64,000 nucleotides of DNA, from contig NC_091476.1 in assembly GCF_036971445.1 (NCBI RefSeq), positions 94,860,001 through 94,924,000 on the forward strand, in the 5' to 3' direction. Source of the DNA: Narcine bancroftii (taxonomy: Eukaryota). The notes beneath the pieces were generated by a model, which saw only the letters and a list, made by a program, of their open reading frames with translations, searched no databases and was not told the origin of the DNA. Below, piece by piece: positions 1-64,000 of the stretch; positions within the stretch are counted from its first letter, which is position 1; each line of letters opens with the position of its first letter. The translations under genes and the position numbers were made by a program.

Positions 1-466
1 CTGGAGAACCCTAAGGAGGCAAGTTTGGTCAGCAAGGCACTAAAGTGGCTGATTAAAAAAAGGAATCAGTTGTGGGTGTCCAATGAACAACAAATCTCTC
101 TCTGAAAACCGACAAGAACCTTCCTGAGTAGTAACCATTTTCCTTTCCACCACCGAAGCCTGGCAAATTTTATACATGTTAAATTCTGTGCACAGTATAA
201 GAATTGTCTGCAACCAATGAACTTGGAGGAATGAGAAGTGAGATTGGACTGTGAATCAAAGAACTTTTCTGAACTTACACGCACATTATATACACATGTG
301 CTTAGAATTAGAAGGGGGTTAGGTTAGTTAAATCAATAGTGATAAGTTAAAATGTGATTCTGTTTTCATGTTTAAAGATAATTAAAAGCAAATTTTGTTT
401 AAGCAACAATTTGTCTTGGTGAATATCTATTGCTGCTGGGTTCGGGGATCCTCTGAGCTCATAACA
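1..466 (+). mobile_element. 3' part of a putative LTR (solo or terminal), truncated by window start
   Basis: Ends in ...ggggatcctctgagctcaTAACA, an LTR-like CA terminus after an AT-rich body; no partner LTR or TSD visible. Confidence 0.35.
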
Positions 467-944
467 ATGGTTAACTTAAGATCCTGACCAAGACATACAG
501 AACTCATTTTAACTAAATCTTGAGGCAAAGTACTCCGGATAGAAATATTTGCCAGATGTGTGTCTTCACATTGGCGAGTGGTCTGCAGATGTGTAGATCA
601 ATATTTCTGTTGAATTTCTGTCTGCCAAGAGTGTGACCTTCAAGTTCCATTATCACATGCTCTCACTGCATGCAACAGAGATATTATAAAGAAGAAGCTC
701 TGCATCATCAGTAATTCTGACTAAATTATATCGGTGTGATTTAATTAGAGAATTAAATTCTCTCTGTGAGGATGTTGCATTTGAATACGTTATATTCTTT
801 TTTAAAAACTGCTGCTATGTGTTCCTTTCTCTGGCATAAGGAGAGCTCAAACTCTAAAAGAACAGACGTGTGGAAGATTACTTCTGATGTGTCAATGGCA
901 GTGAAGCACCATTTTTCATCACTGGATGCTGTCCCAGAGATTGT

Positions 945-1290
945 AGAGTCACGCACTTATACATCAGAGAAACAGGCCCTTCAGCCTATTATAACTCTTC
1001 TAACTAGTATGCCTATCCCTTGCCTCTTGCCTCATATCCCTCTTTGACCTGCTTATTCCTCTGTTACTGTGCCTCAACCAACTCCTCTGACAGCTCATTC
1101 TGGATAGCAACTACTCTTTGTGTGAAAAGTGTCTCCCTCAGATCTTCTTTAAACCTCTTCCCTCTCACCTCAAACTTCAGCCCCTTTAGTTTTAGTTCCC
1201 ATACTATTAGAAACTGGCTCCTGACCCTATCTGTGCCCCTTATAATTTTATGCTCTACATCATGCCATCTCTCTGAAAGGGAATAGCGTT
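945..1290 (-). mobile_element. CR1-like LINE 3' fragment, degenerate
   Basis: 'agaaacaggcccttcagcc...ctctgaaagggaatag' resembles the reverse complement of the CR1 3' ends at 4743 and 48678. Confidence 0.5.
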
Positions 1291-1349
1291 AGACATGCCC
1301 GGGTGTATAAAACTTTCAGTACTTCCCATGTCGAATAGGCTTTAACTCA

Positions 1350-2100
1350 ATGTCCATTATGGATCATGTCAGTTAGTTGTAGTCCAGCACAGTGGAGGCC
1401 AGAGTTAGTTCATTGTTGGAATCACTACTGCTATAATGTTGGGATGGTTCCGCCAAGCTAGCCACCCTGGAGATCTCGAATATGGCTGCCCCCATGGATC
1501 GCAAGCAGTGGAGTCTGGAAAAGGCACCAGACGTGACATCCTCCCATGTTGTCTCCCTCCTGTTCCTGCCGTTCGGTTCTCAGCCACCAGAAGTGATGCA
1601 GAAAGAGGGTTGATCCAACATGATGATATGGGTTGCGGTCCTTACATGGCGCTGCTGAAGGGAGGGTTAAAGTAGCATACCTTGGCTTGGTGCCCCTTCC
1701 TCCTACAGTTCGAGGATATCAGTCCAAGCAGTACTTCTTTGGGTTCTTGGTCTGGCCGTAGTAGTTGCACCTTGTGTGCTCAATAGTGGAAGTGCCAGTC
1801 AGGTGACCCAAGATGGCAGCTCCCATGCTCCCCACCCAGTGGCTGTATGGCTTACAGAGTAGCCCTCCATATTCTTCAGGCTGTCTCAAATGATTGACCC
1901 AGCTGCATAACTTCCTTTAGGGTCTGATTGCCCTTCTCCAGGAGTCTCTCACAGATGTAGATTGAGTGGAAATTGGACACTAACCTATCACGGATGAGTT
2001 CCTCTTGACAGTCCACCACAGTCACAGCTATGCACCTACAGGCACATTCCCAGCTCCCTCATGGCCCTCACAAAGTCATTGATGGACTCACTGGAGGTGA
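1350..2100 (-). mobile_element. Degenerate Mag-like Gypsy gag fragment
   Basis: Minus strand reads EELIRDRLVSNFHSIYICERLLEKGNQTLKEVMQLGQSFETA, aligning with gag at 17675-17914 (RQRLLEKGDQTLQDEVDLTKSLETA). Confidence 0.65.
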
Positions 2101-4217
2101 GAGATCAAGCAAAGCCAGCAATCATCTATGCGGTCTCTCTCAGGCTCCCAAAGTTTTGGATGTCACAGTCATACTTGTGGTTCAAGCAGGCTGATGCTTC
2201 AGTTCCTGCTTTGACACATCGCCACAGTTGACACCCACTACTTCTACATAATGAGCGCACTCAATCAATATACAGCGGCAAGGGTTGTTGTTTTCCTACT
2301 GCAGCCTCCAGAGTAAGGCAAATACGCTGCCCTCAAAGAGCTTTTAACCTGCACTTTTAGGCTCTCCCAATGTGAGCGAGCTGTCCAATTGCTGCATATG
2401 AATGGAATGGGGAACAGGGCCCCATCTGCCCTAATGAGTGAGATGCTCGCTTTGACCGAGGGCCACAAGCCTTGCCTGCTCTTTGAGCAGATCTTTCTGG
2501 AGCAGCTGCCCAAAGATATCTGACTCCTGCTCACAGACGAGGTCTTTAGTGATCCTTGGAGGGTCATGTCCTGGGCAGACATGTTTTGGAGAGCAAACAA
2601 GCACACCAGCGCCGTCATAGACCATATCAGCAAGTTCCATGAACAGCTGCCTACAAGACCAAGGGCAGCAGAGAGGCAAGTTAATGCCCTAGGACAATTC
2701 TGCTACTATCATCAGTGATGGGGTGCAGAGGCCCATTGATGCCCCCCACCCTGTGGGTTTCCAGGAAATGCACTGGCTAATTGTTGTTGATGGCTGCGGC
2801 AATTGGCCCACATGATAACTTCCACTACATCTGGGACTCTCTGCCAGCCAGGCATTTCCTAGTCAACACTGGCACCGAGATAAGCATCCTACCCCCTTCA
2901 GATCTCGACACCCACAATGACAAGCATGGCCTAGCACTGAGGACAGCTAACAGCTCCTCTATTCAAACTTTAGGGACCCGCACCATTCCCCTTCATTTTG
3001 ACAACAGCCACTTTCACCCCTGTGGCAGTGGCACAACTGCTCCTGGGGGATGACTTCCTTCGTGCCCACTGTTTACTTTTCGACTTCAAGGGATTGTGCT
3101 TGGTACTTTTCAAACACTGCCTCTGGAGGCCCCCCCCCCCAACCTGGACTCTAATACACTTTCGGACAATGAATTCACCCACAACCTGCGGAGTTCCCCT
3201 CGGTAGTGGTGCCACATGTTCTGCGGCTGAGCCAAAGCACAGGTAAGACACCACATTCTGACTGAGGGCCCCCCTGATCTATGCCTGGGTGCACCAACTC
3301 CTGCCCGAAAAACTCAGCCTAGTGAAGGAGGAGTTTAAGAAAATAAAGGAGCTGGGAATCGTACATACTCCAACATTCCTCGGACCTCCCCCCTTCACAT
3401 GGTGCCAAAATCAGAAGGGGGTTTGGAGACCATGTGGCGACTACCACTGCATCGATGTGGCCACCATACCCATCAGATATCCTGTGCCCCACATCTAAGA
3501 TTTTTCTGCCAACCTACACGGGACACAGGTGTTCTCCAAGATGGACCTCATCCGGGGGTACCACCAAATCCCAGTTCACCCCTAGGATATCCCCAAAACT
3601 GCAATGATAACCCCCTTAGGTTTATTTGAATTTCTCCGCATGCCCTTCAGTCTAAAGAATGCAGCACAAACTTTCCAGCAGCTGATGGATGCAGTGGGCC
3701 GGGACCTCCCATTTACGTTCATCTATTTAAATTATATCCTTATCGCCAGCCACAGCCACAAAGACCACGCTGATCATCTGAGACAATTGTGCACCTGCTT
3801 GAGGGAGTTTTGGCTGATGATCAATTCCATGAAATTCCAATTCGTCTGGACACCATCAACTTCCTGGGGCCCAGGATAAATAGACATGGGGGTTACATCC
3901 CTTCCTAAGAAGGTCGAGGTGGTTCGGCACTTTGCTAAGCCATGCATGGTGAAAGAACTACTGAGTTTCGCCAGTATAATAAACTTTTTACCATAGGTTC
4001 ATACTGACAGTAGCATGCATCATGCTTTGTGCTGATGTCAGGCAAGTCAAAAGGTTTTACTTCGAACAATGAGTCTTCCTGGGCATTCCAGAACACCAAA
4101 CACATGCAGGCCAATGCCACCCTCTTGGTCCATCCCAGACCGGAGATATCTACCATCCTAACAGTCAACACCTCCAGCACAGCGGTAGGATGTGTGCTGG
4201 AACAGCTCAGTGAGGGC

Positions 4218-4575
4218 TGTTAGGTCTGCTTTGTTCAAGAATGAGTGAGTCAGACACCAGACTGAGTCGAAATCAAGGTTCTTTATTACCGGATTGTAAC
4301 ACTTACAACTAACAGTGTTAGTTGGAGAAGGCGCATTATCCCGATATCAGCAAGTGGTGTTTTTTTATGCCCCAGGACACGCACTTAGTAAATTATCATA
4401 CCATTACATTGTCCAATGAATAAGCTGTTGCTACCCTTCTCTGTTTGTCTGCTGCACATCATTCTTGTTAGTGCCAAGCTTATCTTGAGTGTACAAGGTC
4501 ACACCTGCATCCTGTTACTCCTTAGTACTGGGTGACTCCTTCTCCGGTCCCATCTCATGATGTTTTTACCTTACA
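4218..4575 (-). mobile_element. Solo LTR (358 bp) inserted in the RNase H region of the CsRn1 relic
   Basis: TGTTAGG...CCTTACA termini; 4-bp TSD GGGC (4214-4217, 4576-4579); removal restores host frame LSEG|QWQFLAFCSR; AATAAA on minus strand. Confidence 0.85.
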
Positions 4576-4742
4576 GGGCCAATGGCAATTTTTGGCCTTT
4601 TGCAGCAGGCATCTCTACACCTAGTGCTTAAATACAGCACTTTCGACCAAGAGCTGTTGGCGCTATACCTGGTGGTAAGACAATTCGGTTACTCTTTGGA
4701 AGGCTGACAATTCAAGGTCTTCACCGAAAACAAGCCACTGAC

Positions 4743-6067
4743 ATAGGAACATAGGAAGTAGTAACAGGAGTAGGCCAAAAATGGCCCATCGAGCCTGCTC
4801 CGCCATTCAATAAGATCATGGCAGATCTAATTTATGACCTAACTCCACCTACCTGCCTTCTCCCCATATCCCCTAATTCCTCTATCATGTAAAAATTTAT
4901 CTAACTGAATTTTAAATATGTTTAATGAAGCAGCCTCAACCACTTCCCTGGATAGAGAATTCCAAACATTCACTACTCTCTGGGAAAAACTATTTTTCCT
5001 CATCTCTGTCCTAAATCTACTCCCCCGAATCTTGAGACTGTGTCCTCTCGTTTTAGTTTCCCCGGCCAGCTCAAAAAAAACCTTCCTACATCTATCCTAT
5101 CCATACCCTTAATCCAATATATTTCTATAAGATCTCCTTTCATTCTTCTGAAGTCGAGCGAATACAATCCTAGATGATTTAATCTTTCATCATAAGTCAA
5201 CCCCTTCATCCCAGGGATCAACCTAGTAAACCTCCTTTGGACCGTCTCCGAAGCCAGTATATCCTTCCTCAAATATGGAGACCAGAACTGGACACAGTAC
5301 TCCAGGTGCAGTCTCAACAGTACCTTATACAGTTGCAACATTACCTCCCTACTCTGAATTCAATTCCTCTAGTGATGAAGGCCAACATTCCATTTGCCTT
5401 CTTAATAACCTACTGCACCTGCAACCTAACTTTTTGCAATTCATGCACAAACACTCCCAAGTCCCTCTGCACAACAGCATGGTGTAGCCTTTCACCATTT
5501 AAATAATATTGAGCTCTTTTAGTTTTCTTGATAAAGTGGATAACCTCACACTTGTACATTGTACTCCATCTGCGAGACCTTTGCCCACTCATCCAGCTTA
5601 ACTATATCCCTCTGCAGACTCTCCACATCCTCATTACAATTTGCTCTTCCACTCAATTTGGTGTCATCCGCAAACTTGGCTACATTTTGTCCGCTCCTTC
5701 AAGTCATCAATGTAAATGATGAACAGTTGTGGGCCGAGCACCGACCCCTGCGGCACCCCACTTACCAATCTCTGCCAACCTGAAAAACTCCCACTTATCC
5801 CAACTCTCTGCTTCCTATCAGACAACCAATTTTCGATCCATGCCAATATACTTCCCCGGACTCCACTTTCCTGTAACTTACTGATAAGTCTCTTGTGTGG
5901 CACCTTATCAAATGCTTTCTGGAAATCCAAATATACAACAACAACCTGTTCCACTCTATCCACCGCACCCATTATAGCCTCAAAGAATCCTAACAATTTT
6001 GTCAAACAAGATCTTCCCTTTCTAAAACCATGCTGTGTCTGCCTGATTGAACCCTTACGTTCCAAAG
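4743..6067 (-). mobile_element. 5'-truncated CR1 LINE nested in the CsRn1 relic
   Basis: ORFs 5664-6119 (YLDFQKAFDKVPH, GVPQGSVLGP) and 5000-5341 (HLEYCVQFWSP); (TTCCTATG)-type tail at 4743; host frame KPLT|FTFHKVRDPWS resumes at ~6069. Confidence 0.9.
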
Positions 6068-7385
6068 GTTCACCTTCCATAAGGTTAGGGACCCATGGTC
6101 GGCCCAACAACAGAGACACTTGTCCTCCATCTCCGAATTTACCATGGACATCATGAGAAAATGCAACATTGTAGCTGATGCTCTGTCACGCTCCGAGATC
6201 GAGTTGGTACGTATCCTGTACCAAGGGGTCAACTACGTGGCCCTTGCCAAAGTGAAGCAGTTGGATGCTGAGATGCTATCATATAGGACAACCGACTCTG
6301 GCCTCAGGGTAGGGACATCCTCGTCAGCCCAGGTAACCTGACACTGCTATCCGATGTCTCTAGAAGCAGCTCCCGCCCCATCATTTCAGCTGCATGGAAG
6401 CGCCAGGTTTTCAATGCCATCCGCAACCTGGTCAAAATATTGGCCAACAGATTTGTCTGGAATGGGTTTATAAACAGGTTCGCCTGTGGGCTAAGTAAGA
6501 TCTGCATGAAATGTCAGTCCTCCTAAGTGAAGGTTAACATGAGAATTCCCACACAGACATTTGAACCAGAGCGGTGCATGTTAAGTCATATACACATTGA
6601 GATTGTGGGGCCATTACCAATTTCTTGAGGGGAAAGATACTTCTTGATCATGGTTGACCGTTCTACGAGATGGCTAGAAGCAGTCCCCCTGGCTGATACC
6701 ACCACACAAACCTATGCCAGGGCACTGATCGACACATGGGTGTCCAAATTCAGAATCCCAGATAATTTAACCTCATATAGGTGGCACAATTCACCTCTGG
6801 GCTCTGGGCAGTGCTGGCTAACTTCCTGGGGACACAGCTCCACCACACCACGGCATATCACCCTCAGGTCAATGGGTTGGTGGAGTGGTTTCACAGGCAC
6901 CTCAAGGCAGCCTTGATGGCCTGGCTCAAGGGTCCCAACTAGGTTGATGAACTGCCTTGGATCCTGTTGGGGATTCATGCCATGCCAAAGGATGATGCCC
7001 TTTATCATTCCTGGGGTGTTCCTTGCCCCTGATTAATGCCCAGAAGACTCCACGGCAACTGTCAAGATCTTGTGGTGAAAACTGGGGTCCCTGGTCATGC
7101 GGCAACCCACCATAAGGTCAGCCAAAATATAATGTCCCCAGGGACTTAAAATCTTGTCGATATGTATTTGTGAGAAGTAATGTACACCATCCATCCCTAC
7201 AACGACTCTACGAGGGGCCCTACTGGGTCATTAGAGACAATGGTAAGGAGGAGAATTTTACCATCAACTGCCTGAAATCGGCATAATCTGGCCTGTATTG
7301 AGCTGGTCACTCCTCCCCTGTGACGCAGGGGCAGACTGCCCAAGGCAACGAACAATGGCCTGGTCATTGGTTCTGGGGGAAGTCA

Positions 7386-7672
7386 TGTAGCGGCCTGCGA
7401 ACAGAGACACAGACTGGCTCATAAAATGGCTGACAAACATGGCAACCACATGGTCCTGGGGGTGACACCATGATCATCCCAGGAGATCTCCGCACAGCGG
7501 CAAGATGGGGAGCTCTAGCGGGAACGTTGGTCCATCCCAGGCCAATGCTCCGATGATGTGGGACCTTGACATCAGCACCTGGGGCCCATATAAGCACGAT
7601 GGGCCATGCAATAAACCAGTCTAATTTTCAAAGGCTTGGGTGTGCATGTCGTTCTTCTCCATGCTCGCTATA
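7386..7672 (+). repeat. 3' LTR of the CsRn1 relic
   Basis: Starts TGTAGCG after GGGGGAAG; ends CGCTATA (mutated CGCTACA); TATA-like motif ~7588 and AATAAA 7610-7615. Confidence 0.7.
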
Positions 7673-7727
7673 GAAGTGCATAAATATACCACAAATATGT
7701 GTCTTCACATACAGCTACAATTTAGTT

Positions 7728-9102
7728 CAGTGGTTCTCAACCTTTTTCTTTTCACTCATATATCATTTTAAGTAATACCTATTCCAGGGGTGTCAAACTC
7801 AAATTCACGGAGGGCCAAAATTAAAAACTTGGACTAAGTCGAGGGCCGAACTAAATATTTATTGAAAATTTTCAACAACATCTGCATGTTTTCTCTTCTT
7901 TCAACATATGTAATGTTAAACTTTTCTTATTAAAATAAATGTTTAATAATAGTTTTGGATAAACTCTTTCCAGAAGCATTAACAAATGAGAAATAAAATA
8001 TTCAATAAATAATATTTCTCTATAGAGGATTTGTCAAATGTTGCTAGTGTGCTGTCGAATAGTAAAATCTGAGGGCTATTGAGAATGTGGGAGAATAACA
8101 TGATTCCTGAAACAATCAAATGGGTGACTGATTGTGGGCATGAACTCTAGCAGGGTTATTTGCCATGTCTTTTTTCCATTGGTACAGATATCCTTTGATT
8201 TACACACTTTTCAAGTTTTATGCCTAATGAGCTTGTATCCAGGTGCATGACCATTTTTAACCAGGAATATATTTATCACTGTGACATGAAACTATTGGAA
8301 GATCGTTTTATCCTGAGTTTAAAGTTCATAATCCTTACTCAGGCCTGTGTGCGGGAGGGCGGGGTTTGAGGGCGATCGGGTTGGACAACAACAGTGCGGG
8401 GGCATCGGCTCTCGCTGCAGGGCGGCATCTCGGCGGATCAGCGGCCCCGTCACTGTGAGTTGCGGGTCGGCCTGCGGCAGGGAGGGGGAGTGGGCAACGG
8501 TCCTGGTGAGGTCAGGCCCGAGGCCTCCGGTTCCGGGTGCTGGGAAGCGGCCTTGGCTTCCCCTGACACCGGCCAGGCCCCAAAACCAGAGTCCACGGTG
8601 AGACCCTGCAACGTAAACAGAGGAGATGGGGGCGATTAGCGGGCTGACACCAATGCATTCTGGGATTTATAGTATTACCTGTGCATGCGCTATACTGGCG
8701 CGGCGGCCAGCGGGCCACCTCTAATACATTTTTGAAATGATCTTGCGGGCCAAATATAATTATATCGCGGGCCAGAGTTTGACATGTGTGACCTATGCCA
8801 TTGGTGTTCTCTGATTAGTAAGGGATTGTTTAAGGTGGGATGTGAATGGGAAGGGAAGGTTGAGAACCACTGCTCAAGACTCAATTGAAATATTTTGCTT
8901 GAGAAAAATTGTCATTGGCCCATTTCCTTTGGAGTTATGAAACCGTGCACATAATGAGTCAATGAGGGATGATTAAAACAGTGGTGTTTCTTTCCACCCA
9001 CATACCACCTTAAGCAATCCCTTCCAAATCACAGAGCCCCAATAGCATAGGGAATACTTAAAGTGGTATGTGAGTGGAAAGAGAAAAGGTTGAGTTCCAT
9101 TG
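7728..9102. mobile_element. hAT-like composite MITE (two inverted ~130-bp units, each with CAGTGGTTCTCAACC-type ends, around a ~105-bp spacer)
   Basis: CAGTGGTTCTCAACC at 7728 / GGTTGAGAACCACTG ending 8872; inverted second unit ~8979-9102; possible degenerate 8-bp TSD ATTTAGTT/GTTTTGTT. Confidence 0.7.
7785..8790. mobile_element. Non-autonomous hAT (Charlie-like) DNA transposon nested in the MITE
   Basis: TIRs CAGGGGTGTCAAACTC / GAGTTTGACATGTGTG; 8-bp TSD ACCTATTC (7777-7784) / ACCTATGC (8791-8798); GGGCC subterminal motifs. Confidence 0.85.
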
Positions 9103-9429
9103 GTTTTGTTTCTTCATTGCCAGACAGTCAATCTTTGGTGAGAGAGAGCGCACTGGTGCATGAGGATATTTCACTTGTTTATTAACTTGTTTGTCAGCTT
9201 CTTGCTCAGCCTGATACTGATGTACATTCAGATCTTTACACTTTGCACATTGGCTATTCTTGTGAAGTTGAAATCTGCTGAAGATTAAATCAAAAAATGC
9301 TGAAAATCTTAAGCACTTTAATAACATCTCGGCCGAGATGCCATTTCAAGCTAGTGACTACTGCTTGATTATTTTTGAACACCAGGCAAATGAATACAAT
9401 CCATGAGTAATTCCAGTTGAGATCCATTT

Positions 9430-10030
9430 AAGTTCAAGTGGCAATTTATTATCATATGATTATACATATACAACCTGATGAAACAGCGTCTCTCCAGCTC
9501 ATGGAGAATGCACAAAGCACAGTACATAATAATTACATAAATGATCAAAATAAATAAATATCTGGGATGATTTACATGGTTACAGGATAGTGTACATCAA
9601 TCTCACAGCCCGTGGGAAGAAACTATTCCCCAGCCTGGCAATTCGTATTTTGAAATTCCTGTACTCTCTTCTTGATGGTAGTGGTTTGAAGATACTGTGC
9701 GCTGGATGGAAAGGATCTTTGATAATTCTTTAGCCCTATTTAGTCACTGCCCCAAGTAAATGTCAGCTATAGAAGACAGGAAGACCTCTTGGCTGTTTTA
9801 ATGATTCGCCATTTCGATGCTGTCTGATGCTTTGCAGCTATCACAACACACAATGATGCAACCAGATCGGACACTCTCAATTCTGCTCCTGTAAAAGATT
9901 GTCAAGATGGGCCTGGGAGACTTGCTCCCTCTACCCTTCTTAGTAAGAGGTAAGAGGAAGTGCTGCTGTGCATTGCTTACTAATGAGGAGGTGTTATGAG
10001 TGCAGGATAGACCATCCTGGACCAATGCCA
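9430..10030 (-). mobile_element. Rex1/Babar-like LINE 3' fragment
   Basis: ORF 9798-10154 contains LTIFYRSRIESVRSGCIIV, resembling the Rex1 RT C-terminal FYRxxIESxLxxCIxxW motif; 3' UTR ending near 9430. Confidence 0.65.
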
Positions 10031-11028
10031 GACTATTTTGTGCCCTAGACAGCACTGAGCGCAGTGGGGAGGGGTTGCTGACCAGGCTCAGTGGGGACGG
10101 GGGGTATGAGCGGGGAGGGGGAGGGTTGCCGGCTGGGATGATCTTTGGGTGCAATACCTAGTGTGACATTTAACGTGTGCTGTACCACTTCCTCCCTTCG
10201 CCTTACCAGACTAATGCATGTGCTTATAGCTCATTCATCAGAACCACATCATTCATAATGCAGAGATGCCGGAGCAGTTGGAATCTCTCTCAACAGTGCC
10301 CCTCTGAGGTCTGTGCCCTAGTTGGCCTAATGGTAGTGCCGGCCCTCGATTCACGCCCAGGAACTTCGTACTTTCCACTCTTCACATGGTGGATCCATAG
10401 CTTTACTGTTCAAAGTTTGGGAATCAAACCATGAAATTCTATAACAAAAATTTCTGAGCCATTCAGGGCATGTTTTTAAAGACTCAGACATAATTAAATC
10501 ATTATCAAATCAAAGCAGCATTTCAAATCCAGCCAGTAGAGCTCTGCTTAACTATAGAGGCCATTTTGTGCCTATTTTGTGATTGCATTCATTTCTTTTT
10601 AAAGACACAGTAGCTTCGACTGACCCTGTTCCTTTGTGTTTGTGCGTGAACACACTGATGAGTACTGAATGAAACATCAGACACTGTGGAAAGGTCTGTT
10701 ATGTAACACAGAACTTGTTCAGCTTTTTGAGCCCAAGATCAAACATTTTCATTATTGTGTGCAAAGAAGCCAATAATGAAATGGAGAGCAAATCTGGAAA
10801 AATGTACTAGTGAGCAAATGTGGCATTTGACCAGTGGACCATAACTGTGAGTTTTCAGCTGTGGGACTCAGTCAGTTCAATGGGAGGATTTCGATGTATG
10901 AATCAAACTGAAATAGTACAGCCAGTGGAGTCGATTTAGATTAAAATCAACTGTTCCACTCTTATCCAATTTCCCTCTTTTTCCTCATTTCTAATTTAAT
11001 CTACTCTCATGATAATCATTCCAATATA

Positions 11029-11229
11029 CAGTAAAAATTCTGATATCCGACACCTATGGTGATTGGTAGATGCCAGATGAGTGTCTTTTCTGGTCGGTTG
11101 AGAGAGTGTGTTTCATGATTGGCAAACTAAGGGTGAGATGCACCAATTTTATAGCCATATTTTTTACCTATTTATTTTACGCATTTTATTTTGCCAGTTT
11201 CTTGAATTGTGGTGAACAGGGGTACACTG
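11029..11229. mobile_element. Tc1/mariner (Tigger-like) MITE
   Basis: TA|CAGTAAAA...TACACTG|TA, i.e. CAGT termini with TA flanks; TIRs degenerate. Confidence 0.5.
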
Positions 11230-11276
11230 TACTCCTATATGCCATATACAGTTGGTCACAGAGTCAAGTTAAGAAT

Positions 11277-13248
11277 TCTTCTTTGGCTTGGCTTCGCGGA
11301 CGAAGATTTATGGAGGGGGTAAAAAGTCCACGTCAGCTGCAGGCTTGTTTGTGGCTGACAAGTCCGATGCGGGACAGGCAGACACGATTGCAGCGGTTGC
11401 AAGGGAAAATTGGTTGGTTGGGGTTGGGTGTTGGGTTTTTCCTCCTTTGCCTTTTGTCAGTGAGGTGGGCTCTGTGGTCTTCTTCAAAGGAGGTTGCTGC
11501 CCGCCAAACTGTGAGGCGCCAAGATGCACGGTTTGAGGCGTTATCAGCCCACTGGCGGTGGTCAATGTGGCAGGCACCAAGAGATTTCTTTAGGCAGTCC
11601 TTGTACCTTTTCTTTGGTGCACCTCTGTCACGGTGGCCAGTGGAGAGCTCGCCATATAATACGATCTTGGGAAGGCGATGGTCCTCCATTCTGGAGACGT
11701 GACCAATCCAGCGCAGCTGGATCTTCAGCAGCGTGGACTCGATGCTGTCGACCTCTGCCATCTCGAGTACTTCGACGTTAGGGGTGTAAGCGCTCCAATG
11801 GATGTTGAGGATGGAGCGGAGACAACGCTGGTGGAAGCGTTCTAGGAGCCGTAGGTGGTGCCGGTAGAGGACCCATGATTCGGAGCCGAACAGGAGTGTG
11901 GGTATGACAACGGCTCTGTATACGCTTATCTTTGTGAGGTTTTTCAGTTGGTTGTTTTTCCAGACTCTTTTGTGTAGTCTTCCAAAGGCGCTATTTGCCT
12001 TGGCGAGTCTGTTGTCTATCTCATTGTCGATCCTTGCATCTGATGAAATGGTGCAGCCGAGATAGGTAAACTGGTTGACCGTTTTGAGTTTTGTGTGCCC
12101 GATGGAGATGTGGGAGAGCTGGTAGTCATGGTGGGGAGCTGGCTGATGGAGGACCTCAGTTTTCTTCAGGCTGACTTCCAGGCCAAACATTTTGGCAGTT
12201 TCCGCAAAGCAGGACGTCAAGCGCTGAAGAGCTGGCTCTGAATGGGCAACTAAAGCGGCATCATCTGCAAAGAGTAGTTCACGGACAAGTTTCTCTTGTG
12301 TCTTGGTGTGAGCTTGCAGGTGCCTCAGATTGAAGAGACTGCCATCCGTGCGGTACCGGATGTAAACAGCGTCTTCATTGTTGGGGTCTTTCATGGCTTG
12401 GTTCAGCATCATGCTGAAGAAGATTGAAAAGAGGGTTGGTGCGAGAACACAGCCTTGCTTCACGCCATTGTTAATGGAGAAGGGTTCAGAGAGCTCATTG
12501 CTGTATCTGACCCGACCTTGTTGGTTTTCGTGCAGTTGGATAATCATGTTGAGGAACTTTGGGGGACATCCGATGCGCTCTAGTATTTGCCAAAGCCCTT
12601 TCCTGCTCACGGTGTCGAAGGCTTTGGTGAGGTCAACAAAGGTGATGTAGAGTCCTTTGTTTTGTTCTCTGCACTTTTCTTGGAGCTGTCTGAGGGCAAA
12701 GACCATGTCAGTGGTTCCTCTGTTTGCGCGAAAGCCGCACTGTGATTCTGGGAGAATATTCTCGGCGACACTAGGTATTATTCTATTTAGTAGCATCCTA
12801 GCGAAGATTTTGCCTGCAATGGAGAGCAACGTGATTCCCCTGTAGTTTGAGCAGTCTGATTTCTTGCCTTTGTTTTTGTACAGGGTGATGATGGTGGCAT
12901 CACGAAGATCCTGAGGCAGTTTACCTTGGTCCCAACAAAGCTTGAAAAACTCATGCAGTTTGGCATGCAGAGTTTTGCCGCCAGCCTTCCAGACTTCTGG
13001 GGGGATTCCATCCATACCTGCTGCTTTGCCACTTTTCAGTTGTTCGATTGCCTTATATGTCTCATCCAGGGTGGGAACCTCATCCAGCTCTAGCCTTAGG
13101 GGCTGTTGAGGGAGCTGGAGCAGGGCGGAATCTTGGACTGAGCGGTTGGCACTGAAAAGAGATTGGAAGTGTTCTGACCATCGGTTGAGGATGGAGATCT
13201 TGTCGCTGAGGAGGACTTTGCCGTCTGAGCTGCGCAGCGGGCTTTGGA
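11277..13248 (-). mobile_element. Young 5'-truncated RTE-clade (BovB-like) LINE
   Basis: TSD CAAGTTAAGAAT (11265-11276, 13249-13260); short AAGAAGA tail; uninterrupted RT frame. Confidence 0.95.
11333..13015 (-). CDS. RTE reverse transcriptase ORF (560 aa from internal Met; frame open to the truncation at ~13248)
   Basis: NYRGITLL, ESQCGFR, VDLTKAFDTV, GVKQGCVLAP, LFADD, YLG, C-terminal zinc finger CNRC...H..C. Confidence 0.9.
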   Translation of the reverse strand: MDGIPPEVWKAGGKTLHAKLHEFFKLCWDQGKLPQDLRDATIITLYKNKGKKSDCSNYRGITLLSIAGKIFARMLLNRIIPSVAENILPESQCGFRANRGTTDMVFALRQLQEKCREQNKGLYITFVDLTKAFDTVSRKGLWQILERIGCPPKFLNMIIQLHENQQGRVRYSNELSEPFSINNGVKQGCVLAPTLFSIFFSMMLNQAMKDPNNEDAVYIRYRTDGSLFNLRHLQAHTKTQEKLVRELLFADDAALVAHSEPALQRLTSCFAETAKMFGLEVSLKKTEVLHQPAPHHDYQLSHISIGHTKLKTVNQFTYLGCTISSDARIDNEIDNRLAKANSAFGRLHKRVWKNNQLKNLTKISVYRAVVIPTLLFGSESWVLYRHHLRLLERFHQRCLRSILNIHWSAYTPNVEVLEMAEVDSIESTLLKIQLRWIGHVSRMEDHRLPKIVLYGELSTGHRDRGAPKKRYKDCLKKSLGACHIDHRQWADNASNRASWRLTVWRAATSFEEDHRAHLTDKRQRRKNPTPNPNQPIFPCNRCNRVCLSRIGLVSHKQACS

Positions 13249-13559
13249 CAAGTTAAGAATAGAGGCTTGTTAAATACTCTGAAATGTAACATGCATATTG
13301 TATTTTGTTATCTTTTTTAATGTTTTTTTTAACTGGGTGGACAGATTCTTCGACAGCAAAACCAAGTTAATTTCTTCTAAGGGCACAGCTACACCTATAA
13401 TTACGAGATGGTTATTACAAAGCGTGCAGTTGGTGAGAAGCCTATCAATCTTTGTGACAGGGGTATCTGTGCATCATTTCTGTGAGCAAAGGGTTTAATG
13501 GAGGCTGAATCAATTATCCGAGCATAAAGCAGTCAATGGAATTGATCACGATAAATAAA

Positions 13560-14125
13560 AGTTACAGGCAGCGTGCAGGTGCAGCAGGTAAACAAGAAGG
13601 CAATAAGGATGTGGGCCAAGGATGCTGGTGGGAATTAGTTTAAGAGCAAGGAGGTTCTACTGCCACTGTGAAGGATGCTGTAGAGGCCTCACCTGCAGCG
13701 CCAGTCTCCTGACATGAGAAAGTAGATGTGAGCTTCTGAGGTGTTACAGAGGAAGTTCACCACATTGATAACAGAAGTAGGGAGATGTTTCCACTGGCAG
13801 ATGAGGCTGGAACTCATAGCCTCATGATATGAGATGTAGATTTAAGGCAGATGAGGAATATAGAAGACTACAGCACAATGCAGGCCCTTCGACCCTCGAT
13901 GTTCTGTTTCTCTCAGAGGAGTGAATCTGTGGCATTCTCTGCCAAATGTAGAGACTGCCTGATTAGTAGAGGGACTTTTTGAAAAAAATAGGGGAATTAA
14001 GGGTTATGGGAAGAGCCAGGTAGGTGAGGCTGAGTTGAAAGCTACATCAGCCATGATCTTTATTAAAAGCTGAGCAGTTCAAGGGACCAAATGGTATACT
14101 CCTGCTCTTATTTGTTGTTATTCTC
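13560..14125 (+). mobile_element. Old CR1 3' fragment
   Basis: Degenerate match to the CR1 at 44518 (gcaggtgcagcagg..., tcagccatgatc, cctgctcttattt). Confidence 0.65.
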
Positions 14126-14163
14126 TAAGCAAAGCAGATTACAAGATTAAAATACAAGGAGCA

Positions 14164-14397
14164 TGTAGCGCTATCAATTGGACATGACAGATCCGAAGTC
14201 AAGATTAATAGGCTTGGATTGCTATAAACTGACAGGCATAGCTTACATACGGTTGGCCCAATTCCAAGGCAGTACTGAGGGAAGCGATTAGGCAGTACCA
14301 CCTTTATTAGGAATGATGAGAGGGAAGGAGTTACAGTATCAGCGGCGGGCCAACCAGTCCAATGCATGCATTACAGTGTACCAACATATTCACCACT
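14164..14397 (-). repeat. 3' LTR of the older Mag-like element
   Basis: Direct repeat of 24194-24418 (gctatcaatt, gaagtc.agatt, ggcagtactg, gcgggccaaccagt). Confidence 0.85.
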
Positions 14398-17300
14398 TCC
14401 TTTAAAACAAAGTCCAGCGGGATGAAGTGACAGAGTCCATTCAGAGTCTATTTACAGGTTCAGCCTGACCAGTATTTCGTCCATCGAACTGACTGTCGCA
14501 GTGCTGGCTGTAGTGTTGCTGCTGGCTCCTGGGCAGTGCTCTGTGTAATGGGCTGTGATTCGGATGGCTGAACAGAATCAGTTATAGCTGGATGGGGGTT
14601 GGAGGAAGGGGGGTATGGGTTGGGGCGGTGCAACTGGTACCAATGGTAGGGTTGGATACCTGACTGTATCGCTAGTAGTCATGGGGAAAAGGTGGGGGTG
14701 CTAGTTGGTCAGCCATGATCAGTCCAGTAGGTGCCTGAGTTTTGGGGCCTCCTGCATGTGCCAGGCCCCGGACAGAGACAGTGTCTCTCTGCCCTTCCTG
14801 CACATAGGCATACTGGGGGTTTGCATGGAGACAGTGGACCTTCTCAACCAGGGGTTCTGCTTTATAGGTTCTAGTTTGTCTCCAAAGCAGCACAGGCCCT
14901 GGGGTCATCAGCCAGACTGATAGCATGTTTCCCAACACCGATCTCCCGAGGAAGGATAATAATTTTTCATGTGGGGTAGCACTTGTTGCAGGACAAAGGA
15001 GGGACATGGTGGCGTGGAGTGCCTCTGGCTGGACTTCTTGCCATTGGGAGACAGTGAGCCCTTTTGAGCTGAGGGCCAGGAGGACAGCCCTCCAAATGGT
15101 GCCATTCTCCCTTTCCATGTGGCCATTCCCTCAGAGGGTTATAGCTGGTGGTCCTGCTCAAGGCTATGCCTTTGGCCAGCATCCATTGGCGCAAATCCTT
15201 GCTCATGAATGAGAAACCTCAGTCACTGTGGATGCAACTAGGTTCAATTGAAGAGCAGGAAGAGGTTATTCAGGGACTTAATAACTGACTATGGTCATAT
15301 CTCGGCAGGGGATGGCGAATTGGAATCATGAATATTCATCAACAATGTTGAGAAAACACACGTTCCGGTTTGTGGAGGGAAGGGGACCCTTGAAATCCAT
15401 ACTCAAAAGAGCAGGTGGCCTTGATCAGGTGAGATTTCTGTGGCCGGTAGAAGTGCAACTTGCACTCAACGCAGACGGGGCACCTGCAGGTAAGCTCCCT
15501 GATATCCTCAACCGAGTATGGGAGGCTGTGGATTTTTACAAAGGGATAGAGCCTGGTGACCCCAGGGTGGCAGAGGCTGTTGTGAAGAGCTTGAAGGTGG
15601 TCATCTAGTGCATTGGTGCAGGTACCCTGGGACAGGACATCAGGAGGCTCGTTGAGCTTCCTGGGCTGGTACGAGATCTCGTAGTTGTAGTTGGACAGTT
15701 CAATTCTCAACCTTAGGGTCTTGTCATTCTTAATTTTTCCCTGTTGTTTGTTGTTAAACATGAATGGTTTACTGGCCAGATAATGCCTCCAGTCGTGCAC
15801 AGCTTCCACGATGGCCTGGGGCTATTTTCTATGGCTGAGTGCTGGAGTTTGGGGCCCTGGAGGGTATGGGAGAAAAATGCCACCTGCCTACCCACTTGCT
15901 TGCATGGCAGCCAGGGCAATGTTGGACGCATCGCTCTCCACCTGGAATGGGATGGATTCATCTAAGGTGTGTATTGCTGCCTTGGCAATGTCGCCTTTGA
16001 TGTTAATGAAGGCTACCTAAGATTCTGGTGATGAGAGAAAGGCGGTAGAATTTTTACCAAAGGATAATATGATAAGAACCTCAGGCACCTTTTCAGGGCA
16101 TTCAGGCTATGGGGAGTGGAACTTCCAGTACAGGCCACATACACTCACGGTTGGGTCCAATGACTCCATTCACCACCACACACACTAGTAAAGCCAGACG
16201 AGAAGTGCGGATCATGCATTTCTTCTGGTTATATGTGAAGTTTAGGGCTGTCTGAAGGAATTTTTGCAGGTTAACATCGTAATTCTGCTGGTCACGGCCA
16301 CAGAGGGTCATGTTGTCCAGATAGGGAAACATGACTTTCAATTGGTGGTTGCCCACCATTTGGTTCATCTCCAACCATTTGGTCCATCTCCCTCTGGAAG
16401 GCCAAAATTTTGTTCATGACTCCATAGGGGTGTGTATTGGTCGTCCTCTGAGTTGACCGGGAGCTGACAATAGGCTGACGAGGTTTCTGGTGGAGAAGAC
16501 AATGTTGGCTATGCTGGGGAGGGGATAGACATCCAAGATGGTGAACTGGTCGATGATCTGGCTGAAGTCTATGACAATTCTGTGCTTCTTTCCACTCTTT
16601 ACTACCATTACCTGTGATCTCCAAGGGCTGGTGCTGGGTTGTATGATCCCCTCTGCCAGGAGTCGTTTAACCTCAGCCTTGATAAAGGCGCTGTTCCAGG
16701 AGCTGTATTGCCTGCTCTTAGTTGCCATAGACTTACAGTCGGAGTGAAGTTTTTGAACAGTGGAGTGTGGTGGGACCTGGAAGGTGGACAGATTGCAGGT
16801 CATCAGCAATAGGCGATATTTGGGTCGCTGATTGCCTGTGTTCAGGAAGATGAGCGGTGGTTCAAAAGTTGGTTATTATGGACTGTGAGGGAGGGGTTGT
16901 GCTGTTATCTTCCATTAGAACACTTTTAAGTTGGCACTGAATGTCCAGCTCCAGTATGACCATTGCACAGAGTTGTGGTATAATGATCAATATAAAATTT
17001 TTGTACTTGGTGCCACCCACAGTTAACGTTACTGTGCAGCTACCTTGGATTTCAATTGAATGGGACTTGGCGACTAACAAAACTTTACATTAGACTGGGG
17101 TCGCTGTGAAGGAGCAGGACTGTAAAGTGCCTGGTTGTACAAAGCTTTTGGTGTTTCCCGAGTCGAACAATCAGTTTGTAATGCAGTTATTAACCTCAAT
17201 GTCCATGGTGCACCTTGTTAATTGATGAGCGCTGCTCTGGACCAGAACAATAGTATCAGCTCATTGTCCAACTTGCTGCTGCTGTATGTGTGCATTGGCA

Positions 17301-18299
17301 ACTTCCAAGCTATCCGCCCCAAAGATGGCTGCCCCCATGGTTTGCACACGATTGCCACTGGAAGTGAAGCCAGAAGTGACACTGACCCAGGCTGTCGTCC
17401 CTGAATTCCTGCCACGCTGTTCACCATGGCCAGAAGTGGAGCCGGAAATGATGCATTCCAAGATGCCAACAGCTGCTGCACGCATGCGGTACTGCAGCGG
17501 GAAGGTTTGGACATACATACCCTTGCGTAGTCCTTTTCTTCCAAAGCTGGAGCAGGTCAGGCTTCTGGCTGTGCAGTTCCTCAGTGGGCATTTCTTCTGG
17601 CTGTAGCAATAGCACCTTGGGTATTCGGCGACAGCAGTTGCTGTTTGGGATCCTACATCCCAAGATGGCAGCACTCATGCTCCCCACATGGCAGCCGCAT
17701 TGCCGGAGCTGTAAGCCTCTGCATTCTTTTGGGCTGTCTCTAGCGATTTGGTGAGATCGACCTCGTCCTGTAGGGTCTGATCGCCCTTCTCCAGGAGCCT
17801 TTGTCTGATATGGTCAGACATGAAGCCGACCATACATGTGTTGCTGTTCAGCTCCTCCTGGTAGACGGCTGCCGTAACAACAGTGCACCCACAAGTTTGC
17901 CCTAGTTCCCGCAAGGCTTGAATGTATTCATTAACTGATGCACCAGGTGCTTGTTAATGACAGCCCAGTAGGTATCTGGCATAGATTACATTCATCAGTG
18001 CCCAGTACTACTTTCGCAGGAGCCGCATAGCAACTGACTAAGTTTCACAGTTCTTGATCTTCTGGAAAGCCCTGGTGGCCGACCTATGCAAACAGTAGGT
18101 CTCTCCAGTCAACTTGTTCCCAAATATTATATTGCCTTATAAAGGCGTTCAAGCAGTGCACCCAGGAGGAGTCACGTAATGGAGTAGTGGCTGGTAGGAG
18201 AATACCAGCCCTCTCCAGAAAAGAAGGAAAAAAAGTAAAGAAAAAGCAAAGCCCCAGACACAAAAACCACAAAAAATAAAAAATAAAGGTGTGGAGTAA

Positions 18300-19670
18300 A
18301 TGGCACCAAAGAAAGAAAATCCAAAAATAACGGGAAGAAAAGAAGAAGGAAAGACACCGGAAGAGAAAGGTGAAGGCCTTACCTGTACGAAGAAGCAGGG
18401 ACCTGCCGTGGAAAGAGAAGCCCACTCCCTGAGGTCAGTGGAAACCCCACAGGGTCACGACCCACCGAACGCAGAACTACAAAGATGGCTCACGGAGACA
18501 AAGAGAGGTGCGCAACCGCACATGACAAAGACAACTCCGACGGGAGGGGGGACCAGCTGTGGAGGGGAACACCACAGTGCAAACAGCTGAGGAAGACCCT
18601 AAAGCAGGGCTCCCAGTGGGAATGGGAGGGAGGAGAATGAAAAAAAGGAAATCAGAGACACAACAGATGACCAGCCCAGAGGAAGAGGACCAACATCAAG
18701 ACACCACAAAAAAAATCCAGTGAACTGAGACAAACAGCCCAACAAGAAAGTCAGAAGACACACAGATACAAGGAAGAGAGGTAGAGGACACAGGCATTGG
18801 AGTGGACACAGGGGAAGAGGAGGGAGAGCATCAAGCTTTGCACAGAGAAAAGATTAAGGGAATGGACAGTACATGGATAAAAAAAAAATCAAGAATATAT
18901 GGAAGCATTAAAAGAATGGCTGACATGAGAATTTAGTGAAATAAAAAGAAGAATAAAAGGTACAGAAGAAAAAGTGAATAGATTAGAGCTGGTCATGTCA
19001 GAAATAGGGAAAAGAGTAGACAAGGTGGAAGAACAAGAAACAGCCGTAGAAATTGAAGTGGATGACTTAAAAAGAAAATTGGAAGAAACTGATAAAAAAG
19101 TTAAAGAAACACAGGAGTTGTTAGCTCAGAAGATGGATATATGGAAAACTATAATAGGAGAAACAATATAAAGATAGTAGGCCTTAAGGAAGATGAAGAA
19201 GGCAAAGATATGAAAGAATTTATAAAAGAATGGATCCCCAAGGTCTGAGGAATGCCAAAAATACAGGAAGGAATGGAAATAGAAAGGGCACACAGAACAT
19301 TATCCCCCAAACCACAGCCACAACAAAAACCAAGATCCATTCTAGTAAAATTCCTGAGCTATATGACAAGAGAAAATATATTGGAGAAGGCAATGAAAAA
19401 AATGAGAGAAGACAAAAAGCTACTGGAATACAAAGGTCAAAATTTTTTTTTTCTATCCAGACATAAGTTTTGAGCTCCTGAAGAAGAGGAGGGACTTGAA
19501 CGCAGCAAAATCATTGCTATGGAAGAAAGGCTATAAATTTATGTAAAGATATCCAGTGGTGCTTAAAATAGTTATCCTGGGGCAGCAAAGCAGACTGTTC
19601 TCGGATACAGAGAAAGCACGAGGATTTGCAGAACGCCTGCAAAACAGAAAGAGAAATGAAGAGATGTAAC
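18300..19670 (+). pseudogene. L1 ORF1 (RNA-binding, coiled coil), disrupted
   Basis: MAPKKENPK start; coiled-coil piece 18974-19171; IERAHR piece 19252-19473. Confidence 0.75.
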
Positions 19671-20101
19671 AAGAACAAGAATGACGACAAACTTCGTATA
19701 AAGAAGAATAATAATGTATGTGTAAGAACTAAGAAGGGGAAGAAAGGAAAGAAAGGAAGTAAGGGGGGAATTACAAAGTGAGCTATGTTATATGTGAAGA
19801 TAAAAGTCTTTTCTGGGGGACTGGGTGGGAGAGAATAACAGTCACTGCGAAATCAGTTGACGCTTGCGAGCGGGTTCACAGTCCAAATGGAGAGGGGAGT
19901 TGTGGTTGCCCGGCAAGGGATAAGGGGCAACTCAGAGGGAGGGGGGGACATTTGGGGTTAATGGAATTTTAGATGTGGGAATAGTGGAAATATTTTATGT
20001 TTTAGAAGAGATGTCTTATAGTGTGTTCAAAAAAAACAGCAATGGATAAGGGGGAAAGATGGTGATGAGGAAGCGGAAATGAGAGGTAAACAAAGTATGA
20101 A

Positions 20102-23100
20102 ATGGTCATGTTGAACTATATGAATATAAATATTAATGGAATACACAACCTAATCAAGAGGAAGAGGCTGTTAAATTTACTGAAGAAAGAAAAAAATAAT
20201 ATAGCATTCGTGCAGGAAACACATCTAACTGAAGTGGAACTCAAGAAATTAAGGAGAGACTGGGTAGGGCATGTAACGGCAGCATCATATAATTCAAAAG
20301 CCAGAGGGATAGCTATATTAATCAATAAAAATGTACCAATCAAAATAGAGGAGGAAATAATAGATCCAGCAGGGAGGTATGTAATGTTAAAGTGTCAGAT
20401 ATATTCAGAATTTTGGAATTTGCTCAATGTATATGCACCTAATGAAGAGGATCAAAAATTTATGCAAGATATCTTTTTGAAGATTGCAGATATGCAGGGG
20501 AATATACTGATAGGAGGGGACTTTAACCTTAATTTGGACTCAAAGATAGACAAAACTGGACAAAAAACTAGCTGAAAGAACAAAGTATCCAAATTTATGG
20601 TTAAATCAATGCAGGAAATGCAATTTTTGGACATATGGAGGAGACAACACCCAAAGGAGAAGGAATACTCATATTATTCGGGTAGACACAAAACATACTC
20701 AAGGATAGAACTGTTCCTGTTGTCAGCCCACATCCAAGGGAGAGTTAGGAAAATGGAATATAAAGCTAGATTATTATCGGATCACTCACCCCTGTTATTA
20801 GCAATAGAGCTGGAAGACATCTCACCAAGAACAGATGGATGGAGATTAAACTCCATGCTACTTAAAAGACAGGATTTTAGAGAATTAATTGAGCAACAAA
20901 TTAAAATGTACTTTGAAATAAATATTAAATCAGTGAAAGATAAATTTATACTATGGGATGCAATGAAAGCGCTCATCAGAGGGCAGATAATAAGTTATGT
21001 AACTAAGATGAAGAAGGACTACAATCGGGAAATAGAAGAGCTGGAAAGGGAAATAGCAAGTACAGAAAAAGAATTAGCAACAAGGAAAGATACAACAAAA
21101 AGAAGAGAATTGGCGGACAAAAAAAAAAAGTATGAAACACTACAAATGTATAAGGTGGAGAAAAACATAATGAAAATAAAGCAGAAGTATTATGAGCTAG
21201 GAGAAAAAACGCACACAATACTAGCTTGGCAACTTAAGACAGAACAAACTAAAAGAATGGTATTGGCATCAAGGAAAACGGACAAACAAATTACATATAA
21301 CCTAACAAAGATCAATGAAAACTTCAAGGAATTCTGTGAGCAATTATATCAAACTGAGAATGAAGGGAAAGAAGACAAAATAGATGAGTTTCTAGCTAAA
21401 ATTGAACTACCGAAATTTCAAGAAGAGGAGCAAAATAAATCAACAACACCATTTGAACTAGAGGAAATACAGGATATATTTAAAAAACTACCGAACAATA
21501 AAACGCCAGGAGAGGACGGACTCACAATAGAATTCTATAAAACATTTAAAGACTTATTAATTCCTCCTCACCTGGAATTAATGAACCATATTGAAGAAAC
21601 ACAAATCATGGCAGAATCATGCAAAATAGCAATAATTACAGTAATACCAAAGATGGGGTAAGATCCACTAACAACAGCATCGTATAGACCAATATCTCTA
21701 CTTAACACAGATTATAAGATAATAGCTAAACAATTAGCAAACAGATTGGCCGACTGTGTACCAAAAATAGTAAAACTAGATCAAACTGGATTTATTAAGA
21801 AAAGACGAACAACGGACAATATCTGTAAATTTATTAACTTAATCCATGCAGTACAAGGAAACAAGACACCAACAGTGGCGGTTGCCTTAGATGCAGAGAA
21901 AGCCATTGACAGAGTAGAATGGAATTATTTATTCAAAGTACTACAGAGGTTCAACCTACCAGATAAATATATTAATTGGATTAAAACATTATATAAGGGA
22001 CCATTGGCTAAGGTGACAGTAAATGGATATATATCAAACCAATTTAAATTAAGCAGGTCAACTAGGCAGGGATGTCCACTATCTCCCTCACTGTTCGCTT
22101 TAGCTATAGAACCACTGGCAGAACTGATATTTGCAGATGACATCATAGTATACTTAACTGAACCAGAAATATCAATAAAAGAATTACATAAGAAATTGAA
22201 GGAATATGGAGAAGTATCGGGGTTCAAGATCAATGCAAATAAAAGTGAAGCAATGCCAATGAATAATGCAGATTTCACAAAGATGGCAAACACAAGCAAT
22301 CCAATACCTCGGTAAACAACTAGAAAATAATCTAGGTCATCTATACAAACTAAATTATCAGCCATTAATGAAGAAAATACAAGACGACTTAGAACATTGG
22401 AAAGATTTACCACTAACTCTGATAGGAAGGGTAAATTGCATTAACATGAATATCTTCCCAAGGATACAATACCTATTTCAATCGTTACCAATTCACCTAA
22501 CAGAAAAATTCTTCAAGGAACTAAAGAAAATAATAAGGAAATTCTTATGGAAAGGGGGGAAACCGAGGATAGCACGAGATAAATTTACAGAATGGTACAA
22601 ACAAGGGGGCTTACAGCTACCAAACTTTAAGAATTATTATAGAGCCGCACAATTAAGATACCTATCAGATTTTTGTCAAACAAGGGAAAAAGCAGACTGG
22701 ACCAGATTAGAGCTAGATAAAATAGGGGAGAAGGTACCTGAACATATACTATATGTGGAATGAAAAGCTGGTGCAACATAGGAATTCACCAGTACTGCAC
22801 CATCTGATCAACATTTGGAAGAAGATTCACGTAGAAAGGAATAAAACAAATTATCAACTACCAAAATTAATATTGACCAAAATCAACTAATTCCAATCAC
22901 AATAGATAACCTTTCCTTTAGACAATGGGAGAGAAAAGGGATTAAAAGAATAGAAAATTGTTTTTCGGGAAATAAATTATTATCTTTTGAACAAATGAAG
23001 TGCAAATATGGTATAACTCACACTACAATGTTTGCATACCACCAACTGAAAACCTACTTGAAGGACAAATTGGGAAGCAGGGTGAGGTTACCAGAAGGAA

Positions 23101-23808
23101 GCAATCATGAATATGTGATTACAGACACAATGATAATTAAAAGATTTATAACAAACATGTATATCGAACTGCAAGAGAAAAAGAACAAGGAAACAAGCTG
23201 TAAACCCAAACAAAAATAGGAACAAGGTCTAAACATAAAGAATGAAATATGGGAAAAGCTATGCTCCGGAATTATGAGAAATACAATAAACATGAGGTTA
23301 AGCATGATCGAATATAATTGGTTGCACAGGTTATACACCCCGCTCCAAAAGTTAAATAAATGGGACCCAACAGTATCAGACAGATGTTTTCACTCTAAGA
23401 AGGAAATGGGAACAACAGTACATGCAATTTGGGAATGTGAGAAAGTGAAAAAGTTTTGGGAAGATCTAAATCAGGTATTAAATAAAATCACAAAAAGCAA
23501 CATACCAAAAAAATCCAGAGATCTTTCTTCTAAGTAATATAAGAAGTAAAGAACTAGGCCTCAATTTGGATGTAGCACAAAAAAGATTTATTATGATAGC
23601 CTTAGCTGTAGAAAAAAAATGTATAATGTCAACTTGGATATCAGAAGAGAGCCTGAGAGTACAGCAATGGTACATAGAAATGGATAAATGTATTCCATTG
23701 GAAAAAATAACATATAATTTAAGAAATAACATCACAGTATTCGAACAAATTTGGGAACCATACATGGAACACAACAGAGAAGTCCTATCACGGACCTCCA
23801 CCACCTAA
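20102..23808 (+). pseudogene. L1 ORF2 (endonuclease-RT), disrupted
   Basis: Consecutive ORF pieces from 20102-20575 to 23566-23808; short internal deletion joining PLAEL to IFADD. Confidence 0.9.
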
Positions 23809-24193
23809 AATGACAGAAGGAGAAGAATATGAAATGAACTGACCCTGTATGTAAAAGTAGAAGACACAAATTTCTTGTTTATTTTCATTGTGTGATGACA
23901 TTGTTTAATGTATCATATATGTTGAACGTTGAGTGGTTGGGAAGGGGGGGGATGAAGGAGGGAGGGAAGGAAGAGGGGTAAAGGGGAGAAAATGACACTG
24001 TGTATATTCAAGAGGGAAATGTTTATGTGTATTTTGGTCAGTATGGTTCATAGTGTGAAAAATAAAAAAAATAAAAAATAATAGCAGTGCACCCACTGGT
24101 CAGATTCTTCGGAGGCCTTTGGATCTTTAGGGTCAGTGTCTAGCTTCTTGCTCGAATAGCCCTATCCATGGCACAAAATTACAGCAATTAAAT

Positions 24194-24418
24194 TGTGGTG
24201 CTATCAATTAGACCCAACAGACCAGAAGTCGAGATTAACAGGCTTTAACTGGTATAAGCTTGCAGGCATATTTTACTTGCCGTTGGCCCTATTCTAAGGC
24301 AGTACTGGGGGAGGAGATTTGGCGGTACCACCTTTATTAGGAATCCTGGAGGGGGAGGGGTTACAGTATCAGGGGCGGGCCAACCAGTACAATGGCTGTG
24401 ATACATTTTTCCACCACA
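24194..24418 (-). repeat. 5' LTR of the older Mag-like element
   Basis: TGTGGTG...CACCACA; adjacent to a 24-nt leader and gag ATG at 24169. Confidence 0.85.
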
Positions 24419-24896
24419 GAGTGAAATGTAATTGCTTCAGCAATATTTGTAAATAGATGCAGAAACTATGCATGATGTACTCCCCTTAAAACTGCATTAC
24501 TCGAATAAATTTAGAGATATACAAGGCACTTTCTAGATAAAGTTTAAAACCAAAAGGATTGGGGAAGCGAGGGAGAAATCTGGCCAGGTCAGAAAGTCAT
24601 AATCTCAATACAAAGCCATCGAGAGAGGCACAGAGAAAGCTACAAGTACAACCCAATGAATCAGTGTTCATCAGTCCTCAGTGCAAAACTTGCAAGCACA
24701 CAACCAGACAAAACATACATACAAATAATACATACACAGGATAAATATATAAAAATAAAATAAATATTGTTTAATAAATCATAGCATCTTGGATGATTAG
24801 TGTAAGCAGTTCATTGAATCGTTCAGCATTCTCAGATTGTGAGGCAGTTTCCCAGGACAAAGGGGCATTCATACTGTTCGAGAACAATGTTCAATG

Positions 24897-27800
24897 TGTG
24901 GCAGCACACTATCTCATGGCGAACCGGCCCCGCGTGTAACGCCACATTGCGGGGAAGCCATGGGAAGATGGCACCATTAGGGGTTTTTCCTGACTTCCGC
25001 GCAGCGCACGCCTCGGGCAGTGATTATGACATCACCACACATGTGGTGACTGAGCCAGTGCTGCCCTTAAAGGGGTGTGCAGTAAATTCAAATAAAACAG
25101 TTGTTAAAAACCCTCAATATGGTGGCTGTGCTTTCTTCATTTGAGCTTAGCGCCACATTGGTGACTCCGACAAGCCCAGACATCTTTCTGGTCTCCACGA
25201 CATGGATATAGCTGAGATTAATGCTGCGGCAATCAAGCTTCTCCCCTTCTGGACCCATTGCCTGTGGACGTGGTTTGGGCAGGCAGAAGCACAATTCCAG
25301 CTCAGAAACATTTCAGCAGATGCCACAATGCTCTACCACATCGTGAGCACACTGGACCAAGAAACAGCAGCTAGGGTGGATGACCTCATACACCATCCAC
25401 CCGCAGAGTGTAAATATACCACCCTCAAGAACTTGCTCCTTGACACATTTGTCATCACCCCCCCAGCAGCGGGCTTCCAGGCTCTTCCACCCGGACGGAC
25501 TTGGGGACAAAATGCTGGCCTTGGTGAAGGATCTTAAGCCTTGTTTCCTCTTCCACCAGATTTTCCTCGAGCAGGTGCCTGAGGATGTCCAGCTGCTCCT
25601 GGAAGATGAGGATTTGGCGGACCCACGTAAAGTCACGTCCCAGGGGGAATGCCCTCTGGCTCATGAAAAGGGAAAACGAGGCAGCCCTTGACCAGGTTTC
25701 GCAACCAGGGACCAGCCGACTGCAAGCCGCCCCTAAGCACAAGCCAGAGGAGAGCCATTCCACCTGGTGCCTTTATCACCAGTGCTGGGAAGCGCAAGCC
25801 CATAAGTGCCGGCAACCCTGCAGCTTCCAGGGAAATGACCAGGCCAGCCGCCGTTGATGGCTGCAACAGCTGGCCGCATGAACAGCCTCCTTCACGTCAC
25901 CGATAAATCCACCAGCCAGTGTTTCCTAGTGCACACAGGCGCTGAACTGAGCGTCCAACCCCCTTGAGACTCGCACCCGATCTCGCAGTCCAATCCTGCA
26001 GGTGGCCAATTCTTCCACTATCAAGATCTATGGTACCCATAGAGCACAGATCCACATTGGCAAAGAAAAATTCCACTGGATGTTCGTGTTGGATTTGGTG
26101 GGCACCGCATTGTTGGGGGTCGACTTCCTGAGGGCTCATGGCTTGCAGGTTGATATGAAGGGCAAGAGGCTAGTCAACACCCGTACGTTCCACTCAGTGT
26201 GCTTGAACACCGCGGATGCCTGCAAACCTGAGATCACCGCTGTTGCCGCCGCCAGGGATGAGTATTCAAGTTTTCTCCATGAGTTCCCCGCCACGCTTCA
26301 ATGCCACCTTGCCCCAGCATGGGGTGTTCCATCACATCTCCATGCAAGGCCCCCTGTTGCCCGCCAAACCCAGACGGCTGCCGCTCGAAAAGCTGCAACA
26401 GGCGAAGGAGGAATTTTCAAGGCTGCAAGAGTTGGGGATCATCCAGCGCTCGGAAAGCACCTGCGCATCACCCCTCCACATGGTCCCCAAATTGTCTGGT
26501 GGCTGGAAACCCTGTGGAGACTACTGGTGGCTGAACGATGCAACAAACCCCGACAGGTACCCAGTCCTTCACATCCAAGACTTCTCGGCCAACCTCCAGA
26601 GCACACAGGTCTTTTCCAGAGTCGACCTGGTGTGGGGCTATCACCAGATGCCAGCTGGTGACAACGTGGGAAAGACAGCGATCATCACCCCTTTCGGCCT
26701 TTACGAATTCCGCCGGGTGCCTTTCGGGTTAAAGAATGCAGCCCACACCTTCCAGCGCCTCATGGACTCAGTGGGTAGGAATTTAGACTTTGTGTTTATC
26801 TACCTCGATGATGTTCTCATCACCATCCACAACCGCGAAGAACACAAGGCCCATCTCCGCACCCTGTTTGCCCGGCTGGCGAACTTCAGCCTCACGGTCA
26901 ATGCAGCCAGTTTGGCAAGCAGTCACTGCAGTTCCTGGGACACACAATCTCAGCGGCTGGGCTGATGATCGGGCGCGAGAGTGTGTCCATTGTCCTTGCT
27001 CACTCTGTGCCAGATGTTGGTGGTGAACACCAACACGTAAGAGAGGTGGTGCTGTTGCCTGGCTGACCACAGGTCCTTGGCCATCGCAAGAAGGTGGCAG
27101 CCATCCAACATTTCCCCAAACCATCCACCCTCAAAGACCTGCAGGAGTTCGTGGGGATGGTGAACATTTACCATTGTTTTATCCCCGGCGCCACCTGTAC
27201 CATGTGTCCACTGTTTGCACTGATCACTGCAAAGGGAAAAGACTTTATCCTGGTCGGAAGAGGCAGACAGGGCTTTTATGACAATGAAGGAGGCCCTCAC
27301 CAGTGCGACGCTACTGGTGCACCTACGCCCGGAGGCACACACAGTGCTCTCGGTGGTTGCCTAAGTCATGGCGGTCGGGGGAGTTCTGGAGCAATGGCTT
27401 AATGGAGAATGGCTTCCACTGGCCTTTTTCAGTAAGCAGCTGTGTCCGCCGGAGCTCAAGTCCAGTGCGTTTGATTGGGAACTCCTGGTGCTGTACTTGG
27501 CCATCCACCATTTCCGTTACTTCCTAGAGGTCAGACCCTTCACGGCCTTCACAGACCACAAGCACCTCACCCAGGTACTCGCAACGGCCAAGGACCTGTG
27601 GTCAGCCAGGGAACAGCGCCACCTCTCTTACGTGGCGGTGTTCACCACCGACATCCGGCACAGAGCAGGCAAGGACAATGTGGGAGTGGACGCATTCTTT
27701 CCCCCGGCCTTGACTATACACAGTTGGCCCAGGCCCAGCGACATGATGCAGAAACACAAGCCCGCTGGACCGCCATCTCAGGCCTTAACCTCAAGGACAT

Positions 27801-28210
27801 CCAGTTGCCTAACAGCCAGGATATGCTGCTCTGTGACGTTTCCATGGGCCCACCACATCCAGTAATCCCACAGCAGTGGAGAGCAAGGGTCTTCAGTCTA
27901 GTCCACGACCTAGCTCACCCCTTGGTGAAGACATCCATGCGAATGGTGGCGGAGTTGGCTAGAAACTGCACCAAGTGCCAGGCCTCCAATGTCCACCAGC
28001 ACACACAGGTTCTGATCCAACACTTAGACTCATCGGCACGGAGGTTCCAGCACATCCATGTTGATGTTGTCTGTCCCTTGCCAATGTCCACGCACGTGGT
28101 GACTGAGCCAGCACTGCCCTTAAAGGGGCACATGCTAAATTCAAATAAAACAGTCATTAACGACCTTCAACGTGGTGGCTGTGCTTTCTTCAGCTGCACT
28201 TAGCGCCACA
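24897..28210 (+). mobile_element. CsRn1-clade Gypsy relic with internal deletion (most of INT, PPT and U3 lost)
   Basis: 5' LTR 24897-25157 (TGTGGC...GCCACA); partial 3' LTR ~28088-28210; TSD AATG/AGTG; gag CLYHQCWEAQAHKCRQPC (CX2HX9CX3C); RT YLDD in ORF 26216-26965; RH TDHK; INT stops at HIHVDVVCPLP. Confidence 0.9.
25159..25171 (+). promoter_or_regulatory. Primer-binding site, tRNA-Trp
   Basis: TGGTGACTCCGAC, one mismatch to the tRNA-Trp 3' complement TGGTGACCCCGAC, typical of CsRn1-clade elements. Confidence 0.8.
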
Positions 28211-30959
28211 AGTGCATGATTTCTATATTGCTTGCAGTTCAGTTTACCACAACTACACCAGCATCATAGGTGGTGGGCCTTCATTTATTATATAAATTGG
28301 TTCCCATTAGTAATGGGCAGAAGAGGGTAGATTGAATTGGGATTAGTGCAGGATAAGGTCTGATGGTCAGCATGGAGTCAATACGCCAAAGAGCCAGTAT
28401 CTGTCCTGTTCTACTCCATGACCTCTTTATTCCAATCTCATTCAAGTTTTGTTGAGGTTATGTCAGACATGCTAACATCTGTATTTGTGTGTAGGGACAC
28501 AATCAGCTTTTTTAGGATCTGAGTTCGAGATTGAGTTGTCCCCAAATCGTGTCCTCTCTTTCTGATGCTCCGAAATGAATTGGAGTGCTCCAGTTTTTGT
28601 CCAGTTGAGACCAATTCATTCAGATAAGAGTTATGTTTGAACATGGGGCATTGAAGGCCCTCAAAATTGCTTCGGGCAATTCTATTAATCAAGCCAATTT
28701 TTCATCAGGCATTGCTTCATTTAATGTTTTCTGATGGGCACAAGGAGCAAGTTAATTACCCATGTAATATTAACATTAATTATTGCCTAGGTGACAGCTA
28801 TGTGGTAGCCAGGGCCAGCAGAACATCGATTTATCATTCCATTTACCTGCAAGTTCTTGTTCAACCTGTCAAATTGACTTCAAGAGGAGAACCAGCTGAC
28901 TGCTCTGTGGAGATATGACGGCTCCCTATCATCGTCATTATCAGCTGCTGGTACTGTGTTGACAAATTGTTTAGGGTTAGAACGTGGGAATGATGTTTGA
29001 TAAGTTCAGGCTTTGATTCATTATTAAGGCTTCAGATCAGGTTGAAAATTATTTCAGCTTCAGGGCAAATGGCGCATTGCAAATTTAGATCACATTTGAC
29101 ACCATTTCATGTCAATGTCGGTTGTAATAGAAATTTCCTGGTTCACTTCAAGAAATAAGTAGGAAAGGAACAGTTGTTAAAAGTAGTGGCATTTGTCTTC
29201 ATCCCTCTCTCCACTTCCAACATTCCTTAACCTTGAACTCCTACATTAATTATAACAAGTGCTATCTGTCTTAGAGTACGACACACAAGTGGTCTTCATT
29301 CATGACTGGAGTTTCAAAAAGACTCAAGTTAATGTCTATTTTAATAAGAGAAATAGACAAATTTTCCTGTTTGTAATTGGATATGCCCTGTGATTTTCAA
29401 ATGCTTTGCAGTTATTTAAACAGATCACTAATCTGAAGCATTTGAACAATAATCCAATGAAAACAACAAATGCTGGAAATACCTGTGAAGAAATCCAGAC
29501 GCGAAATGTTAACTGCTCCTCTTCCTGCAAGTGCTTCCTGACATTTTGCATTCTTGATCGATAATCTAACAACAGAATTTAAAATTGAATTTCATACTTT
29601 AAAAAAATAAATCTGAAGTGAGCTCTGTTATTAATGAAAGTGTCCATGAAATGTCAGAATGTCAGAAATCTTCAAATAGTTTATCACCATCTCAAAGAAA
29701 AACACACCTGCCGTTTTAGCCAAAATAGCCTTCAAGTGACTTCAATCACACAAGATGATTAAAACTTGACTCTCCTTTGAAAAGTCATGCTCTACTCTCA
29801 ATTGGACTTGTGGTACCAATCTAGAATTGATGTTGAATAGAAATTCTGAAATGTTTAACCCAACTGTCTGGAGGGAGTCCAGTGAAAACTGGGACTGCAA
29901 CAAGAAATAAAATGATGGTTCTCCACCATTTCCTGAATGGCATTTTGGTGGGTACATTTTGGTGACTTTACAAATGATGCCCCAATCCATGGGTCAAAAA
30001 TATAGATTAGAAAACCTTTGTTACTTACATCAAACTGCTGTTAATGTAAAAGGCAACCAGATGAACCTCTTGATTTCAATATGGATAACAGATTTGGGAA
30101 CATCAGAATATTCAGCAAACACCTCATTAATAGGCAAGCAATGACTTTGCCTTCCTTTGCAGTCTCCTCATCTACACAGAAGTAGGATATTCAGCCGATC
30201 ACGTACATGTCAACTCCCAGAAAGATAATGCCAATATTTCCATTCACCTCTCCTGAGAGATTTGTTTTCCAGCAACTTATTTTCTCTAGCTAGGACCATC
30301 AACCATCCTTCAGTTATTTTGTCACTAGCTGACACTTAATGGTAATTTACAGAAGCTAATTAAACTAGCAGCACATTATTATGCTGACATGGGAAGAAAT
30401 TGGTTGGGGGGCATTGCTCAATGAAAAGCCATGGATTCTGGGAATTACCTTGCAAACTCTATGCACGCAGCATTCAAAGTAAATATCAAACCTGGACACG
30501 TAGAGACATGAGACACCTAAACCAATGGCTGAACCAACCTGCTGCCTCTGTAGGAGTTCAACATAAAAATAAACCTGAAATATTCTACATGAATCACAGT
30601 GAAAGGATGGCACCATGAGGGTTACTAAAATGTGGTCATGAGGGACTTGATGAAGTAATACAAGAGAGTTATTTCAGAATCATCCTGTACAAGCTCACGG
30701 GGATCCGGAAGAAGAAAAGGGTTACAAAGTTGTTCTTTGTTAAGTGGTTGGTAGAGTAGGACTCATATAAACCAGCTCATGTATGTATGCTGTGGGGATT
30801 CATTGAACAGCTCGTTTTAGGACAAGTGTGGTGCAAATTCCATATTTGGGATTGTTCCTCAATATCTTTATCCAGGATCTGCAGGCCTTATTCATTATGA
30901 CCATTCACCATCCCTTTCTGCCCTGCAGCCAGGAAGATTTGGATTCATTCTGCAGATGT

Positions 30960-31270
30960 GCCGCACAAGGAAGTAGGTGAAGGAGTAGTTCATCCAGCCC
31001 CTGAATCATTCCTTGTCATTCAATGTTATCATGGCAAATGTACGTTGGCCTCAACTTCTCTTCCACACCAGGTTCCATATCCTTCAATACCTTGACTTTT
31101 CTAATATTTATCTATTTCTACCTTAAATATATTGAAAGATCTGTTCACCTCCACTCTGCAGAACAAAACATTCCAGAAAATCATTGCCTCTGATAGAAGA
31201 AATCTCAAGCACCACAATTTTAAATGATCTACCTTTGACCTTTGAGTATCTGTCCCTTGCTCATTATTCA
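30960..31270 (-). mobile_element. Old CR1 3' fragment
   Basis: 'ggaagtaggtgaaggagtag...cattcaatgttatcatggc' resembles the CR1 3' UTR; ORF 31101-31313 contains FWN...NIFKVEIDKY. Confidence 0.6.
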
Positions 31271-34200
31271 CCCTTTGGTGATAATGTCCACAGGTTTGGT
31301 TGAAAATCAGCATGAACTTTTAGTTGATATATATGTAAAAAACACAGAGTAAACAAGAAAGACAGTTCATTATTCAGCTGAGCAAAGTAATGATAAAAAG
31401 ATGTGGGAAAAGGAGCCAACGTGTTGCAGTACAGTAAGTTTAGTTCTAGTCCATGTAGCACAGAATGAATGGGTGAAATTGTTTCTGCTCACGTTAGCTT
31501 TCTTAGGCAGGTAATTCAATTTCATTCTGACACTATAACCAGGTCTTTTGAATTGGAACCATTAGCTCAGTCAACCATGTGCTGCCAAGGATGTCAAAAG
31601 AACTGAATTACTAACCTTGCAGCTATGGTGGGGGAGTAGAACATTAGTCCCATATTTTTGTAGTTCCACAGATCTCTGCTTTGTCACTTGATGCCTCTTA
31701 GCCATCTTCCTGCTCAGATGTACCTGGACACCAATGGCATGGATCCCAATGCCCCCTCCCTGCTAACAGGTACCAATCAGTCATAGAGATTAAGGAGCTT
31801 TAAAATACCCAACTACATTGTTACCTTTGAAGAAAAATAGAACACACATATTGAACTTTGTTTGACTTGAAAGCAAATGACCGGGTTTCTGCATGATTTA
31901 TTACATATTCTCTGTTAAAATTCACAATGTCCTTCAAATGTTTCTTTGAATTGCACTGCAGAGAAGTCTATGGCACTTTAGTACTTCTGAACATTGAACA
32001 CTGAAAGTTGGATTGAAATATGGAAGTCAAGTAAATGAAAAGTTCTGAAGGTGTTGTTCAAGATGATTTAAAAAAAGGTGAATAAGTTGAGCCCCAGAAT
32101 AGGTTGGAGAATGGTAAATGAAATTAATTTATCACAGATTCCAATGCTGTAAATTCTTCTTGAAAATATTTTCAGTTAATACACTGAACCTAGTTGCTTC
32201 TGTTCATCATTTCAGCCAAGATGCAAGCCAATTTTTTTTAAATTAAATTAAAACTTGGCAGTAGAGTGGTGAAAGAAATTTAGCGCAAATTGCATTAATG
32301 CTCATATACTTGATTTCCAAAACAGGCATTTACAGTTAGTACTTTTTAAATGTAGAGGATTTCTTCTTTGCTATCTTCAGCTGTATTTCATTATTAACTT
32401 TTTTATCAGCTAACACTGCATACTTCATTTGTTCTGTAGACGCTGATCTTGCAGTTGTTTGGACAGCTCGCCACTTGCCCAGGGACCTCTTATGAAATCA
32501 ATAATATTCCAGCTCTAAAGCTTCCCATTAATAATGAGAGGAATCAGTAATCAGAATATTAATGCACGTGTTAAAAGCTCTGGAGCCATATTATTTTAGC
32601 AGGCGAGCAGAAGGGATGATAATGATCTGGAAGATCAGTGCTCAATGTGTTGCTGCAACATGAGATAAACATTAGAAGGTCCAGTTGGTTTGAATGTAAA
32701 CAAGCATATTAAGGAATGGAGAAAAAAAAGGCTCAACTTTAAATAGCCTCAGCTTCTGGATGGCAGGGGAACTCCTGTGATCTCTTTGACTGTAAATGCA
32801 AATTTCTTTTTTTCTGCAATATTTCTTACCTGAAGCAGGCTGGAATGCAGTAGGAGCTGAAGACAGGGCAAAATAGAGTTGGATCTCTGGAAAACTGTCC
32901 ACAAAAGTGAGACGCTTGTGCAGCCAGACACATTGCAAATGGAGCAGAACTGCACAAGTGTACGTGGACTTCCTCACTGAGTATGAAAAATAACTTCTGT
33001 TCCTTCAACTCTCAAACCTCCAGTTCTTCCATTTTTTGCTCGACCATTCTGCCTCCAGTTTTCTCATTCCCTTGTCCCAATTGCCTTCCATGCCGTTATC
33101 GTCGTTTGTGAGTATTCTTCTATGCCTACTCACCATTCTCTCATTCTAATTCAGCGTTTGTTCTCCCACACTGTTTTTCCATTTTCCTAGATTCACCCAA
33201 TCCCTGCCCCCATTCTCATACCCTCCATTCCTCTACATGGGACTCAGCTCAATTCTCCTAATCCCTTCATTTCCAAATTCCTGGTCACAAATCAACTCAA
33301 GAAAAAGTTTCAGGACTGCAACTTGCACAGTTTATTTGGCCTTGGATATTTTACTGTTATTGCACATGAGGCATTTAGTTGTCAAAATGGATATTAAAAT
33401 GGTGCGTGATGAGGTTATAACTATCATTCAAATTAGGTCCCTGGGACAGGTAAAGCATGCTGAAGCTGAGATAGAACATGTTGGGAATGTACATGAGAGT
33501 GTATTGCCATATACACAAGTGTAATTTACGAATGCTCGGGAATATTTGCTGCACCACTCAGATACATAAACAATAACATCAACACCACAATATGCCATGA
33601 GACAGAAAAAGAGGTCATAAATATTAGAGGATAGACAAGTAAATATTTGGAGTTGCAAGTTGGAGAAAAATTGTGAAAATGAATTTCACCTCCACCCCAC
33701 CCAGAAAAATAAATGTTATTCCTTATAATTTTGCTAATATTTCCACACAGTTTGGAGGAGCTTGAAAGGCCCTTTTAGTTTTATTTATCTAAATGAAAAA
33801 CCTCATCTCTTGGATCACAGAAAAGCAGATAAATAATAAAATATAATGAAAAAGAAATATGCTTCAGCTTGAGACTTTTTACATGGTTTATGGTTGAAAA
33901 TTACAGAGGATGCGAGAAATAATTAATCTTATTCAGAAGTGCAGGTTTTAAAATCACGTTGAAACTGTGTGCTGCCCAATGATCAAATCCACCCACCATT
34001 GATTAATGAATTGCCGTGCTTAATCATATAGTTATTGTTACTGCAATGAGTTTGTTACACCAAGGTTGAAACACTATAAAACTCTGTTTTAAGTATGTAT
34101 GAAATGCTAACAATAATTCTTGCCGCTGTCTCAAAAATGTAAATAATGATAATTAATGCACACAGAATACAGATTCATTCTTTCTTCTAAGTCGAATGTT

Positions 34201-35449
34201 TCGCATTTTAAACTAGCTTCAAAATGGGCAAGCAATTGGCCGTTTGGTGGAAGGAGACTCAGTCCAGTGTCTAATGGGTGGAGAGGTGGGGGTACGATGT
34301 CTGCCAAGGAAACAACAAATATTGTGGAAGACATCTGCAGAGAAAAGTCCACATTCTGATTCATTCCTGTGGATCATCTCCTTCAATGTACTAAACTATG
34401 CTTAGCTGTGGGATGAACGCCACAAGGTAAACATGAGTGACTTCCAATACCGTTTCATGTCCGCATCTCTAATACATATCCATTTCTAGTGCTTTTCCAT
34501 GTATTACTTGCAAGAAGCACTTTCGTTATTTGATTGCTCTGAAACAAAAATAATCTGTATTCTTGAAATCAAAGCTACTGCTAATTTGACCCAATCTTTC
34601 ATTCAAAGATTCTGAGGCTAATTATCGTGGAGCCCACTGCTACACCTAAGTGTGACTGATCATCATAGATGCAGACAAAGATCACACTGAAGCCTCTTTA
34701 TGCGTGCATGTAACACAGTGTGTGGCCTCTGCTATCAAAAATTAAACTCTCCATTGTTTTATTGCACATACTACAGGCAACTATATGGAATCTCCAATTT
34801 ATGTGGAGTTTTTATTGTTTCCCATTGTATTTTCTATAATAGGATGTCTATTTTTTGTTAGCTGCTGAGTATGCTCAGTGTAATAAATAGAGATTTGCAA
34901 TGACTCATTAAGTATGAGCTATAATTCATTATTGCTAAATTAACTTGGACTCCTCAGCAAACTGATTTAGTGAGAGGCTTTAATAGCTCCCAATCTAAAG
35001 GCTGCAGTGGTGACCGAATGTATGGAGTATGAGATTTAAAAAAAAAAATAGGTTTATAGATATCATCTGTTGCTCTGCACATCTTGAGAATGAAAGATAG
35101 GTAGCGTTGTTCTTATTGAAGTTTTATTGAGTTTTTCCGAATGAAATTCAAGCCCTCGCTGCACAGACACCTGCGCATATGATTTTTGGTAGGTTTTTTT
35201 CCCCATTCCATCTTACCAAGCATCAATAATCGGCCAAAGTCTCATTTGTGCTCCTTGGCAGTTATACAGTCCCAGCTAAAATATGACATTTTCTCTTTAT
35301 TTAATTACTACTCACTTCTCCTAATCACACAAAACACTAGATTTGAAAATGATGAGGTCTCAGATCTTTATTTATTAAAAAAAAAGAGAATACAGATTCT
35401 GTGGCATTTTTAATAAATTAGGCCCTGAGAGATGGGATAGAATTACTCC

Positions 35450-35660
35450 TCCCTCTCCCATCCTTCCTCCTTTCTCTCTCATCTTTAATTAAGATGCCTG
35501 CCTGCTTTTTGCTTATTCCTTGAAGAAAAACTTAGACTGGAAATGTCAGTAATATATCTTTACCTCCTATTGATGCTGTGAAACCGGCTGTGTTCCTGCA
35601 CATTTCTGCATGTTTTTACTACAATCTCAGCATCTGCAGACTTTCAAGTTTCACTCTAAT
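35450..35660 (+). mobile_element. Penelope-derived terminal repeat fragment
   Basis: 'ccttgaagaa...gatgctg...cagcatctgcagactt' pattern of fish/shark Penelope termini, recalled rather than aligned. Confidence 0.45.
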
Positions 35661-35919
35661 GTTATAGCTGGATCAGGTTTAACTGCAAGACTAGATGAGA
35701 CCTACTCAAGGTAACAAAGAGAGAAAATTACACTTGTGCTGCTTTTATACTCCTGGGGCTGGCATCTGGCCCAGGTATCAAGTCATGTGACTTCAGATGA
35801 AAAGGATGACAATAGGAAGGTGGCTTAGTCTGAGTATTGAGTCTTGTGACTCACAGGTCAAAATGGCCTAAAGCAAAAGGTCAGGATGGTCATTGCGGAC
35901 AAGTGCTCTGCAAATCAAT

Positions 35920-36320
35920 CACTTAGTTGCAGAGGAAATGTTCAAGAATGAGGACAGAATGATTGACAAGACATGAACGGTTCAGGGTATCATGGAGAGA
36001 ATGGCCTGTGTAGAGGGCTGAATAGATGTGGCAGTGGTGTGATCCTGCTGCATCTGACAGAAATGACAAAGGTTGATGTGCTGGATGGAGAGAGTCACAA
36101 GTAGGAATGTAAGAATAACGGGAACTACCTGTGTTCTGTTTGTTCGGAAGTGGTGAGAGCAGAAGCCTGGCCAATGGAGGAAATATGAGAGGGGATTCCA
36201 TTAGCTGTAGCCAAAGGAGAGCTATGTGTTTTGAAAAAAGGATGATGTTTTGGATGTCCTGAAATGAAAGGACTCATCTTGGAAGGGAGACTGGGAGGAA
36301 GAGTTGGCATCCTTACAAAT
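35920..36320 (-). mobile_element. Penelope-like element fragment (post-RT linker)
   Basis: Degenerate minus-strand peptides (PSKMSPFISGHPKHHPFF; HSLHDTLNRS); likely continues the RT piece at 46395-46745. Confidence 0.55.
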
Positions 36321-38544
36321 GGGTTAACAATAAATTCACTGAAATCAATTTACCGATGAAAATTCACCATCTATCAAATTCTTTGGCTTGGCTTCGCGGA
36401 CGAAGATTTATGGAGGGGTAATGTCCACGTCAGCTGCAGGCTCGTTTGTGGCTGACAAGTCCGATGCGGGACAGGCAGACATGGTTGTAGCAGTTGCAAG
36501 GGAAAATTGGTTGGTTGGGGTTGGGTGTGGTGTTTCATCTCCTTTGTCTTTTGTCAGTGAGGTGGGCTCTGGGGTCTTCTTCAAAGGAGGTTGCTGCCTG
36601 CCGAACTGTGAGGCGCCAAGATGCACAGTTTGAGGCGATATCAGCCCACTGGCAGTGGTCAATGTGGCAGGCACCAAGAGATTTCTTTAGGCAGTCCTTG
36701 TACCTCTTCTTTGGTGCACCTCTGTCTCGGTGGCCAGTAGAGATCTCGCCATAGAACACAATCTTGGGAAGGCGATGGTCCTCCATTCTGGAAACGTGAC
36801 CTACCCAGCGCAGTTGGATCTTCAGCAGCTTGGATTCGATGCTGTCGGCCTCTGCCATCTCGAGTACTTCGATGTTGGTGATGAAGTTGCTCCAATGAAT
36901 GTTGAGGATGCAGTGGAGACAATGCTGGTGGAAGCGTTCTAGGAGCTGTAGGTGATGCCGGTAGAGGACCCATGATTTGGTGCCGAACAGGAGTGTGGGT
37001 ATGACAACGGTTCTGTATACATTAATCTTCGTGAGGTTTTTCAGTTGGTTGTTTTTCCAGACTCATTTGTGTAGTCTTCCAAAGGCACTATTTGCCTTGG
37101 CGAGTCTGTTGTCTATCTCGTTGTCGATCCTTGCATCCGATGAAATGGTGCAGCAGAGATAGGTAAGCTGGTTGACCGTTTTGAGTTTTGTGTGCCCGAT
37201 GGAGATGTGGGGGGGCTGGTAGTCATGGTGGGGAGCTGGCTGATGAAGGACCTCAGTTTTCTTCAGGCTGACTTCAAGGCCAAACATTTTGGCAGTTTCC
37301 GCAAAACAGGACGTCAAGCACTGAAGAGCTGGCTCTGAATGGGCAACTAAAGCGGCATCGTCAGCAAAGAGTAGTTCAAGGATGAGTTGCTCTTGTGTCT
37401 TAGTGTGAGCTCGCAGGCACCTCAGATTGAAGAGACTGCCATCCGTGCGGTACCGGATGTAAACAGCGTCTTCATTGTTGGGGTCTTTCATGGCTTGGTT
37501 CAGCATCATGCTGAAGAAGATTGAAAAGAGGGTTGGTGCGAGAACACAGCCTTGCTTCACGCCATTGTTAATGGAGAAGGGTTCAGAGAGCTCATTGCTG
37601 TATCTGACCCGACCTTTTTGGTTTCGTGCAGTTGGATAACCATGTTGAGGAACTTTGGGGGGCATCCGAGGCGCTCTAATATTTGCCAAAGCCCTTTCCT
37701 ACTCACGGTGTCGAAGGCTTTGGTGAGGTCAACAAAGGTGATGTAGAGTCCTTTGTTTTGTTCTCTGCACTTTTCTTCGAGCTGTCTGAGGGAAAGACCA
37801 TGTCAGTAGTTCCTCTGTTTGCACGAAAGCCACACTGTGATTCTGGGAGAACATTTTTTGCGACACTAGGTATTATTCTATTTAGGAGAATCCTAGCAAA
37901 GATTTTGCCTGCAATGGAGAGCAGCATGATTCCCCTGTAGTTTGAGCAGTCTGATTTCTCACCTTTTTTTATGTACAGGGTGATGATGATGGCATCACGA
38001 AGGTCCTGAGGCAGCTTTTCTTGGTCCCAGCAGAGCTTGAAAAACTCATGCAATTTGGCATGCAGAGTTTTGCCGCCAGCCTTCCAGACCTCTGGGGGGA
38101 TTCCATCCATACCTGCTGCTTTGCCACTTTTCAGTTGTTCAATTGCCTTATATGTCTCTTCCCGGGTGAGGACCTCATCCAGCTCTAACCTTAAGGGCTA
38201 TTGAGGGAGCTGGATTCTTGGACTGAGTGGTTGACACTGAAAAGAGATTAGAAGTGTTCTGACCATCAGTTGAGGATGGAGATCTTGTCGCTGAGGAGGA
38301 CTTTGCCATCTGAGCTGCGCAGCAGGCTTTGGACTTGGGATGAGGGGCCATACACAGCCTTTAGAGCCTCGCAAAAACCCCTGAAATCGCCAATGTCCGC
38401 GCTGAGCTGGGTTCATTTGGCGAGGCTAGTCCACCACTCATTTTTGATCTCCTGGAGTTTGCGCTGAAGATGGCTGCATGCGCGACGGAAGGCTCGTTTC
38501 TTCTTTGGCCAGGGTGGCTTTGCAAGGTGAGCCTGGTGGGCAGC

Positions 38545-38784
38545 TGTAGAGCTCGTCGAAAGAACCAAAGACTTGTTGATCCAAACCAAGGCTTTTATTA
38601 GCAAAAGACCGGAGCTCTTCACAGGTGGCCAACCAGTCCGGAATGATCCGACCTGGCTAGGGACACAACCCTTTAAGGCCCAAACAATAGGTGTGGCTTA
38701 GCTCTCAGCCAATCGCTGTAAGCACAGTCTAGATACAGTAACTATATACACTATGTACATTGGTGATAGATCTGTACTATCACA
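38545..38784 (-). repeat. 3' LTR of the young Gypsy
   Basis: Identical to 43268-43507 except 2 substitutions; AATAAA on minus strand at 38594-38599. Confidence 0.97.
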
Positions 38785-38797
38785 TTCACCCCTTCTT
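38785..38797 (-). promoter_or_regulatory. Polypurine tract
   Basis: Minus strand AAGAAGGGGTGAA immediately before the 3' LTR. Confidence 0.85.
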
Positions 38798-38856
38798 GGA
38801 GAATTGACCCTGGGAAAAAAAAAAAACGAGGGAGAGAATGAAAATGAAGGGGTAGG

Positions 38857-41800
38857 TCAAGGACTGTAGCGGTCAGGGGGTCTGACCATCCGGCGTGACC
38901 GCCGTGGTGCCGGGATTGGGGTCGCTGGAGTGGTGTCGCCAGCGGGCTCATCGGGTGCGACTGCTCCGTCGCTCAATTCCCCAGTCGTTTTGTCGGCAGG
39001 GTGGCCCGAGTCATTGGGGTGCTGTTGGTCCTTCTGTTGCGGCACGGGGCCTGGAGCATAAGGAGTTGGGGGGTTTGCTGGGTCTACCGCGTCCTGAGCT
39101 AGGTCCTGCACCGAAACAGTGTCCTCCCGCCCGTCTGGGAACTCCACGTATGCGTAATGTGGGTTCGCGTGGAGTAGAGTCACTCGGTCGACCAAGGGGT
39201 CGTTCTTTGAGTGCCGGACGTGGCGTCGCAAAAGGACGGGGCCAGGGACGGTGAGCCATGCCGGTACAGTGGTTCCCGATTCGGATTTCCTCGGGAAAAG
39301 GAACATCCTTTCGTGGGGGGTGGCATTTGTTGCAGTACATAGGAGGGAGCGGATGGAGTGTAAGGCACTAGTGAGAACCTCCTGCCAGTGAGAGGTGGGG
39401 AGACCTTTAGACCGGAGAGCCAGTGTAACCGCTCTCCATATGGTGGCATTCTCCCTCTCGACCTGGCCATTACCGCGTGGGTTATAGCTCGTGGTCCTGC
39501 TTGAAGCAATACCACACTCCAGAAGGTACTGTTGCAGCTCTGCACTCATGAATGAGGACCCCCTATCACTGTGGATGGAATTGGGGTACCCGAAGATGGT
39601 GAAAATACTGTGAAGGGCCTGTATCACTGAGGTGGCAGTGGTGTCTGGGCAGGCCACAGCGAATGGGAAGCGGGAGTATTCGTCGATGGCCGTAAGGATG
39701 TAGGTATTACGGTTGGTCGACGGTAGGGGTCCCTTAAAGTCTACGCTAAGACGCTCGAAGGGGCGGGTGGCTTTGATAACGTGGGAGTTATCCGGACGGA
39801 AGAAGTGGGGCTTGCATTCGGCGCACACCGAACAGGCTCGGGTCATGGAGCAGATCTCCTCAACTGTGTAGGGTAAGTTGCGCGCCTTGACAAAGTGAGC
39901 AAACCTAGTGACCCCTGGATGACAGAGCGCCTCATGGAGTTTCCGTAGTCTGTCCATCTGTATGCTGGCGCACGTTCCCCTGGAGAGCACGTCAGGCGGG
40001 TCGTTGAGCTTACCAGGCCGGTACAGGATGTCATAGTTAAAGGTGGAGAGTTCGATTCTCCATCTGGCGATTTTGTCGTTTTTTATCTTACCACGCTGGG
40101 TGTTGCTGAACATGAAGGAGACCGCGCGTTGATCAGTCAACAGTGTAAAGCGCCTCCCAGCGAGGTAATGTCTCCAACGACGTACCGCTTCAACTATGGC
40201 CTGGGCCTCCTTCTCGATCGAGGAGTGTCTACTCTCCGGACCCTGGAGGGTTCTGGAGAAGAAGGCTACAGGCCGACCGGCCTGGTTCAAGGTGGCTGCC
40301 AGGGCGAAGTCGGATGCATCGCTCTCGACTTGAAACGGGACAGACTCATCGATCGCGTGCAGCGTCGCAGCAGCGATGTCAGATTTGATTCGATCGAAAG
40401 CCGCTGTGGCTTCGGTCGAGAGGGGAAAAGAGGTGGTCTTGATAAGAGGACGTGCCTTGTCGGCGTAGTTTGGAACCCATTGGGCGTAATACGAGAAAAG
40501 GCCCAGGCAGCGTTTGAGAGCTTTCTGGGTATGTGGGGGGGGTAAGTCCATTAAGGGACGCATGCGGTCAGGATCTGGCATGACTATCCCGTTTTCCACC
40601 ACACAACCTAGAATAGCGAGTCGTGTGGTCCGGAAAACACACTTGTCCAAATTGTAAGTCAGGTTTAGCTGACGGGCAGTTTGAAGAAATTTGTCTAGGT
40701 TGGCGTCATGGTCCTGCATGTCGTGGCCGCAGATGGTGATATTGTCCAGATACGGGAAGGTAGCGGTTAGCCCGTTCTGGTCCACCATCCTGTCCATTTC
40801 CCGCTGGAAGACCGCGACACCATTTGTGACCCCGAATGGTACCCTGAGAAATTGATATAGCCGCCCATTCGCTTCAAAGGCCGTGAATGGTCGGTCCTCG
40901 CAGCGGATCGGGAGCTGGTGGTAGGCCGAACGTAGGTCAATAGTGGAGAAAATGCGGTACTGGGCGATCTGGTTCACCACATCCGTGATGCATGGCAGGG
41001 GGTACGCATCCAGGAGTGTGAAGCGGTTAATGGTCTGGCTATAGTCGACCACCATCCGTAGTTTTTCCCCATTCTTGACAACCACCACCTGGGCTCTCCA
41101 GGGGCTTGAACTGGGTTCGATGATGCCCTCATCCAGCAATCTACGCACCTCACTCCTAATGAATTGCCTGTTTTCGTAACTATATTGCCGACTTTTGGTG
41201 GCCACAGGCTTCCAGCCAGGGGTGAGGTTTGCGAAGAGTGCTGGCGGGGCAATCCGGAGTGTGGAAAGGCCGCAGGATTGGCCCCGGGGCACGGGGGCGG
41301 GTTGCTCGGGTGCTTCGGGAGTGGGGCGATGGCAGACCGAGAGGGGGGCGTGGGGTCCCCCAAAGTGTAGGGACACCGTTTGGAACTGACACTGGAAGTC
41401 TAATCCCAGCAACACTGGGGCGCACAATTGGGGAAGGACGAATAATTTAAAGTGGGTGACCGTCACGCCCTGTACTTCCAGCGTGGCGATGCAATACCCC
41501 TTTATCTCAGTCGAGTGCGACCTCGTCGCTAATGAGATCCTCTGGGTAGTGGGGATAATGTCAAGTCCCCAACGGAGGGTCAGATCTGGCTGGATAAAAC
41601 TGTCAGTTGACCCAGAGTCAAATAAGCAATTGGTGTAGTGTCCATGCACTTTAATCAGTTCCATTGCTCTGGTGAGGGGATGAGAGCATTGCTGGTTTAA
41701 TGTTATTGAAGCAGTTGACAGGGGAGTTTTGCGCGATGACGTCACGCAACGGGATGACGTCACGCAACGGGATGACGTAGTCAACGCTCGAGGAGCAGGT

Positions 41801-43233
41801 TGGAGAACCTCCCGGAAGTGCTGTTGTGGCGGGTGAATGGTAAGTAGTGGGGTTTGTAGTTGCTCGCGATTGGCGGTCGGGCCCTGGCGGTCGTCAGCGA
41901 TGGACGCTAGGGTGAGCACCTGGTTGGCCGCGGGGGTGGCTGCGGCGGCGGTAGCGTCGGCCCCGGGGGTGTCTGTGGTGGCGGCAGCAGCGGCGGTAGC
42001 GTCGGCCCCGGGGGTGTCCGTGGCGGCGGCAGCAGCGGCTGTAATGTCGGCCCCGGAGGTGTCCGTGGCGGCGGCAGCAGCGGCGGTAGCGTCGGCCCCG
42101 GGGGTGTCCGTGGCGGCGGCGGCAGCAGCGGCGGTAGCGTCGGCCCCGGGGGCGTCCGTGGCGGCGGCAGCAGTGGCGATAGCGTCGGCCCCGGGGGCGT
42201 CCGTGGCGGCGGCAGCAGCGGCGGTAGCGTCGGCCCCGGGGGTGGCTGTGGCGGCGGCAGCAGCGGTGGTAGCGCCGGTAGTGTCAAGTGTTCCGCACGG
42301 GGGCGAGAGGCAGGCCATCACCATGGTTGCGATGGTGGGTTGCCCCTTCCGGGTTCGGCGTCTCCGTGACGTCAGGCGTTGCCGTGCAGGGGAGCCCTCG
42401 CTCTCATTGGACGAGAGCTCTGGGGAAGAAGAGTTTGAATGGGATAGTGGCGGTTGAGCTTCACACGAGGCACTGTGTTTGCTGGCGGCCATTTTAGACC
42501 TACAGACTGCAGCAAAGTGGCCCTTTTTAAGGCACTTCTGGCACCTGGCTTTTCTTGCTGGGCACTGGGATCTGCTGTGCTTGTCCCTCCCGCAGAAATA
42601 ACATTTCGGGTTCGCACGGGGCAGGGTAGCAGCAGCCGACAGGCCGTCAGGGGTAGGGTAGAAGGGCACTCTACTCACATCAGAATGTGGGGTCCAGTCC
42701 CTAGAGAGCTCGGTGGACTTTAAGGCTGCATCCTCCATTGTGATTGCAATCCGGGCCACGTCCTCTAGTTTTTCTACCCCTTGCTCGAGCAAACGCAGCC
42801 TCACTTCGTTCGATCGGAGCCCGGCCACATAGGCATCCCGGACGAGGTCGCTAGTGATCTCGGCAGCAGTTTTGTCCACACAGTTACAGTCCTTGCCCAA
42901 TGCCTTTAATACTTGTAAATATGCCCTGCTGGACTCGCCGGGCTGTTGCTTCCTCGACGCAAGCACGAGCCGGGCATGAACTCTGTTCACCGGTTGATCA
43001 TACAGTCCTTTCAGTACCTTTATGGCTGCGGTGTAAGTGGTCTCATCCTGGATGTTCTCGTAGACTCTCAAGGACACCATAGACAGCAATGCTGTTAGAC
43101 GCTGGTTATCCTCCTCTACCTGAATGAATCTCAGGAAGTTTTCAAAGTTCAGCAGCCAGAAGTTAAAGGCTTTGAAGGCTGTAGCTGACTGTGGGTCGAT
43201 ATCAAGTTTTTCTGGCCGAGTTAAACGCTCCAT
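38857..43233 (-). CDS. Gag-Pol polyprotein (1458 aa from ATG 43233): gag, 2x CCHC, Ala/Thr repeat, PR, RT, RNase H, integrase
   Basis: [14 protein letters not shown] and [14 protein letters not shown]; PR LFDSGS; [23 protein letters not shown]; RH DASD..EKE..TD; INT HHCC, VDFKGP, SDRG, GQVER. Confidence 0.95.
41930..42270 (-). repeat. In-frame 45-bp GC-rich minisatellite (~7 copies; [15 protein letters not shown])
   Basis: Unit ggtagcgtcggccccgggggtgtccgtggcggcggcagcagcggc on the plus strand; one 48-bp variant. Confidence 0.95.
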
Positions 43234-43267
43234 CCCTTTCAAAAAAAATTCTTTTTGCTAATAAAAT

Positions 43268-43507
43268 TGTAGAGCTCGTCGAAAGAACCAAAGACTTGTT
43301 GATCCAAACCAAGGCTTTTATTAGCAAAATACCGGAGCTCTTCACAGGTGGCCGACCAGTCCGGAATGATCCGACCTGGCTAGGGACACAACCCTTTAAG
43401 GCCCAAACAATAGGTGTGGCTTAGCTCTCAGCCAATCGCTGTAAGCACAGTCTAGATACAGTAACTATATACACTATGTACATTGGTGATAGATCTGTAC
43501 TATCACA
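43268..43507 (-). repeat. 5' LTR of the young Gypsy with putative Pol II promoter
   Basis: CCAAT 43432-43436; TATA-like TTAAAG 43399-43394; Inr-like TCATTC 43369-43364 (A+1 is 32 nt downstream); AATAAA 43322-43317. Confidence 0.9.
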
Positions 43508-44517
43508 GCAGCTCACTTCTTTGCCAGCAGCTCCTGGATTTCCTGGTTGTTTTCGTCGAACCAGTCCTTGTTTTTCCTGGAGGAGAACCCCAGTATTTCT
43601 TCAGTGGATTGCAGTATGGCAGTCTTCAGCTGATCCCAGAGGGTTTCAGGGGACGAGTCCAGGAGGCGGATTGCATCCTCGAGCTTTGCTTTGAGGTTTG
43701 CCTGGAAGTTTCCTCTCACTTTGTCTGACTGCAATTTTCCAACATTGAAACTCTTTCTGGGAGCTTTACTGTTCTTGGACTTTGGCTTGAAGTGAAGGTT
43801 GAGCTTGCAACAAATAAGCCGGTGGTCAGTGTGGCATTCTGCGCTGGGCATGACCCTGGTGTGGAGCACATCTCATTTGTCTCTTTCTCGCACCAGGATG
43901 TAGTCCAGGAGGTGCCAGTGTTTGGATCGGGGATGCATCCAGGTGGTCTTAAGGCTGTCCCTCTGCTGAAAAAGGGTGTTTGTAATGACAAGCCGCTGTT
44001 CTGCGCAGAGCTCCAACAGGAGGCGCCCGTTGTCGTCGCACTTGCCGACTCCATGCTTGCCCAGGATTCCTGGCCAGGTTTCTGAGTCTTTGCCGACGCG
44101 AGCGTTGAAGTCGCCAAGGATGACAACCTTGTCGGCTGTAGGGGTGCGTTGAATGAGGTTGCACAGATCAGTGTAGAACTTGTCCTTTTCTGCTGGTTCC
44201 GCCTGGAGGGTTGGAGCATAGACACTAATGAGGGTGATGCGATGCTTGTTTTGAAGGGGGAGTCGCATGGACATGATCCGGTCCGATCATCCGGTCCACA
44301 TCTATCAAATTAACCAACGGAAAAATCACCAACCATCAAATTCACTGACATAATACAAAGAATATAGTTTTAATTTTTGATGTGTTTTTAAGTGTCCTTT
44401 AATAAAGCTTTTAATTAGGTGTTAATTGGTAATTCCTGCAGACATTTGCCTAATGAGCCTCCCCTCAGGTCGTTGCTCCCATGGCTTCCTGTGCTAGTTC
44501 TCCCCCCTCGGCCCCTC

Positions 44518-45299
44518 GGAGGGCAGATTACTATTTGAATGGCAATAGATTAAGAGATGGGGAAGTGCAAAGAGACCTAGGGGTACTTGTACATCAGTCT
44601 CTGAAGGCGAGCATGCAGGTACAGCAGGCGGTTAAAAAGGCAAATGGTATGTTGGCCTTCATATCAAGAGGGTTTGAGTATAGGAAGAAGGATACCTTAC
44701 TGCAGCTGTACAGGGCCTTGGTGAGACCCCACCTGGAGTATTGTGTGCAGTTTTGGTCACCTTATCTAAGGAAGGATGTTCTTGCAATGGAGGGAGTGCA
44801 GAGGCGATTCACCAGGCTGATACCTGGAATGGCAGGAATGCCTTATAAGGAAAGATTGCGCAAATTGGGATTGTACTCGCTGGAGTTTAGAAGATTGAGA
44901 GGGGATCTCATAGAGACCTATAAAATTCTGGCAGGACTGGACAGAATGGATGCAGATGGGATGTTTCCAATGATGGGAAAATCCAGAACCCGGGGCCATG
45001 GTTTGAGGATAATAGGCAAACCATTTAGGACCGAGATGAGGAGGAATTTCTTTACCCAGAGGGTGGTGAATCTGTGGAATTCATTGCCACAGAGGGCAGA
45101 AGAGGCAGGTTCATTAAATCTATTTAAGAGGGAATTAGATATATTTCTTCAGTATAAGGGTATTAAAGGTTACGGAGAGAAGGCGGGGACGGGGTACTGA
45201 ACTTTAAGATCAGCCATGATCTTGTTGAATGGCAGAGCAGGCTTGAAGGGTCGAATGACCTACTCCTGCTCCTATCTTCTATGTTTCTATGTTTCTATT
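44518..45299 (+). mobile_element. Young 5'-truncated CR1 LINE
   Basis: Open ORF2 C-terminus to stop at 45200 (RDLGV, RPHLEYCVQFWSP, RGDLIE, TRGH, WNSLP); GATCAGCCATGATC 3' stem; (TTCTATGT)n tail; possible TSD CCCCTC. Confidence 0.92.
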
Positions 45300-46394
45300 C
45301 CCCTCCTTGAGGGGATGCGTGGCTGTATCCCTGTTTCAGACTCATTTTGTGCACAATCCCGGTCTCTAAAGATCCCCCTGCCCCTATTCCCTCCCTCCCC
45401 CACCAATTACCCCAAGAGAGAACTCTGCAGTCAGGATGGAATGAGGAAATGGAAGGCAAGTGCAAGGAGAACCACCCTGTTAGCTTCACCACTGGAGAGG
45501 TGGTGTTGAGAGGGTGCACTGGACACAGGGTAGAGCAGGCACACATCCCTAGGGACTGCAGGCACTCCGCTCTCCTGCTCAGTGAGCTTGTTCTCATTAA
45601 TTAGAAGAAAAGATTCTGCAGTGTGGACTGTGGTGTATGTGGCTGTTGAACACATGCATTAATCTTCCATTAGTGATATTATGACATTTCTCATGACCAC
45701 GTCATTATAAGTAATTGCAATGAAGGCCAGCAGTTCAGATTACTATAATATTCCAACTCCATAAAGCATCTAAATATGGACTAGATTTGGGTCAACTCCA
45801 GCTTTAGAAGCAATAAGGGGTGAATTTATAAGATAGATTTCTAGTCTCAAAGATGTACATTAGATGATGAGGCTGATGGTGGTTAAACTATGAATCTGCT
45901 TCCTCCCACCCCCCCCCCCCTAAATCCTGTTGGGGCTGAGCATGGATCTCTCAACTCTGGAGTGGGTGGACCAGACACAGACTGTCAGCGATGGTTTGAG
46001 CCGATGGAAGGCCATTTACTGCACCCACCTCCAACCTACTGCATCCCAGCCGACAGGTGAAACGATGAGATGGTGCGCTAATTCACCTTTCTCTAACAAC
46101 CCGCCTCGCCCCCTATTCCCTCCCTCCCTCCTCCACTCCACCGGTCACTCAAAGAGAGAGCTCTGCAGTCAGGGGTCGGTGAGAGGGTGCACCAGACACA
46201 GGGCAGAGTTAGCATGTATCTCAACTCTGGAGTTGGTGAACCAGATGACAGGTGAATATTATAATGAATTTTGAAGTTGATGAATTTTCCGTCAGTGAAT
46301 TAGGTGGTCGATGATTTATTTTGTTGGTGAATTTTTCTTCGATGAATTTTCCATCGGTGAATTTCTCATCTTTGAATATTTGTCAGTGTATTGA

Positions 46395-46745
46395 TTTTGA
46401 TGAAGAGGTGTGATAGAAAAAGGATTGGAGTGGTGCGAGAGAAGGTTTGAGACAAGGACTGTTCCATATAGCTAATGAAAAGACAGACACACTGTGGCTG
46501 TTTTTAGTGCCCAAGACTGCACTTTTGATTTGTAAAAAGTGAGAGGAATCATAAGAAAAATTGTTCAAACAAGTAGATAGGGATTTTTGGAGAGAGAAAT
46601 TGCTTGGATCTTTTCTACAGAAAGAACGGAAGGGTTTTAAGCCTTCCTGATGGGGGAATGGTGACGTACAAAAAACACTGTCCATAATGAAGATTAGGTG
46701 GTGTGGACCAGGGAATTGGAAGTTGTTAGATGTCTGAAACAACAA
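46395..46745 (-). mobile_element. Penelope-like RT fragment
   Basis: ORF 46383-46748: LIFIMDSV..PHQEGLK, LNNFSYDSSHFLQIKSAVLGT (Penelope RT pattern). Confidence 0.7.
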
Positions 46746-46789
46746 CAAAATTCATAATTAGCACATGGGCTATCAATCATCCCTTGTAC

Positions 46790-47005
46790 AAACTCTTTTC
46801 ATTCTCTCCACTTGCCCATCATACTAGAGGCAATTTAGAATGGCTGCTTAACTTACCAACCAATATGTCTTAAGCATAGCAGAGGAAACTGGAGCATCTG
46901 GAGAAATGTAAGAAGTCACAGGCAATGCATGCAAGCTCCACTCAAACAGCACTGGAGGCCATGATTGAACCTGGGTCACTCTAGCTGTGAAATAGCAGCT
47001 CTACA
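46790..47005 (-). mobile_element. V-SINE (HE1-like), degenerate
   Basis: Reverse complement has B-box-like CAGGTTCAAT and V-domain-like ...CTCCAGATGCTCCAGTTTCCTC. Confidence 0.55.
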
Positions 47006-48677
47006 AATTGTTATTTCTGACTAAATGTGTCCTTTCTTTAATTCAAATAGCCATAATTGCAGTCCAAAATGAGTTGAATTTTCTGAAAAATAAATTGTTC
47101 ATCAACCAATCAAAGCAGTAACTGTTTAGTTTTGAAAAATGCAGCATTGAAATATATAATTTTCCATTGAATAAAAATGTTTCAGCTTGTTGAAGTGCAG
47201 AAACCAGAAGGTTTACCAATATGCAACTCTGTCAGAGATTGCTGAAGAAAAATCAAAAGGTGTGGTAGAAAAAGAGATTATCTAATATGTGAAACATTGA
47301 TTTAAAATAAGATCATCTTCTCTGCTTCTTAAAATTTCCCTGGGCAGATAATTTAGTTCCCTAACACTTCTATTTTGTAATCTTGGGCACTTTCAAGGCT
47401 TACAGTGCAGCAAGCCATGAGGAATTCTCCAATATGCAAAGGCACTTTAACTGTTAATGACAATGCATGTTTTCAAGTTTCTGTTTAGTATTGTTAACCT
47501 TGATGGAGGGAATTCAAGTCAATTGTAGATTATCTGATGGGTATGATTGACATTTGTTGCTTTGTTGAATAAAGAAAAAATGGAGGGACTCAATTGGTCA
47601 GGCAGTGTCCAAAGATGGAAATAGTTGCATTGCTCATGTGATGGATGCAATTGTTATTCCAAATGTAATCCTCCCATCTCAGAAAAGGATAACTAGATTA
47701 TGCTTTCTTTCCTTGGAGTGCAGGATAGATATATGAAATACTTATTTACTATATTGGATGTTAATTCCGTGATCGGTGATTACCTTCCAAAATTTCATTT
47801 TAAGTTCAAATCAAATTAATGCATCTCCCATAGCCTTTCTCAGTCTAGAAACTGTTTCCCTGACAACCACTGATGCTCATCCTATTGAGTATTTGCAGCA
47901 TTTGTTTTTGTTTTATTTCTGAAATTTGGAATGTCTGGCTTTGTGACCTTCATGATTTTTTAAGACATCAAAACTCTCATTGTTTTTGGAGAAAATGTCA
48001 ACCCTTTGTGTAAGGCACGACATTACGAAAACTAATAATTATCCAAAGTATGGCGAAAGTGTAAATTTATCTACATCTGTCTCACACATGATTCCAAGTG
48101 ACAGGGTATCAATAAGCATATCCATTGCATGCAATTCTTCAGTAGTGTGACAGATTTGTGTTAATATTGATCTTCAGGTATATAATATTGTATATGTTTC
48201 TTGGTGAAGGGATTTTGTGGGATGGACAGGGACACACATACAGACATGCACAATTACACAGAGAGAAGCCATTTTTGAAGATGCAGGATTTGGAAAAGAG
48301 AGCAATAAAAATTAGAATGGAATGGTTCATTCAATTGCTGGAACAATAGTGTTTGGGAAAATGAACCATCCTGTGAACACAAAGAGGACTTTCGATTCAA
48401 TGGCCAGTACAGTGAGAAGTCATTTGCTTTTGAATTATACTTCAGGTGGTTTGAAGAAATTTAAACAACAGCAGTAATGTCATGTGATAAAGACATCTTT
48501 AATATTGCACCAAGAAACAGCTGAAGTCAGAAATGCAGTAGCTTCTAGTGGGAGAGGTACTGTTCTAATTGCATTCTCTTCCCCATGGGATATCCACAAA
48601 TCAGAGTTAAGGAAGAGCAACTTCAGCTGTCTCGTTAAAAAGAGGGTGGTTTCACTGTGTCCATTTTTACATGGCCA

Positions 48678-50535
48678 CTTAGAAAATATAGACAATAGAC
48701 AAACAGGGTAGGAGCAGGCCATTTGGCCCTTTGAGACACTGCTGCCATTCACTGTGATTATGGCTGATCATCCACAATCAGTACCCACTCCCTGCCTTCT
48801 CCCCATATCCTTTGACTCCACTATCTTTATGAGCTCTATCTAGTTCTTTATGGAAAGCATCCAGAAAATTGACCTCCATGATTATGAAGCAGAGCATTCC
48901 ACAGAACCACAACTCTCCAGGTGAAAATATTTTTCCTCACCTCCATTCTAAATGGTCTACCCCTTATTATTAAAATGTGGCTTCTGGTTCCCAACATAGG
49001 GAAGATGTTTCCTGTTTTTAGCGTGTCCAATCCCTTAATAATCTTACATATTTCAATCAGATCCCATCTCATCTTTCTAATTCCAGTGTATTCATGCCCA
49101 ATTGCTCCAATCTTTCAACATATGACAGTCCCACCATCCTGGAATTCAACCTCGTGAACTCCCTCAATAGCAAGAATGTCCTTCCTCAAACTTGGAAACC
49201 AAAACTGCACACAGTATGTCGGGTGTGGTCTCACCAGGGCCTGTAAAACTGCAGAAGTTCCTCTTTGCTCCTATACTCAACTCCCCTTATGAAGGCCAAC
49301 ATGCCATTAGCTTTCTTCACTGCCTGATGTACCTGCATGCTTACTTTCAGTGACTGATGAACAACAACACCTAGATCTGGATGTACATCTTAACCTTTTC
49401 TTAACTTCACACCATTCAGATAGTAATCTACTTTCCTGATCTTGCCACCAAAGTGGATAACCTTACATTTATCCACATTAAACTCCATCTACCATGCATC
49501 TTCCCATTCACCCAACCTGTCCAAGTCACCCTGCATTCGTACAATATCCTCCTCACAATTCACATAGCCACTCAGTTTGTGTCATCTACAAATTAGCTCA
49601 TGTTACTTTTAATCCCTTCATTTATATCATTAATATATTTTGAAATGAATAAATGTATTCCATTGGAAAAAATAACATATAATTTAAGAAATAACATCAC
49701 AGTATTCAAACAAATTTGGGAACCGTACATGGAACACAACAGAGAAGTCCTACCGCGCACCTCCACCACCTAAAATGACAGAAGGAGAAGAAGACAAAAT
49801 GAACTGACCCAGTATGTAAAAGTAGAAGACACAAATTTCTTATTTATTTTCATTGTGTGATGACATTGTTTAATGTATCATATATGTTGAATGTTGAGTG
49901 GTTGGGGAGGGGGGCTGAAGGAGGGAGGGAAGGGAGAGGGATAAAAGGAGAAAATGATACTGTGTATATTCAAGAGGGAAATGTTTGTGTGTATTTTGGT
50001 CAGTATGGTTCATAGAGTGAAAAATTAAAAAAAAAATAATATATTTTGTAAATAGCTGTGGTCCCAGCACCAAGCCTTGCTGTACCCCACTAGTCACTGC
50101 CTGCTAGTCTGAAAGGGACCTATTAATCCCTACTTTTTGTTTCCTGTCTGCCAAGCATTTTCTATCTATGTCAGTACCATACCCCCAGTACCATATGCTC
50201 TAATTTTGCCCACTAATGTCCTATGTGGGATCTTATCAAAGGCTTTCTGAATGTCCAGGTACATTAAATCCACTGGCTCTCTTTTGTCCATTTTCATAGT
50301 TACAAACACAAAAAATTCCAGAAGATTAGTCAACCATGATTTCCCCTTTGTAAATCCATGCTGACCTGGGCCGATCCTGTTACTGCTATTCAAATGTGCT
50401 GCTATTTCATCTTTTATAATTGACTCCAGCATCTTCCCACCACTGATGTCAGACTAGTCTATAATTCCCAGTTTTCTCTCTCCCTCCTTTCTTAAAAAGT
50501 GGGATAATATTAGTTATCCTCCAATCCACAGGGAC
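48678..50535 (-). mobile_element. CR1 LINE fragment split by an L1 3' end
   Basis: ORFs 50166-50432 (HGFTKGKS, YLDIQKAFDKIPH), 49870-50097 (SGVQQG) and 48848-49072; CR1 3' end near 48680. Confidence 0.88.
49643..50036 (+). mobile_element. 5'-truncated L1 3' end (same family as 18165-24082)
   Basis: Near-identical to ~23678-24070; poly(A); TSD TAATATATTTTG (49631-49642, 50037-50048). Confidence 0.92.
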
Positions 50536-50715
50536 ACAAAAACATAAGAAATAGGAACAGGAGTCGGCCATCCGGCCCGTCGAGCCTGTTCTGCCATTCA
50601 ATAATATCGTGGCTGATTTGATCAGTTGACTCAGCTCCACCGACCTGCCTTCTCCCTGTATCCCTTAATTGCTTTTTTTTTAATGTAAAATCTATTTAAC
50701 TGAACCTTAAATAGT
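50536..50715 (-). mobile_element. Short CR1 3' end
   Basis: 'aaacataagaaataggaacaggagtcggcc' tail and 3' UTR like 4743-4920. Confidence 0.75.
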
Positions 50716-51364
50716 AATTTGGAACCCTTTTGTACTTTGGTGCATTACATCACAGTAGATTTGTAATATTTCATTAACCTATTTAACAAAAGGAAACTGA
50801 CATTTATTTAACATTATGCCAATTTAGAACCACCCCAAATTTCTTCATCAATAAAAAGTGTTGTATTTGAATTAGTAAGTCTTGTTTCAGAAGTACATAA
50901 AGCTGTGATTTTTGTACATGACACAGATGAGAATAAGTTCAATGGACAATTATGATACAATACTCTACTTTTATTGTCATTTTAAGATGCAGGCTGTAAA
51001 ACAGTACACAGTAAAAAATGAGAAAATCTTCCTCCAAATCATAATGCTACCTTCACATCATGACATAACATAAAAACGATATAGACAACACAAGACCACA
51101 CCATTCCTACACCAGACAAAACAAAAGCAAAAAATAAAAACGAGACTGAAATACGAGACAAATTGATTTGTTTTTGGTCATGCAGGTCAATGGTGAGTAT
51201 TGGCTAAGCGTCCAAATACTATACTTCTTTGGAAAGTAATTGATTCATCATGATTGATGATGGTATTTAACAAGACTGCTTTATTTGGTCACTTACATGA
51301 CTAATATGTGTGTACTGACCATAAAAGAGATGGATTGTTAAATTAATTGAAAGATATAGGCGGT

Positions 51365-51461
51365 GCATATATCTGCCTACATATATGCAGATATATAGAC
51401 AGATATATCTATATATATCTGATATATTGACATATCTATATAGATATATATAGATATATAT
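51365..51461. repeat. Degenerate (TA)/(GATA)-rich microsatellite
   Basis: atatatctgatatattgacatatctatatagatatatatagatatata. Confidence 0.8.
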
Positions 51462-51729
51462 GTTTTAGAGAAGTGGTTATGAGCAGACAGAAAACTTCCT
51501 CACTTCATCACAAGGGAGATCCTCAAACGTTGAAAGTAAGTATTCTTCTTGAGAAAGATGACATGAATCAAAGGACAATATGCATGCAAAATGGAGTCCG
51601 TCCACAAGAAAACAGTTCATTGCATCTAAATGTATTGAAATAAGTTATGTCCTTACTATATTTACCCATGGGATCCCATCAGTTGCAGATTCATGACCAA
51701 CTGCAAAGACCTCTAATATGATCTAGCCC

Positions 51730-52010
51730 TGTACGGAAGGTGTGCTGCACTATTAGATGCTGGTCTGTTGATCAGATATTATAAACAGTGCAGATGCTAT
51801 TAAACCACCCATTGCCGAGTTGTAAAGGAAAGTGGAACATTCCTGGTATCCATGGGATTTTTGTTATTGCTCCTCAATCAACATTATGGAAACAGATTGA
51901 TTGGTAATAATCATTGTGTCTTGGTGCGATCTTGCTGTATTCAACTTGGTAACTTCTTGTTCGACATTACAATTACAATTTTTCACAAATATTTCAGACT
52001 ATAATGAGCT
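51730..52010 (+). mobile_element. Ancient Deu-domain SINE remnant
   Basis: gtgctgcact..., cctcaatcaacat...aaacagatt..., gatcttgctgt...acattacaa follow the recalled DeuSINE consensus order. Confidence 0.5.
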
Positions 52011-52511
52011 AATATAGGTTTATATAATATATATTATATTTTGGGAATAAACCAAGGCCATGTGCATTGTTACATGAAATGATTGGGTTTTGTTTCCTGT
52101 TTTTTTTCTTTTAGATTTGTTTTTGGCTAATTTAGAAATGAAAAAAAAAATCAGGTAGAAGATAGACTAAGAGGCAATATAACGATTGCTGCAGCAAATA
52201 ATTTGGCAGTTAATCAAGGTTATCTTAAACAAGTACCTTTAACTGTATTGTTTGCCTTCTGTGATTAAAATCTAAAGGGTTTTGTATTAAGTGGAGCAGT
52301 TAATTCCATATTTAAAATGTTCATGGGGAAGAATCCAGAGACTTAGTTTAACAATCTGGATATATGAGTTAAAATCCCATCACATCAGCTGGGGAATTTT
52401 AAATCAAACATTTAAATAAATCTGAAATTAAAAAAAAAGTTCAAGGCCAAATGAAACCATCTATAAATTTGCTGATGGTACCATGTTAGTTGGTTGTATA
52501 AAAAGGGACAA

Positions 52512-53330
52512 TAGGTCCGTTGAAACTGCCATGTGAAATGGGGTTAACTGGGCAATTTGCCTGGTTAATACCCCAGTTACACAGCAGTTTGAAAGGGTCT
52601 GACCCGGACAACCCCGTCGGAATCCAACTAGGTCACTGACCTCCCTCAGAGGTAGTCAGGGAACCCAGTTAAACTTACCTAGATCTCGTCCTCAGGCAAT
52701 TTGAAAATGAAAATGGCTGACCCAGGTTGGTGATTTAGTGGGTAGATCCCCCTGCAATTTAAAAGATGGTTCCAGCACTTTTGCCCCAGTAATCACACCT
52801 GGGTCCCAGGAGTGTAAAGGTGAAAACCTTGTTTTTGATTTTTGTTAATTTTATGATTATCCCTTTAAGGATAAATTGTTGTTTGTAGAGTAACCACAGT
52901 TACTATGACTTCATATGTTGTAATATCTGAGCGATCAGGGAGCTTGTGTTCAGTCTTTGAAGAACCATGGAGGAGGCATAAGAATCCAAATACCTTTCTT
53001 TGAATTTGTCTGATCTCGTCATCTTTTTATCTTTTTAGTTTTAATCATTTCTTATATTGTTATGTCTTTAAACATAATCAAATGCTTTGTTAATTCATCA
53101 TTATGAAAATCTCAATGAGAAGTTATTCAAAATGGTTATATCAATTAATTAAAGCTACTTACAGCTGAAAATATGAAGTTTGGATTATTGGAGTGATAAA
53201 ATTGTAATTCGGAACATTGAAGCTTACGTTTTTATAGAAGATGACATATTTTGAAATTGGAAAATAGGAAAGATAGGGAAAGTGTCATCTACATGGAGAG
53301 CTACCCAGGTGCTGCAGTTTAAAAGAGGCT
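52512..53330. mobile_element. PIF/Harbinger-like MITE (copy A) containing a solo LTR
   Basis: 3-bp TSD AAT (52509-52511, 53331-53333); inverted homolog of 60780-61237. Confidence 0.8.
52813..53293. mobile_element. AT-rich solo LTR (481 bp) inside Harbinger copy A
   Basis: TGTAAAGGTGA...TCATCTACA; 5-bp TSD AGGAG/TGGAG; empty site present in copy B (gggtcccaggaaggctacccagg). Confidence 0.75.
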
Positions 53331-53604
53331 AATGAGTCAACACAGAAGAGGGAAATTATAGACTTGGCTGAATGTTGCACCAAAAACAATCTCATGCTCA
53401 ATGTCACCAAATCCAAGGAGCTGATTGTTGACTTCAGGAAGGGAAAACCAGTGGTGTACAATCCAGTAATCATTGGGGATCAGTGGTGGAGAGGGTGAGC
53501 AAATTTAAGTTTCTGAGTGTACCTATCTTGCAGGATATTTCCTAATGGCATCATGAAGAAAGCACATCATCGGCACTGTTCCTCAGGAGTTTGTGGAGGT
53601 TTGG

Positions 53605-56600
53605 TGTAAGGGTTAAAATACAGATGCTGCAAGAAGTCTGTGAAGACGTTGTTGTCATTCTTTGAGTGTCTCCATAGAAATGTATTCTTAGCCAAGGTCT
53701 TTCTCTCTGTGTTTTAAGATAAAGTTCAGTTTTATTTTTTTTTGTTCTGCAAAGATGGAAGGACTTGAAAATAAAAGTTAAAAAAAAAATTTTGATCGTT
53801 TTAAGTGTTGTTTTAAATATCATTTTAACAATAATTTAATCATATAACAAAATTGTAATAAAAATATTAGTAACCCCCATATAAGATTTAATAAGCCTTG
53901 GAAAACTCAATTCAACTTTGGCACAAATCTTTTTTAAATGAGTCATAAACAACAACATTCCTTGGTCCTCCTACAAAGGAAGACAGTCACGAGAGTTAAT
54001 CAATAAAAGAGGAACTATTGGGCTCATTAGTCAATACTGTAGAAAGTTGGAAATTGGATTGGGAATTGGGAATCGGGAATTCAGACGGGATCGATTGGGC
54101 TCTGTTTACAGCATTTTGAACAAGGAGGTACAACAAGGCCATTGAAGTTGAAGAAGCAGTAAGCCTTACTAAAGGATTCCTTCTGTGTGTTTATTGCAAG
54201 TTAGAACACAATTTTGAGAAGCAGCTGCTTGTCATTTGAGGACTGTTTTGGAGTTATAGTGTTGTGAATATTTGACGTCTGAGTGCAACAGTCAGATGAC
54301 TGGATAAGATGGCAGCCACCACTGTAGCTGCCACACGTAGGGAGCTATGTGCTGAGAAGATGAAGAAAAAAAAAACTTGAAGAATTGCAAAGGCAGCAAT
54401 TAGTGATAAGTGGAAACAAAGTGACTCTTCAAGCAAAACTGAGTGAGGATATAGATAAGAAGAAGGTTACAACTGCTAGGGATACAGATCCCACAAAATT
54501 GCCTCCAAAAACATAAATATAAACTAAGATCAGTCACAAGGGAATGACTGAAGTTGTACCACAAGATGGTAGTGAGGAAGATGGGCAAGCCAAAATGGAG
54601 ACAGAGTCAGATATTAAGGTGACATCTGACCTTCAGGATAAAATAGAACCTAAGGAGTTCTAGATAAGGCTCTAAAGCTTCAAATACAAAATCAATATAT
54701 CTAAAGATTCAGGTAGATAAGGCAACTCTTGAAGTGGGATAAAAAAACAATGCTTCAAATTAAATTTGACTTAGAAGAACAGAAGAGGCAATTAAAGAGG
54801 CAAGGGGAGAGCATAGATATGCCTATGAAGCAGGGAGGAGCAATGAAGGAGGCAACAGGATCTACTGGAAATGGACAAAAGCATTGTTGTTAATCTGGCT
54901 AGGATGAAGGCTCAGTGGTATCTGGTGCTCAAAGTAAATTATCTAAAGTGCCATGTTTTGAGGAAAGGCAACAGAAAAATAAAATATTTAATAGCAAGGC
55001 TGAGCCAGGGCTTTAGTCCCAGGTATGCTTGGTCATGAACTAAGCAGGTTAAGGCATGGTGATGATCCAGTGCTACAGTACAGGACATGCTTGTTCCTGA
55101 ACTAGACAGAATAAGGCACTGTGCTGCCAGATCTCAAACACCAGTGACAACCCCATTGGACAGAGATGTGAGCCTAATGCCATCTTGCAAATCAGAATAC
55201 CACCCACTCCTAGCAGGTAATAGATATCAGTGTGAACAAAGTAACGTGTGCCCAGGTGTGACAAGACCTGTTAATTCAGTTATAGACGCTTTCTTCTTTG
55301 CCCAAGGGAAAGATTCCAATGTTTATGGTTTTAGTCCATTCGAGCTGGTTTTTGGACATGAGATGAGAGGTCCTTCAGTGCTACTGAAGGAACAGTGGGT
55401 TAATAATGATGTGCATTTAAATTAGTTGGATTATGTCTTTAAATTTAAGGATTGGTTGAATAAAGTTTGTGAAATGGCAAAGGAGAATTTAAAGGCCACT
55501 CAACAGAAGATGAGAAATTTTAAACCTGGTGACAAAGTTTTGGTTCTGTTTGCTACACTTTTAAATCCTCTTAGGGCCAGGTTTTCAGAACCCTATGAAG
55601 TTAGGCCTACAATTAATGAGGTCGCTTATGTTATTAAAACACCTTATCACAGATGAGAAACCCAGCTCTATCATGTAAATATGATTAAGCCATATTTTGA
55701 GTAGTTGCCTCACAGGGAGAATAAACTTTTGCCAGAGGTGTTGGTTATCATCCAAGATAATGAGGAGACATGTAAAACACATTTCAGAGAAGCTCACGGG
55801 ACACAGAAAATTATAAGCACGAGGTTGGAAAATTATATGCTTTTACAAGACCTGGAAACAAAGATGGCTCATCTCCAAACTTCAAAAAGGAAAAAAAAAA
55901 TGAGACAGTTTCTTTTAAAATTGAGAATTTATTTCCACATGTACCTCAGAGAATTTCCATGGGTATTATGATGTTGACGTAGGTGATGCTAGACCTATTA
56001 AACAGCATCCCTATTGGATGAACATGGAAAAGTGCAGTGCAGACCAGTAGATCAGAAAATTGACTACATGTTGAAGAATGGTATCAATAGAAAGTCTACT
56101 TCAAATTGGAGTTCACCTTGTGTTTTAGTGCCTAAGCCAGATGGAACTGCTAGGTTTTTCACTGACTATATGGAGAGATGTGTGAAAGGCACTTGCCTCC
56201 TTAGTTACTGAACAATTAATAAAAACCACTATCTGAGAACTGAAGGAAGTTATCTAAGGAAATCTTGAAAATGGATTCATTGCTAACAGAATCACTGAAA
56301 TTGATAAAGTCTCATGCCCAAAACAGTGGAGATATATTTATGGAGTTAAGAATCCTGCTGATCTGGCTTCCCAATGTTCGAAAGTCAAGTCTTTACTGAA
56401 GAATTAAATGTTGGTGTCAAGGCCTTGATTTCTTTTACAGCCTCAAAATCCTGAAAACTAAAACAAATTTTACCCAAAAACCCTGAATTCAAAAGTAAGA
56501 CTATAAATGCTGATCAGATAAGGTCTGAACAAATGGATCCAGTGACCCGCTTAATTCGTTACTTATCATCCTGGAATCGTTTTAAAAAGACAAGGTGAAA

Positions 56601-58554
56601 GAGAAAAAAGGAATGAATGTCAAGAGGACAAGCCACATTTGTAAATTCAACCCTGTTCTCGAGAATGGTGTTTTAAGAGTTGGTGGGGGGGGGGGGGGGC
56701 ACCTTAGTATAATAACAATGTCAGAAAAATGAAACATCCTGTCATTACTGGTGAAAGATTTTTACATTTCAAATATAATTCTTCAACATATTCATAAAGA
56801 GATCGGTCATAGTGGTTGCAACCATATGTTATCCAGACTACAACAAAAATATTGGATTTGTGGTGCCACTAGATTGAGCAGAAAAATTGTAACAATTTGT
56901 GTTGTTTGTCAGCATGCAAATACTCCTCCTGGGCAATAGTTGTTGGCAGAAATGCCTCTGAACAGAGACCACTCCAGATGAGCCTCCAGTCCAATATGTT
57001 GGAGTTGATTATTTTGGACCCTTTGAGGTGAAGCATTCAAGGAGTGTTGTGAAGTGCTATGGTGTTATTTTCACATGTTTAGCCATAAGAGCAATTCACA
57101 TGAAGTTGTATCATTACTTGATACAGACTCTTTCATTATTGCCCTTCAGCGTTTTATCGCCAGACATGGGCAAGTGAAGGAATTAGCAATGGTACTAATT
57201 TTGTGTGAGCTCAGTGCAAGTTAGGAGAAGCAATCGTAAATTGGAATCAGACTGAAATTCATAATGAACTTGTTCAGAAATAAGTTAATTGGATATTCAA
57301 TCCCCCACTGGCTCACATTTTGGACGTGTATGGAAAAGATTGATTAGATCAGCATGAAAAGACCTTAATTCAATCCTAGATGGACAAAATCTTCAGACAG
57401 TTCTATGTGAAGTTGAAGTATCCCCAACAGTCGACCAACTTCAACATATCCTAATGATCTTGAAGCACTTACCCTGAACCATCTTTTGTTTCTTAACGGT
57501 AAACGTTCTTTGCCACCAGAAGGAAGATATTTCTGTGCACAGCAGGGTGGAAGCAGATGTAACTTATATCAGATATTTTCTGGAAAAAAAGGATGAAGGA
57601 ATATCTTCCAATGTTGCAAGAGTGACAGAAATTATTAGATTAGGCTGTGGTAGATTGCGCCACTTAGTTCTTGAACTGTCATTCATTGGTTCAGGGTCTC
57701 GCGAGAGCAGGTTCCTGGTGCATGATGGGTGCAGAGCGGGACTGATACCGCAAGGCTGGGAAGTTGCTTTTCCTCTTTCTGTGTCGGCAGGTCAGCTTGC
57801 ATTTTCAACTGTGGATAATGACATTTGAACTGAACTGTTGAATTATTAAAACTTAATGTTTGAACCGAATTGTTAAACAATTGAACTCAGTGCTCGTATG
57901 ACCCACAACTAACAACAAGGTCCGCTTTCACAGCTAGGGACGCCATGATCATCAGAGACTATTCAGCTCCTCAAAATTCCTGGTTATTGGTGAAAATTAT
58001 CGATGCCATCCAGGACAAAGGAGGACTTCAACGTTAAGTTCAGATTAAAGCTAAAATTGGTTTTCCGAACAGACCAATGATAACGGACATTCACCTTCTT
58101 TTAAATTATTTTATCTGATATAATCTAATAAATTTGATTTTTTTTCTTTGTAACGTTAATAATTTTGTTTAGATATAATAATTAGGGGCTGGTATTGTAA
58201 GGGTTAAAATGCAGATTCTGCAAGAAGTCTGTGAAGATGTAAACATTCTTTCAGTGTCTCATTAGAAACACGTTCTCTGTGTGTATTAACATAAAGTTCA
58301 GTTTTGATTTTCTTTAAGTTTTGCTAAAATTGGGGGTCTTGGAATAGACCAAAAACTGTAATTGACCAATTTAAGTATTGTTTTTGTATGATTTTAGGCA
58401 TCATTTAGTCATATTACCAAGTTGTAACCCATATAAGATTTAATAAACCTTGGAAAACTCAATTCAACTTTGGTATGGATTTTTTTTTAAATGAGTCATA
58501 AACAATAACTTTCTTTTATTCTCCAAGCGTCTATAAAGGAAGATAGTTGCAACA
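53605..58554 (+). mobile_element. BEL/Pao LTR retrotransposon relic carrying a Gmr1-like Gypsy segment
   Basis: LTRs 53605-~53994 and 58196-58554 (TGTAAGGGTTAAAAT...); 5-bp TSD TTTGG/TTTGA; BEL pol motifs ANRI..QWRYI..NPADLAS and GVDYFGPF..YGVIFTCLAIRAIH. Confidence 0.85.
55310..56175 (+). mobile_element. Gmr1-like Gypsy fragment (integrase C-terminus upstream of RT start)
   Basis: GFSPFELVFGHEMRGP...FKPGDKVLV...EPYEV followed by PIKQHP and SNWSSPCVLVPKPDGTARFFTDY. Confidence 0.75.
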
Positions 58555-59409
58555 TTTGATATGACATCGGAAACCCTGGCAAATTTCTACAGATGTGGAA
58601 AGTGTGCTGACTTGCTGCATCATGGACTGGTTATGGGGACACTAATTGCCCTGAGAATAACACCCTGCAAAAGATAGTAGACACAGCCCGGGATATCACA
58701 CGCAAAACCCTCCCCACCATCGAAAATATCTCCAGGGAACGCAGGCGTCAGAGAGCAGCAGTAATCACCAAGGATCCACATCACCCGGCCCATGCTCTGT
58801 TCTCACAGATGCTATCAAGAAAAAGGTATAGGTGAGAGAAAGCTTCCACCGCTAAGTTCAGGAACAGCTTCTATCCCTCCTCCATCAGACTCCTCAACAA
58901 CAAACTCAATCAAGGACTCATTACTTTTGTAATTTACTTTATTTTCCTCTGTTTTGTACAGTCAGTTTGTTTATATTTCTTTATTTGTTTACATGTGTAT
59001 GTTGAGTACATTTTTGTTTTTACACTACCAATAAGTGGTAATTATGCCTCTCCCACTGGGGAATAGATTCTTAAGGTTTTATGTGATGTCATGTATGTAC
59101 TCTGACAATAAATCTGAACTTTTAATTGATCTTCCAACTCCACCATCATATTCCATTGTGCGTGATCTCATGCCAATAACTGGTGTATTATTATTTCTAT
59201 TTCCAAGGTTTTAATTCAATTATTCCACACCCAGTCAAATGCTGGCTTCAGGTTAAGGACAGGGCCCCTTGCATCTCCTATTAAATTTCACTCTCTGGCT
59301 AGAGTTAGGTTTGAACCAACAATGTGTAGAGTTCTGGAACTCTATGGTCCTGGCAGAATCCAATATCTGTGAGTACATGCTTCTTGACAATGTTGTCAGT
59401 GACCACTTC

Positions 59410-59860
59410 CTTTTTAAAATAATGTTTATTGCTTATTTAATTATAAAACAGAAAAGTAAAAGTACAAAAAGCAACTGAGGAGAGCTACATATAAATAAGA
59501 GATTAAATCATTTAATAAAAAGATACAGAAAGCATAATTCATAAACCTATTAATAATTTTATTCCAATTCAAGAGAAATCCAAACCCCATCCCTACTTTA
59601 TAAACGTTGTATGATGAAAACTTAATACTTAAAATGAAAACAGAGAGAGAAAAAAATAAAGGTCAAATATTAAAGCTAAAGAAAATGATTCATAAATGAC
59701 GCCCACAGCATTTAAAATCTTATACCTGAATTATTAATTGAATAACAAATTTTTATAAGTTTAGGCATAATGTCTCTCAGCTACTGAGCAGGAGTGGGTG
59801 GGGCAGCATCCTTCCATCTAGGTAACATTGCACGTCTAGCCAATAGAGAAACAAAGAATA
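59410..59860 (-). mobile_element. Old L1 3' fragment
   Basis: Minus strand SLLARRAMLPRWKDAAPPTPAQ*LRDIM, an L1 ORF2 C-terminal pattern. Confidence 0.6.
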
Positions 59861-59863
59861 GAG

Positions 59864-60017
59864 CAGTGGTTCTCAAGCTTTTTTTTCCACTCACATATCA
59901 CTTTAAGTAATCCTGATGCCATCAGTGCTCTGTGATTAGTAAGGGATTGCTTAAGGTGGGATGTGGGTGGAAAGAAAAAGGTTAAAAACCACTGTTTTTA
60001 ATCATACCTAACTGACC
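59864..60017. mobile_element. hAT-like MITE, partial copy of the 7728-9102 family
   Basis: CAGTGGTTCTCAAGC...GGTTAAAAACCACTG (59864-59994) followed by sequence matching the reverse complement of ~8958-8978. Confidence 0.8.
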
Positions 60018-60450
60018 AGATGTCAATGCCATCTGGTTGGAGGGTGCCCAGTCGGAAGATGAGGTGTTATTTGTGGTCTCACTCTGGCAGTACATGAGAC
60101 CATGGACATGTCCATGGTCTCATAGCAAGGGAAGGGAATGGGAAGAGACAGGCAAAGGAATGGGATTGAGAATTGAAATGGATGGCCACTGGGAGATCCA
60201 TATTATTGCAGCAGACAGAGTGGAGGTGCTCTCCTAGTCTGCGCCTCGTCCTCCAATGTAGAGGAGACCACAGTGGGAGCACCAGATGCCATAGATAGCC
60301 CTTCACTTGGAAAGGCTGTTTGGGGCCCTGAATGCTGCTGAGTGAAGAGGTGTGGATGCAAGTGGAGCATCTCCTGCAGTCACAGGGGTAGATTCCAAGG
60401 GTTGATTGGTGGGGAGGGAGGAGCAGATAAGGGAGTCATGGAGGGAGATT
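60018..60450 (-). mobile_element. Penelope-like GIY-YIG endonuclease fragment
   Basis: ORF 60079-60306: TRRRLGEHLHSV...PVAIHFNSQSHS. Confidence 0.7.
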
Positions 60451-60779
60451 GGTTTGTGGTGGTTATTAATGAGAATAGTGTTCCCCTAAAATCATGAGGT
60501 ATTTTCTATCACCCCACTTCCTAAATAGGTCAGCAAAGCGTAACTTTTCTACAGATAATTGGGTTCTACAGCATGGAAATAGTTCCTCCATCCCAACTCA
60601 TCCATGCCAACAAACTTGCCTGCTGGAGCTCATCTCATATGCCTGGGATTGGGCATATCCTTCAATCTTTCCTATTAATTTATCTGTCCAGATATCTTAA
60701 AAACATCATGGTGCCCACCTTTCTTTTTAAAGTACTGTTATTGAGTTTACCAAAAACCCTTCGCGCAAGGTACACTAAT

Positions 60780-61237
60780 AGCCTCTTTTATACTGCAGCA
60801 CCTGGGTAGCCTTCCTGGGACCCAGATGCTATTACTGAAGTAAAGGTGCTGGAAACACCTTTTAAATTGCAAGGGGATTGACCCATTAAATTGCCATCCT
60901 TGTAATTTAAGGGGGCGCCAGCCCCTCCAATGATGCGTCACAAACCCGCTGGAGGTACTGCTGGATGTTCAGATGCTGGCTGCCCGGTGACGCCCACACA
61001 CAAACGCACGCATTACAGGAATAAGCGGGTTGGCCATTTTCATTTTCAAGTCACTTGTGGACGAGACCTAGGTAAGTTTAACTGGGTTCCCTGACTACCT
61101 CTGTGGTAGGTCAGGGACCTGGTTAGATTCCAACAGGTTTGACTGCGTCACACCCTTTCTAACTACCATATGACTGGAATGCAAACTGGGCAAATTGCCC
61201 AGTTAACCTTATTTTACATGGCAGTTTGAAAGGCCCT
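60780..61237. mobile_element. PIF/Harbinger-like MITE (copy B, uninterrupted)
   Basis: AGCCTCTTTT...AAAGGCCCT termini; 3-bp TSD AAT (60777-60779, 61238-61240). Confidence 0.8.
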
Positions 61238-62429
61238 AATGATAACCTAAATCAAATCATATCATATACATATCAGTTGTAAATTAGAAGCATTAACCAT
61301 AATTACTACATAACATTTTGTTCAGGACTTCAAATTCTATAATTATAATAATCAAACAATCAAATAATAGCTCGTACTATGTCCAAAATAATATTGAATA
61401 TAAAATTATACAAATAATACATGTAAAATTTCCTTATATAAGATATTTTATATTTCTCTGATGTGATCATGTTCTGCGATATGATCTGTAATTTGTTGTG
61501 AAACATCTTGATCAATATTACATCCTAATGGAGCAGTATTGAATTTTGACATGGCAAGATCTCACAAATGTAGATCCTCACAATAGGATGAACCTTCATG
61601 GGACTAAAAGGTAACAAATAAAACAGTGTATCGGGAAGAATGTAGAAAAAAAAGTGAATGAGATAAAAGGAATGGTCGGTAAAGAGTCCAAACTGATCAA
61701 ATGGCAGAAGTGATCACTGTTCAAGTCTGAAGAACTTCATTTATTTCAATGGATGCTGACAGGCTTTGTTATATTTTCATCAGAAACATTTTTAATTTTC
61801 AACATCAACAGACAAGTTGTTTTTCCTGTCAACTTTAACTGAAGAATTATCAGTTTCCTCATCATGAACGTAATTACCTTGTGATTTCAACTTTTGTAAC
61901 GTCTCCATATCACAGCAACGACGAGGTGCAATATGTTTGAGCTTCAGCTTTGGCTCTGTATGCCCAAATTAGGTGACATGATTTTCCTCGTGTATCTTAA
62001 TCTGCTGCAGATGCATTGCAGGAAGAATGTAATAAAAAACATCCTCATTACTTTCAATTATTCAATTCAGGTTCTAATTATAAAACTCAGATTCGTTATA
62101 ATGCAATCAACTGAGGATTTAGGCTTATTTGACTTGCTAATAAATGCATCAGTCATTTAGGGAGCTGAGTTTAATTTACAGGAAGTGAGCTTTCAAAGCA
62201 AAAATGTTCCATTTGTTTTATTAAGGATCAGTAAAGATACATTAATTCAGCAATGAATGCAAACTCCTGATATGTGGAGCTTTATTTTATCACAGAAAGA
62301 TTAGAGAGAAGAATTGTCATCAAAATTCTTTGGCTCACAATGCACAGGCCAGGCACCCTTACAATCGTGAATAATTGTTAACTCTCAATGTGTCTCCATA
62401 CTTTCCACTAAGGTTGTATTTTTGAGGTT

Positions 62430-62605
62430 TTTTTTAATCCATGCCGCTCAATTAACCTACAGCCCTTGGTGCATTTAAAATGGTGGGAGGAAACTGGAGC
62501 CCCCATAGAAAACCCACAAGGACAAGGGGAGAATGTACAAACCCCGGTCCCCACTGCTGGTGCTGTAAAGGCGTTGCGGTAACCACTACACCAACTATGC
62601 CACTC
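62430..62605 (-). mobile_element. V-SINE (HE1-like)
   Basis: Minus strand: A-box-like TGGTGTAGTGG then V-domain TTTGTACATTCTCCCC...GCTCCAGTTTCCTCCCAC. Confidence 0.7.
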
Positions 62606-63229
62606 TAAGGTTTCTGAGGAGTTCAGCTTCAACTTTGGAGCTTCAACATTATTCCAGCTCCTTTGTGCTTCCCAAGCTGTTAAAATGGAGAAATCAATCA
62701 GCAAGCATTCAATCCATCATTTAGTTATTTTACCTTTTGAGGGCACTGTCAGTCCAAGTAAAAAGTAAATAGACCAAGTTCCTTGATCACAGTGGGGTAG
62801 CTGCATTATTTATAAGATTAGCTTCAGTTCACTATGCTTCCAACCTTTCTGTGTCATCCATCATGAGGGATATAAGGACAAGGACCAAAGCTCAGCAAAC
62901 TATCCTGTACATTGTCAGAGTAAAGATCACTCAGTAGACAATAATCTTGGATATATTCAAATATGAGCTTTAGTACACCCAGTACTTATATTTTTGTTCT
63001 CTTTCCCTTGTCCCCTTACCTCCATGCGTCCAGCTCCCTACCCACTTCCTTTTCTTCTCCAGAGAATTACTCATTTTTTTCCCTCTGCCCTCTCCCCACA
63101 TATTTCTCACCTACCCTCCCACCTGTATCAATTACATCTTGGATAGAGTCTATGCTCCTCTCTCACTTCACCTCCCAGCATCTGCACATTTTTTGTTTAC
63201 CTCCTTGTTAGTGTTTACAACATTACAAC

Positions 63230-63800
63230 ATTATTATTCTCACCAAAATTCTTTTGTGATTTGAGCACAAGAGCACCAGAATTTTTTTATTCTTTTCATC
63301 TGGTTTCCCATAACTTGTACTTCACTATCTGTATGTCTAACTGGTTCACATGGCTGATATTTACCTGATTAAAATGAGATTTGCCAAAGTGTGGCCCATT
63401 TCTCTAAATTTGCATGGATTTGATTGCTCCTCTGCACCACATGAAATCTGGCAAGGATATCATCTGCAAATTCAATTCCTAACACTCCTCTCAGTTCCAT
63501 AATAAAAACCATGAACTATATTAAGTGGCTTGTTCTTTGGGCTACACCATTAGTGGCATCTTTCCAAATGGAACCACACATTAATGCAAACATCTTGGCC
63601 ACAGGACTGAAGTTAATTTATAATCTAGCATTTCAAATTTCTACTACTGATACTTGACAATCTTGGGAAGTAATCCAGTATTTACTACAATTCTTCAGCC
63701 ACAAGGACCAAAGTTTAAAAGGTTTCTAAAAGTTCACTGAAGAATGTATTAAATATTTCAGAATACGTATGGATAGTAATTTGAAGAATTTATATACATT
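63230..63800 (-). mobile_element. Very old CR1/L2 RT fragment
   Basis: Minus-strand remnants NGVAQ, EFADD and LEKWATLWQISF. Confidence 0.5.
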
Positions 63801-64000
63801 GATTTATATACATTGAACTATAACTTTGGTTGGAAGGGTGAATAGAATAAAGATGAATGTATTTCCAAGGACACAACATCTTTTGCAGATGTTACCAAAA
63901 TTAATACATCAAAATATTTTTCAAGAAACGAGTAAGGAAATTTCTTTGGGAAGGTGAAATGCCAAGTGTTTCCAGAGAGAAGCTAATGTGGAAATATGGA

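Follow-up and report, generated by a model that had tools for sequence, protein, structure and literature searches.

The window analysed here is a 64,000-nucleotide stretch of the Narcine bancroftii genome (GCF_036971445.1, contig NC_091476.1, positions 94,860,001 to 94,924,000) and carries two related LTR elements, both on the minus strand. The older is a decayed Ty3/Gypsy retrotransposon. Its 225-bp 5' LTR, with TG...CA ends, lies at 24194-24418 and its 3' LTR at 14164-14388; the two are 81% identical. The start of the 3' LTR and the target duplication show decay, and the flanks CACTC/TGCTC are compatible with a decayed 5-bp target duplication. Gag starts at an ATG at 24169 and is recognizable over 24082-24169, where it is interrupted by a later LINE-like insertion on the plus strand (18074-24081, left end approximate) with endonuclease and reverse transcriptase pieces and an A-rich tail. 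Broken gag-pol remnants at 14726-18073 align with the polyprotein of the young element at 28-55% identity and in the same domain order, with the reverse transcriptase motif YLDN, and a polypurine tract lies at 14389-14403. LINE pieces have second copies in the window at 93-94% identity (23677-24080 and 49642-50041; 11279-13249 and 36379-38334), and the young LTR element sits inside the second of these LINE copies.

The young sister element (38545-43507) is intact, with 240-bp LTRs that are 99% identical (5' LTR 43268-43507; 3' LTR 38545-38784, or 38545-38797 with the polypurine tract) and a 5-bp target duplication. A single gag-pol ORF (38857-43233) encodes two CCHC knuckles, protease, reverse transcriptase (YLDN), RNase H and integrase. 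Pfam analysis of this ORF gave the Ty3/Gypsy order of protease, reverse transcriptase, RNase H and integrase, Ty3 Gag-Pol was the best PDB match, and the TG...CA LTRs, the polypurine tract and a target duplication within 4-6 bp agree with Ty3/Gypsy. No chromodomain was found by Pfam in the young ORF or in the domain lists of 120 homologues. Read by eye, the protein has two CCHC arrays and no GPY/F module. GPV and DRV occur at the integrase end, where the Mag cluster has a GxV/I module, but no exact G-x-V/I could be fixed in the expected register. One protein with 99% identity to the young ORF carries the source label Narcine bancroftii, and relatives at 57-78% identity, among the best 120 of 1,114, come from other rays, sharks, a sea anemone, a nematode and many aquatic metagenomes. 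No relative was found among viral contigs. At 1,466 residues the young ORF is longer than that of most relatives, which has about 1,200; a 45-base in-frame tandem repeat (41885-42323) encodes an Ala/Thr-rich stretch between Gag and protease. In both window elements YxDN replaces the motif YxDD (40735-40760 and 16300-16340, minus strand), as in 96 of 122 motif matches among 121 proteins that include the young ORF homologues P0002-P0121. The matching change in Ty3, D214N, keeps activity and lowers processivity, according to the available part of PMC5371799.

A first-pass annotation of the window had proposed that the old element has no TGG primer-binding site and that its leader is instead complementary to a poly(A)-signal region inside its own LTR. 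The leader does begin with A and then TTT; it comprises 24 bases (24193-24170) between the LTR end at 24194 and the ATG at 24169. The LTR segments lie at 24244-24257 and 14214-14227 (previously placed at 24244 and about 14213), each matches the leader 14-mer at 11 of 14 positions, and the distance from segment to LTR end is 50 bases in the old element and 48 in the young, as had been noted. The LTRs of the two families are indeed poorly alignable, with no blastn match between them and gappy global alignments. In the old 5' LTR, the R segment at 24244-24256, followed by GCC, pairs with a candidate primer-binding site at 24180-24192, one base past the LTR end, at 10 of 13 positions by Watson-Crick pairs and at 12 of 13 when G-U is counted. 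This is a weak match, equalled by 46 of 2000 shuffled LTRs and marginal in a single copy, and for neither element was the whole-strand fold more stable than shuffles (old element, z 0.87). The corresponding site of the young element (43253-43266) pairs with 43316-43329 at 14 of 14 positions.

Pairing in the old family was assessed in the 30 best loci, of which 22 (the window and other loci) are 5' LTRs followed by leader and eight are LTRs followed by host flank. The 5' copies averaged 11.1 of 13 Watson-Crick pairs compared to 6.0 in the host-flank copies; three (L002, L016, L018) paired at 13 of 13, and ATTAAA was present in 15 of the 22. Losses of pairing were concentrated, with CpG-type changes, at two central positions. 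The first-pass annotation had rebuilt the ancestral segment by choosing between the two window LTRs: the pairing it inferred is clear in family copies, but the two central positions are the most variable, with C/T and G/A changes typical of CpG decay, and the reconstruction there is therefore just one decay product. Family-level statements are based on per-copy counts.

The arrangement extends to related families. The metagenome scan covered 79 loci, 30 of them with a gag start, and a helix of 11-22 pairs lay directly upstream of gag in 25 of the 30. L074 and L077 had the helix at the other end of the contig, and three of the 30 (L079, L104, L105) had neither LTR nor helix. Searching the Narcine bancroftii genome with a gag N-terminus returned more families with the same layout. 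We compared 29 representatives, 12 from this genome and 17 from metagenomes, which are not all independent; in most, reverse transcriptase-RNase H identity to the young element drops to 51-66%. Metagenome LTR ends were mostly placed with the help of the helix, and direct repeats confirm L061, L065, L068, L099 and L131. No leader among the 29 begins with TGG. Between the LTR-terminal CA and the helix lies 0-1 base, the helix closes with AAA, mostly followed by GCC or ACC, and this register stays while loop length ranges from 23 to 69 bases. Leaders paired with their own LTRs at 12.5 of 13 positions compared to 10.0 in mismatched LTR-leader pairs, a value reached by none of 100,000 permutations. 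Helix columns 5-12 each contain 3-6 pair types, with 28-29 of the 29 representatives paired. Leader and LTR segment covary across the representatives, and the family-copy counts and the permutation test rule out a chance match. The claim of a selected RNA structure stood as far as retained pairing with changed letters is concerned, and its tie to the poly(A) signal stood in part: the helix ends in AATAAA in 12 representatives, in ATTAAA in seven and in another sequence in ten, which gives a canonical hexamer in 19 of 29, and in 10 of the 12 from Narcine bancroftii. The ATG is often 15-35 bases away from the helix. In every family the element's own R segment appears, by sequence, to be the sole one complementary to the site.

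The pairing looks selected, not copied: among the 15 young-family copies that have the normal type of leader but an altered base 9 in it, just 2 carry the compensating LTR base. The idea that the covariation arises because the site is copied from the primer was unsupported by this count and by the old family, where one column gave p 0.04 and its neighbour p 0.46. One young subfamily (L172, L175, L180, L185, L191) carries an unmatched G-to-A change in the primer site and a 7-base leader duplication.

Fold-back copies of the young family consist of the LTR, one A and then the LTR reverse complement from position 192 backwards. This junction gave 253 exact matches (control, 0) compared to 791 normal junctions, about one per three as match counts, not rates. 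Two samples of 100 of the 253 junctions were read, the second held out. The inverted copy reached the LTR start in 148 of the 200. There were 50 complete palindromes, and 38 of these had a 5-bp target duplication, which argues that they were inserted by integrase.

Thirty-three inverted copies leave for internal sequence: 17 end at LTR position 136-143, 15 at 144-175 and one at 103. Ends at position 136 or beyond accounted for 15 of 15 in the first sample and 17 of 18 in the held-out sample. The 33 junctions represent about 28 distinct ones (el665 and el3796 occur three times each, el513 twice), and their ends are blurred by microhomology of 0-4 bases, in one case 11. Nineteen more inverted copies, ending in host or LTR sequence at scattered positions, were left out of the stop count since later deletion can make them. 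The edge coincides with a predicted transcription start, and 32 of the 33 copies stop at or before it. Position 141 of the young LTR (43367) is an initiator-like A, 32 bases past a TATA-like element (43393-43399), and the predicted 52-base primer runs from it to position 192 (43316), the end of AATAAAA. In all 15 own-genome LTRs examined, an initiator-like A lies 29-33 bases past a TATA-like element and 47-63 bases before the helix end; both sites were picked by eye, in this genome only. In the old 5' LTR, a TATA-like element picked by eye at 24331-24338 matches in position the TATAAAG of sister families L157, L162 and L146, and an initiator-like A 32 bases past it (24306) is the predicted start. 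The predicted primer of the old family is 63 bases long, its start being mapped by no old-family copy. At the TATA position, the old family and one sister family (L143, L147, L152, L168) have AATAAA; this places a poly(A)-like hexamer in U3, whose use in the 3' LTR must be avoided.

A second set of ends falls at the other side of the predicted primer. In 18 of the 200 junctions the copy is a snap-back, with inverted U5 ending at 190-193, the predicted cut, and 4 of 6 scorable cases had a target duplication. Inverted internal sequence was joined to U5 in 58 cases, 43 of them starting at 182-202. Many of these 43 start before 193, within the helix, for which a clean cut alone is insufficient.

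In the old family, the exact fold-back pattern had no matches. Allowing two mismatches gave 19: L288, L290, L292 and L293 are fold-backs and L294 is a questionable case, whereas L289 and L291 hold inverted LTRs that have been rearranged; the remaining 12, left unread, resemble ordinary LTR matches. In total, seven distinct fold-back copies of the old family were found, one a full palindrome with a 5-bp duplication; none joins internal sequence after the inverted part, and the stop is thus not addressed there. The exact 24-base fold-back was absent from the 79 metagenome loci. L094 was rejected as an invertebrate fold-back, being an internal inversion: at L094:4786-9200, both ends are inverted relative to the central 1.5-kb part and the sequence is 99.7-100% identical to L065.

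Several young-family copies depart from the simple pattern. The same junction from inverted copy to internal sequence occurs at several loci (L204, L221 and L249; L195, L273, L350 and L417; L207 and L424), and such copies, which have a perfect 52-base primer site, may have been re-copied as non-autonomous elements. Short tandem arrays of fold-back junctions occur at L420 and L421 (G000:C11, about 145.9 and 147.0 Mb) and L379 (G000:C16, about 12.2 Mb), with spacings of three junctions at about 332 bases and three within 200 bases. L173, L174 and L176 are internally deleted elements that jump to internal sequence after nine primer-site bases. The footprint of template jumping was weak: an extra base at 141-143 was seen in 2 of 76 inverted and 0 of 99 forward copies, and in none of the second sample. 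A YxDN polymerase with lowered processivity could favour the jumps seen in fold-back copies; the helix is found in YLDD and YLDN families alike.

Since the end of the LTR is set by where minus-strand DNA begins, that start must lie at the site following the LTR. The fixed one-base register of the helix to the LTR end, together with the fold-back copies, leads us to extend the partly supported reading of a selected RNA structure and to take the helix as the primer-binding site of a self-priming element. We think it likely that the RNA of these elements is primed in the manner of Tf1, by a piece of its own 5' end (predicted at about 52-63 bases and ending at the hexamer) and without a tRNA. Transcription would start about 50-60 bases ahead of the end of the paired segment, as the TATA/initiator spacing and the fold-back ends suggest. 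The R segment would then pair with the primer-binding site and loop out U5, consistent with the conserved complementarity. By analogy with Tf1, the RNA is predicted to be cut where the final AAA meets the conserved RCC, with the element's RNase H as the probable enzyme, and the 3' end of the 5' fragment would prime minus-strand DNA one base from the LTR end. Plus-strand DNA would at times copy the primer, which is predicted to be retained covalently, become self-complementary and fold back or jump; integrase would then insert the palindromes and rearranged copies that are observed. In the weakest step, where the segment holds AAUAAA or AUUAAA, pairing and cutting might also silence the 5' poly(A) site.

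The 136-143 edge is best read as the 5' terminus of an RNA template, and the 190-193 ends as the points where the strong-stop DNA template stops. Together they fit a primer consisting of the first 52 bases of the RNA, freed by a cut after AAA. A stop at 136-143 would also arise if plus-strand DNA annealed to another RNA molecule, uncut, at its 5' end, and the junctions inside the helix require a further step.

An uncut template is also central to an alternative that we consider unlikely, in which a short RNA from early cleavage at the 5' LTR poly(A) site is trimmed to the helix and primes a full-length RNA in trans. Under it, the primer would likewise have 52 bases and copies would stop at the same start site; it accommodates the helix-internal junctions at 182-191, and it agrees with a hexamer terminating the helix in 19 of 29 representatives. 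Strong-stop DNA would be expected to reach the cap if the template were uncut, yet 18 of 200 snap-backs end at 190-193, and in 10 of 29 representatives the canonical hexamer is absent.

Priming by the other end of the RNA seems very improbable. Here the R copy at the 3' end of genomic RNA, trimmed to AAA, would pair with the site in a circle: the 3' LTR holds the same segment, and U3, for which the 3' RNA end or DNA is the sole possible source, is part of 148 of 200 inverted copies. Against this, copies leaving for internal sequence stop at the predicted start (32 of 33) and not anywhere in U3, and inverted copies nearly always end at the first LTR base and not in the polypurine tract (L228 is an exception).

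We give equally little credence to a helix whose sole role is to mask the promoter-proximal poly(A) signal, or to regulate translation from the nearby ATG, while another RNA primes. The hexamer at the helix end in 10 of 12 own-genome representatives and an ATG often within 15-35 bases would suit such a role, whereas an occluding hairpin needs no fixed one-base register to the LTR end, and the helix is kept in the 10 of 29 relatives without the hexamer. A TGG site is absent, the letters differ per family so that no common host primer fits, and the fold-back copies require a site copied from a complementary primer. Finally, a plain Tf1 scheme, with RNA starting at the paired segment, a primer of just 11-14 bases and fold-backs made purely at the DNA level, has the geometry described for Tf1 and Tj1 (PMC7175516, PMC4600332, available parts) and accounts for the palindromes, but is highly doubtful since it leaves unexplained the 136-143 edge and its coincidence with an initiator-like A 29-33 bases past a TATA-like element (15 of 15 LTRs).

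Priming by the element's own long 5' fragment can be compared with the known systems. To our knowledge, self-priming has been shown experimentally only in fission-yeast Tf1, and elsewhere is predicted from complementarity. Tf1/Tf2 of Schizosaccharomyces pombe, Tj1 of S. japonicus and the Tf1/sushi group likewise have no tRNA site but a site by the 5' LTR complementary to their own R (PMC7175516, PMC4600332, available parts), and the present elements share a primer site complementary to their own LTR. The position of the primer differs: the paired segment begins 38 bases downstream of the predicted start and the fold-back edge, and it is the 3' end of a predicted 47-63-base fragment, usually ending in a poly(A)-type hexamer. 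In Tf1, RNase H cuts after base 11 (PMC7175516, in part); here the snap-back ends at 190-193 fit a cut and name no enzyme. Plus-strand DNA of Tf1 also copies the primer, which is found copied into the cDNA end (PMC11042837, in part). In Ty3/Ty1 (PMC5371799), the first plus strand copying the primer is a dead end, unused for transfer, and inheritance of the site does not go through the primer. That few compensated variants were seen here (2 of 15) fits this rule, and the present fold-backs resemble the dead-end product, although here the product is self-complementary over 52 bases and integrated. Self-priming in Tcn1-clade Gypsy and TAR-lineage copia elements was predicted from complementarity alone (PMC6317226, in part); these are other lineages in other hosts, and primer length and fold-back copies are absent from the available part of that account.

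The protein places this lineage apart from the chromovirus branch, whose markers are a GPY/F module, 0-1 CCHC and often a chromodomain. In the available part of supplement 3 of PMC2774666, Tf1 has no CCHC and a GPY/F, and sushi-ichi one CCHC, GPY/F and a chromodomain, whereas the protein here has two CCHC knuckles and neither GPY/F nor chromodomain. For the Mag cluster (A, B and C clades) and for the Cigr-1 clade, the same supplement lists two CCHC arrays and an integrase placed after RNase H, with neither chromodomain nor envelope. The present lineage shares two CCHC arrays without a chromodomain with the Mag cluster, and with Cigr-1 also the loss of GPY/F; its LTRs are short, as in Mag C (PMC3601003, in part). 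Compared by marker descriptions, the protein fits either the Mag cluster or the Cigr-1 clade. LTRs of 245 bp and a single ORF of roughly 1,200 codons are features of Cigr-1, and the relatives here resemble it in this. In the portions of the literature available, self-priming was unmentioned for Mag and Cigr-1, and a search that left subscription journals and Repbase Reports outside found no account of self-priming in this lineage or of the Cigr-1 primer site. Some Gypsy families may be labelled self-primed in Repbase.

A broader proposal, which we regard as quite possible though somewhat short of probable, is that a large aquatic-animal Gypsy lineage outside the chromoviruses evolved its own form of self-priming. 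One 11-20-bp helix would do two jobs: it would provide a capped 50-60-base primer and, by burying and cutting off AAUAAA, silence the 5' poly(A) site. Retention of the long primer would make the first plus strand self-complementary and give rise to 433-bp palindromic integrase products, a new class in which the start and cut sites of the RNA are recorded.

The pairing is real and lineage-wide. It represents a variant of self-priming in which the genome gives unusually direct evidence of the primer's two ends. New here are the fold-back junctions in the young sister family (253) and the old family (7). The lineage, which occurs in rays and sharks, in a sea anemone and a nematode and in many aquatic metagenomes, seems to represent a separate origin of self-priming with a different, predicted primer. 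Software that annotates elements by their tRNA site would overlook this whole group or label it wrongly. Fold-back copies also supply short perfect inverted repeats, one family contributing about 250 here, and they let primer ends and start sites be read from genome sequence alone, an approach usable on any proposed self-priming family.

Follow-up and report, generated by a model that had tools for sequence, protein, structure and literature searches.

The window analysed here, a 64,000-nt stretch of the Narcine bancroftii genome (contig NC_091476.1, positions 94,860,001 to 94,924,000), carries a complete LTR retrotransposon on its minus strand, nested in LINE-like sequence. The features of the element given below all lie on that strand. 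The 5′ LTR (43268..43507) is 240 bp long, begins with TG and ends with CA, and agrees with the 3′ LTR at 238 of 240 positions (43268-43507 vs 38545-38784); the element is young. The pentamer GCTGC is found on both flanks (43508..43512 and 38540-38544), in keeping with the LTRs and 5-bp target-site duplication reported in a preliminary description of this DNA, and a polypurine tract ending in AA precedes the 3′ LTR (38785..38797). A single open reading frame of 1458 amino acids (38857..43233) encodes Gag, protease, reverse transcriptase (RT), RNase H as well as integrase; its top protein match, with 100% identity over the region searched, carries the label Narcine bancroftii in its source. The Ala/Thr-rich linker between Gag and protease consists of seven tandem units of 45-48 nt (window 41885-42323), and the number of units varies among genomic copies. 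The interrupted host is presumably a broken RTE-like LINE (36535-38544 and 43508-44274, minus strand), and what we take to be a CR1-like LINE fragment adjoins the element on the plus strand (44481-45200). The family is large, with 1746 first-look candidates in the genome, and a pattern search makes two subfamilies visible within it. Five further loci (L005, L014, L015, L020 and L021), short and internally deleted, have both LTRs, the primer site and target duplications, and are likely to be non-autonomous derivatives.

The element is a member of Ty3/Gypsy (Metaviridae), with LTRs of the TG...CA type, a target duplication, the domain order protease-RT-RNase H-integrase and an RT closest to that of Ty3, whose RT is also the closest solved structure (E = 6e-51). 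No Pfam chromodomain match was found in the reading frame at E ≤ 0.001. By sequence and homolog comparison, the RT catalytic motif (40741..40752) reads YLDN, not YXDD. Among 120 homologs, Y[LMIV]DN occurs in 93 and the two aspartates are kept in 27; as the family is young and numerous, the YLDN motif is compatible with recent activity. Neither YLDN nor YXDN occurs in the papers that a literature search listed. Two CCHC knuckles are present in the window reading frame and in 100 of the 120 homologs, and a double CCHC knuckle in Gag is a trait of the Mag lineage. The Mag-like label first given to the element is supported to this extent; the RT motifs differ by eye from the SURL row in the accessible part of the PMC11673190 supplement, and membership of the Mag lineage is unproven. 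The Kuafuorterviruses (Troyka), whose RT motif is IADD, VADD or LADD according to the same partly accessible source (PMC11673190), are ruled out by the YLDN found here. Nor did we assign the element to the Tf1/sushi group of chromoviruses, given an internal pairing partner and no detected chromodomain.

The 5′ LTR is followed by a one-nucleotide spacer, A (43267), and then by TTTTATTAGCAAAA (43266-43253). These 14 nt, which occupy the position of a primer-binding site (43253..43266), are the exact reverse complement of 43329-43316, an arm within the LTR at positions 179-192 (LTR position p corresponds to window position 43508 - p; arm 43316..43329). The arm ends in AATAAAA, and the AATAAA poly(A) signal lies at its 3′ end (LTR 186-191, 43317..43322). 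The 14-nt exact self-complement had been described beforehand, and its coordinates hold throughout (43266-43253 against 43329-43316, with AATAAA at 43322-43317). Two other observations in that description agree with the sequence: a leader of 34 nt from the LTR to the gag ATG (43233), and a primer site without TGG. The latter triplet, of the tRNA 3′-end type, is missing from the window site and from those of the relatives alike, so that, as far as sequence can tell, the lack of a tRNA-type primer site in the window element is confirmed. The 3′ LTR (38545..38784) contains AATAAA with no pairing partner downstream; what follows it is host DNA only, and the complement is indeed missing there, as had been stated. 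The identical 14 nt occur in 30 of the 30 best-matching copies, which were picked for likeness and are therefore not independent. Folding of the R-U5-leader RNA bears out the duplex in part: 12 inner pairs of the 14 have a predicted probability of 0.89-1.0, and the RNA as a whole is no more stable than shuffles (z = -0.36). An Rfam search gave no match at the gathering score.

For comparison across families, we fetched 89 related loci, 80 from metagenomes and 9 from genome bins. We scored 41 of these and the window for a duplex beginning one nucleotide after a CA, which is the LTR end wherever both LTRs are present; 43 loci without a gag-start match and five with too little upstream DNA were left out. 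The families have RTs roughly 49-67% identical to that of the window element. Scores of at least 10 were obtained for 38 of the 42 loci and of at least 12 for 35, whereas six of 504 shuffles reached 10, none reached 12 and the maximum was 11; the spacer is 1 nt in all 38 loci scoring at least 10. Grouped into 20 families, the loci pair at the same position in 19, over 12-19 bp. The four below 10 comprise two mutated copies of a paired family (L059 and L069) and two loci of one family with no pairing (L120 and L121). Pairs 1-12 are Watson-Crick in 19 of 19 families, which is partly a selection effect and is controlled by the shuffles. Pair types vary in columns 4-13, pairs 1-3 are nearly always A:T, and some arm columns are loosely conserved, such as pair 10, a G:C in 17 of the 19. 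In one case, the two arms differ in step between a locus (L055) and its 98.4% identical sister (L056), a pattern to be expected where an LTR-derived primer serves to recopy the site. Judged by these alignments, primer-site pairing is a conserved feature with covariation across the clade.

The relation of the duplex to the poly(A) signal is less uniform. In 14 of the 19 paired families, AATAAA or ATTAAA closes the arm; the other 5 have no such hexamer there, and in L046 and L048 a hexamer is in the unpaired loop. The earlier proposal that the pairing hides AAUAAA therefore fits the 14 families and fails for those with no arm hexamer or with a looped one, leaving masking of the 5′ LTR signal plausible but not universal (14/19 families). 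The bases directly 3′ of the arm (window 43310-43315, minus strand) read GCC or ACC in 16 of the 19 families. Frequently a small stem begins with them and stacks on the main duplex; it has at least 4 bp in 11 of 19 families versus 17% of shuffles and is weak in the window element. These bases and the stem may mark a cut site. In L084 1-140, a more distant relative that lay outside the scored set as it has no gag-start match, 13 nt of the post-LTR sequence match a site lying some 77 nt upstream, at a different spacing. Loci L126-L134 place this animal retrotransposon on contigs of bacterial genome bins, most likely through host contamination, and a search of viral contigs found no relative.

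The ends of the RNA can be approached through poly(A)-tailed copies in the genome. Five such copies end at LTR positions ~207-211 (43297..43301), 16-20 nt downstream of AATAAA, which places the poly(A) addition site there. In one of them, L220, a duplication of ~17 nt flanks an extra G followed by positions 141 to ~208 and a poly(A) tail; this is the product of LINE-type retrocopying from a short R-only RNA, the extra G probably being derived from the cap. Three others begin at position 1 and one inside pol, so among the poly(A) copies L220 alone bears on the start. Together with the clusters of junction ends reported below, it points to a transcription start at LTR 141 (43367), in an initiator-like TCATTC, with a TATA-like and presumably functional TTAAA 28-32 nt upstream (43395..43399). 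The preliminary description had predicted a start near 43367, upstream of the paired segment, and this is where L220 begins and where primer-side ends cluster (137-144). The putative start lies 38 nt upstream of the arm, which also upholds the claim that the partner is internal and not formed by the first nucleotides.

A self-primer without a modified base to stop the plus strand would sometimes let U5 continue into a reverse copy of R. Primer-copy junctions of this kind, defined as a U5 end running into a reverse copy of R past the 14 nt, were located at 111 places in the first subfamily and at 138 in the second. These 249 are places and not events, some being tandem or replicated copies. Reversed controls gave 0, the mirror junction occurs at 1 place, and the exact normal LTR-leader junction at 612. 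The 249 U5-R copy junctions against 1 mirror junction, with the covariation across the clade, support the self-priming that had been suggested from the window sequence. Generic inverted-repeat switching is ruled out as the main source of the junctions by the same ratio, and assembly artefact by exact target duplications and the many different breakpoints. In one contig among four sequencing runs, a primer-copy junction is present as a loose end.

We read in detail 98 junctions in 95 loci, drawn from the 111. Class A comprises 26 palindromes reaching, or nearly reaching, the U3 start on both sides, with exact target duplications in 14 of 18 clean ones. In class B, a short piece of U5 is followed by a jump, giving a U5-side end; there are 53 such junctions, 40 of them into the element body and 38 independent. 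Class C, in which a partial copy of R is followed by a jump (a primer-side end), holds 24 junctions, 16 into the body and 15 independent, the LTR being complete in each of the 15. These counts omit junctions whose target is an LTR or that have no target, and a few loci fall in two classes. Ends of class B range over 176-222 with no single sharp position; their median is 193.5, and 32 of 38 fall in 179-202 and none in 134-148. In class C, 7 of 15 ends lie within 137-144 (binomial p = 3e-5 relative to a uniform distribution), 7 at 146-164, inside R, and one at 103. For the second subfamily, we read 30 of the 138 places and found class B ends at 157, 184, 192, 192, 192, 192, 193 and 197 and class C ends at 138, 141, 143, 148 and 171. 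Both ends are visible in 8 copies of classes B and C, and all 8 are flanked by exact 5-bp target duplications, indicating that the rearranged copies formed before integration. Microhomology at the junctions is mostly 0-3 nt.

Some rearranged copies have features of their own. L035 and L045 are insertions at different sites with a common primer-copy junction and internal deletion, and this form seems to have transposed again. Primer-copy molecules in L142, L186, L197 and L203 share a recurring second fold-back, located where a small inverted repeat occurs near LTR 190-219. At G000:C11:145898158-146976514, primer-copy junctions recur every ~332 bp, which suggests tandem amplification of a palindromic LTR unit.

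From these data we consider it probable that the element primes itself in cis, in a manner like that of Tf1 and with an internal cut. In a transcript starting at 43367, the predicted fold would join the primer site to R nucleotides 39-52, which end in AAUAAAA. A cut at the duplex end, predicted from the U5-side ends at LTR 191-193 (43315..43317), within a nucleotide or two of the last pair, would free a primer of ~52 nt (LTR 141-192, 43316..43367) that is delimited by the end clusters and whose first ~37 nt are predicted to form a hairpin. By analogy with Tf1, the cut would be made in cis, probably by the element's own RNase H, a domain present in the window reading frame. Minus strong-stop DNA would then be only ~49 nt long and would have to jump by means of the 15-18 nt that separate the cut from the poly(A) site. 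The need for this 15-18 nt transfer before the poly(A) site would explain a cut at the poly(A) signal, and since the cut cannot fall downstream of the poly(A) site, the coincidence of arm and signal may follow. With no modified base as a stop, the plus strand would often copy the whole primer and mis-transfer. A cut after 191 would leave a 2-nt overhang matching the AA of the polypurine side; 191 and 192 are both possible. The same duplex may hide AAUAAA in the 5′ LTR. We infer start, cut and primer alike from DNA fossils.

That the primer derives from R, whether in cis or from R-only RNA in trans, we hold to be very likely. In trans, the primer would be a short R-only poly(A) RNA that originates in solo LTRs or in the 5′ LTR, or else the genomic 3′ R, trimmed to the duplex end and annealed to an uncut template. 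R-only poly(A) RNA did exist, as L220 attests, LTR depth is far above internal depth in contigs of four runs, and an R-only primer would account just as well for the covariation and for the primer-side ends clustering at 141. An uncut template, however, predicts U5-side ends at 141, and there are none among the 38 in 134-148 and none among the eight of the second subfamily; a primer from the 3′ R would moreover not yield primer-side ends at the start. Class C leaves a peak at the RNA 5′ end, and class B peaks near 193 with nothing at 141, which favours a cut template, so we judge priming in trans unlikely. The cis reading has soft points of its own. A nicked DNA hairpin at the stem-loop border could be what centres the U5-side ends, and primer-side ends at the start could arise where plus strong-stop DNA anneals to another RNA that is uncut, which leaves the primer length unproven. 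The palindromes of class A do not need self-priming.

The duplex might alternatively be mainly a regulatory hairpin that hides the 5′ AAUAAA, with another mode of priming and with fossils that are fold-backs of plus strong-stop DNA. Such fold-backs would account for the palindromic class and perhaps for the 249:1 asymmetry, and the hexamer at the arm end in 14 of 19 families, under a duplex predicted to cover it, is in harmony with this idea. It gives no reason, however, why the duplex should keep an exact 1-nt distance to the integrase end throughout the 38 scoring loci, nor why in some families the arm hexamer should be missing (5/19) or looped out (L046, L048). A fold-back would still require 14 nt copied from the primer and would yield no stop at 141, and the 34-nt leader has no other primer site; we regard this explanation as improbable. 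More improbable still is priming by a host tRNA half or other small host RNA, with the LTR match incidental. Half-tRNA priming is known in Ty1/copia lineages (from the accessible part of PMC6317226), and the loosely conserved arm columns, such as the G:C at pair 10 in 17 of 19 families, would suit a host partner. Yet the site lacks TGG and thus matches no mature tRNA 3′ end, every family's site tracks its own LTR letter by letter, R sequence follows U5 in the 249 aberrant places, and Rfam holds no match at the gathering score. Self-priming in cis with an internal cut thus stands as our preferred reading.

A literature search returned no description of the clade's primer site; Repbase, GyDB and most subscription journals lie outside its coverage, and an earlier description there is possible. 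Related papers, among them PMC3601003, PMC6238403, PMC13524379 and PMC6934838, contain none in their accessible parts. Self-priming itself is already known, from experiments on Tf1 and from predictions for a few lineages. What is new here is a probable variant of it in which the cut is internal and falls on or close to the poly(A) signal, with good odds for priming in cis in our estimation, and genomic fossils of the kind that a copied self-primer would leave, at 249 places. We offer the broadest statement tentatively, as one that may well prove too wide: in a widespread animal Gypsy clade, mostly with a YXDN RT, self-priming would have evolved apart from that of Tf1, the RNA would be cut internally at the poly(A) signal to give a capped ~52-nt primer, one duplex would both silence the 5′ poly(A) signal and make the primer, and start, cut and primer would be recorded in hundreds of mis-transferred cDNAs. 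If true, an internal-cut design in a large and recently active animal clade would mean that escape from tRNA priming is common and has taken more than one design, and primer formation would be tied to poly(A) control. Such elements might also be beyond tRNA-fragment silencing. The approach is reusable, as aberrant integrated cDNAs can map the start, cut and primer of such families from an assembly alone.

Like members of the Mag lineage (Mag, SURL), the window element has short LTRs, a 5-bp target duplication and a double CCHC knuckle; Mag elements use tRNA priming. In HIV-1, base pairing in the 5′ poly(A) hairpin hides AAUAAA in the 5′ LTR, the hairpin occurs in R/U5 at both ends and the primer is a tRNA. 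Here, unlike in HIV-1, the primer site itself serves as the partner, and it is confined to the 5′ end. Fungal GalEa elements (Ty1/copia) also lack a tRNA site and have a conserved complementary pair, the Conserved Hairpin Site, at the primer position; in the accessible part of the source, both arms are downstream of the LTR and no LTR partner was found, whereas the partner here is inside R (PMC5445492). Self-priming has been predicted from sequence for whole plant lineages, the chromovirus Tcn1 and the Ty1/copia TAR, and unlike here, the available portion of that study neither places the partner on the poly(A) signal nor gives primer-copy fossils (PMC6317226). The closest parallels are self-primed Ty3/Gypsy elements of the Tf1/sushi group, Tf1 and Tf2 of Schizosaccharomyces pombe and Tj1 of S. 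japonicus; for Tj1, such priming is a proposal (PMC4600332, in part). Going by the accessible parts of the sources, these likewise lack a tRNA site, pair the primer site with their own 5′ RNA and free the primer by a cut at the duplex, as we infer for the window element; Tf1 cDNA often retains a DNA copy of the primer site (PMC11042837). In Tf1, according to the part of the source available, the duplex at the primer site is formed by the first 11 bases, and the RNase H cut falls between base 11 and base 12 (PMC7175516). The window element differs in that its partner is internal (nucleotides 39-52 of the putative transcript), in that the predicted primer is ~52 nt long with an unpaired 5′ part, and in that the cut would coincide with the poly(A) signal, so that ~15-18 nt would remain for strand transfer. 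It is further set apart from the Tf1/sushi group by the absence of a chromodomain match, by its two CCHC knuckles and by a clade RT that is mostly YXDN.
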